DNA from: Eledone cirrhosa
Taxonomy: Eukaryota
Assembly (NCBI GenBank): GCA_964016885.1
Contig: OZ024740.1
Location: 335,110,001 to 335,174,000 of the forward strand
Length of the DNA stretch: 64,000 nucleotides
Reading direction: 5' to 3'
Made by a program: the position numbers and the translations under genes. Position 1 is the first letter of the stretch, and each line of letters begins with the position of its first letter. This document shows, piece after piece, positions 1-64,000 of this stretch. Below the pieces are notes generated by a model. It saw only the letters and a program-made list of their open reading frames with translations. It had not been told where the DNA came from and ran no database searches.

Positions 1-121
1 GCGTTAAACTAATATATTTATCCCTTGTACAGTGTTGTTTGATCTGTTGTATCTGTTTACCTCTTCAATACATATGTGGTATCTCTCTCTCTGTCTATGT
101 CTCTCTCTCTCTGTATATATA

Positions 122-155
<34 letters not shown>

Positions 156-162
<7 letters not shown>

Positions 163-425
163 AATATCAGTAGGCTGGACTGGTGTGATTCCTTAACATA
201 CTGAACACGGTCATTGAAATGTTCATAGTATATATAAACCTTTAAGGAATTACACCAGTCCAGCCTCCTGTTATTTTATAATAATTAACTCCGTACTCGC
301 ACCACCAACAACACAAACGAAGACGGGTGAGTTGCATTACGTCGAGTGCTCCCCCTAATATTACATCGAGGTTGACCATATGGAATGACGAGTTCTATCC
401 AGTGGTGGAACCAACAAACCTAAAT
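156..425 (+). mobile_element. PLE-like palindrome + tail (family D)
   Basis: Arms ~156-196 and 242-282, then a unique tail; TA flanks; very degenerate HHR-like core at ~198-231. Confidence 0.55.
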
Positions 426-1441
426 GTATATATATATATATAGTATATATTGTGTATGTTTATGTATGTGTATATATATATATACTAAGAGTGAGAAATG
501 AAATTTCGTTTAATTTTTTCCATATATATATACATTTATGTTTAGTATATATATTTATATTATATATATATGTGGTGTGTGTGCGTGTGCGTGTGCGTGT
601 GCGTGTGCGTGTGCGCGCGCGCGTGTGTGTGTGTGTGTGTGTCTATAAACTTGCGTGCTCATATGTTTGAGTTAGTAGATATTTTGCTTAGAGCATAAAT
701 AATAACACATGCATCCTGTTTACTTGAGCAGAAGGCGCAACATCAAAGCTGTGCCTTCTTTGATGGGGATGATCAGATGTAGAGTAGCTCACCATATCTG
801 CAATATCCCTAATTGAATTTTTCAAGTAGTCTAAACATACTACTGGTAATGATCGTGATGTTGATGTTGGAATTGTTGTTTAGGTGATGTTTGAAGTTGG
901 TGTGGGCGTTGGTACTGGGAGTGGAGGGTGTAGCCTATTGATTATACTACATGTGGTGGACATCCTATTTGTTGTGTTAATAGTGTTAGTGTTGATAACA
1001 GTATGTAGTTGTCTGGATATATTTAACTCTATTATACGTATGTACATGTAATAAATATACATATACATAAATATATATATATACGTGTGTATATATGTGT
1101 GCGTATAAAAAAGTATTAATCAGTATTTGTATATTTCCATAGTAAATGTGTATATACGCTGGCGTCAGTATGTCGATCGTAATTGGGGTATATTTCTGTA
1201 TATGGTTAAAGTGTTCAATACAACTACAAATCATATACGTCTGATATTATTACTATGGAAATTAAAATCTTGTTTTGCTTATGTTGAATTAGATATTTGA
1301 ATTAATTTTAGGATAGAATAATTTATGACTTTGCCTGCACACATATATACATATATAAAAACAAACATCCATACATACATACATACTTACATACATACAT
1401 ATATACATACATACATACTTACACACATACATACATGCATA

Positions 1442-2004
1442 CATGGTGGCTGCCAACTCGTTTTTCGAGTACGTACACTACGTTATATCCATGTAGGAGA
1501 ACCCCTACCGATGCGCTGAACGAGTGTGACTTTTCAGTCCAGCCAGCGACTTGAAAACTCTTGGTACAAACACTACACTTGTCGCAATTATTGACACAGT
1601 GCTGGGCCCATGGTAACATGGGGACGACAAGTGCAGAGAGATCTCCAGATATAAAGCAATGCCTGTGCCGTGAAGCTTTTATAGTGAGCAAAGGCACTGC
1701 ACAAAGCCAGTCCCACTCTCTTAACCAAGATGATATTTACCAAAAAGAAGAACAAGTCAACATCATTGGATACCATCAGGGTTGCAGGTGTTATATCAGA
1801 GTTTTCCTTCTCCTAGAATTCGGCCTTGACAAAGGCTAAGGGGTCATCTCTCCCGGTGATTTTGGATGGCCATTGACTCTTAAGAGCTCCTTTGCCCTTT
1901 GACAGGTTTTGTTTTTAGTCCTGCAGGATGTCCAAAGTCACCCTCCTCACCAAGAAACCTTGGTGGGGTTGCCAGTTTAGTCGCCAACGACCCGACCATG
2001 AGAC
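1442..2004 (-). mobile_element. Non-autonomous RTE-like element (~600 bp) in (CATA)n/(TATG)n
   Basis: Near-identical to 27943-28543 and 60289-60888; minus strand has an RTE-like 5' UTR motif CTAGGAGAAGGAAAACTCTGA and ends GGCAGCCACCATGTATG; no RT. The RTE assignment is from recalled motifs. Confidence 0.7.
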
Positions 2005-2474
2005 TTACACACATACATACATGCATACATATATACATACATAGATACATACAATACATAAGAATGTAATCAATTTGTATACTCATGTATGGACAGAGAA
2101 ACATATGCACATGTAAAGATATAACTTAAACCATACAGATCCACACATGCAATATCATTTATACCAGCGAGTGCACACGCCGAAAAATACAGGCATGATT
2201 TATATACCTAGTTTAAGTTGTATAAATTTCCAATGAAAGAATAATATTTCTACGTTAGACAACGTCTCTCTCTCTCTCTCTCTCACACACACTCTCTTAT
2301 TTTCTTTCTCGCTCTCTCTCTCTCCCTCTCACTCTCTCTCTATCTCACTCTCTCTCTCTCTCTCTCTCTGTTTGTGGATATTTATAAAACAATTTGTTTT
2401 GCAAGGTTTTTTATATGAAATAATTAAACCAAAAAAAAACACACACACACAGACACACACGCACACACACATAA

Positions 2475-2514
<40 letters not shown>

Positions 2515-2840
2515 GTGCGTGTATGCCAATTTAAAGCATCACAACATATACAATATATATGATAAATATGTTTCTCATTGAAAAAGCACATTGGTTGTTT
2601 GTCCAGAGCAGCAATAATTCAAATTTAAAATCATACATGCATATAGTAATATATCGTGAGAAAAACTAGTATTTCTACCTTAAAACATGAGATGTTTCAA
2701 ACATATTGTAATGAGTTTATATACAGATATTATATACACAAATATTATATGATTTGGTACAGAATACAAAAAGTTTCTCTAACGATATATAACTATACAC
2801 ATATATATTTTTTTTTATTGGAATATATATATTTATAAAT

Positions 2841-3033
2841 AACGAAGTAAATGTGGTAAGGAACCAGGTGGACCATAACGCACCAAAGTACTCAATACTT
2901 ACGGTAGTAGAGTAGGTAATAGGAACGAGTACGACCCCGACAGCTGAGCTCAAGCCGTATCGACGGCTAATTCTGGACTGAATTAGCCGTCGAAACTGCT
3001 TGAGCTCAGCCGTCGGGGTCCTACTCGTTCCTA

Positions 3034-3034
<1 letters not shown>
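2841..3034 (-). mobile_element. PLE family A palindromic mini-copy (inverted pLTR end + tail)
   Basis: Arms 2919-2974 and 2980-3034; tail matches 22535-22615; TA-rich flanks. Confidence 0.82.
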
Positions 3035-3091
<57 letters not shown>

Positions 3092-3094
<3 letters not shown>

Positions 3095-3738
3095 CCACAG
3101 TAAGTAAAGTACTCCGTAGTTACGCCTGGGTACAATCGGGGGGTAACAACAGTAAGTAAAGTACTCAGTAGTTACGCGTGGGTTCAATCGGATATAGCCA
3201 CAGCAAGTAAGATACTCAGTTGTTACGCCTGGGATCAATCGGGAGTAACAACAGTAAGTAAAGTACTCCGTAGTTACGCCTGGGTTCAATCAGGAGTAAC
3301 CACAGTAAGTAAAGTACTCCGTAGTTACGCCAGGGTTCAATCGGGGGTAACCACAGTAAGTAAAGTACTCCGTAGTTACGCCTGGGTTCAATCGGGGGTA
3401 ACCACAGTAAGTAAAGTACTCAGTAGTTACGCCTGCGTTGAATGAAGGGGTAACCACAGTAAGTAAAGTACTCAGTAGTTACGGCTGGGTTCAATCGGGG
3501 CGTAACCACAGTAAGTAAAGTACTCAGTAGTTACGCCTGCGTTCAATCGGGGGGTAACCAAATTATGTAAAGTACTCAGTAGTTACGCCTGGGTTCAATC
3601 GAGAGTAACCACAGTAAGTAAAGTACTCAGTAGTTACGCCTGGGTTCAATCGGGGGTAACCACAGCAAATAAGATACTCAGTAGTTACGCCTGGGCTCAA
3701 TCGGGGGTAACCATAATAAGTAAAGTACTCAGTAGTTA
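3092..3738. repeat. Minisatellite, ~51-bp unit, ~12.5 copies
   Basis: Unit aaccacagtaagtaaagtactcagtagttacgcctgggttcaatcgggggt; period read from 3246/3297/3348. Confidence 0.95.
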
Positions 3739-4389
3739 GAAGGTGTGGGGGTGAATTGTGGCTTCAAGAACATCAACTTTGTCCGTTCCCTTCTCGTTTC
3801 AATTTGGATTGCCTCGGGAACGTAACCTTATTATGTAAGATGCTGTGTAATGAGAGCATGGCACTGGGTACTTGAAATCGCGTGGCGACTGTCGTAATAG
3901 AAATACATATTACAGCCTTATCAATAAAGAATGTTATGAATAACATCTGAAACTACTTCGTATTTTAAATATATATATATATACATATATATGTGTGTGT
4001 GCGTGTGTGTGTGTGTGTATTTATATATATATATGTGTGTGTGTGTGTGTTATATATATATATTGTTCAATCATCTTACCAGAAGCCTGACATTATTTAT
4101 GTAAGCGGACGGTACTTGATTTAGGAGCCGCAGAAACCCAAATACTGGATTTTACCAACCTTCCAGGGGTCCGGGTAAATTTTCAATACCGAATTACTTG
4201 ATCGTTTTTTTTTGGCTATGCGAATTATTGTTTAACCATCGTCTCAGTGTGTTTGGCGTTTAACGTTTGTTATAGCTCTGGTTCATCTGAACCATTGAGC
4301 ACTTGCCTCACATCTCGGAGGTTGTTTTTCGTTGTTTCGTGGACCGAATGCGAATCTCGATAATTTATGTTTGTTTATATATATATATA

Positions 4390-4562
4390 TAGGAAAATGT
4401 TTAACCCCAACGGCAGAGCTCCACCCGTTTCGACGGCTATTTCTGGACGGCTATATCAGGTCCAGAAATAAACATTTTCCTATTACTCACTCTACTACCC
4501 TAAGTATTGAGTACTCTGTTGCGTTATGGTCCATCTGGTCCCTTACCACACCTCCTTCGTTA
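4390..4562 (+). mobile_element. PLE family A diverged palindromic mini-copy
   Basis: Same arm and tail sequences; right arm partly deleted; TA flanks. Confidence 0.75.
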
Positions 4563-4593
4563 TATATATATATATACATATATATATATACAC

Positions 4594-4990
<397 letters not shown>

Positions 4991-5073
4991 GACAAACCTT
5001 GCTCAATCTTGTGCCACAGAGGTAATCTTTCCAGGCGCAAAACCATGATCATTGGTGACCGATGGGAGCCTAC

Positions 5074-5158
<85 letters not shown>

Positions 5159-5514
5159 GAATATATGATATTATATTACGTTAACTTATATTATATAATA
5201 TTATATTATATTGGTATCTTGTGAATGTACAATTAAATAATGTCTACCATCCGAGTTGGTCAAGTGTCAATTAAATATCAGAGTTTAACTGCCGTTAGAC
5301 ATGGCTGGCAGAACTAAGCTATAAATCTCAGCCACGTCTGAATAAACGTTATCTAAATTCTGATTGTGTACAATCTTAACCACTTATCTGTAACCTCACA
5401 TGCAAATTCATACTCACATATCAATGGTAAAGACATACACAGATGCCCTTCTATCTATTGTATGTGTGAAAAGCTGTTTTCAATAAGTTTTTTTGCCTAT
5501 TTTGTGTGGTGAAG

Positions 5515-5630
<116 letters not shown>

Positions 5631-5823
5631 GTTACATGTATATATACATGGAATTATATATATAAATATATGTCCCAAGGCTCTGAAACTATCAACACCA
5701 AAAACACAGAGCTGGCATATCTAAGAACTGACTAACTGCCTGATGAAGTCATAGCCATTCAATGGCTAATATATATAGCAGTAAATAAAGGATTGTGAGT
5801 TTATGCAATTGACTTATGTTTCG

Positions 5824-5865
<42 letters not shown>

Positions 5866-5960
5866 AAATTAAATTAAGGATGCCATGTCGAAGAGAAATG
5901 CGCCATATCCACTGTAGAATATGCTCCAAGATTCCAATGAATAGATCCGAGCATTTTATA

Positions 5961-6584
5961 TTAACAAGATTTTTATTCACATATATATATATATATATCT
6001 AAAATAAACATATGAAACAATCACAGGGAATAATTTATAAAAGTGTGTAAGCACACATGGCTAGGTAGGTAACTAATTAAAGTTTAACTAGTACTTCAAA
6101 AATAGATACCTTATAAATTCATTAATCTTCCTTGTATATATTTCATTAAAGAAATATATTTCACCATTAATCGATCGGTAAACCACAGTAGCCAAATCAC
6201 GGATTTTTAACAAGGGAGAAGATCTAACTATCTGTGTTTACACAGAAAATTCAAAACTGCGAATGACTAACAGCACGTGTAGTATTTTTTAAAAATACAC
6301 ACATCGTACCAGCTTCATCCCAGTGGCGTGAATATGGTTATCGACAACTAGAAATAGCAGCCGAGTCCTTTCAACTGAGTTAGCTCTACAATTAAGGGGC
6401 CGTGTATATATCCAAAATTAAATTGAGGGTGTCATGTCGGAGAGACATGTGCCATATCCAATTTTTGAAGTTCTAGTTAAATTTTAATTAGTTACCTACC
6501 TAGCTATGTGTGCTTACACACTTTTAGAAATTATTCCCTGTGATGTTTATTTTAGATATATATATATATGTCAATCAATTTCTC

Positions 6585-6590
<6 letters not shown>
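5961..6590. repeat. Inverted repeat (arms ~5961-6103 and 6461-6590) plus 46-bp direct repeat (5865-5911 and 6414-6460)
   Basis: Direct comparison of the arms. Confidence 0.8.
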
Positions 6591-6632
<42 letters not shown>

Positions 6633-6637
<5 letters not shown>

Positions 6638-6825
6638 AACGAGTAGGACCCCGACGGCTGAGCTCAAGCCGTTTCGACGGCTAATTCTGGACCAGAATTA
6701 GCCGTCGAAACGGCTTGAGCTCAGCCGTCGGGGTCCTACTCGTTCCTATTACCCACTCTACTACCCTAAGTATTGAGTACTTTGGTGCGTTATGGTCCAC
6801 CTGGTTCCTTACCACATTTCCTCCG

Positions 6826-6828
<3 letters not shown>
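6633..6828 (+). mobile_element. PLE family A palindromic mini-copy
   Basis: Perfect arms 6633-6689 and 6693-6749 plus an ~80-bp tail, inside (TA)n. Confidence 0.88.
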
Positions 6829-6870
<42 letters not shown>

Positions 6871-6913
6871 AAAATAAACAAAGAGGCTTTCAATACATCA
6901 AAAGTCTTTATTA

Positions 6914-6954
6914 GCCAACAATGTTTCGTCCCATTAATAAGGACTCATCAGGGC
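6914..6954 (-). ncRNA. Minimal type I HHR, intact core
   Basis: Reverse complement GCC-CUGAUGA-GUCCUUAUUAAUGGGAC-GAAA-CAUUG-UU-GGC. Confidence 0.8.
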
Positions 6955-7382
6955 AAGCAAAGAGACAAGAAGCATTAACGGCCAGAACAAGCCAAAACTC
7001 AGAAGAATAGGGAATTGATATTTATGAAAGCTTAGAAAAGATACCAAGGAAAAGCATGCTAAACCTAAAAGTGTGCAGTTACATATATAGACTATAGGGC
7101 ATGAAAGCAGTCAAGTTTGCAATTTTCAAAAGCAAACTTGACTGTCACCACATATTATGAACCTGAAGATTGCGAAAGCATGAAAGTACTTGTTCAATTA
7201 ACACTTAGAATTTAATATTCTATCATACTATTTCATTATAATACCATTATAAATTTTAAAGGATTGTAAATAAAACGAGTAAATCAGACAAAGTTGGAAT
7301 TCCTCATATTAATATAATCTTCTATACAGAATCATACACACCCGTGTATATTTATCTATCTATATATATATATATATATGTT

Positions 7383-7449
<67 letters not shown>

Positions 7450-7969
7450 TTAAATATGTATGTATTTAGAATACATTAACCAATACACAGTCACCCAATC
7501 ACGAACACACATCAAACAAAACACTATACACACACGCAAACGCATGCGCAAAGAAGACAAAATAAAATAAACAAATAAATAAATATATAATCAGACTAAA
7601 TAAAGATGGCGTAAAAAATACAATGTAACGGGAGGAAACAATAGCACCACTGACGATGTTGCAGATGTGCAACGAAATAACTTTTATAAACTATAGATAT
7701 GTGTTTGTGTCTATATTGGATCTGTATTATTTTTTACCGTTGGTCAGTCAATGGCAACATTGAGGACCGAATAAATTAGATTACCGATATAAAAGATACA
7801 GAAGCGAAAAGCGAAAACCAACCATACAGTGAGTGTGTTCTGTTATTAATTCTGGGAATATTACACAAATATGAGCCTCCCCAAGTATAACAATATTTGT
7901 TTCGACACACGATTTCATATCAAAAACCTCACAAAACTAATTCATCGCCGTTATTTAAATATATACATG

Positions 7970-8034
<65 letters not shown>

Positions 8035-8036
<2 letters not shown>

Positions 8037-8246
8037 TTACACATCCGTTTGTTGACCATACGGAGACCAATTGCTTCACCTTAGCGGATCCTCAGCTTCT
8101 CAGCGCATTACGAGCTGAGGATCCGCTAAGGTGAAACAATTGTTCTCGGTATGGTGAACTAACTGTTGTGTAACTACTTCTACCTAATTTGCCCCATGGA
8201 CTGAGTGCTCTACCACTACGGATATTACCTTCCAGTCTTCTACCTA
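8035..8246 (+). mobile_element. PLE-like palindrome + tail (family C)
   Basis: Arms 8036-8097 and 8113-8174 contain an HHR; tail follows; inside (TA)n. Confidence 0.75.
8111..8148 (+). ncRNA. Minimal type I HHR (family C)
   Basis: CGAG-CUGAGGA-UCCGCUAAGGU-GAA-ACAAUUGU-U-CUCG; palindromic stem III, weak stem II. Confidence 0.72.
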
Positions 8247-8250
8247 TAAA

Positions 8251-8337
<87 letters not shown>

Positions 8338-8339
8338 TA

Positions 8340-9511
8340 CAGTTCCTTAGCTTTTCTTAGAACTAAATGCCTGTTGAAAAAGTGACTTCCTTGTTCGATC
8401 ATCATACCAAAGCTCAACATTATTTGTTTAAGCATACAGTACCTGATTTAGGAGTTGCAGAAACCCCATATTGGATTTTACCACCGTTTCCAGGAGTCCA
8501 GGTATGATTTTGAATCATATTTTATTATTTGTTTGACCCGAATAGCTTTCGCTTCTATGACTCTGCGGTTAATGGTTTAACAATCGTCTCAGTGTGTTTG
8601 GCCTTTTAACGTATGTTGTTCCTCTGTTTCACTCGTTTCTTTGGAGCGCTTGCCACATATCTCGGTAGTTGTTTTTAGCTAATTTACAATAGCCGGAATG
8701 CGATTCTCGCTAATTTATATTTGTATTAATCTCCAGAGTCTAGCTATTAACCAGTTAATTTTTTTGATTTTTTTAGTTAATTCTATTGACTGATTAATAG
8801 CTTATGTTAATTTTAAAAACTATTCTGTCGAGAGCTTAATTTGTTTTGCGATATTTTGCAATTTTGCAATAACGACACATACTGAATTCATCTGCCAAGA
8901 CTAAGGGTTCTCTCCCTTCTGACCCCCCACCTAGGTTCAGATAACGGTCAGTTCCTTAGCTTTGCATAGAACTAAATGCCTGTTGAAAAAGTGACTTCCT
9001 TGTTCGATAATCATACCAAAAGCTTGGGTTGGCAGTATCGGTAGAGGGTCGGATGCCATGCTTTGACGCATAGAGTTACGGCCATTGCCATTATGAGTTC
9101 AAATCCCGCCGAGGTTAACTTTGCCTTTCCTCCTTACGGGGTCGATAAAATAAAGTACCAGTAATGCACTGGGCTAATTGCTGGCCTTGTGCCAAAAGTA
9201 GAAACAATTATTTGTTTAAGCAGACAGTACCTGATTTAGGAGTTGGCAAAACCCCATATTGGATTTTACCACCGTTTCAAGGGGTACGGATATAATTTTC
9301 AATCATATTTTAGTATCTGTTTGACCCGAATAGCTTGGTCGCTTCTACGGCTCTGCGGTTAATGGTTTAACCATCGTCTCCGTGTGTATGGCCCTTTAAC
9401 GTATGTTGTTGCTCGAGTTCACTCGTTTTTATGGGGCGTTTGCCACACATCTAGGAAGTTGTTTTTCGCTGATTTCCAATAGCCGAAATGCGATCCTCGC
9501 TAATTTATATT

Positions 9512-9513
<2 letters not shown>
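8340..9513 (+). repeat. Family G repeat as a direct tandem (8340-8728 and 8949-9513); other copies at 4062-4376 and ~42880-43095
   Basis: Shared blocks tttaaccatcgtctcagtgtgtttgg and gaatgcgattctcgctaatttatattt; copies are associated with (TA)n. Confidence 0.75.
9026..9212 (+). mobile_element. Same SINE family, nested in a family G repeat
   Basis: Homologous to 15612-15795; absent from the sister repeat at 8340-8728. Confidence 0.82.
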
Positions 9514-9583
<70 letters not shown>

Positions 9584-9590
9584 TATATAG

Positions 9591-9631
<41 letters not shown>

Positions 9632-9638
9632 TATATAG

Positions 9639-9741
<103 letters not shown>

Positions 9742-9964
9742 TATATTTATATATATATAACTATATATATATATGTATATATGTATATACATCTATATAT
9801 TCCATAGATTTCAACAGTCGCTCTGATTATTCTTCCATTTTCCCACCACTTGTTTGTAATATGCACACGCACATACGTAAACACACACATACATATGTAT
9901 ATATAATTATATATATATGTACATGTGTGTGTGAGTGTATCTGATTGTATGTGTGTGTGTATCT

Positions 9965-10092
<128 letters not shown>

Positions 10093-11442
10093 GTGTAGCT
10101 ATATTCATGGGTGCCTATATAATTTAGATGTTTATCTAACCCTGAATTAGATATCAAACGTTTCTTAAGCCTTAGACTGCGGCCTTTATATAATGAGCAA
10201 AAACACAATTTATTATAATCACCTATATACTAACTCCAAATAATTGACGAGATGCTGATGGATGAAACGTATTTAGTCTTATGTCTTCTTATATAGAAAT
10301 GAGCTTTTCAACGATACGTTGCAACGGAAAACTCTCCAAAATTAGCCTACATTAGCTACAGCTCATTTAGAATAGTGTCAACCATTTTCTATTACCTCAA
10401 CTACAATTTTCATTCACTTGTCCCTCTTGCAATCAGTCAGTTCTCATGCTGTTTTTAATAATAGCGTCATTTACCAATAAAACGTGTATTTAACCAAATT
10501 AAACGGTAGACAATAAGACTAATCAGAACTATATTGAAGTTTTTGATCATGAATATTCAAGATTAAATTAGACATACATATGATGTTTCGATTAATATAT
10601 ATGTTACAAAGGTTTTATTATTCGTAGATCTAAAGTGCCGTTTGTTTTTGTGTTGTAAGATGAAGTAGAGAAACCATCTCAGATATCAATCCATATTATT
10701 TTTTAGCGGTGGATGGTCGGTAACTGAATCAACACAGCGTCTAGACAACAAATTCTGTTTAATAGATTCTTTTTTCTATTGAAATATAGAATGCATGACT
10801 ACATCAAATCAATGTTAGAAAATTACCTATTCTTCAGGCAACGAATGAAGATGGTATGAGGTCGTCCAGCCTGGTAGAAAGTGAAAGCAAACTTCTATAC
10901 TCTTTCGGAATATCCCTTACGGAATGGAAATTACATTGCAGAATCCTCTTGCGGATACACAAAAAAGACTAAATGATCATGGGCTTTGAAAATAAGCCTC
11001 ATCCATTAGGGTTGACCTAGAGCAATTACATCTTATTTATGTTCCTGTGTTTATTTACAAGAAAAAAAATAAGACATACCACACTTCATGGCACACATAT
11101 TCATCCTATTTTAAGAAGGAAAAAATGAATTGTTCCAATCAATACAAGCGACCACTCCCCAAAGACATAAAAGTCTATTCGCCAAACGGCCAATACAAAC
11201 TTCCTGTTCAAAAGAAAATAATTTCCCTCTGTCTTTTCTTCTGAAAAAATAATATAGAATTCAATATCTCAAAATAGACAAACTAAAGTCTCTCTCTATC
11301 TCTCTCATATATATATATGTTGCTCATAGACGAATCTGCGTGCACAAGAAATAAAGGTTCATCTTCCTGTAAATTTGTATATCTCGTCATGTTTGTGTTC
11401 AATGTATGTACGTGTGAGTATGTATGAATACGTCTATGTATA

Positions 11443-11474
<32 letters not shown>

Positions 11475-11536
11475 CATATACATCTGTACATATATGTATA
11501 TGTGTGTGTGTATAAGAGTATATATATATATATACA

Positions 11537-11573
<37 letters not shown>

Positions 11574-11642
11574 TTTATATATATATATATTTATACATAT
11601 ATATATATATACATATGTACATATATGTGTGTGTGTATCTGA

Positions 11643-11693
<51 letters not shown>

Positions 11694-11746
11694 CATATAT
11701 ATATACATATGTACATATATGTGTGTGTGTATGTGTGTGTATGTGA

Positions 11747-11783
<37 letters not shown>

Positions 11784-12270
11784 CTATCAACGGTTAAACT
11801 AATATATTTCTGCAGTGTTCCGTGTCGTTTCGATTTTTGTTTAATTCCTGCACACACACACACACATACACGCCCCCCCCCCCCCCCCCCACATAAATAT
11901 TCAATATTTATAGAGGTAGAATAAAATGAATGAATTGGTGGGGTTGGTGAGATAATCTGCCAGGATAATCACTCTCCTAATAAAGAAGGTAGTTATATGT
12001 AAAAGCCAAACTCTTAAATAGATAGATGTTCGCGGCTGTCTTATTGAACTGTCTCATTGTATTTAATAACATAGTAATGCCCCGTCGGATACCGTCTATG
12101 TAATACCAATTCATATTTTTACGAACACAGCAGACGTAGAATGCTTAAGAACCATTAAACCATGATTCCCTGATTGCCGCGAATAAGAGCAACATGGATA
12201 ATCACCTAACACAGATATTTCAACATATCTATCTATCTATCTGTCTATCTAACTACCTTTCTTATATATA

Positions 12271-13204
<934 letters not shown>

Positions 13205-13258
13205 TTATTAATAATGGATCGGAGGCCATATTCAGTTGATTCAGGTTTATTTAAAACT

Positions 13259-13317
13259 CCGTTATACGTATTTCACTGAGGACTTTTATTTAAGTGTCGC
13301 CTGCTCTCTTCAGACGG
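13259..13317 (-). ncRNA. Type I HHR with irregular stem II
   Basis: Reverse complement CCGU-CUGAAGA-...-GAA-AUACGUAU-A-ACGG; palindromic stem III. Confidence 0.62.
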
Positions 13318-14027
13318 CAAAACTTAAAATAAACATTGAAAGTTCCTTAGAAACCTCCGGGAAAATCCGATAATTACCCCTGAAATCATTATCTTTTCAT
13401 GATACAGATGTCCGGCCGAACGCGTGGTGTTGTTTCTTCGACGGCCGGCCCCTGTATGATCCCAAATAGTGTGGCGGAATTTTTTTATCAGTTTAGGAAG
13501 TAACGAAAACGGCTGGTAGACATTCTCCCTCCCCTCTCTATCAGCAGTTGTTCTAATAGTAGTGACAGCGGCTGCTATAATAGTAGTGACATTCATCTCC
13601 TTCTATCCCCATAGTTCCCATACGATTGTGAATATTATAACCGATACCAAAGTTAACTATATAAGACATAGATTAAAATAAAATAAATAAACTAATTAAT
13701 TAATTAAGAACAAACGAATAGGTTATATTAAAGTGGATAGATAGGTGGGAAAGAGATGATTATAATGAAAGAAAACTCATAATGAGAAAATTAAAAAGTA
13801 AAGAAATAGCTGCCTGTAGGCCTAGGCTATAAACCAAAGTGTAGGTGTAGATGTTGTATAGTTATAGTTTAACTGGTTCGAAATAGTTGAAAGCTTGTTA
13901 GCCGTACACCTCGCTAGTTCCCAGCTTGATCAAGCTGTACGGATTACATCCAGCTGTCCGATTTCCCGGCTCTCCGAAGACTCAGGCACTCGATGAGCCG
14001 AACGTGAGAGTGAAATCTTACGATATA

Positions 14028-14257
14028 CAGGGTGGCCACTGACAAATTTGTTCATTTTCAATCTTTTTTATAATTATTTTTTTTATTTTTTTAATTTTAG
14101 TTATAGAGCTTCTCTTGTTGTTTTTCACACATAATATTGAAAAAAAAAAACGTTAATTATATTTCCAAATATTCGGCCGGCCCCTTGTATCATGAAAAAA
14201 AAAAAATGTAAAAGTTATTTTTGTTTTATATCATTCACTCTTTCAGTGGCCACCCTA
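14028..14257. mobile_element. Tc1/mariner-type MITE
   Basis: TIRs CAGGGTGGCCACTGA ... TCAGTGGCCACCCT(A) with TA on both sides. Confidence 0.8.
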
Positions 14258-14559
14258 TATAAAGGGAATGTCCGGGGGGCGGGTATTGCTCCCCGCAGCC
14301 TGCGTAAAATATTCGGACCAACGTGTCTTACCGGTACAGAGCTATTAGGCTGTTCCTTTACCAATTAAGTAGTGTAGGCCAGCTTAAGGTAACTTAAAGT
14401 GATTATCAAAATAAGACATGTGAAGAAGGTTTAGAGATAAATTTAAAATACAGTAAAATAGGTGTAGGCCAACTTAAGGTAACTTAAAGGAAATTGCAGA
14501 TGAGGATGAAGAAGAGATAAAGTTAAAGAATGAGGTAATTAGGGTTGGCACACACACAC

Positions 14560-14920
14560 GTATCGGTGAACCTCCATCAGTTTATACGATGAGCGTTCCA
14601 GTTTTTCTACTAAGAGAACAGCCTATATATGAAATTGATGTGTAACTGGCTGAGTACTCAACATATATGTATAATAGTAACGTAATTCTCGGGGAGATTT
14701 GGCGTGCCATAGTGTGTAACAAGGCTAGTCCATTGGCTTACGGACACAGTCCATTCAATGAGCTTCCAAATGGTTTCCGTCTACCTAATTAACTTACAAC
14801 GCTTGTGTCTACCCATGGCTATGGAGAAGGGCACTTGTCCAATACGCCACGCTGTAGGATCAAACTGAAAACCTAATGATTGCGAAGTGAACTTCTTACC
14901 CATTCAGCCCTGCTGCGTCT
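14560..14920 (-). mobile_element. Diverged tRNA-derived cephalopod SINE
   Basis: Minus strand has a tRNA-like head (ggtaagaagttc...tcctacagcgtggcgtattggacaagtgccct) and gtagacggaaac, resembling a common octopus SINE recalled from memory. Confidence 0.6.
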
Positions 14921-15309
14921 GTATATAAATGGACTTTGTATAGCTCCCTGTTGCTGTAAATTAATTAGCCGAAAAAGAAGTAATACGCAATTCACAATCT
15001 AATGAAATCTCACATGAACGGATCCTATGTGTAAAGCATTATCGGCTGTGGACATTGTGGTTTTATGGGATTATGTGTAGTGGGCACGGTAGAAAATATT
15101 TAGTCGTTAACCAATCGCCTGCTTCTGGTGTTTTAAGCAATAAAGGGTTTGAGTTAAATGTACTAGATCACCGACTGTGTAATGTAGTAATATTAACTAG
15201 CTAACACCGTGGATATTCCACGGTTTTCTTTGAAACAACACGCAACTATTAAAAATCAATATAACATTTTGGATGTTCTACTTATAAGTTATATATATAT
15301 ATATACAAT

Positions 15310-15510
15310 ATAGAAATGGCTTCTACAGGACTAGAACTGTTTCATTCGGAAAGTCGACTGTCGGCTTTCCTTTTGATTTCTATACGAATGAAACAGTTCT
15401 AGTCATGTAGAAGCCATTTCTACATTTCTTTACTACATATTTATATTCAGCTATACATTGAGTACCTTACTTACTGTGGTTACCCCCGATTGAACCCGGA
15501 ATAAACATAG
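15310..15510 (+). mobile_element. PLE-like palindrome + tail (family B)
   Basis: Arms 15311-15348 and 15385-15422; homologous to 49690-49830; HHR core decayed. Confidence 0.75.
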
Positions 15511-15603
15511 CAACCATGAAGGGTTCATTCTACTGACATGGCTATACAATTGAGGCTTATTTGCATAATTGCAAACGAATCGAATGTTATTATTAATATT
15601 CGA

Positions 15604-15792
15604 CAAGGCGGTGGATTGGCAGTGTCGGTAGAAGGTCGGACGACATGCTTTGACGCATAGAGTTACGGCCCTTGCCATTCTGTGTTCAAATCCCGCCGAG
15701 GTTAACTTTGCTTTTCATCCTTACGGGGTTGATAAAATAAAGTAGCAGTAATGCACTGGCTAATTGGTGACCTTGTGCCAAAAGTAGAAACG
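15604..15792 (+). mobile_element. tRNA-derived octopus-type SINE with 15-bp TSD
   Basis: A/B-box-like TGGCAG..GTTCAAATCC; TSD attattaatattcga at 15589-15603 and 15793-15807. Confidence 0.85.
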
Positions 15793-15827
15793 ATTATTAA
15801 TATTCGAAAAACTCAGATTACATTTAT

Positions 15828-15860
<33 letters not shown>

Positions 15861-15924
15861 TAAATAAACAAAAAGAATAAAATATATCTTTCTTCCTAAT
15901 AATCGTCTTTTTCTCCCTGTTTTC

Positions 15925-15981
<57 letters not shown>

Positions 15982-17223
15982 TATGTATTAAGTAAGTGCC
16001 GTACTAAGAGTAAGAAATGAAATTTCGTTTCATTCTATTCCATTTATATATATATATATAGGTTTAAAATGAATTGCATAGAATTTCCTCTGCTCCCCTT
16101 TCTCTATATATATTTTTGCTCCGTGGGATTTAAATACCATTTCCTTTCTCCTTCCACCTCACCCCAGGCGAGGTAGGCATACTCTTACAAGCTCCTTCGC
16201 AATATAACAGATATCTTACACGAAATATCCACCAGCTTTGATATAATAGATTGTTTGATTTTTTTCTATACGATGCCAATGAATGTTATCGACCAGTAAC
16301 TTAATATGGATAATCTCTGATGGAATGGTTCTCACACCAAGGGCTTTTCTGAAACATATTTAATTCAACTTTCTTTCACAGCAAGCCATCATGATCAAAT
16401 AAAAGACCCTATATAAAGTTATTGAACCTGAAAGAAATATGATCCAAATATAACAACATACCATCCTTAGAATTGAAGTGTAGTTATATCTCTAAATGTT
16501 TTTCTAAATAGACAAAATTATAACGACTGATATGCCTTTGATCATAGGTTGGCACAGTCAGGGTTGACGAAAGACTTAAAGGTGATATGAAATATCTTTG
16601 ATTTGATGTTTCCAAACTGATATATACCAGCGCAGAACCTTAATACGATTCAAAATGTATAGACAGTTTTCATTCACGCTTGAAAAATGAAATCTAATTT
16701 TCCCCTATTTCATTATTTCTTCTCAGATAAAAAGTACACCCTGAAATATTACTCTTTATATCATCGTATGACACATCAGCATCCATCTCATCTTTTTTAC
16801 AGAATATTTCCAAATATTCTATGTTGAACGGGTTTATTCAGTTCATCTCTAACTTTAAATATACTGTCTTACTAAACAAATCTTATGAGAAAATTAATAT
16901 TATATAACTATAAAATTATTAGAATTATCTGAATAGCTTATGAGATGTATAATAACGATTATAGATTCCTCTCCTCTCCATCCAGCTTTCCTCCATTGAT
17001 TTGTTTTCGCTTTTTGTGTAATTTATATATATATGTTTACTTTTCATTTACAGAAGGGCACATATTCATTATAATAGTACCATTCTAAATTTTGAAAAGC
17101 AAATCAAACTTTGAAATCATAATTTATTTACATCTAATATAACTGTGTAATTTTACTTCCTGTGTTTTGGTTTATTTCATTTATTAATTGCATATACATA
17201 TATATATATATACATATATATAT

Positions 17224-17302
<79 letters not shown>

Positions 17303-17471
17303 TTATAATATAATATGATATATAATATATATATATATATATATATAATATAATATAATATAATATATAATATATATATATACATATATATATATATAAT
17401 ATATAATATATATACATATATAATATATATATATTTAATATATATGCATATATATATATATATGTATGTAT

Positions 17472-17622
17472 CCGAACTAAATTCAGCTCTAGCTGTTGAA
17501 ACGGCCGGAGCTCAGCCTTCGAGATCCTGAATCCTTTCATATTACCCACTCTACTACCCCACATAGCGAGTACTCTGGTGCATTATGATCCATCTGGTAT
17601 CTTACCACACCCTCTTTGTTAT
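17472..17622 (+). mobile_element. PLE family A diverged terminus about 95 bp from an iGluR exon
   Basis: gaaacggccggagctcagcc...attacccactctactacc...cttaccacac. Confidence 0.75.
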
Positions 17623-17714
17623 ATATATAGAGAGAGATTATTTTATTATTACAATTGAACACTCAATAATAACTTGTAGCTACCAATTTGACATGATATT
17701 AGTTAAAGACTTAC

Positions 17715-17912
17715 CTGTTTGATGGCTTTCACAATTTTGTCCCCCAGCACCCACGACACCAAAGGGTAGGGTGTGCAGTGGACACTATTGGTATTATTCC
17801 ACAGCCTACCCCTTCCACTACCGCCTGAAAATACTTTCTTATCTTCGTGGTACATTATCTCCAAAGCGCGTAAAAGAGTATCGATGCTGTCGAATATCGC
17901 TACTTCGTCATA
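17715..17912 (-). CDS. Exon of AMPA-like iGluR ATD (YDEVAIFDSIDTLLRALEIMYHEDKKVFSGGSGRGRLWNNTNSVHCTPYPLVSWVLGDKIVKAIKQ)
   Basis: tttcAG|TATGAC...AAACAG|GTaagt; 198 bp = 66 open codons; the C-x-P-x-x-x-x-W-x-x-G...KQ pattern resembles GluA [21 protein letters not shown]. Not in the ORF track. Confidence 0.9.
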
Positions 17913-18730
17913 CTGAAATATAAAAATATAGAAATGTATTATGTAAACATTGGGGAAGAGTTAATTGTGGTGTAATTCTATCATACTGAAGCATAGGTGT
18001 TTGTTGCCCAGCGCTGTTCTTACGAATATATATATATATATTCGCCAGGGCCCAGCGTTGTGTGACGGATATACCTGTACTGCTGTACTGAAACGCAGTA
18101 AATAAAAAACATGCAATGATTTACCGGAGAAATGAAACTTGAGGATTAATCTCATAAACGCTACACTGGTTTAATGTATATATTTACTGAATTTACGGGA
18201 TCATACAGTGATATATGGTAACACTGAAATATGCACGAGTATAAGCAGTTAATTTCGTTAATGAAACATACTGTGATTAGTAATTTAATCACCACGTGAG
18301 TTGAATTGCTTTATAAATGTTTAAATGTCCGTTTTAATGGTTACAAAATGCTTCTAATACAATGAATAAATGCATCACGATAAGAACACAAATAAAATTC
18401 TTTAAACTAGACATAACCTTGAGACGTATATTTGTTAGATAAATATATCAGCTTCGGGCAAAGATCTATCTCTACATCAAGTCTGAATCATTGAACAAGG
18501 TTATACCTGAACTTTCACAAACATTTCATAGAATTTGCCCGCTATCAGCTTTCATTTGTCATTCAAGTATAATTCCAAAAGTGATTTGTCATTCAAGTAT
18601 AATTCCAAAAGTGATTTGTCAAAGCGATTTGCAAATTAGTCTAAATTAAACCAATCAACCAGATATTTAACAATTTGTATTTCAGATAAATCTTCTATTG
18701 AGTTCAAAATGTAAAAGTCCCTTTACTTAC

Positions 18731-18889
18731 TGACAATGTTTGTCCTGCGCCAGACCAAAGGTCTGTACTTAGTTGATTCCAATTGTGTTGTAACTTTTTT
18801 ATTGATGGACTATTTCGATTTACAATTTGGAATCCAGTTATGGTCACTCCTCCGTAGGTGAAGTTTCTCAAATCAAGTTCTGCAATGCC
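18731..18889 (-). CDS. Exon of AMPA-like iGluR ATD (GIAELDLRNFTYGGVTITGFQIVNRNSPSIKKLQHNWNQLSTDLWSGAGQTLS)
   Basis: aaacAG|GGCATT...TTGTCA|GTaagt; 159 bp = 53 codons; GGVTITGFQIV matches the GluA motif GGANVTGFQLV; lies inside ORF 18704..18910. Confidence 0.92.
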
Positions 18890-21325
18890 CTGTTTTAATA
18901 GATTAAACATTTTGAATTAGTCGTGTATGTGTGTAAATATGTTTAGTGCAGTTGATGGTTTTAGATCCGACATTACGAATATTCATCATGTCAAGGTGAG
19001 TACCTCACTGTTTAAATCAAGTTCTGCACATCTTATCGATGATGTGGTTAATTGTGTTACAACCACTATTGCAAAGCAACATATCTATCACGTTGAGAGT
19101 AATCGGAAAATAAGAATTTCTTCAATTCAGTGTCGTAGAACGAGTGTTAAGCTCCAGTCAAGATTGGACCATGTAGGTTTGTTGCATCTTATTAAAAACA
19201 GTATGATGTTCATTGGAACTACGAATAACTTTATCTAGTTCAGCGTTTGTTGGAGAATTGCATAGCCCTCACAATAAAACTTATATGGGAACAAGTCTAA
19301 CTTCTGCACGAGTATTCATTGAAATGTTTTCATTAGATTAGTATTACGCATGCTGTCGGTCATCATAATGCACATGGCTAAGTAAACAAAGATAATATTA
19401 AAACTCACAATTGAGGAAGTATATATAAAAGGGGGTATATTTAATCTTGTGATCTCTATTTTCAGCCAAAACGTTTCATTACTATTAAAACCCATTAAAT
19501 AAATGAAAAGAAAAATTCATATATTCTAACATTAATTTTAGTAAAGAACACTTTGAAAATTTCATCTACGAACATTAGTTATTCGTTTTAATATAAAGCA
19601 ACCAGAATTAATAACAAACCATATGGTTAATTGAAGAGATAAGTCTTCGATTTTCGTTTTCCGGATAATATTTGGGCCTCTGATTAGTTTTAAGATTATA
19701 CAATTCGTTTTCAATTATTAAACGAAAAATGGGATGTATTTTGTTTAGTAGATGTGTGGGTGAACATCAGAAAAAGATTTTAATTTAGATTCCTTTTACA
19801 ATAATTGATAATTTTAAATATTTTATAAGAGGAAGGGAAAGGATTTAGAATAATAGAGTAAATTTTCTGTAAATTACATATAAGTCTTCCTAATCTAAAA
19901 TCAAATTTGTGTGCCAGTCGCATCTAGTCGAGTTAGTAATGTAATGTTTTAGGATATTACGATATATATCCACACGAAAATGCTAATAATATTCCACAAA
20001 GTATCCATTTCCATTTAAGAGAGACGAAATTGTCTAGCAAATGCATCAATATTTAATCGAGAAAATTGGAAAGTTCCTGTAAGCATCAAAACTACTAAGT
20101 ATTCTGTGTAATTTAACAATCTAATTTACGATAATAATGAACTCAGGATTTGTTGGCAGTATTTCGTGAAATAAAAATACGACAAATATGTAGTAAGTAT
20201 TCTCTCACGGCGGATGACCAACACAGCTCGTAAGCTTGCCACAATCCACACATGGGCATGTATGTTTGTATTTCAACTTTGAAAGCTTTCGTCTCTCTAC
20301 TGCTGTTACTTTTTATACAGAATTCGAATATATATATATATTATTTATGTTCATTCATGGATAAATATCGCTACTTGTAGTTTCAAGGTCTACTATTGAC
20401 TATATGTCCAGATTGTAAAAGGGATCAACACTGTGACCTATTTTTCAAGCGATTTAACAAAGATTAGGCCTCAATTGTGATTGCTCTTACAAACAGGAGG
20501 TATGATCAAATAAGTGAATAAAGGAATAGATAAATACATTTAAAAAAAAAGTATATATATATATAATGTAGAATAAAAAAATAAATAATAATAATAGAAA
20601 TAAACTGGGTGGGACGGAAATAAAGGGACCCTTATACGAGGTATAAGTGCGTGTATCGTACGGTGACGGGTCAACAAAGGGGGGGGGGGAGAATACTAAA
20701 GAGACTACCACGAAATAATAAAGGTTTCTACCCCAATCACAGGGCCAGCAACCACCCAGTGCAAGAAAGTAAACTAGTACGAGAATATAATTCAGGGTCC
20801 CGCAAAAAAATACTAGTGCTAACTCTAAGGGTACCGCCACGAAACAAAAAGTCTTATACAAGCTACATGAAAGATCGTACGAAGTAAAAGTAAAGAACGG
20901 AAAATTAATACAGGAACACCCCCCCCCCCCCAAAAAAGGGAAAAAGAAGAAAGAAATACTGGATAAACGAGAAATTAAAGCAAAGATGCCACTAAGAAAT
21001 ATAGAAGGCACGGAAAAAAGTGCAGCGGTCGGAAAAGGGGGCGAGTATCCGAAGTCTAACACCTCTGCTATGAAAAGCGGAGTCAGCCAAATCTATCATA
21101 GAATAGGGGAGGGGGTGGGGGTGCTGACGCTACAAGGGACCGAGGGGCTACCTCGGGTGGGCGAGAAAAAGACGACGACAAAGAAAAAAGAACTGGGGTA
21201 GAAGGACTAGGGAGGGATGGGGGGAAGGAGGAAATATAGAGGAAGCGATAAAAGAATGTAAAAGAAGATCTTACGTCTCCATTGGCAAGCAGGGGTTACC
21301 CATTACAAAATAGGCAAGTGGGCTG

Positions 21326-21619
21326 TTATAGCCCTAGTCTACCCCCCCCCCCCGGGTCATTATGGGGTTTGAGGGCGAGGTAAGTCCTACGTAATCGGTG
21401 GTTACATGCAGTAACCAGTTCATCTTTCTTGTTTAGGAGTTGGTCCGTCGAAAACAACATTTGTAATGTTTCCTCCGAGCATAAATTGCACGGACGGCGT
21501 CCTCCCGTGTAAGAGTTGGCTCTGGACAGTAATTTCCAAGTGAGATCATAGTTGATGTTGTTGTCCTTGAGGTCCCATATGTGGCCCGAAAGTGTAGTGG
21601 TGTGACGCCGGGCCGGGTT
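21326..21619 (-). pseudogene. C-terminal part of a PLE GIY-YIG endonuclease domain (Naiad-like signature)
   Basis: Manual translation NPARRHTTTLSGHIWDLKDNNINYDLTWKLLSRANSYTGGRRPCNLCSEETLQMLFSTDQLLNKKDELVTACNHR fits the PLE pattern LS.HIW.LK..W.I...CNLC.EE...LNK..E....C.H. Not in the ORF track. Confidence 0.85.
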
Positions 21620-22426
21620 TCTTCTTCCCTTTTTTGGGTGGGGTGGGGGTGGGTGTTCCTGTATTAATTTTCCGTTCTTTACTTTTACTTCGTACGATCT
21701 TTCATGTAGCTTGTATAAGACTTTTTGTTTCGTGGCGGTACCCTTAGAGTTAGCACTAGTATTTTTTTGCGGGACCCTGAATTATATTCTCGTACTAGTT
21801 TACTTTCTTGCACTGGGTGGTTGCTGGCCCTGTGATTGGGGTAGAAACCTTTATTATTTCGTGGTAGTCTCTTTAGTATTCTCCCCCCCCCTTTGTTGAC
21901 CCGTCACCGTACGATACACGCACTTATACCTCGTATAAGGGTCCCTTTATTTCCGTCCCACCTAGTTTATTTCTATTATTATTATTTATTTTTTTATTCT
22001 ACATTATATATATATATATATATAATTTTTTTTTAAATTCATTTATCTATTCCTTTATTCACTTATTTGTTTATTTATTTTTTTATGTATTTCTTTAGCC
22101 TAGCAATAGCGAGAGACTTAAGTCTTAGTAACCAGACTTTGCTTATTTTTTTTTTCTCTCTCAGTACCTTTTATAGTTTTACCCTCATTGTTCTACTTAC
22201 CGTTTCGACCTCCTCCCCCTCCCCCTCCCCAGTATCCTCTTTGACCTCACACCCAGCTGTAGCTGGCACTACCAACGCATGAATGGGTCTACTCCACCCT
22301 CTCCCCCTTTTTCTCCTACCGGCAGGTTTAGCTACCCCTTCCCCCACCAATTTGCCATCACAGATTTACTACTAACTTGTGATGTGACCAATCCTGGTGA
22401 TTATCTCTTTGACCATATATGGAATT

Positions 22427-22521
22427 ACCCCCTTGATAAGCTCGGCTATTTAAATACCAGAATAAATTTTCATTCAGTACAGAATTAGCCGTCGAAACGG
22501 CTTGAGCTCAGCCGTCGGGGT
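22427..22521 (+). ncRNA. Degenerate type I HHR of PLE family A
   Basis: ACCCC-CUUGAUAA(mutated)-..CGGCUA..UAGCCG..-GAAACGG..CCGUC-GGGGU. Confidence 0.62.
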
Positions 22522-24718
22522 CTTACTTGTTCATATTACCCACTCTACTACCCCAAGTATTGAGTACTTTGGTGCGTTATGGTCCACCTGGTTCCTTACC
22601 ACATTTCCTTCGTTATATATATATATAAGTGAGTGTGTTTGTATGTGTGCGTGCGTGTGTGCCTGTAAGTGTATGAGTTTATGTGTGATTTTATAAATAT
22701 ATATTTATATACTAGGTATATTAATATGGAATTTTACGCAAATTATGATAGGACCGTCGACAGTGATCGTCCTACGTATATGTTGCATGGAGGAAAACTG
22801 CATAGATTACTAGACTAAGACAAACTGACAAATTTCAAGTTCATATTTAGCGTATCTAATAGATAAACAAAATATAATTGTGTACTTCTTGTCATATCGC
22901 ATGATATAGATTTTAATTGGGCAGCCACTTAGGTACCAGTGGACGGATCAATCCTATCGCTATCAATCATAGCTTAGTTTCAGGTATGCTGACTGAAACG
23001 ATCCCAGTTTAAATGTAATAATATAATATGAATATTATAAACCAAGATTTAATATAAGTTGTTAAATCAAAATTTAATGCCAAAGAGAGGAAATTGGAAC
23101 ATTATCCTCTGAAAGCTCTTTAAACCTCAGGAAATGACTTTTACGTCCTGAACTATTGGACAGAAAGATAACAACAACAATAAAAAACAAAACAAAGATT
23201 ACCAGGTAACATACTTTTCGTTACCTCATCTTACAGTCCATTTTGCATTGTTTAGCATTCTATCTCGTTCAACGTTATATAAATATTTATGTTAATATAA
23301 GAGTTCACAACTAAGGATTTATATATGGTTAGAATTTTAATTTACTTTGAAGCATTTTTTTAAATATCATTCCTCGAAAAACTATATCTTAGTATATAGA
23401 TTTGATGAAAGAAGATATTGCAACGCGGGCGTTTCAAGACAGTAATTTCAAACATTCCCGTGGCAGAAATATATGTTGCAAACTGATTACAACGGGGAAT
23501 GTACAACTATGAATTAAAAATGAAATATATGGCTGACTACGAAAATGCATTAAAATTATTAAAGAGTGTAACATCTAAGATATTGCTTTGTTTTAAAATT
23601 ATCTACTTACAATTATTAAGACAGAACAATTATTTATGAAGGGTTAAAACAGGGTTGATTTAACTACACCATACTGAGATGACTGTGAACTTTTACGTGA
23701 CCATTGTACTAGCTAGAATTCGCACAATAATCTCCCTCATATCGCAGCGTAAGAAATCTATATAGTGTGGTGCTCAAAATTGAATATTCGTATCCTGAGA
23801 GAGAATAGCTTATACATATGTATTTATTTACTATATGAAGCTGGATTATAGTATCAAAATTGTTCTATATACATTGAGTATTACCCATCTTTTTCTAAAG
23901 TAAATTTCGTTTCTGTAAACTAGTTTCAAATTTGATCTCATATTTTTCCACAAATCGGATTCTCTGAAAAAATCTTAATCGACCAACATTTATTTATTTC
24001 CATCTGCTAGTCATTTGCACCTTCACCACATTGGTATTTAGTTAGTAAATTAGTAAAATTTAATTGACAATCTCGGAAAACTTTACAAGAGTCCTTAAGA
24101 GTCATTTTCCTTCATTAAAAATCAAGTCATTAACTGAAACAGTAGAAAAAATAAATGACTGAAACGAAATGCAATAAAATGAATAAAGAATCCATTATCT
24201 TTTAAAACGAACAATGACTAATATTATTCATGCATTTTATAAAATCATTTACTAGAGGTTTCCTGGAGCTTGTAAATCTTTAAAATTCGATAAAGTAGCC
24301 CTCAACTTTTGACAGCTCACATTAGAGCAATTTACAGCAAGTGAAAATTATCGCTGATGCTCTCATGAAATGCTAAATTGTTTTTACATTATTACACCAA
24401 TTTACTTTAGTTAAATGAAGTTGCATTTCAAGCGAACGTTGCAACGAACTTTATGTTAGCCGTTATTGTTGCTATTGCTGTTGTTAATTCATCTCAATTT
24501 TTTCGTTTATTTTTTTTTTAACCTGGCAGATTCGACAACCTGTCTAATGCAACATCTTTCGTCAGCCAAGTAGGTTGTGAATGTCAAAATATGATTCGAA
24601 TAGACGGGATTTGAAGAAATAGCAACAATAAGACGAGAACGTAATACTTGGTATAAATCTAACTATAAAATACGATCACTCAACAGCATAGAATGTATAT
24701 GAATGTCATTCTACTCAC

Positions 24719-24772
24719 CAACCCACCGAGAATATAATGGTAATGGTCTTTGTTCATTCCGACATCCATAAT
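24719..24772 (-). CDS. Exon of AMPA-like ionotropic glutamate receptor, amino-terminal domain (IMDVGMNKDHYHYILGGL)
   Basis: Minus strand ttttgcAG|ATTATGGAT...GGGTTG|GTgagt; 54 bp, phase 0; resembles the GluA segment IVSVGKHVKGYHYIIANL; splices in frame to the next exon. Confidence 0.88.
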
Positions 24773-25894
24773 CTGCAAAAGAAAATAAATAATTTGGCGA
24801 AGTTAAATAAAGATGACGTGTGTCAATTATTTTCGTGTTTCTAACATTTTTTTAGGAATTTCAATTAAGTATTTAAATAGTTTCAATTCAAATAATCTTT
24901 TAAAATTTGAAATTTTAGCAAAATTAAAATTGCACATATGTTTGATAAATGCAGTGTGTAACTATATATATAAATATATGATATATATATAGAATATCAT
25001 ATGTGTGTAGGTGGGAGTATGTGAGTGCGTGTGTACGTATGGCCAGTAAATTTGGAGGTTAGATGTGTGTGTGTGTATGTGCGTGTAATTAGAATGGCTG
25101 TTTAAAATGTTATATTACTTAAAACTTTTAAACATGAACTACTTACAACTTCAATACATGTACATATATTGTAAATTTTGTTCCATGAGGAGAAACTGTA
25201 TCTTCTTCGCTCTATCTGGCAACGACCAGCCTGAAGATTTCAACTCATTTCTATCGCAATCTCTCTGTGTGTCTCTCTCTTTATATATGTATATTGTAAT
25301 AGTGTAATTATGAAGAACAATACTTATTTATACATACAGGTAGGGCTGACTCAATACACCTCACTCTATTCTATTTCGTCTTTTATCTCTCATTTTATTT
25401 TCTGATGAAGAAGTAGTGTCCAAAATGTACAGATACTTTCCCTACTATATCAAGATTTAAACTAATATATTTCTTTATTGTCCTGTATTGATTGATTTGA
25501 TGTTGCCATTTACATTTTGCATAGACACACACACACATACGTGTGTACGTATGTCTCTATGTGTATGCGTGGGTGTGGTTTCATGTATGTATCTGTGTAT
25601 GTGCGTGTATTTGTGGTGTGTGGAGTGTGTTATTATACGCAGTTCCTTCCAAAGACTTCAATCCGCTATCACGTAACAGGTAGACAGCAGTATAAAACAC
25701 GCCGGCACAAATCAAACTCCCACCCTTTCGATCGTGAGCCAAACAGTATAACCCATAAGGTATGTGAATTTCCATGAATGCATACATACATGAATATAGA
25801 TTTAGTAACATATTACATTTTTTTTAAATATTCTAAAGGTACCCTTACCTGCCTATTTTATGCATACATACATACAAACATACATACATACATA

Positions 25895-27508
25895 CAAACA
25901 TCAGTCTATATAGATATGATGAACAAAATAATAAGTGTCACTGAGGCCCCATCCCAGAAAGACATAAATTCCTTTTGGAGCAAAGTATGGGGTGAAAACG
26001 AGAATACTACACCCGATTAAGAGAGATCTGGTCATCGGAACTCTCTGCGCAAAACAAAACAGTGGCTCACAATGTGTTTGATGTGCCTGTCCTAACACCA
26101 ACATTTGGAATACTCAATTGGACGATAGACGAAATCCGAGCGAAATGGAACTCGAAAAATACTAATCACCGGAAACTTCCACATCAACAGTGACATAGAC
26201 CGCTTTTACTTGAAACGTAAGCAGGGATGCAGAGGCCTAACATCAGTCCAGACAACATTTGAATATCGCATCATATCTCTCCAACAACATCTACGAACTT
26301 CGAAGCATAGGAGCGCGTTTCTCGAGCAAGTCTATCTGCATGAAACAGATAAGATCATGATAGTTGGGCAGGAAGGCCTCAAGAGATATTCCCTGTGTGA
26401 TAATGAAAAATTCACACACAGGGAAGTCGCTCAGCAGTATCTCAGTGAATCCATGGATGAAAAACGGCATGCTTATCAGCAAAACATCATGCATGGATAT
26501 GTTGACAGGAAGCTCCAGAGTGAGAGTAATATGGATAAGGAAAGTAGTCTATCTTGGACCAACAATCGCTATATTGGCTCCCACCTTGAAGGATACGCTT
26601 TTGCAATCCAAAAACAGGAGATTAACACGAAATACCTGATTCACAAAAGAGATAGGAATGCAGGCAAAACACCTAGATGCGATAACAAGTGCCGACTCTG
26701 CAGAACTAACATCGAGGATATCACCCTTGTCATCAGCAACTGTCCAAAGGTGTCATCACGGTCCTATCTACCTATGAGGCATGATTAGTGGGCAAAACAC
26801 TGTACAATGCAGTTCGTAAAAAAGATAGCCCCGATAACAAACACATTAAAAGCTACAACAATGTGGAAGACATCCATGTACATAATATGAAAGAGTACAG
26901 GTGGAATATTCCAGTAAAATCCCTAATAAAATGCAGGCATAACAGACCAGATATTATCATATGGGACAGGGAGAAGAAAGCAGGCACAGTAGTGGAAATT
27001 AGCTGCCCAGCAGATGCCAATATAATATCAAAGATTAATGAAAATGAGAATATTTATGCAGAACTGATGAGAAATATGCAGATACTCCACCCTGATTACA
27101 CCTTCAGATGTATGTCTGTGATTATTGGGACACTGGGGTATGTTAGTAACTGCCTCAATACAAATCTTCAGAAGCTAGGCTTCACAGGAAAAGAAGGAAC
27201 ACAAATAGTTAGGAAATTACAAGTACAATCCATTAATGGAACAGTAAAAATATGTAAAACATTCCAAACATTTTGCATCTTATAACTGCATATACAATTG
27301 TACAGATGCAAAGCATATACACATGCACACATATAACTCAAAACATACACATCCACACATACAATAACATCAATATCTACACATGCATGCATACATAATC
27401 TACCTAGTTGATGTTGTGTAAATTCCAATGAGAGGGTCTTGTATCTATGTTAGAAACCGACTCTCTCTTTATTGGGAAAAAATTTGTGAAATTATAAAAT
27501 CAGAAGAA
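25895..27508 (+). mobile_element. RLE LINE family RA (CATA-inserted), truncated, RT core deleted
   Basis: ORFs 26210-26788 and 26788-27285 carry CRLC, RHD, HNRPD, VEISCP; jumps from the pre-RT to the post-RT region near 26000; (CATA)n flanks. Confidence 0.9.
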
Positions 27509-27524
27509 TATACATACATACATA

Positions 27525-27905
27525 CAGAACTGATGAGAAATCTGCAGATAATCCACCCTGATTACACCTTCAGATTTATGCTTGTGATTATTGGGGCACT
27601 GGGGTATGTTAGTAACTGCCTCAATACAAATCTTGAGAAGCTAGGCTTCACAGGAGCAGAAAGAACATAATTAGTTAGGAAATTACATGTACAATGGAAT
27701 AGTAAAAATATGTAAAACATTCCAAAAATGTTGCATCTAATAACTGCATATACACATGTATAGATACAAACTCAAAAATACACATCCACACATACAATAA
27801 CATACATATCTACACATGCATGCATATATAATCTACCTAGTTGATGTTGTGTAAATTCCAATGAGAGAGTCTTGTGTCTATGTGTGAAATTATAAAACCA
27901 GAAGA
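27525..27905 (+). mobile_element. RA 3' fragment
   Basis: TELMRNLQIIHPDYTFRF + 3' UTR, between CATA repeats. Confidence 0.88.
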
Positions 27906-27942
27906 GCATACATACATGCATGCATACATACATACATACATA

Positions 27943-28543
27943 CATGGTAGCTGCCAACTCGTTTTCGAGTACGGCCGCTACTTTATATCCATGTAGGAGA
28001 ACCCCTACCGATGCGCTGAACGAGTGTGACATTTTAGTCCAGCCAGCGACTTGAAAACTCTGGTACAAACACTACACTTGTGACAATTATTGACACATAG
28101 TGCTGGGCCCTTGGTACCATGTGACGACAAGTGCAGAGAGATCTCCAGATATAAAGCAATGCCTGTGCCGTGAAGATTTTATAGGCACTGCACAAAGCCA
28201 GTCCCATTCTCTTAACCAAGATGATATTTACCAAAAAGAAGAACAAGTCAACATCATTGGATACCATCAGGGTTGCAGGTGTTATATCAGAGTTTTCCTT
28301 CTCCTAGAATTCTGCCTTGACAAAGGCTAAGGGGTCATCTCTACCGGTGATTTTGGATGGCCATTGACTCTTAAGAGCTCCTTTGCCCTTTAACAGGTTT
28401 TGTTTTTAGTCCTGCAGGATGTCCAAAGTCACCCTCCTCACCAAGAAACCTTGGTGGGGTTCCCAGTTTAGTCGCCAACGACCCGACCATGGGACAGGTT
28501 GTACTGGGATACATGTTACCAGTAGCACCAACTGGTGACCTGA
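27943..28543 (-). mobile_element. Non-autonomous RTE-like element, copy 2
   Basis: Homologous to 1442-2004; CATA flanks. Confidence 0.75.
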
Positions 28544-28575
28544 CATACATACATACATACATACATACATACATA

Positions 28576-28849
28576 CAAGATACACCTTTAGCTTCATACC
28601 CATCATTATTGGTGCTACGGGCTATATACCAACCCGCTTGGACGAAAGTATGACCGAACTTGGATTTGCGGACAAAAAGCGCAGCTCCCTAATTCATAGT
28701 CTACAAATGGCTGCGATAGCTGGCACCTTCAAAATATGCAAAACATTCTTGCGATTCAAGGGATGACAATTTCTTTTCTTTTACAACCTTGCCACCAGGA
28801 AGGTGGCCGGTCAAAAAAAAATATACTCGAAATTAAGAGAAAGAGAAAA
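28576..28849 (+). mobile_element. RB 3' fragment
   Basis: Matches 59920-60192; CATA on both sides. Confidence 0.9.
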
Positions 28850-28870
28850 CATACATACATACATACATAC

Positions 28871-31800
28871 ACTGGGACGAAATGAACCCAGAGCTAAATT
28901 ATTTCATAGCGAAACAATTACGCCAACAAGCGACGTTTATTGAACGTAAAAGAAGATAAATATTATTAATTGTAAGTCGCCCACAACAAACATGGAATCA
29001 ACAACACGTGCTACAGATCGCCATGCTACCTGACTTCCTAGCAGCCAGGTCGAACAGTGCCTTGAAACAACTATGCCTGTAAGAAACTTGACACCACCTG
29101 TACCATCTAAGTCTACCTCGAATGCTGGGGAAAACACTATCGATAATAATAATAATCGAAGAAATAATAATAATAATCGAATAAATGTGACACCACGTAT
29201 ACCATCCGAGTCTACCTCGACTGTTGTGGAAAATACTATCGATAATGATAATCAAAAGTATAAACAATTGAAAATTTCCCTCAACGAAATCTTCCAGAGA
29301 GAAATTAACTCATGTATAAATATCTCTCTGGCTGAACGTATTAAAATGAGAATCGTGAATAAAAAACCAAATAATGAAATACTACGTGTTATTGACGAAA
29401 TAGGGGATGAATATTTACGACGGATAAAAACCCCAACATTTTGGCAAATCAACGCCTGTTTATATGCCTTAGCAATGACAGTGAAGCATTATCTTGGTGA
29501 TAGCAGATATATTATCAAGAACAACACACCACCAAAAATACCATCATATATAACTAAAATAGAAAAAAAGAGTGCTGACCTACGAAAAAACATAGGACAT
29601 GTGATAATGCAAACATGCAAACAAACACAAAAAACCTCACTCCTCACCAACAAAGAGCGAAAAATAAAATAGAGACGATGTTTGGTAACAGTAGAACCAT
29701 AACTATACAATATAAGCTGATCACCCTCAAACAAGAATTGAGAGCTGTTAGCGAAAAACCGCCGATACCTGAAGAAGGTAGATGAGAGAAAAATGCTTAA
29801 TAAAAGATTCAGACGAAACCAAACATCTGTCTATAGTTATATGAAGGGCAAAATAATAAGTGTCACTGAGGCCCCATCCCAGAAAGACAGATTCCTTTTG
29901 GAGAAAAATATGGGGTGAAAAGAAGAATTTCAAACAAGATGCAGTGTGGCTAAGAGAAATCCGAAAGAACTATTGCTCCTACACTACAACAAAAACATAC
30001 GAAATAAGTGAGGGTACCCTTGAGACTGTGAAAGGAAAACTCCAAGATAAGAAAACACCAGGAAGAGACACGATTGTCGGCTACTGGTACAAAAAACTAA
30101 TATTCTATCGGAGGTATCTTACTGACTTCTACCAACAAGTTCTTAAGAGAGATACACTAATACCAGAATGGTTGACATTAGCACAAACGTTACTGGTCCC
30201 CAAGAACAAAAACACCCACTTGGCCAAAAACTACCGACCCATCGCATGCCAGAACCTGATGTATAAGATGTATACAGCCTGCCTCAACCTATTCCTCCAA
30301 GATCACTGTGAAAATAATAACATCATCACAGATGAACAAGCGGCTGGAAAGAAAAAGGTTTGGGGATGTGCTGAACAACTCCTAATCAATAAAACTGCGA
30401 TGTCGGAGGTGTGACAACTTAGGAGGAATATGACTACAGTCTGGCTGGACTTCAAGAAAGCTTTCGATTCTGTTCCCCACTCTTGGATGATAGAGGCCCT
30501 CCAACTTGCTAAAGTCCCAGACATTATTGTCAGAGCCATAGAGAGGCTGTCTTCTTCTTGGGCTACTATCCTAAGGTTAAAGACAGAGAGGGAGGACTCT
30601 ATTTTCACTGATAAAATAAAATATTGCAGGGGTATATTTCAGGGGGACAGTCTCTCTGTGATATTGTTCATCTTGTCATTAAACCCCTTGTCCTTTCTGC
30701 TCAAGAAATGTGAGGGAATCATCATTGGCTCACAGGAGGACAGAAATACGAACCTAACTCATAACTTCTTTGTGGACGATCTGAAACTCTATGCCAAGAA
30801 CATGGATGGGATGAAGAAAAATCTTGACCTGGTTACAACGTTCTCAAAGGATATAGGAATGGAGTTTTGCCAAGATAAATGCCCTTACATGACTGTAAAG
30901 CGGGGAAAAACAACAACCCAATCTAGCAACTTGTCATCAATGGTCTAACTGTTTCACCGATATCTGATGAGGACTGCTACAGATACCTGGGGATAGATGA
31001 GAACATATCCTATTATGGTATCTGTAATAAAGAACGCGTAACCAGGGAATACTACACCCGATTAAGAAAGATCTGGTCATCGGAACTCTCTGCGCAAAAC
31101 AAAACAGTGGCTCACAATGTGTTTGCTGTGCCTGTCCTAACACCAACGTTTGGAATACTCAATTGGACGATAGACGAAATCCGAGCAGTAGATGTTGGAA
31201 CTCGAAAAATACTGAACAACACCGGAAACTTCCACATCAACAGTGACATAGACCGCCTTTACTTGAAATGTAAGCAGGGAGGCACAGGCCTAACATCAGT
31301 CCAGACAACATTTGAATGTCGCATCATATCTCTCTGACAACATCTACGAATCTCGAAACGTAGGAGCCCGCTTCTCGAGCAAGTCTATCTGCATGAAACA
31401 GATAAGATCATGAGAGTTGGGACGGAACTCCTTGAGAGATATTCCCTGTGTGATAATCAAAAACTCACACCCAGGGATGTCGCTCAGCAGTATCGCAGTG
31501 AATCCATGGATGAAAAACTGCATGCCTATCAGCAATAAATCATGCATGGATATGTTGCCCGGAAGCTCCAGAGTGAGAGTAATATAGATAAGGAAAGTAG
31601 TCTATCTTGGACCAACAACCGCTATATTGGCTCCCACTTTGAAGGATACGCTTTTGCAATCCAAGAACAGGAGATTAGCACGAAATACCTGATTCACAAA
31701 AGAGATAGGGATGCAGGCAAAACACCTAGATGTGATAACAAGTGCAGACTCTGCAGAACTAACATCGAGGATATCACCCATGTCATCAGCAGCTGCCCAA

Positions 31801-32540
31801 AGATGTCATCGTAGTACTATCTACCTATGAGGCATGATGTAGTGGCCAAAACACTGTACAATGCAGTTCGTAAAAAAGATAGCCCCGATAACAAACACAT
31901 TAGAAGCTACAACAATGTGGAAGACATCCATGTACATAATATGAAAGAGTACTGGTGGAATGTTCCAGTAAAAACCCCAATAAAATGCAGGCATAACAGA
32001 CCAGATATTATGATATGGGACAGGGAGAATAAAACATGCACAGTATTGGAAATTAGCTGCCCAGCAGATGCCGATATAATATCAAAGATTAGTGAAAGGG
32101 AGAATATTTATGCAGAACTGATGAGAAATCTGCAGATACTCCACCCTGATTACACCTTCAGATTTATGCCTGTGATTATTGGGGCACTGGCATATGTTAG
32201 TAACTGCCTCAATACAAATCTTGAGAAGCTAGGCTTCACAGGAAAAGAAAGAACACAACTAATTAGGAAATTACAAGTACAATCCATTAATGGAACAGTA
32301 AAAATATGTAAAACATTCCAAAAAATGTGCATCTAATAACTGCATATACACATGCACAGATACAAAGCATATACACATGCACACATACAACTCAAGACAT
32401 ACACATGCATGCACGCAGACATACATACATATCTACCTAGTTGATGTTGTGTAAATTCCAATGAGAGAGTCTAGTGTCTATGTTAGAAACCGACTCTCTC
32501 TCTATTGGTAAAACTTTGTGAAATTATAAAACCAGAAGAA
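28871..32540 (+). mobile_element. RA near-full-length defective copy
   Basis: Broken ORFs with TPGRD, NYRPIAC, DFKKAFD, GIFQGDSLS, FVDDLK, CRLC..H..SC, HNRPD; CATA flanks. Confidence 0.95.
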
Positions 32541-33770
32541 CATACATACATACATACATGCTATGTATAAGGGGTAAACAGATTGTTTTATTGTGTTTCG
32601 TTACGATATATACCAGAAAGGTAGTCACTGGCGAGCAACCAAACAGAAAGTGTTTGTGGAGGAGATGAACATCTCCTCACCAACAAAGATGTTGGGAAAG
32701 AGCCGAAGTATTATTGCTGTAATTTACTCACTAAATAGGATTCCATCTCATGGATATTTGTGTGAATACGCTTTGCTAAAGTTTCAGCCGCCATAAATGA
32801 AGACTTTTACTTATATGATCTACTCAGCTAACTCAGAAAATCTAGAACAACTATAGTCTCAGACAGATTTTATTGGATTATCAATTTGACTATTCCAGGA
32901 TGACAGCTATTTACGTTCATATTTGATAGCTGATCGTCCATGGGGAATAGATGGACAGACAAAGAATATTGACATCATTAGCTTGCAAATCTCTTCTATC
33001 TCCAGTTGCAAATACAACAGTTTTGACCTTAAGAGAATGTTGCAGAAGCTGTTGCTGTGATAATAACCACAATGACAAATGTATATCTCGAAAGATATCA
33101 ACATTTCCGAATCAAGACCACAGTATTTTTTTCCTATGCAGCGTCAGTGCTAGTACCAGTATTTTGTGTATAAGACTTGACACATTCTGAGATCCATAAT
33201 TTGTATGCCAAAGCTAGGATAAAATAATTCCCACTAATATCTTCCATGGCGTTGGCAAAATCTATGTTCAATGGACAGTTTAAGGTAGGGAAATAAGGAA
33301 ACCTTGAGAAGGACTCATCATAAATGTTGATGTTTGTTTTTTTGTGGGTACATTTTCCACAAGCCAGATGGCACCAACATCATTGACAGAAAAGGTAATG
33401 GCACACACAAGCAAACACACACGCACTCACACAGCAACGCACATACAATCACACACACACATAAGCACATATGTACTAGAGAGGCATGTCTAATCATAGT
33501 AAGACTGCCAGTACATACACTGACATATACGTATGCGATAAATCACTGACACATTTACAAATTATTGGAGCTGCTTAGCCTCAAACGAAAATATCTTGTC
33601 ACTTTATTAGTAACCAGCTTGAATTTTGCAATTAAGGATATTTATGAATCGCAAAGAGTACCATACATACATACATGATGGCTGCCCCCTCGTTATCGAG
33701 TATGGCCATTGCACGAGAAGAAAAAAAAAAAAATAATAATAATAATAATAATAAATAAATAAAAAAAAAA

Positions 33771-33807
<37 letters not shown>

Positions 33808-33910
33808 TACATACATATATACATACACACATACATACACATACATACATACATACATACATACATACATACATACATACATACATACATACATACATAC
33901 ATACATACAT

Positions 33911-36900
33911 AGACAGTCAACGCGATCAGCCGCATATTTTGGCGTGGGAGACAATTTATTAAATTTAAGATGAATACTATCTCCGACAGTAATGCCACAA
34001 CTACAGTCAGGTTGAATAACTGGTTATTCTTCTAACTATATCTTCTGAAGACACCTTTTATTCTAATTCGTAGAGATATCCGACTAAATACATAATTCAT
34101 TTTACAAGGATTTGCTACAAACAGTATGGCTGAACACAACGTCAACAACAAAATTAAGGAAGTACCGAAGACAAATAAGAAGGAAGGTAAACAAACTTTA
34201 TTCAGTTGTAGCTACAGAAGAAACCGAAATTATAAATCGCATTTCTCTTGGAGTTGCGAACTTAATGATTATTTATTTAATTGTTATAAAATGGCAAAAA
34301 ACAATCCCTCCATTGGCTATATGAACAGAATGAAGCTACATTGGGACGAATGCACCCAGAGCAAAATTATTTCACAGCGAAACAATTACGCCAACAAGCC
34401 ACGTTTGTTGAACGTAAAAATAAGATAAATATTATTAATTGTAAGTCCCCCACAACAAACATGTTATCAACAACACGTGCTACAGGTCGCCATGCTACTA
34501 GACTTCCTAGCAGCCAGGTCGAACAGTGCCTTGAAACAACTATGCCTGTAAGAAACTTGACACCACCTGTACCATCTAAGTCTACCTCGAATGCTGGGGA
34601 AAATACTATCGATAATAATAATAAGCGAAGAAATAATAATAATAATCGAAGAAATTTGACACCACGTGTACCATCTGAATCTACCTCGACTGTTGTGGAA
34701 AATACTATCGATAATGATAATAATCAAAAGTATAAACAATTGAAAATGTCCCTTCAACGAAATCTTCCAGAGAGAAATTAATTCATGTATAAACATTTCT
34801 CTTGCTGAACGTATTAAAACGACAATGTTTAATAAAAAAAATAAAAATAATGAAATATTACGTGTTATTGACGAAATAGGGGATGAATATTTACGACGGA
34901 TAAAAACCCCAACATGTTCGCAAATCAACGCCTGTTTATATGCCCTAGCAACGACAGTGAAGCATTATCTTGGTGATAGCAGAGATATTAACAAGAATAG
35001 AACGCGTCCAAAAATACCTTCATATATAACTAAAATAGAAAAAAAGATTGCTGACCTACGAAAAAACATAGGATATGTAACAATGCTCCTTACATGCAAA
35101 CAGACACACAAAAAACTTCACTCGTCACCAACAAAGAGTGAAATATAAAATATAGACGATGTTTGGTAACAGTAGAACCATAACTCTCCAATATAAGTTA
35201 ATCACCTTCAAACAAGAATTGAGAGCTATTAGCGAAAAACCGCCGATACCCGAAGAAGGTAGATGAGAGAGAAGTGTTTAATAAAAGATTCAGACGAAAC
35301 CAAACATCAGTCGATAATGATATGAAGGGCAAACTAATAAGTGTCACTGATGCCCCATCCCAGAAAGACATAGATTCCTTTTGGAGCAAAATATGGGGTG
35401 ACAAGAAGGATTTCAACCAAGATGCAGTGTGGCTAAGGGAAATCCGAAAGAACTATTGCTCCTACACTACAACAAAAACATACGAAATAAGTGAGGGTAT
35501 CCTTCAGACTGTGATAGGAAAACTCCAAGATGAGAAAACACCAGGAAGAGACATGATTGTCGGCTACCTGTACAAAAAAACTGATATTCTATCGGTGGTA
35601 TCTTACTGACCTCTACCAACAAGTTCTTAAGGGGGATACACTTATACCAGAATGGTTGATATTAGCACAAACATTACTGGGCCCAAGAACAAAGACACCC
35701 ACTTGGCAAAAAACTACCGACCCATTGCATGCCAGAACCTGATGTATAAGATGTATACAGCTTGCCTGAACCTATTCCTCCAAGATCACTGTGAAAATAA
35801 TAACATCATCACAGATGAACAAGCAGCTGGTAAGAAAGGGGTTTGGGGATGTGCTGAACAACTCCTAATCAACAAAACTGCGATGTAGGAGGTGCGACAA
35901 CTTAGGAGAGGAATATGGCTACAGTCTGGCTGGACTACAGGAAAGCTTTCGATTCTGTTCCCCCTCTTGGATGATAGAAGCCCTCCAACTTGATAAAGTC
36001 CCATACATTATTGTCAGAGCCATAGAGAGGCTGTCTAATTCTTGGGCTACAATCCTAAGGTTAAAGACAGAGAGGGAGGATTCTATTTTCACTGATAAAA
36101 TAAAATAGTGCAGGGGTATATTTCAGCGTGATAGTCTCTCTGTGATATTATTCATCTTGTCATTAAACCCCAACTCAAGAAATATGAGGGATACATCATT
36201 GGCTCACAGGAGGACAGAAATACGAACCTAAGCCATAATTTCTCTGTGGACGATCTGAAACTCTATTCCAAGAACATGGATGGGAAGAAGGAAAATCTGA
36301 CCTGGTTACAACGTTCTCAAAGGATATAGGAATGGAATTTCGCCAAGATAAATGCTCATACATGACTGTAAAGTGGGGAAAAACAACAACCCAATCTAGC
36401 AACATTGTCATCAATGGTCTAACTGTTTCACCGATATCTGATGAAGAGTGCTACAGATACTTGGGGATAGATGAGAACATATCCTATAATGTTATATGTA
36501 ATAAAGAACGCGTAACCAGGGAATACTACACCCGATTAAGAAAGATCTGGTCATCGGAACTCTCTGCGCAAAACAAAACAGTGGCTCACAATATGTTTGC
36601 TGTTCCTGTCTTCACACCAACGTTTGGAATACTCAATTGGACGATAGACGAAATCCGAGCAGTTGATGTTGGAACTCGAAAAATACTGAAAAACACCGGA
36701 AAATTCCACATCTATAGTGACATAGACCGCCTTTACTTGAAACGTAAGCAGGGAGGGACAGGCCTAACATTAGTCCAGACAACATTTGAATGTCGGATCA
36801 TATCTCTCCGACAACATCTACGAACCTCGAATCGTAGGAGACCGTTTCTCGAGCAAGTCTATCTGCATGAAACAGTTAAGATCATGAGAGTTGGGACGGA

Positions 36901-37608
36901 ACTCCTCGAGAGATATTCCCTATGTGATAATCAAAAACTCACACCCAGGGATGTCACTCAGCAGTATCGCAGTGAATCCATGTACATAATATGAAAGAGT
37001 ACTGGTGGAATGTTCCAGTAAAAACCCCAATAAAATGCAGGCATAACAGACCAGATATTATCATATTGGACAGGGAGAAGAAAACATGCACAGTAGTGGA
37101 AATTAGCTGCCCAGCAGATGCAAATATAGTATCAAAGATTATTGAAAAGGAGAATATGTATACAGAACTGATGAGAAATCTGCAGACACTCCACCCTGAT
37201 TACACCTTCAGATTTATGCCTGTGATTATTGTGGGGCTGGGATATGTTAGTAACTGCCTCAATACAAATCTTGAGAAGCTAGGCTTCACAGGAACAGAAA
37301 GAACACAACTAGTTAGGAAATTACAAGTATAACCCATTAATGGAACAGTAAAAATATGTAAAACATTCCAAACATTTTGCATCTAATAACTGCATATACA
37401 CATGTACAGATGCAAAGCATATACATACATACAACTCAAAACATACACATCCACACATACAATAACATCCATATCTACACATGCATACACACATATATAT
37501 CTACATAGTTGATGTTGTGTAAATTACAATGAGAGAGTCCTGTGTCTATGTTAGAAACCGACTCTCTCTCTATTGGTAAAACTTTGTGAAATTATAAAAC
37601 CAGAAGAA
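33911..37608 (+). mobile_element. RA copy with complete 5' end (ATG 34126), defective, internal deletion near 36980
   Basis: Starts right after (CATA)n; N-terminal WSCELNDYLFNCY..GYMNRMKLHW is R4/Dong-like; many frameshifts and stops; CATA 3' flank. Confidence 0.95.
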
Positions 37609-39725
37609 CATACATGCATACATACAAAATTATTATGCGAAATAGGGTCGGAAATTGAGAGATTTTCCTGAAATCTGAATTCTTAGATCAGTATTAAACC
37701 CAACACCTGCGGGTTATTTGACCAATCAATGAATGATGTTTTGGTCCTTCTAGCGATATGTAATATGAAATAAATTATTCATGATTCTTAATGAGTCCCT
37801 TCTTAATTACTGAATATATAACAAGTTAATTTTCTTAAAGTTGGTAAGTAACCAACTTTATACATATTTCCTTTCAGATTTCTCAAATTCTAATCGAACT
37901 AGTGTCTTCTTCTTCTTCTTCTTCTTCTTCTTCTTCTTCTTCTTCTTCTACTTCACTTTCTCTTATTTCTTCTCCGCCTTCTCTTCATCCATCTGCATTT
38001 GTTTCTTCTTTAATTACAATTCGATTCGCATCTGTAATGTTTTAGAAGCATATAAATTTGCTCAACTGATACTTCCATTTATAGACCCCAGAATAATTAT
38101 TAAAATGCAGCCAGAGGCTCGACAGCCTTTGAACTTAGAAAATAGGGAACAATATGTTTAATTCCTTAATAAATTATTCCTAGGAACTGTTGCAGTACTT
38201 ATAAATGTTTTAGTATCTTTTGCAGACAGGTGAATGTTATACAAATAATATGCATCTGGAATACCTACTTTGGGTAGTCTGCATGAAAATAAACTTGCGC
38301 CGAGTTTTGACGCGAATGAATGTTATACGATAGATTATGTTGAAATCAAGCAAAAGCGGACCAGTTGATTATATGAACAGGCTCATTAATCCATCCTGAA
38401 AAGATGTATAAATATCAAAGTGGATAACTAATGAATATGAAATCAGAACTGCAAGTTACATATGTAAATAATAGTTTCTGCCAATTCAATGTGTTTTCTA
38501 TAGTTATATAACGATGTCTTCAGTTGGCATATTATCGCAAATCTCCATGATATTTAATTTAGTGAACACAAATGAATGAGAAGCAATGTCGATACCGATG
38601 TCACTGAAACTGAACATTTTTAAAAGAAAACGTATTAAGCCTACGACTATACCGTTGTTATTCCATGATTAATACATTAATGAGCGTGGTCTCTCTGTTA
38701 GATTGGCAAACGCGTTCGAGCGACATATAAAATACCTTGTGGTATCTAATTTTTATGCTTGATGTGGTGAGGCCTTATCCCCTCGGATTTGACTTTTTCT
38801 TTCATCCTTACGAGATCGACAACCTAATGTATCAACCAAATACTGAATTAATGTAATAGAGTATTCAGACATACACGTTGTCTGCGTTGGATTATTATTA
38901 TAGTGTTAATGGGATCGACTGGATGACATATGTTGTGTGCAGAGAATGTGCTACTTTGCGTTCATGTTTTGTAATCATGCCTAGGTTTCCATTCATAATT
39001 AAAGCTATTTCTTACTTCATGGCCTTCCTTCTGTTTGTTGAAATTATAACTTACTTTTACTTAGGAAATTTTTCCACTTCATTCCGGCTGAGGATTTGAT
39101 CAAAATCCTTCCAAAATATTTGCATAAAGCAAAATAAAGTTTTGTTTATATACATTAGAGAGGTCAATGACATACATATTTACATATTTACTTACATATT
39201 TACTTAAGTTAACATCTCTGTGACTGAATGACGTACCCAAATAGATATCCCTAACCAGCCCCATCACATTTAAAGAAAGCAAGAGACTGAGATTTTTTTA
39301 TCAGGCAAGCGAGAACTATAGCAATATGTTTTGGTCTAAGAATGTAAATTAACCTCAAAAATAATTCTTAATTTCTTGAAATTATCACAACTTTAATTTG
39401 CGATTTCCTAGCATTCTCCGCTAGAATTTTGTTTTGGGAAATTAAAGGGAAATTGCAGTAAATCATAATACATTGCACACAGCATTTAAATACATGCAAT
39501 TGTCTATTTGGGGTATTACCCTTAGGTCTGTTTATTTTTAATTATAACATTATTATTGTCCAAATATACACGTGAATACATTTTCCTTCAGGATTTAGTA
39601 ACAATTACCGGTAGATTATATTTTCTTTCTCAAATAGAACTTCCTCGTATATGTATCATTTATTAACTACAACTTTCAGTAATTTAAGTCAATCATTCAT
39701 ATTGATGCCATCGGCCTCTTTTAAT

Positions 39726-39757
<32 letters not shown>

Positions 39758-41427
39758 CATATATACATATACATATTATATGTTATATATTATATATAGT
39801 ATATATTATAATACATATATATCATATATTTATATGATGAATGCTAAGCTTTTCAGATCAAAATATCACTGTGGGATATAGAAAGGGGAATATCCTCACA
39901 ATTTTAGGAGTACATATTATACAGAAATACGTGAGTGATTTCACAAGATTTTCTAATTATAATTTATGTTGAAAGCTCTGTTTCAATGTTCTAGCTGGAA
40001 TCTAATTTCCCAGTAGATTTAAGAATTAATTGCTCTCACATTGACTACAAATATTAAATGTTACGTGATTAAAATATATATATAATTGATAAGATTCGAG
40101 AAACGTAGAAGTGTATGCATATGTTTATAAATTTCATCCTAATGACCTTCTGCTGGTTTAAAATGGCAATGTACTATTCCTAATCTCACGTTCGGCGTGA
40201 ACCATGATGTATCAAACATGAAATTATATCTTATTCCTTAAATTTCCTAAAGTGTAATGTTTATCTTATCTGTATTCAGAATAAAATGAATTTTATTTCT
40301 AGCAAATAAAATACACACAAAATTTATAAAAATTGTTGGTTTCTAAAGCATAGGGAATTATATTTTGTGTAATAGAATTAGTTAAAGGTGTCACATTATA
40401 AGTTACTCTTAGGATCTCTCTAAAAGGTGGTAAACTAGTCAATTAATTATATCAGCCGTTTTGCACGATTTTCTTAGTATTTGAAGAATCTATCAGTTTA
40501 TTGATGACGTTAATTTTTTTCGTATTTTTGTTTTATCTGCAACTAATTTTTTGTACTGCTAGACTTTACAGTGATTAATTCATCATTTCCCATTAGAGAA
40601 TTTAAAGTAAGATAAATGAAGTCGTATTTTTGAAGTGAGAGGAGGTATGACGGTTAGAATTTAAAGATTTTGAATTTCGATGTGGAATACATGGTATTTT
40701 TGAATTTTTCAAAGCCCAGAGGGTATAAATATAGTGAGAAATATTAATCACCTTCTCCATAATTATAATTTATAGAAATGCTTGAATTTCTCGAATCATT
40801 TGTACCTAAGATAATATTTTATGATATAAGTAAGTGAAGAGGATTAAAGAGAAGAATACTAAAATGAAATATCTGTATTGTTTTTAAAATCTCAAATTAT
40901 TATTTTTACAACATAATGTAAGTAGAAATTATTTGTCAATCCTATAACTCATTACTGTCCGATGGTTTAGTTTTCTGAAGAATTTGCTAAAATGTTATAT
41001 ATTAAAAGCAATTCACTTTGTAGAAGGTCATCCCTTTCCAAACAATATTTGGCTGACATTTTAACCTAGTAAAGCACTGCCACTAATTACAATTCTAATT
41101 GATGCATACGAAAAATGTATAGTTATAATTTTCTAGTATGGAGACAAGAATGGAGATATTAATAGAGGGAACTTATCGGAAATCTAAATTCAAGACCATT
41201 TATGATGAACTCAGACAATAAATATAACTATACATATTCTAACACGAGAGGAAATATAAAACCCCTCAAAGGTGAAACTCATAAGTATCGACGGCCATCC
41301 AGAAGTTTTCTAGGAGAGCGAAACTCCGATACAAAACCTGAAGATAAATTAGTTGCGCGTCGTCCCGACAAATGTTGGACCATCGGTCTTTCCTGCTAGT
41401 TTAGTCTAAAACGTTAGCGAGGGTCAA

Positions 41428-41663
41428 TGAAAGGTTTGACCACTATAATCAAATTTACACATAGGTTCTTCTTACACACTTGAACAATATATATATAAGT
41501 GTGTGTGTGCGTGTGTGTGTGTGCTTGTGTGTGTGCGTGTGTGTGTGTGCTTGTGTGTGTGCGTGTATATATATATATATATATATACACGCACACACAC
41601 AAGCACACACGCACACACACACTCATATATATATTGTTCAAGTGTGTGTGCTTTTGTGTGTGC

Positions 41664-41705
<42 letters not shown>

Positions 41706-41809
41706 GCACACACACAAGCACACACGCACACACACACTCATATATATATTGTTCAAGTGTGTAAGAAGAACCTATGTGTAAATTTGATTATAGTGGTCAA
41801 ACCTTTCAT
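41428..41809. repeat. Fold-back palindrome: ~60 bp unique arms extended by inverted microsatellite
   Basis: atgaaaggtttgaccactataatcaaatttacacataggttcttcttacacacttgaacaat and its exact reverse complement at ~41748-41809. Confidence 0.9.
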
Positions 41810-42531
41810 ATATATATGTGTGTGTGTGTGTATGTATCTGTGTGGCTGTGCAGCGAAATTAATACAATGGTATGAAACGTAGACCCAAATAGCTGTATGA
41901 GTATATTGACTCTAACTCACCCCGGCTGCTTTCCCTGCATCCTACTTACTCTGCTCTGAAACACGAGACAAGAGTTTTTGGATGTGGCAGACAACCTGAT
42001 ATAATTGGCCGCAACAGCCACTTCATGCCACACATAGGAATGTAAAGCCACACCTCACCCATCAATACATTCACTCTGTTATAAAAAAACACCTCATAAC
42101 ATCTCCACACAGAAATTATATCAGTACAAACTTTGCCTTTTATAAATTATTATTCTTTTAAACCCAAATAATCCGATGAACTGAATGTTGTTTCAAATCT
42201 CCGAATGAGAAATATATAAATATACGTGTAATGCAGAGATATATTCGTTTTCTCTATTCTCTTTTTGTCGTTAAGGTAAGAATCACAATCACATATTTTT
42301 TCTCTCTCACACGAACCTGCTAAAACGGTACATATACTTTTCCTATCATCTGGCATAACAACAGTTCGTACATATATTTATGCGTATAAGTACAAACGAA
42401 AGCAAAGAGTAATGAATACACTATGCGGGCTGTGAACGATTTCAGTCATATACATATATGTATATATACGTGTGTGTGTGTGCGTATCTGTTTGTTTATA
42501 CGTATATATATATATATATATATGCATATAT

Positions 42532-42675
42532 ATGGTCGGGTCGTCGGCGACTAAACCGGCAACCCCACCAAGCTTGCTTGCTTGGTGAGGAGGGTGATAT
42601 TTGGACACCCAGCGGGATGAGAAACAAGACCCAGCAAAGGTCGGAGGAACTTAGCAGAGTCAACGGCCCTCCAAA
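42532..42675 (+). mobile_element. 5' fragment of a related RTE-like element
   Basis: atggtcgggtcgtcggcgactaaaccggcaaccccaccaag...gaggagggtga is homologous to the 5' part of the ~600 bp element. Confidence 0.65.
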
Positions 42676-43468
42676 TAGTATTTTTTTTTTTTTTGAGGGC
42701 TTGTCGTTGTATTTTCCGTGACAAACATTTACACATGATATGTGTCGTCAGTTCCAAAAAGTGTGGTTAGTCATACACAAGCCTTCACCACTTAAAATAA
42801 AACTTTGTGTTGGTAGGTCAACATCAGTACACGTTCTCATACTTAACGTTTGTTGGACACTCATATATATATATAACTATTTCAATCATATCTTATTTTG
42901 TTTGACCCGTTTAGCTTGTTCGCTTATTTGGCTATGGTGGTTAATGGCTTCTTAACCATTGTCTCAGTTTGTATGACCTGTTTAACTTATGTTTATTGCT
43001 CTGGTATCTTCTTCATATCCATGGAGCGCTTGTCTACACATTACGGAAGTTGCGTTCTACCCGCCGAAATGCGATTCTCGCTAAATTTATATTTATATAT
43101 ATATATATATATAGTAATAATAATAAATTTGAAGACTAAAATCCAAAGAGGGCTCGATAAGGATAAATATATATCAAATATATAAGAACTGTAGAGCAGA
43201 TATTTATTAAAATAACAGATTAAAGTTTAAGCAAAGAATCGGTGCTTTCACCCTTAACGGGATCTTCTGAAACTAACAAAGTCAATCTGTAAACGCAGAA
43301 GTGGATATTTCAAAAAACGTTGCAACCGGAGGAAGACAGGAAGACGATACTGTGGTTCGTGGAGACGTTCCCTCGCCAAGAACGGGAAAAAACGCATATA
43401 ATACGTCATTAAACTTTAATCTGTTATTTTAATATATATCTATATATATAAATGAATATATATATATA

Positions 43469-43664
<196 letters not shown>

Positions 43665-43833
43665 TTTATATATATAATTATATATATATATATCTACCTC
43701 CCTCTGCCTCTATCTTTACTTCAGCCCTTGAAAAAATTGTTTCTACATCATTCACTCTCATCCCAGGAACAGTTTTGGATAGCGCTAGTTCGTAATTTAA
43801 ATTCAAGAATTTTATATTCTTCGAACGAAAAGA

Positions 43834-43916
43834 ACCTTCTGACGAGAATCTTTCTTTGCAACGAAGGCCGTATGGTCTCCGTTTATTTTTGGGATTCGAA
43901 ACCGATCGGTAAAGGT
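43834..43916 (+). ncRNA. Type I hammerhead ribozyme, intact core
   Basis: ACCUU-CUGACGA-GAAUCUU..GGGAUUC-GAA-ACCGAUCGGU-A-AAGGU; stems I and II pair, stem III is palindromic, GUA cleavage site. Confidence 0.88.
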
Positions 43917-44318
43917 AACTATAGTAGGTAAAGTCAATTTTTTAAAATTTATTTTGAAACTTATTCATTATTTGCTAAACCTTGTTTATATATGTTCTGG
44001 CTCGTTAATTTATTAACCTGCCATTGAACCACATTGGCATTTGGTTGGACAATACATGCGTCCCTTAGCACCTTGTGCGTGAAGGAACACATATCCTATT
44101 ATTACTACTCTCCTCTACTGTTGAGAGACAAATTGGGTCGTTCCGACTGCTGCTAGTGATAGTTGCGGCCGGTTTGACCTACCTCCCTCCGCCTCTATCT
44201 TTACTTCGGCCCTTGAAAAAATTGTTTCTACATCATTCACTCTCATCCCAGGAACAGTTTTGGATAGCGCTAGTTCGTAATTTAAATTCAAGAATTTTAT
44301 ATTCTTCGAATGAAAAGA

Positions 44319-44401
44319 ACCTTCTAACGAGAATCTTTCTTTGCAACGAAGGCCGTATGGTCTCCGTTTATTTTTGGGATTCGAAACCGATCGGTAAAGG
44401 T
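44319..44401 (+). ncRNA. Second HHR copy with a CUGA>CUAA core mutation
   Basis: Same as 43834-43916 except the core reads CUAACGA. Confidence 0.75.
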
Positions 44402-44469
44402 AACTATAGTAGGTAAAGTCAATTTTTTTAAAATTTATTTTGAAACTTTTTCATTATTTGCTAAACCTT

Positions 44470-44551
<82 letters not shown>

Positions 44552-45772
44552 CTTGTTCAGGGTCCTTCTGTCTTAGGCCCTCTTAACAAAGATTGAACAG
44601 AGTCTTAGAAATACCACCAGAACATTTTCTTGTGGTTTGACATCATTTGTATTAACAGTGGCGTTGTTTTACGAATGGGATTTCTCATATTAACTCTCCT
44701 TGATGTTCGTAATTTCTATCATTTATTCAACGCCGAACATTTTCTGGGACAAAGTTGTATTCGATTTAATCTACAACTTGGCTGGAGCTTATTTATTGCT
44801 GAAGTCTATATGGGAAAAAAGCCAACCCTATTGGGATTAGAATTCCAAACGTAAACAAAAAAGCCTATCCAAATACAGGATAGCAATAACTGTCACTGCT
44901 GATTCTGCTACACCACTGCCTGTTTATAATAGTACTATTTTTAATTGTCTGGAACTTTTACAACTTCTTTAGGTTTCGTCGTAAACAGCGACTGACAATT
45001 TGGGTTGGCGTGGAACATTGGGAAATAGACTACATTAATAATTTACGATATCCAGTCCACTATTTCACTTTATTTAAATTTAGAATAGATTAGGCCAGAT
45101 GCCCTTTCAGAAAATATATGTGCGGGAGCGAAGTCCTATTTTGAGAGATTCCTCTCCGTGTATCTCTACAAAAATTGCAACTGAATACTTCTTAATGAAT
45201 TCCAATGCTATCCGAAAATAAATAAATAAAATTGTTTCCTTCAAATAATGTTCATATCATGGTGAGTTTAACTGCTAAATTCCATTGTATTAAGTGATCT
45301 CTCATCTTCATTTTCCCTTATCTTTACACCACTTTACGTAGTCATTTTTTTAATATATTTTAGTCTGAACTTCCACGCATTTTATAATGCTACTCTTATA
45401 GAAAACATTCTCTACACATATAACATTAGCTTTAAATAAATATTAAATATATTGATGGACATAAAAAAAATTTTCAGACAAAATTAGTTCCTTTTTAAAA
45501 GAAACGAAAATACATCCAGATCGATTCTTCTTCGAGTAATTCAGTGCCAAAATTGGTGCCAAAATGATATTAATGTGTCTGCAATGCGAAGAAATAGAAA
45601 AAAAATGCCGTAGTTTTTTCTACCTTTTTGTAGTAAGTTTTTATTATCTCTAGACAATTTCGTTTCACAGCGATGTTTACTTTATTACTACACTATAACA
45701 ACAATAATAATAATAATAATAATAATGATAATAATGATATTAATAATGATATTAATAATGATGATGGTGATG

Positions 45773-46340
45773 GTTTCTTTATTGGCCGCAAGGGCCGACA
45801 TATAGGGAACAATATATAAACAAGGACAGTGAGAATTTACATGAAATCGGGGAAAAAGAAGATACGAAAATCAAATAACAATGAAATTATAACACACAAA
45901 ATTCCCACAACAGGGATAGTACCACCCAGGGTTAAGCCCCACCAATACTAAACCACTCTACACTCCAAGATTCCCCTAAATGGATGCCACTCTCCTCCCC
46001 AAAATATCCAGCCTACAGACTAATGGTCAGAGTAAGCCCATTCACAAAGGCCATCCTCACTACACTCACATATTTTAACAAACGTTCTAGGGTCAGCAAT
46101 TCCCTCACCTTTTCAAAGTGGAGCTTGAAGAAGTTAATGAAATCTTCGCCGAAGCTGTCTGCCTTCAGAACTTTCAGCCGTGTCCACTACACAGCCTCTT
46201 TCAATATAGCCACCAGGCAGAGAACAAATGTCTGCGTTTCCCGGCCAAAAGAAGGATGCGGGCAATCTTCACGGTGGACTCGGTTGATAGCCGGATACGT
46301 GCTAGGTGTTCCGCAAAACTCCACAGGTCAGTAATGTATC
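45773..46340 (-). mobile_element. Decayed 3' end of a related L1/Tx1-like LINE
   Basis: Minus-strand peptide VWWTRLKVLKADSFGEDFINFFKLH; terminus cccttgcggccaataaagaaa. Confidence 0.65.
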
Positions 46341-47689
46341 GACGAGAGAGCTGGGAAGCGATATGGAGTTGTCTTCGGTAAAATATATCGCTGCTTAATA
46401 TCCGAGGACGTCAATATAATGGTAAAAAAAGCTACATGGTCACTCGATCCCACACTGTCACCATAAATAAAGGATGTATTCAATATGATATACAAAACAT
46501 GATATGTTCATGACGGGAACATCGTTCATCATAGATATCAGAGCTGATCTGTATCAGAACAATAACCAAGTTTATTACGAGCCGACAGGAGATAGTCTTT
46601 GCCTAATAGCGTGGCATGCTAAAAATTGTAAGCAAATATCTGTCAAATAAACCGCTAGCATCATAAATTAGGAAACTTCATATTGCATAATGTAGCCTTT
46701 GCATAAAAAAGGCAGGAAAATATACTTGTTATATCAATGTTGGGAATTTCTGACCCAAGACGAATTTTACCTAGTATGTCAGGTTATCTGAGATGTCTGG
46801 TCTAATAACGACTCAACTCCGTTTCTCAACTCATTCTACTCTATTCCTCCTATCACACACGTGGTTTGTAGCACATTGACCCTGTAGTAAACAATACATC
46901 TAATATTTCTTCTCCACAACAGCAGCCTTCTTCAACTACATATCCATGTCTATCCTACGGGAGTCAAATTGATGCACTTTAAAACGAACATTAATGATAT
47001 CAGTTATTTCGGTCTCAGAGAAGTTGAGAAGACAATAAGCAGACCTAGCGTATATAAGTTAGATCATAACACATCACACCTGTAACTACCTTCCACTCCT
47101 ATATTTTACTCATGAATGTGTCCGTGAGTATCTTTGGTGTTGAAATTGGCACGATTCCTTCCACGCTCATTTAGCTATTGGTACACTATACGTGCGGGTT
47201 TTGAAATAGATGAATATTCTACAAATTTCAGATTACCTCCTCCTCAATTGGCCCACTACTCCCTTTTCCAGCCGGCTGTTCATCATGTTCATCAGTTCTA
47301 CGTTTGAGAAACTAAGCATGGTAAATCTCAGGCATTCTCGGAGGCAGAGGGTTCCTTTATTTCATTTGATTTGGCAGTTTAAATAAATCCCTGCTATCAA
47401 CATATCCACATTCATATCCACACCATAGTTCAGTGCTCGGGTAAGCTACATCTTGTCCCCATTCATTATCTCAAGTCATCCGGGAATAGATAATATATTT
47501 CCGGTTCTCAATGAAGCGACCGTTGTTTGTCTGAAAACAATAGTTTTTCTAGCTTACTGTTGTCTTTGTCATCTCTTTTCAAATAAAATCTTCAACAAAA
47601 TCGTAGTAGTAATTTAATGTTCAACATGGCCTTTCCTACTATTAAGAAGATTAGTACCAAAATGCATATGGTTTTCATGTATGTATATA

Positions 47690-47980
47690 TATGATGGCTG
47701 CCCCCTCGTTATCGAGTATGGCCATTGCATGATATACCATTATTAGTAATTATTAATTAATTCCATCGTGCAATGCCTGTGCGCAAAGATTTCTTTAAAG
47801 TGAAGAAAGACTGTGTATGAGCCAATCCTACTCTCTGAGCGACAGTAGTTTTAACCCGAAAAGAAGTAAAGATCAACATCATCGGTAACTACTGGGCCGT
47901 AGGTTTTATGTCGGATTATCCCAGGTCTCTGAGTTGTCTTCTCCTAGAAGAATGCCCTGACAAAGGATAGAGGTCCTTCC
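47690..47980 (-). mobile_element. 3' portion of a related RTE-like element; a short identical terminus is also at 33675-33714
   Basis: atgatggctgcccccctcgttatcgagtatggccattgca is shared by both sites; the rest is similar to the ~600 bp element. Confidence 0.6.
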
Positions 47981-48018
<38 letters not shown>

Positions 48019-48258
48019 ATATATATATATATATATAAGATTTGTTTTCTCACATACCCCTCTCTCTGTTTTCTACTCCTCAATTCGTTCCATATTTTCC
48101 CCACTATTTCTTGCCAGACTTCGTCCCTCTAACGTGATGTCATTGATTAGGCCTTTAAACCTCGAGTTCAAGTAAGCGACGGTCATGCATTATTTTTTCT
48201 CATCGACGAAGTCAATTTTTTCCTGCTACTGGCGTCTCGTTTTGAAAACATACATTTG

Positions 48259-48736
48259 CCGATAAAAAAATGTTAAGTGACATAGTCAATTCTTTAGAAA
48301 CGATATCGCAAGGTCTTCAAAATGTTTTAATTAAACATACGGTATATTGCTAAATATACTATACATACATACATGTACATACATGTATACATCGCTATTT
48401 CAGAGCACCAATCCTCATTTTTAATTTTTGCTGGACCGGCAATCGCTCTGTATAATCAGTTCATGATTATTAATGGAATTCTATAAGAATCCAGTCTCTA
48501 TGATGTTCGGCAAAGGCGGGGAGTACGATGCTCTGAGGTTCGCCAACAGCGTGAAACATAATCTGTCAGCTTCTCTCCCTTCTTTTGCCGAAAAAAGAAG
48601 TAAGTGACATAGTCACTACTTTAAAAATGATGGCGCAAGGTCTTCAAAATGTTTTTTATTAAACATATAGTATATTGCCAAATATACTATACATACATTC
48701 ATGTATACATCGCTATTTCAGAACACCAATCCTAAT
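48259..48736 (+). mobile_element. Family F partial direct tandem
   Basis: 48259-48417 is repeated at ~48587-48736; homologous to 12703-13160. Confidence 0.78.
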
Positions 48737-48809
48737 TTATATATATATATATATATATAAAATAAAGTTACATAAAAAGTCAAATGTTTAAAATTTAGCT
48801 TCGTTTATA

Positions 48810-48864
48810 ACTGCTATATATATTTCAGTGACAGCCATCTTTGGCTGTGACCTCTTCAGGCAGT
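48810..48864 (-). ncRNA. Minimal type I HHR (family E), left arm
   Basis: Reverse complement ACUGC-CUGAAGA-GGUCACAGCCA-AAGA-UGGCUGUCACU-GAAA-UAUAUA-UA-GCAGU. Confidence 0.82.
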
Positions 48865-49215
48865 CCGAATTAGTGTGGTATAGACAAGTACATATGTTGT
48901 TGAGGTGTATAATTTTGTCAATACCCTGATATGCCCAGTTCCTGGTTGGGTTGTTATTTCACTCAGGAACTGGAATGTGTTACTCAGTTGGGATTTAGTG
49001 GTTTGACTGATAACATCAAAGATGTTATTTTGTTTCAACCCACATTCGTATATCCCAGGAGCCAACGAATGTTTCATTTACTGTTACGTTTTCTCTTTTT
49101 ATTATTTTATTTCCTCAGTAAAATAACAACCCAACCAGGAACTGGGCATATCAGAGTATTGACAAAATTATACACCTCAACAACATATGTACTTGTCTAT
49201 ACCACACTAATTCGG

Positions 49216-49270
49216 ACTACCTGAAGAGGTCACAGCCAAAGATGGCTGTCACTGAAATATACATAGCAGT
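49216..49270 (+). ncRNA. Minimal type I HHR (family E), right arm
   Basis: Inverted copy of 48810-48864 with substitutions in stems I and III. Confidence 0.75.
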
Positions 49271-49481
49271 AATAAACGAAGCTAAATTTTAAACATTTGA
49301 CATTTTATTTAACTTTATTTTGCATTACTCCGGAGTAACCAAACCAACCTGCGCACTTCGTCGAGTGCTCCGGCCTGCACACTGAGGTGTTGGTATACAA
49401 CCAACATATACTAAAAAAAAAAAAAATACCTTCTTACCCGGAGATTTACCCATTTGCATTGTCGAGGCTTCCAAACGACTT

Positions 49482-49515
<34 letters not shown>

Positions 49516-49535
49516 TATATATATATATATATATA

Positions 49536-49579
<44 letters not shown>

Positions 49580-49700
49580 TATATATATATTAATATATAT
49601 ATATTAATATATATATATATATTAATATATATATATATATATTAATATATATATATATATATTAATATATATATATATATATATATTTAATATGACACCC

Positions 49701-49752
49701 GGCTTTCCTGATGAATTCTTTCGAATGAAACAGTTCTAGTCTTGTAGAAGCC
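49701..49752 (+). ncRNA. Type I HHR, intact core (family B)
   Basis: GGCUUUC-CUGAUGA-AUUC-UUUC-GAAU-GAAA-CAG..UUG-UA-GAAGCC. Confidence 0.85.
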
Positions 49753-50302
49753 ATTTCTATATTAAATATTTATTCTCTGCTATGTACCTTATTTATTGTG
49801 GTTACCCTCGATCGAACCCGAGATAAACATATATATATATATATATATAAATTTGTTCCATTTTTATCCTCAACTTTTTTCTTATTTCTCCCAATATCTC
49901 TAATATGACTTCGTTCTCCTTACGGGAGGCCATTAATTTGGCCTTATACCCTGGAGCTCTAGTAAGTGAGAGTCAAGGTATTTTAATTTTCATCCACAAA
50001 AATCAATTTTTCCCTGCTACTGCGATCTCGTTTTGCACAAATACATGCACTGTCAGTTGTCCATTTATTTCTAGTCATATATTTTTACATCTTTATCTCA
50101 TCGTTTGTCAAAAGTAAACTGTAAATTCTCTTCTCCGTTCTTTCTTTGTAGTCTCAGATGTATCTTTCCAACAGAGCACTCGTCCGATCTGCAGCGCGAA
50201 CACTGGCTATGCAACTATAATTTGGTTTGTGTAACTGTGTCCATTTTCTATTAACATTGTATATATATATGCATGTATATTAAATATATATATGTTAAAT
50301 AT

Positions 50303-50384
<82 letters not shown>

Positions 50385-51145
50385 ATATGCATATATACAT
50401 GTCTACTATTTTCTCCGAATATGTAATTATAATTCCCAAGATGATAATAATAGGCATTGCCGTATTATATTCAGTGTTCGAAGAGTGATTGTTTACTTCG
50501 TCAAAAGAGATGTTTTGCTCAGTTGGGATTTAGTGGTTTTGACTGATAGCATCAAAGATGTTATTTTGTTTCAACCCACATTCGTAAATCCCAGGAGCCA
50601 ACGAATGTTTCATTTACTGTTACGTTTTCTCTTTTATTATTTTATTTACTGTGGTAGAAATTACAGAGGTTACTTGTATCTAACTTGTAACCGATATTTG
50701 ACTGTTTCGTCTGATGGAATACGTATTACAACATTGACTGGTGTTCATAGCGAAATAGTTTTTCATGCATACTTTACTGGAAAGTAATTATAATATTGGT
50801 GTTATACCGCCAAATATTTTGGGAATGCCAAAGATAACGGTGCAAGCAATTTGAAGAGGAAATTGTCATATATCTAAGTATAACCTTCGCGTCATAGCTT
50901 GACGGTATCGTGGATATAGTGATTTATAATATATAATAGTGCAAATATATATGGACGGCCAATCTATTTTAGTAAGCAAATAACTATTTAAAAGCATGTT
51001 TATAGTTTAATATGTTTCAAACACATTCAGTATTAATGATAAACAATATTAATTCGAAATGATTTTGGCGATAGATGGGCTTTACTTGTTAATAGTTTCA
51101 ATGGTTGGTTCAGTCATTCCTATATTCATTCCTGTACTCATTATT

Positions 51146-51580
51146 ATTGAAAGGGCTGAAGACGAGCACTTACCTCTTCGGTGATGACCTGATTAACCTT
51201 TTCAAATTTCATTTGAAAAGGAAAATCAGAGTAGAGAGGGAAGTGCTCTCTTCCCAGCATTTTGTTGAAAGATGGGTGAGAGAAGCAAGAATGGCCCGAG
51301 TGAATGGGCCTACTCTGAGTACGTATCTATAAATTAAAGGTGGAAAACTGGGAGAGGGCACTTGCATTGGTGGTCAGGGTCACTGTGGCCTTTTACTGGG
51401 CTTTCTCCACAAATGTCCCTCCGAAGTCCCCCCCCCTATTGGGGAATTTTTCATTGTTATTTTTTTGTTACATCCTCTGTTTTTGATTTTACACGCAGAA
51501 ATGCCCATTTGTACGTACTGTATTGTCCTGCACTGTCCTTAATGTCTACTTTATGTAAACCCTTGTGGTTAATAAAGAAA
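51146..51580 (+). mobile_element. 3' end of an L1/Tx1-like LINE with (ATT)n tail
   Basis: LKGLKTSTYLFGDDLINLFKFHLKRKIRVEREVL..RWVREARM; ends ccttgtggttaataaagaa + (TTA)n. Confidence 0.7.
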
Positions 51581-51677
51581 TTATTATTATTATTATTGTT
51601 ATTCTTTGAATCTCAGTCATTGATGTTGGTTAACTGGAAAGTCCGTTGGATTGAATATCAAGCCACTACCTGCAGCC

Positions 51678-54600
51678 TCAGATATTCAGGACGTATCGGA
51701 GGGTTCTTGCCGTTCCAAGCAAGCATGCCTTTTGAAGCGTTCCAAAAAGCGTGAAGGGGCCGATTTTCTTTAACCATCCCTGGAAACCTTTGGAGATAGT
51801 CCCCAGTGCGCCTATGACAATCGGGATCACTTTGACTTCATGGCAGTTCCAAATCCTTTTCACCTCCCACTTTAGGTCCTGGTATCGGTTAATTTTCTCC
51901 CTCTCCTTCTCTTGCACTCTCGTGTCGAACGGGCAGGCCACATCCACAATCAGGCACGATCTTTTTTCTTTGTCCACATCCACTAGGTCAGGTCTATTGT
52001 GTTCCAGTTTTTTGTCCGTCTGTATCCTAAAATCCCACAGCACCTTCACCTGACTGTTCTCCATCACCGCCTCTGGCCTATGCTCATACCATTTCTCAGA
52101 ATGTGGTAGATTGTTTACTTTGCACAGGTGCCAGTGGATCACCCTGCCCATCACATCGTGTCTCCAGCCCTTATAGTGGGTCTGGGCTAGGTGTTTACAC
52201 TCGGACACAATGTGAGCCACAGTCTCCTCTCTCTCTCCACAGATCCTGCACAGTGGGCTAGCCTCCTCCTTGTAGATATGGTGCTTCAACCACTTCGTTT
52301 TGAGGGCCTGCTCCTGTGCAGCCATTAGCATTCCTTCTGTAGCCTTTTTGAGGTCTCCTCTTCTCAACCAGTTCCATGTCTGTGGATCTCTAAATTCAGT
52401 TTTCTCAAAGAAGGTACTATGAAGGGATTTTCCCTTAAGGCTGCTCTTCCTCCTTGATGTTATTTCCTCCTTGGGTATCCCCTGGCCTACTGTCCCCTCC
52501 TTCAGTACAGCTCTGAGCATTGGCTCCTTACTATAGGTCACGTATTTGTATAGGTTGTTTTTCTCCATCTGAACACAGTCCTCTATGCTGATAAGACCTC
52601 TTCCACCCTCAGATCTCCTTAGGTAGAGTCTATCGACATCACTCCTCTTGTGGAACATGTTGTAGATAGTCAATAGCTTCCTAGTCTTCCTATCCATTTC
52701 TTTTTGTTCACCAACATTCCATCTCAGAATTCCCGCACTGTACCTAATAATAGACACAGCTCGGGAATTTATTGCGCTTATGGCATTTCTGCTGTTCAGA
52801 TGTGACTTCAATACGCTCCTTACTCTCCGAATGTATTCAGTTCTTAACAATTCCTTCATTTTTTTGTTCTTTATGCCATCTGCCTCCAGAACGCCCAAAT
52901 ACTTGTATCCTTCCTCAGAGTCAATTTCCTTTATCATCTCACCTGTTGGTATCTGGATCCCGTTACTTCTGCTCAACCTACCCCTCCTCATCACAATGAC
53001 TCCACATTTACCAATACCAAACTGCATACATATATCACTGCTGAAAATACGGACAGTGTCAACAAGCACATCCAACTCCTTCTCACTTTTCCCGAAGAGC
53101 TTAAGATCGTCCATGAAGAGGAGGTGATTGATGGTAAGCTCTCCCCTTCCCAACTTGTATCCTGCTCTCACTTTTCGCAGCATAATGGTCAAGGGCATCA
53201 GGGCAAGGACAAACAACAGAGGGGACAGGCTATCTCCCTGGAAGATACCTCTCTTGATCTTCACGCTTCCCAAGGATACTCCAGTTGATGTCAACTCTGT
53301 CTCCCAGGACCCCATACTCCTGCCCAGCAACTGTCTGATGTTATCTGCCACCCTGAAGATCTCCAGGCTTTTGGTGATCCAGGAATGAGGCACCATGTCA
53401 AATGCCTTTCTGTAGTCTATCCATCCCATGGCAAGGTCAGTGTGTCTCCTCCTGCAATTCCCCATTACCATCTTATCAATAAGCAACTGGTCCTTTGTAC
53501 CACGTGACTTCTTTCGGCATCCTTTCTGTTCGTCCGGCAACAAGTTGTTTGTGTGGAGGTGATGGTAGATTTCCTCAGACACAATGCTCGTCAACAGTTT
53601 CCACATTACGGGCAGACATGTGATAGGTCTATAGTTGGTAACATCATTACCCTTGATTCGGTCTTTCATTATCAGAACTGTGGTACCTTTTGTCAACCAC
53701 TCTGGCACCTCACCCGACACCAAGCAGTCATTGAACATGGCCGTCAGCTTCGGGTGGAGGGATGTTAAATGTTTAATCCAATACCCCTGCACACCATCTG
53801 GGCCTGGTGATTTCCAGTTGGTTAGTTTTTTGGCTTGCCCCTTAAGAGTTTCAACTGTGATACTCAAATCAGTCTGTTGCTGTGCCTGCTCACCGATCTC
53901 CCTCTGTACTGTCTCAATCCACCCTGCCTGGGCATTGTGCCTAACATCCTGCTCCCATATTCCTCTCCAGAATGTTTTAGCTTGTTCCGCCCCAGGGATC
54001 AAGTCGTTGCCTCTTTCTTTGCCCTCAAGCTGTCCAAACAGCATCTTCTGGTTGTTGTCGAACATGCGGTTCTGTTTATACTCACTGACTCTGTTCTCGT
54101 ATCGCCTGATTTTGGCACTCTTTGCTACAATGCGTTGCTTCAATTCCTCTATGATAATATTTAGCTTTTTACTCCTAGTTTTGTATTTTATTTCCAGTCT
54201 ATTTTTAGTGCCTATGTTTTTTAGTGTCCCATTCAGTAGTGACTCAAGCTTTCCTATGTCATTTCTCATTTCCCCGATTTGCCCACTCAGTCGCTTCTTC
54301 CACCACGGCTCTGCTCTTTCTTGTCTGTTGTTTCCTCTCGCTTTTATACCAAGTAGTTTCCTCACCGTATTTGCTGTTGCTTTGAGGATATTGTTGCACT
54401 GGTGAAGACTCCTCGCCTCAAGGTATGGGATGACTTTGTTTACCTTAGCTGTTGTTTCTTTTAACTTTTTCCTGTCTACAAATCTTAGGTTCATAGGTCT
54501 CCCACTATCATTGTTCAACTCATCTACCACTAAATTTAGGATGTCAACCGAATCTTGTCCTAGCCCGTCAGCATTCATCCCCTCAGTGGCCGTATCTCTG

Positions 54601-55070
54601 TTCCAGGTATTATTTATCTCAGTATTCAGATCATTGTCTGCTTCGGGTGGTTCCTCCGTTCTCAGGACCTCCTCACCTTCATTTCCCGCCGGCTCGCTTG
54701 TCTGGCATACTACACCCGCCATCTCCAAGCCATTCTCTCTGCTCAGTTCCTCCAGTTCCAGCTCGCTTATCCACCCATTAGTTCTTATTACCCGAGCCTG
54801 CCCGGCCAATTTTTGTTCATCTAATTTAAATAAACCAATCTCGTTCCAGATGTTATGCATCCGTCTCCTGTAGCCCCTCTCCTTGGGGTTACTTTTCAGG
54901 TAGCATTGCATAACAGTTCTATTCAATTCTTTCGTCCAGTTGGTTCTGGCCCCTTTCCTTCTTCTTCTTCCTCCAACATCAGCAGTATTTGGTTGACAGT
55001 CAGGTTCCTGCTGCTGAGCCAGGGGGCACCTGTTGGGTGAGAGTCTGTCACATGACGTTCTAGTCTCCAT
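51678..55070 (-). CDS. Intact single ORF of an R4/Dong-like non-LTR retrotransposon (RT + CCHC + restriction-like endonuclease), 1130 aa
   Basis: N-terminal WTKELN..MQCY..GYRRRMHNIW; RT motifs KSPGPDG, NYRPITCL, DYRKAFD, GIFQGDSLSP, FMDDLK; zinc knuckle CRIC..ETVAHIVSEC; RHD; RLE HNRPD..DVACP..KINRY. Confidence 0.96.
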   Translation of the reverse strand: METRTSCDRLSPNRCPLAQQQEPDCQPNTADVGGRRRRKGARTNWTKELNRTVMQCYLKSNPKERGYRRRMHNIWNEIGLFKLDEQKLAGQARVIRTNGWISELELEELSRENGLEMAGVVCQTSEPAGNEGEEVLRTEEPPEADNDLNTEINNTWNRDTATEGMNADGLGQDSVDILNLVVDELNNDSGRPMNLRFVDRKKLKETTAKVNKVIPYLEARSLHQCNNILKATANTVRKLLGIKARGNNRQERAEPWWKKRLSGQIGEMRNDIGKLESLLNGTLKNIGTKNRLEIKYKTRSKKLNIIIEELKQRIVAKSAKIRRYENRVSEYKQNRMFDNNQKMLFGQLEGKERGNDLIPGAEQAKTFWRGIWEQDVRHNAQAGWIETVQREIGEQAQQQTDLSITVETLKGQAKKLTNWKSPGPDGVQGYWIKHLTSLHPKLTAMFNDCLVSGEVPEWLTKGTTVLIMKDRIKGNDVTNYRPITCLPVMWKLLTSIVSEEIYHHLHTNNLLPDEQKGCRKKSRGTKDQLLIDKMVMGNCRRRHTDLAMGWIDYRKAFDMVPHSWITKSLEIFRVADNIRQLLGRSMGSWETELTSTGVSLGSVKIKRGIFQGDSLSPLLFVLALMPLTIMLRKVRAGYKLGRGELTINHLLFMDDLKLFGKSEKELDVLVDTVRIFSSDICMQFGIGKCGVIVMRRGRLSRSNGIQIPTGEMIKEIDSEEGYKYLGVLEADGIKNKKMKELLRTEYIRRVRSVLKSHLNSRNAISAINSRAVSIIRYSAGILRWNVGEQKEMDRKTRKLLTIYNMFHKRSDVDRLYLRRSEGGRGLISIEDCVQMEKNNLYKYVTYSKEPMLRAVLKEGTVGQGIPKEEITSRRKSSLKGKSLHSTFFEKTEFRDPQTWNWLRRGDLKKATEGMLMAAQEQALKTKWLKHHIYKEEASPLCRICGEREETVAHIVSECKHLAQTHYKGWRHDVMGRVIHWHLCKVNNLPHSEKWYEHRPEAVMENSQVKVLWDFRIQTDKKLEHNRPDLVDVDKEKRSCLIVDVACPFDTRVQEKEREKINRYQDLKWEVKRIWNCHEVKVIPIVIGALGTISKGFQGWLKKIGPFTLFGTLQKACLLGTARTLRYVLNI

Positions 55071-55639
55071 TTCACCGTTATTCGAACTGTTTATGTTCGA
55101 TATTTAAACACTCTTATCGAGGATTGGCGATTGTATGTTTACATAGCCATCTGTGGATCCGCCATCCCACTTGGCCCTTGTGTGGCATTATCACCACGCT
55201 GTATACGGACACACATAAACAAACAAACACACGGGCAGAAAGGGCCCCAAAAATGAATAAGCATAAGTTTCATTGTAATGTAGTATTCGAATGTCTGACT
55301 TAGTTTTTGTTTTTTAAGTTTTACTTTTTCCCCCCTCTTCTCTGTCCGTCCGCCTGCTTCTCTCTTCATTCTTATTTTCTTTACGTTTTGGGGGTTTCTT
55401 TTTTTGTTTTTGTTTTTCTCTGTTTTTCTCGTTTTTTACTGTTGTTGCTGTGCTGCTTTTGTTGTTTGTTTTTTCTTTTTTCTTTTGAGTCTATCCATAT
55501 ATTTTGATGCCTTCCTCTTTGTTAGTAGTAGGAATTCTATAATGTGGAAGTGGTAGCCAGCAGAGACTGGCGGCGTTGGCGATACTGAGACAGTGGTGGT
55601 GGTGATGTCGATACCGAGGCAGTGGTGGCGGTGATGCGA

Positions 55640-56293
55640 CCGTATTACTGTAGTGATGGTGCTGTAGCGGTGGCAGCATCAGTGAAGGAGTCAGGGGGTG
55701 GTGGCGGCGGTGATGGGATAGTGGTGGTAATGATGGCCGTAGTGAGCGGTGGCGGTGAAGGTGAAAATGCTGTTATGTTTAGTGTACACAGATGATGGGG
55801 TGGGTGGTGTATCTAGTTTCTGGTGTTGGTGAGTTTCGCTGTCCTATATAGTGTAGCCAGAGGAGAGGAGGAGGGGGGGGGGGGTGTTCTTCTTCTTCCA
55901 TTTATAGCCATTTTATTATTTTTTTTTTTGGATATACAGTGTACAATACAAAGTTGAATATTTGAATATTTGAGCCGTATTACTGTAGTGATGGTGCTGT
56001 AGCGGTGGCAGCAGCAGTGAAGGAGTCAAGGGGTGGTGGCGGCGGTGATGGGATAGTGGTGGTAATGATGGCCGTAGTGAGCGGTGGCGGTGAAGGTGAA
56101 AATGCTGTTGTGTTTAGTGTACACAGATGATGGGGTGGGTGGTGTATCTAGTTTCTGGTGTTGGTGAGTTTAGCTGTCCTATATAGTGTAGCCAGAGGAG
56201 AGGAGGGGGGGGGTTCTTCTTCTTCCATTTATAGCCATTTTTTTTTTTTGGGGATATACAGTGTACAATACAAAGTTGAATATTTGAATATTT
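55640..56293. repeat. ~335-bp tandem duplication
   Basis: 55640-55971 is repeated at 55975-56293. Confidence 0.9.
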
Positions 56294-56464
56294 CAGCCTT
56301 ATAACAATATATTTTGGGTCCGAATTTTTTTGGGGCTCAAGCCGGGTGCTTTACGTAGCATTTGTACTAAGAGTTGTTATTTCACAAATGATTTAAATAT
56401 GTTAAAAATTCAAAACTTACGGGAGCGATTTCATGACCTCCGTCACCTCGTGCGTCTTCTTCCC

Positions 56465-56520
<56 letters not shown>

Positions 56521-56527
56521 GTTATTA

Positions 56528-57035
56528 CTCTTTGAGTCTCAGTCATTGATGTTAGTTAACTGGAAAGTTTGTTGAAATGGATATCAAGCCACTACCTGCA
56601 GCCTCAGATATTCAGGACGTATCGGAGGCATGCCTTTTGAAGCGTTCCAAAAAGCGTGAAGGGGCCAATTTTCTTTAACCATCCTTGGAAACTTTTTGAG
56701 ATCGTCCCTGGTGCGCCTATGACAATCGGGATCACTTTGACTTCATGGCAGTTCCAAATCCTTTTTACCTCCCACCTTAAGTTCTGGTATCGGTTAATTT
56801 TCTCCCTCTCCTTCTCTTGCACTCTCGTGTCGAATGGGCAGGCCACATCCACAATCAGGCACGATCTTTTTTCTTTGTCCAACACCACCAGGTCAGGTCT
56901 ATTGTGTTCTAGTTTCTTGTCCGTCTGTATCCTAAAATCTCACAGCACCTTCACCTAATCGTTTTCTATCACCGCCTCTGGCTTATGCTCATACCACTTC
57001 TCAGAATGTGGTAAATTGTTTACTTTGCATAGGTG
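56528..57035 (-). mobile_element. 5'-truncated copy of the same Dong-like LINE
   Basis: Close match to 51604-52130 (RLE C-terminus + 3' UTR); (TTA)n on both sides. Confidence 0.92.
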
Positions 57036-57089
<54 letters not shown>

Positions 57090-57300
57090 ATATTTATTTT
57101 TCAGTTTGTATCTAATATTTTAATTCTGATATTAGCAGGTTGCTCTCAGAACACATTCCGTTGGTGATTTATTAATATACTGAACATTTTTGTTTTATTC
57201 ATTAAAAATAATTTCCCTCGTGTAATATTATCAGCGTCAGGAACAGCAGCAGCATCAACAACAACAGTGGTGTTGGTAGTTGTAGTACTACTACTACTAC

Positions 57301-57348
<48 letters not shown>

Positions 57349-57983
57349 CAGAGCAGCAGTAGTATTCATCGTTGCTGATGTTGTTGCTGCATTGCTTTGT
57401 GGTAGTATAAGTAGCTGTATTGCTTCAATTGTGGTTGTAGTGTTTGTAGTTGTAGTATTAAGAGCTTAGGTTTTGTGAATGTAAGTATTTCAAGAAACCG
57501 AATTGAGGCAGTAGAACGTCTGATTCAATGTCTTTTGGAACTCGTTCAGATCCATGCGCTCTGAAGTCAACTTGCTTTCCTTCCATTCGAGGTCGATAAA
57601 TAAATTTAAAAAAATAATGGGGGAAATTTTGTCTCTATATCACTTTCTCACTTCCTCTATATATTCTATAAATATATTGGTGGCGGAGGGGGGGGGGGTT
57701 ATCCCAAAATATGAAGAACTATATAGAACTGTAAGGTAATTTTCCAAAACTTTTCGCATTATTAAATGTCGAACATTTACCTTCGAATTCACATTGTGGT
57801 AACCTTCAAACAAAACACTATGTTCTTCACATTTCACAATGCTTCAATCAACCTAAAGAACCTCTTATACATACATACATACATACATACACACATACAT
57901 ACATACATACATACATACATACATACATACATACATACATACATACATACATACATACATACATACATACATACATACATACA

Positions 57984-58059
57984 TTCTTTTCTTTTACAAC
58001 CTTGCCACCAGGAAGGTGGCCGGTCAAAAAATATACTCAAAATTAAGAGAAAGAGAAAA
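57984..58059 (+). mobile_element. RB 3' UTR-only micro-insertion
   Basis: 76 bp matching the RB 3' terminus, embedded in pure (CATA)n. Confidence 0.85.
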
Positions 58060-58113
58060 CATACATACATACATACATACATACATACATACATACATAC
58101 ATACATACATACA

Positions 58114-60192
58114 TCACAACATCATAACACCTGAGCAAGCTGGTGGAAAGAGGGAGGTGTGGGGTTGCATAGATCACCTACTAACTTATAAAATGATTCA
58201 AAAAAAACAACAAAGAATCGCAGAAACATGACTGTGGTGTGGCTGGACTATCAAAGAAGCATTTGATAGTGTACCTCATGGGTGGATTATTAAGGCTTTA
58301 CAGTTAGCCAAAGTCCCACAACCATTGGTAGCTGCTGTTGAACGCCTGACCAAGAACTGGTACACCAATTTGATCCTTAGAGGTGAGAAGGAGCAAGTTA
58401 AGGCTGATAAGATACATTACCAGAAGGGCATCTTTCAGAGTAGCCTGATAAGATACATTACCAGAAGGGCATCTTTCAGAGTAGCCTGTCAGTGCTACTC
58501 TTCGTTCTCTCACTGAATCCACTATCTTACCTACTCAGGAAACAAGGTGGATAAAGAAGTGGGTCCAGAAGTATCTCCCATCTTTTCTTTGTTGATGACC
58601 TGAAGTTGTATGGGCCAAATATCAATGACATCAAGAAACAATTGGACCTCATTACACAATTTTCAACCGACATCAAAATGAAATTTGGTGAGTCCAAAGT
58701 GCATATTTGGTAGTAAAACGTGGAAGATCTATGTCCTCCTCTAGAAATCTAGAGATGAACGGCCTGACAATACAACCTCTACAGTCAGGTGAAAACTACA
58801 GATATCTTGGACAGGATGAGAATGTCAGATATGATGGACCCATATATAAGGAGAGAACCAGAACTGAATACCTCAAAATTGTAAAGAAAATATGGTCATC
58901 AGAACTGTCAGCGTACAACAAATACATTGCCCGCAATACTTATGTTGTGCCAATTCTAACACCAACATTTGGCCTGCTGAACTGGTCATTGCAAGAACTA
59001 AGTGAGATGGATGATAGAACTCGCAAACTTCTCAGTGTTACTGGGAACTTTAACATCAATGGTGATGTGGATAGGCTATACTTCTCACGCAAGGAAGGTG
59101 GCTGGGGTCTAAAATCAATATTAACAACATATGAGACCCGGATAGTAACACAGAAGCAACACCTTCAACAGAGGGAAAAGGTTGGCAACCATCTTGCCCA
59201 GGTTTATGAGCATGAAAAAAAAAATCATTAGAATAGCGACTGATCTGGAGGTGGGATATGGAATAAAGCCTGATATAAATCTCTCACCCAGAGAAATCGG
59301 AAGATCCTATTCAATGTTCAAACAAGATTAAAAAATTGACCAATTTACAGAAAAAGTTGTGCATGGATACTTGAGACGTAAAACACAGACCATAGGGGGG
59401 ATAAACCACTCAAAAAGCCTGGCATTGAGTTCCGACAAATTTATGACATCACACCATGAGGGATATCTCTATGCAATACAGGAACAAGAACTCCCTACCA
59501 AATATCTGCTGCACAAAAGAGGAGGGCCAGCAGCTGACAATAAATGTAGGCTATGTAAAACAAAGATCGAGGATGTAAGCCACATTGTTGCCAGCTGCGA
59601 AAGAATGTCATCTCGCTACTACCTCCCCATGAGACACGATGGGATAGCTAGAACTATCTGGAATGCACTTCGGAAAACAAAATTAACAACAAACGAGGAA
59701 GAATATATTGAGACAGATGGCACTAAGGAATACGAGTGGAACCTGAAAATAAAAACTGCCATCAAATTAAAGCACAGCCGGCCTGATATTGTTGTTTGGG
59801 ACCACAAACGTGTTCGGTTGTGGAGATCAGCTGCCCACTTGATGTAAACGTTGTCAGAAAAATACAGGAGAAGGAGGACATCTACGGACCATTGATGAGG
59901 AGTTTACAAATCCAGTATCCAAGATACACCTTTAGCTTCATACCCATCATTATTAGAGCTACGGGTTATATACCAACCCGCTTGGACCAAAGTATGACTG
60001 AACTTAGATTTGCGGACAAAAAGTGCAGCTCCCTAATTCATAGTCTACAAATGGCTGCGATAGCTGGCAGCTTCAAAATTTGCAAAACATTCTTGCGATT
60101 CAAGGGATGACAATTTCTTTTCTTCTAAAACGTTGCCACCAGGAAGGTGGCTGGTCAAAACAAATATACTCGAAATTAAGAGAAAGAGATAA
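58114..60192 (+). mobile_element. RLE LINE family RB (second CATA-inserted family), 5'-truncated
   Basis: TPEQAGG, FFVDDLKLY, CRLC..HIVASC, RHD, HSRPD, VEISCP; homologous to RA but divergent, with a different 3' UTR; CATA flanks. Confidence 0.92.
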
Positions 60193-60288
60193 CATACACA
60201 CATACATACATAAATACATACATACATACATACATACATACATACATACATACATACATACATACATGCATACATACATACATACATA

Positions 60289-60888
60289 CATGGTGGCTGC
60301 CAACTCGTTTTCGAGTACGGCCACTACTTTATATCCATGTAGGAGAACCCCTACCGATGCGCTGAACTTTTAGTCCAGCCAGCGACTTGAAAACTCTGGT
60401 ACAGACACCACACTTGTGACAATTATTGACACATAGTGCTGGGCCCATGGTACCATGTAACGACATGTGCAGAGAGATCTCCAGATATAAAGCGATGCCT
60501 GTGCCATGAAGCTTTTATAGTGAGCAAAGGCACTGCACAAAGCCAGTCCCACTATCTTAACCAAAATGATATTTACCAAAAAGAAGAAAAAGTCAACATC
60601 ATTGGATACCATCAGGTTTGCAGGTGTTATATCGGAGTTTTCCTTCTCCTAGAATTCTGCCTTGACAAAGGCTAAAGGGTCATCTCTCCCGGTGATTTTG
60701 GATGGCCATTGACTCTTAAGAGCTCCTTTGCTCTTAGACATGTTTTGTTTTTAGTCCTGCAGGATGTCCAAAGTCACTCTCCTCACCAAGAAACTTTGGT
60801 GGGTTTGCCAGTTTACTCGCCAACGACCCGACCATGAGACAGGTTGTACTGGGATACATGTTACCAGTAGCACCAACTGGTGACCAGA
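60289..60888 (-). mobile_element. Non-autonomous RTE-like element, copy 3
   Basis: Homologous to 27943-28543 with the same ends; CATA flanks. Confidence 0.75.
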
Positions 60889-60919
60889 CATATACATACA
60901 TACATACATACATACATAC

Positions 60920-63900
60920 ATTGTGGAAAATACTATCGATAATGATAATCAAAAGTATAAACAATTGAACATTTCCCTCAACGAAATCTTCCAGAGAGAA
61001 ATTAACTCATGTATAAATATCTCTCTGGCTGAACGTGTTAAAATGACAATGGTGAATAAAAAACCAAATAATGAAATACTACGTGTTATTGACGAAATAG
61101 GGGATGAATATTTACGACGGATAAAAACCCCAACATTTTGGCAAATCAACGCCTGTTTATATGCCTTAGCAATGATAGTGAAGCATTATCTTGGTGATAG
61201 CAGATATATTAACAAGAACAAAACACCACCAAAAATAACATCATATATAACTAAAATAGAAAAAAAGAGTGCTGACCTACGAAAAAACATAGGACATGTG
61301 ACAATGCTTCTTACATGCAAACAAACACAAAAACACCTCACTCCTCACCAACAAAGAGTGAAAAATAAAATAGAGACGATGTTTGGTAACAGTAGAACCA
61401 GAACTCTTCAATATAAGCTGATCACCCTCAAACAAGAATTGAGAGCTGTTAGCGAAAAACACCGATACCTGAAGAAGGTAGATAAGAGAAAAATGCTTAA
61501 TAAAAGATTCAAACGAAACCAAACATCAGTCTATAGAGATATGAAGGGCAAAATAATAAGTGTCACTGAGGCCCCATCCCAGAAAGACAGATTCCTTTTG
61601 GAGAAAAATATGGGGTGAAAAGAAGAATTTCAACCAAGATGCAGTGTGGCTAAGAGAAATCCGAAAGAACTATTGCTCCTACACTACAACAAAAACATAC
61701 GAAATAAGTGAGGGTACCCTTGAGACTGTGATAGGAAAACTCCAAGATAAGAAAACACCAGGAAGAGACATGATTGTCGGCTACTGATACAAAAAGCTAA
61801 TATTCTATCGGAGGTATCTTACTGACCTCTACCAACAAGTTCTTAAGGGAGATACACTAATACCAGAATGGTATTAGTGTATCTCTGTGAAAATAATAAC
61901 ATCATCACAGATGAACTAGCAGCTGGAAAGAAAAGGGTTTGGGGATGTGCTGAACAACTCCTAATCAACAAAACTGCGATGTCAGAGGTGCGACAACTTA
62001 GGAGGAATATGGCTACAGTCTGGCTGGACTACAAGAAAGCTTTCGATTATGTTCACCACTCATGGATGATAGAGGCCCTCCAACTTGCTAAAGTCCCAGA
62101 CATTATTGTCAGAGCCATAGAGAGGCTGTCTTCTTCTTGGGCTACTATCCTAAGGTTAAAGACAGAGAGGGAGGACTCTATTTTCACTGATAAAATAAGA
62201 TATTGCAGGGGTATATTTCAGGGGGACAGTCTCTCTGTGATATTGTTCATCTTGTCATTAAACCCCTTGTCCTTTCTGCTCAAGAAATCTGAGGGATACA
62301 TCATTGGATCACAGGAGGACAGAAATACAAACCTAACCCATAACTTCTTTGTGGACGATCTGAAACTCTATGCCAAGAACATGGATGAGATGAAGAAAAA
62401 TCTTGACCTGGTTACAACGTTCTCAAAGGTTGTAGGAATGGAGTTTGGCCAAGATAAATGCTCATACATGACTGTAAAGTGTGGAAAAACAACAACTCAA
62501 TCTAGCAACATTGTCTATCTGTTTCACCGATATCTGATGAGGACTGCTACAGATACCTGGGGATAGATGAGAACATATCCTATAATGGTATCTGTAATAA
62601 AGAACGCGTAACCAGGAAATACTACACCCGATTAAGAAAGATCTGGTCATCGGAACTCTCTGTGCAAAACAAAACAGTGGCTCACAATGTGTTTGCTGTG
62701 CCTGTCCTAACACCAACGTTTGGCATGCGCAATTGGACAATAGACGAAATCCGAGCAGTTGATGTTGGAACTCGAAAAATACTGAATAACACCGGAAACT
62801 TCCACATCAACAGTGACATAGACCGCCTTTACTTGAAATGTAAGCAGGGAGGCACAGGCCTAACATCAGTCCAGACAACATTTGAATGTCGCATCATATC
62901 TCTCCGACAACATCTACGAATCTCGAAACGTAGGAGCCCGCTTCTCGAGCAAGTCTATCTGCATGAAACAGATAAGATCATGAGAGTTGGGAAGGTACTC
63001 CTTGAGAGATATTCCCTGTGTGATAATCAAAAACTCACACCCAGGGATGTCGCTCAGCAGTATCGCAGTGAATCCATGGATGAAAAGCTGCATGCCTATC
63101 AGCAATAAATCATGCATGGATATGTTGCCAGGAAGCTCCAGAGTGAGAGTAATATAGATAAGGAAAGTAGTCTATCTTGGACCAACAACCGCTATATTGG
63201 CTCCCACTTTGAAGGATACGCTTTTGCAATCCAAGAACAGGAGATTAGCACGAAATACCTGATTCACAAACGAGATAGGGATGCAGGCAAAACACCTAGA
63301 TGTGATAACAAGTGCAGACTCTGCAGAACTAACATCGAGGATATCACCCATGTCATCAGCAGCTGCCAAAAGATGTCATCGCGGTACTATCTACCTATGA
63401 GGCATGATGTAGTGGCCAAAACACTGTACAATGCAGTTCGTAAAAAAAATAGCCCCGATAATAAACACATTAAAAGCTACAACAATGTGGAAGACATCCA
63501 TGTACATAATATGAAAGAGTACTGGTGGAATGTTCCAGTAAAAATCCCAATAAAATGCAGGCATAACAGACCAAATATTATGATATGGGACAGAGAGAAG
63601 AAAACATGCACAGTAGTGGAAATTAGCTGCCCAGCAGTTGCAAATATAATATCAAAGATTAGTGAAAAGGAGAATATTTATGCAGAACTGATGAGAAATC
63701 TGCTGATACTCCACCCTGATTACACCTTCAGATTTATGCCTGTGATTATTGGGGCACTGGGATATGTTAGTAACTGCCTCAATACAAATCTTGAGAAGCT
63801 AGGCTTCACAGGAACAGAAATAACACAACTAGTTAGGAAACTACAGGGTACAATCCATTAATGGAACAGTAAAAATATGTAAAACATTCCAAAAATGTTG

Positions 63901-64000
63901 CATCTAATAACTGCATATACACATGTACAGATACAAAGCATATACACATGCACACATACAACTCAAAACATACACATCCACACATACAATAACATGCATA
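60920..64000 (+). mobile_element. RA 5'-truncated defective copy running off the window end
   Basis: ORFs 60923-61618, 61868-62566, 62662-63108 and 63112-63861 are near-identical to the copy at 28871. Confidence 0.95.

Follow-up and report, generated by a model that had tools for sequence, protein, structure and literature searches.

The window analysed here, a stretch of 64,000 nucleotides from Eledone cirrhosa, contains near its beginning a short tandem array, which an earlier note had described as a 51-bp satellite at 3092..3738 that starts directly from a (TA)n tract. Both statements are confirmed: TRF reports period 51, 12.6 copies, 87% matches and a score of 985 (3092-3738), and the array abuts (TA)31 at 3032-3093. 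Split on the minus strand, the array consists of 12 complete units, each 51-52 nt long, plus a partial one that enters the (TA)31 tract. With units of 10-100 bp, up to ~100 copies and head-to-tail order as the range of minisatellites, the array fits that class. The features that matter for its interpretation are the following.

3092..3738, minus strand (the sense of family B): minisatellite array, from TRF, unit split and alignment
3333..3370, minus strand: one 38-nt core, equal to the distal family B tail (37/38 to 15460-15497)
3371..3383, plus strand: one 13-nt filler, of which 8 nt are family E, 2 nt are assigned to neither family and 3 nt are B
3032..3093, no strand: (TA)31 tract, at which the array stops in mid-core (TRF)
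2851..3035, no strand: family A Penelope-type element (window paralogs at 6632-6817, 22472-22604 and others)
3731..3960, plus strand: family E copy, 5'-truncated and internally deleted, with a decayed ribozyme core (48 matches of 77-87% in genome G000 besides itself)
15307..15507, plus strand: family B copy with inverted arm, direct arm, broken hammerhead core and tail (core match 15460-15497)
49701..49830, plus strand: family B copy with an intact type I hammerhead at 49701-49752 (core at 49708) and a diverged tail at 49784-49819
L074:8630-9026 (G000:C4:100863630-100864026, ~100.86 Mb): sister array of 50 bp x 8 inside a family B element

In the sense of the element, the window array ends at the TA tract, where it breaks off inside a core, without the normal B 3' end. 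The family A element is its neighbour across this tract and lies outside the array unit. A hand-written descriptor finds no hammerhead core in the array, and no function is indicated for it.

The earlier note had derived the unit from the extreme 3' tail of a hammerhead-bearing Penelope-like element (PLE), which is correct for most of its length. The reverse complement of the unit matches 15460-15497 over 37/38 nt and, more loosely, 49784-49819 over 31/36 nt, and its core is 100% identical to many dispersed family B tails. The hammerhead core of the family B copy at 15360 is broken; the tail at 49784-49819 follows an intact one, as had been claimed (type I core at 49708 by descriptor, without an Rfam match). 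Hammerhead-bearing family B thus supplies 38-41 nt of the unit, including 3 nt from a tail variant ending AGG, whose A adjoins the core in 15/90 listed B tails, but 10 of the 13 non-core nt are not family B. The matched part is also not the extreme tail, since most B copies run ~10 nt further beyond the core before (TA)n, and 82 of 90 listed single tails reach at least 7 nt past it.

In G000 (3.0 Gb), a 31-nt piece of the core occurs in 1,615 exact copies. Family B copies display a hammerhead, 5' truncation and inverted 5' arms, and they end at either of two alternative 3' ends, one without a tail and one with a tail of ~66-70 nt; among 90 single tails (the first 90 matches listed, each of them on contig C1), 77 have a TA run behind them. 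The hand-written descriptor recognized an intact type I hammerhead core in 15/90 tail-bearing copies, and Rfam scans gave no hammerhead match, only microsatellite noise. An optional tail past the pLTR end, 5' truncation, an inverted 5'-truncated arm, a hammerhead and a (TA)n bias are described as hallmarks of PLEs (PMC8557442), and the PLE tail is described as the stretch between two internal reverse transcriptase (RT) start sites (PMC11167929). Family B likewise combines optional tail, 5' truncation, inverted arm, type I hammerhead and (TA)n bias, yet its tail of ~66-70 nt exceeds the 30-40 nt given there for known PLEs (PMC8557442; PMC11167929). Unlike PLEs, it has no cognate RT-GIY-YIG ORF joined to it in 50 loci: no coding sequence is common upstream in sets of 20 and 30 loci, and all 30 copies with the 5'-most B segment begin in TA/TG-rich sequence without a common coding flank. 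Pfam RVT_1 and GIY-YIG matches do occur in ORFs near B copies. We considered the RT-GIY-YIG ORFs near B at C4, L089 and L091 as B's own and rejected them, as they have their own ends and belong to separate families. Since 50 loci hold no B ORF and the neighbouring RT-GIY-YIG ORFs have own ends, family B is a PLE-type, apparently non-autonomous element.

Several further observations concern these elements. Beside the B element at C4, a near full-length PLE encoding RT together with a GIY-YIG domain at the C terminus, with one frameshift, sits in the TA tract at L074:9418 to L075:2565 (G000:C4:100864418-100867565) and has its own 56-nt direct terminal repeats. Different Penelope-type families stack in the same (TA)n tracts (L089 and many other loci), so that a non-autonomous element can be falsely linked to a neighbouring ORF. 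Families A, B and E are hammerhead families that are dissimilar apart from a tail motif, ATTGAGTRC, which by eye is accompanied in all three by a possible ACTC/GAGT stem (window 2886-2900 and 15455-15466; E paralogs L098, L104 and L114); motif and stem are a candidate recognition element for RT or endonuclease. A possible terminal tail hairpin, compared at window 15489-15500 and 49808-49823, presents a compensatory change, CCCG/CGGG in most copies and CTCG/CGAG at 49.8 kb. Elsewhere in the window, the minus strand contains an uninterrupted 1,141-aa non-LTR retrotransposon frame with RT and a C-terminal endonuclease-like region (51678-55103), of which several decayed relatives lie at 26-37 kb and 58-64 kb, and a fragment that looks like the endonuclease end, at the C terminus, of a Penelope-like ORF, with no Pfam match at E 0.01 (21326-21781).

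The larger part of the window filler corresponds to the family E copy that adjoins the array, in opposite orientation to the B core. Family E is a second hammerhead-type family, and its relatives restore the ribozyme core letters at 3847 and 3849. Array and E copy overlap by 8 nt, which close the array and open the E copy. In the comparison with E paralogs from 3731 onwards, 4/24 of which extend to the junction region, 13/14 nt match, a result equalled by 3/20,000 shuffles, and the first 8 of these 14 nt are the filler of the window units. The first base of this E-derived piece differs between window units. A genome-wide search for the window core-filler junction gave 10 matches, all 10 in the window array. 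B tail and E lie head to head, an arrangement that may be reminiscent of twin priming.

One might instead derive the window filler by mutation, either from a B end or from a fold-back copy of the core, with the array joined to E later via a chance 8-nt microhomology. The filler pairs with the core over ~10 bp, G-U pairs included, and an RNA fold of two units reaches z -4.6 with this pairing; the DNA fold gives z -1.5, and the stability of the units as DNA hairpins is unremarkable (z -1.1 to -1.6). By eye, 9/13 nt also resemble a B end-to-start junction. However, such an origin would need 3-4 substitutions in 10 nt beside 41 nt that match the B variant exactly, two of the needed substitutions fall on E letters, and flank capture is seen at the second array, described below. 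We consider it decidedly unlikely.

The earlier note would have seen support in many independent arrays in the same register, which the searches did not find. A three-unit DNA query, for which 40 of 1,765 candidates were scored, gave multi-unit matches only at the window and at C4, and an exact search for a core end followed by a core start gave 13 matches, 6 in the window and 7 at C4. The 51-bp unit is single-locus and two arrays were found in all, against 1,615 exact cores. As the pattern searches were exact and the DNA searches scored 40 candidates, diverged arrays may be missed. No sequencing run contained half of the words searched for, none of four sets of short contigs bridges the window array, and no read spans either array. 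Two arrays in ~80 kb of tail cores are, by a rough comparison, no excess over the ~20 distinct complex minisatellites besides C4 (25 TRF rows) in 393 kb of repeat-selected loci. These other minisatellites, with units of 21-64 bp, include L017:1791-2637, L114:1-295, L082:713-1089, L075:9013-10000 and L026:1917-2458; the arrays at L017 and L114 resemble a common dispersed repeat, so minisatellites derived from transposable elements (TEs) appear to be routine in this genome.

The array at C4 comprises 8 tail cores and seven identical units of 50 bp, whose filler is 12 nt long, and combines the 38-nt core of the window array with another filler. Its host B element is preserved on both sides, with a hammerhead upstream of the array and the normal B end downstream. 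The filler is made up of an 8-nt direct and a 10-nt inverted copy of the flank, overlapping by 5 nt. Their source is a hairpin (z -3.3) just outside the TA target, 5-25 nt from it, in single-copy DNA with one match in the genome. None of 20,000 random windows and none of 20,000 shuffled fillers equalled this match, and 50/20,000 shuffled fillers could be covered by two shorter flank pieces. The C4 unit demonstrates that flank capture happens. Since the fillers are local DNA at each of the two loci, both units were assembled in place and not from a common RNA.

These results also bear on the direction of descent. If family B had acquired its tail by capturing a pre-existing ordinary satellite, this would account for the sequence match and nothing further. 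The core is present in at least 1,600 dispersed tails, where it is embedded in a longer tail with the ATTGAGTRC motif common to A and E, and the only two arrays found are short and have different fillers. We therefore regard capture as extremely improbable; with 1,615 dispersed cores, the direction from tail to satellite assumed by the earlier note stands.

Its central proposal, repeated RT copying of the tail alone or of a small circular template, is not supported. In its favour, the core is tail-derived, PLE RTs are described as the closest relatives of TERT (PMC8557442, PMC12632851), and both PLEs and retrozymes have been suggested to use circular templates (PMC4209133). If such an RNA were copied in telomerase-like or rolling-circle fashion, the fillers of locus-specific DNA that is absent from B would still need an explanation, and the unit lacks a hammerhead that could cut and circularise it. 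Exact pattern searches of the genome found no tandem tails at periods 23-36 and no whole-tail tandems at periods 61-70, and the same unit occurs at no second locus. Contrary to the expectation that unit boundaries are fixed at the PLE tail ends, the unit ends match neither genomic 3' end: the core begins ~26 nt beyond the first B 3' end, and 7-10 nt remain between its own end and the second. Because of these offsets the unit is not a start-to-start tail; it is a sub-part of the B tail, whereas the PLE tail spans two start sites (PMC11167929), and its ends differ from genomic RT start sites. With local fillers, no whole-tail tandem and DNA-level turnover after insertion, copying of a tail-only or circular RNA is very improbable as the origin of the array.

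Tails copied in more than one pass do exist. When complete tail ends with a partial tail behind them were searched for, there was one match, a two-pass B tail on the minus strand of L226:1490-1570 with a 41-nt period and boundaries unlike those of both arrays, and L123:1470-1580 carries a three-pass family A tail with pieces of 24, 25 and 54 nt; the family A control search gave 3 matches and no regular array. Both multi-pass tails stop at the normal tail end and look like RT re-initiation. Such tails are rare and of unequal length, and the three B tail duplications at the window, C4 and L226 have three different junctions. L226 and L123 show that seeds of the two-copy type arise.

How the arrays grew can be judged from differences among their units. 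The window units differ from the column majority by 6.5%, with a mean pairwise identity of 88%. In non-CpG columns, the 12 units have 15 variant pairs in common where 4.8-8.5 would be expected (P 0.0007-0.04); three changes are common to units 2 and 11 (P 0.003-0.018). The excess of variant sharing disappears when every column is counted and CpG sites are given a 5-10-fold rate (P 0.14-0.58). The window units are not star-like. At C4, all 7 inner units are identical in the assembly sequence and the terminal unit has 3 differences in ~47, while the host element differs from the majority of its paralogs at 7/283 sites (2.5%). For inner units as old as the host element P is about 2e-4, and they look younger than it. 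Common variants among window units and identical inner units within a 2.5%-diverged element together indicate that insertion came first and the expansion or homogenisation of the two arrays later.

Could the arrays nevertheless have been written mostly in one step, by a PLE RT that cycled between tail RNA and short local DNA during insertion, with later conversion reshuffling the variants? Two independent arrays with common core boundaries are consistent with this, multi-pass tails exist, and PLE RT is described as starting internally at the tail (PMC11167929). The C4 filler, derived from DNA 5-25 nt off the TA target, is what an insertion-time event would leave. Conversion following such an origin would equally yield common variants and homogeneity. 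Against it, one and the same two- or three-way junction would have had to form again 7-12 times with single-base precision, whereas the multi-pass tails found are unequal (24, 25 and 54 nt at L123). The younger appearance of the inner C4 units and the window units, which are not star-like, also speak against synthesis at once. We judge synthesis of most of the array in a single step to be unlikely.

The core boundaries are similar in the two arrays, within 1 nt at the 5' and within 3 nt at the 3' side (n=2). The idea of boundaries fixed across loci holds for C4, whose core boundaries agree within 0-3 nt, but fails at L226, which has other boundaries, and fillers differ. Single tails seldom have these ends: 1/90 listed start at the array core start and ~4/90 listed end that early. 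No truncation hot spot is seen at the core start among the listed tails, with 1/90 exactly there and 3/90 when starts as much as 2 nt inside the core are included. The core start coincides with the loop-stem border of a predicted 5-bp tail hairpin, whose 3' arm is within the unit, and lies just after ATT, the motif described as preferred by the anole PLE endonuclease (PMC11167929). By eye, we saw no alignment repeat flanking the core. Part of the agreement is ascertainment, as our searches favoured arrays holding the whole core; with n=2 and this bias, the common boundaries are a lead only. PLE RT might halt at the conserved tail hairpin, jump to flanking DNA, re-enter at the terminal stem-loop of the tail and cycle, giving tail-plus-flank arrays in a single reaction. 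This is quite unlikely; if true, telomerase's closest relative among the retroelements would have a primitive capacity for repeat addition, and nature would offer an example of a telomerase-related retroelement RT that synthesizes iteratively.

Among known systems, TE-derived minisatellites come closest. For VNTRs derived from Alu, B1 or LTRs, the Haber-Louis model (PMC6947457), and for squamate SINE-derived satellites a similar account (PMC10702118), describe a first duplication between short repeats followed by slippage, conversion or unequal exchange. Like these, our arrays are short (8-13 units), comprise part of a high-copy retroelement and have mixed homogeneity; they differ in coming from a Penelope-type tail, in joining this tail within each unit to neighbouring DNA specific to the locus, and in showing no sign of having spread to further loci. 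Non-LTR retrozymes likewise are tandem repeats from a PLE-type terminal region, but are described as dispersed families with a hammerhead per unit (bioRxiv 10.64898/2026.07.22.740005; PMC4209133); the window unit has no hammerhead and is single-locus, and we rejected this assignment. Telomerase and DRT10 also produce head-to-tail repeats of a short part of an RT-associated RNA, and the RTs are akin; as described, both depend on an RNA that carries an alignment repeat and a template boundary, and their units are free of filler (PMC12632851), whereas every window unit holds foreign local DNA. Repeat addition of this type was rejected on account of the foreign filler and the lack of a common unit or register at many independent sites. 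SD-MMEJ by polymerase theta leaves fillers of direct and inverted (snap-back) copies beside a break, and the C4 filler, with its direct and snap-back copies of adjacent sequence, is alike (PMC2943611). This likeness, seen in sequence, covers the seed step only, for which it would supply a candidate polymerase.

Our best reading is that the arrays are locus-born, transposon-derived minisatellites. For the window, we hold with good confidence that the array is a single-locus minisatellite built from a B tail and 8 bases of E, which was likely seeded by a template switch at the insertion junction and likely grew at the DNA level. In the first step, during or after insertion, a polymerase would copy the tail, briefly jump to adjacent DNA and re-enter the tail, leaving two direct repeats of 38-41 nt, 10-12 nt apart. 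This could be the PLE RT or a host end-joining polymerase; given the multi-pass tails at L226 and L123, RT re-start may have made the first duplication, and an RT jump onto target DNA would presumably resemble an SD-MMEJ filler. Slippage, unequal exchange or conversion between the repeats would then multiply core and filler to 8-13 copies. In the window only, the outer end of the array and the normal B 3' end would finally have been lost at the TA tract.

We found no report of PLE-tail minisatellites in a literature search that covered mostly papers open without subscription; according to the retrozyme preprint, matches between portions of PLEs and satellites had been noticed before (bioRxiv 10.64898/2026.07.22.740005). 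As read here, the loci capture in clean form how a minisatellite is born at insertion junctions of Penelope-type elements, with a filler that dates and places the first duplication. The three loci would represent successive stages, namely two passes, a fresh array of 8 and an aged array of 13. Though not a new system, they are useful for studies of PLE integration, as they hint that tail copying can restart.
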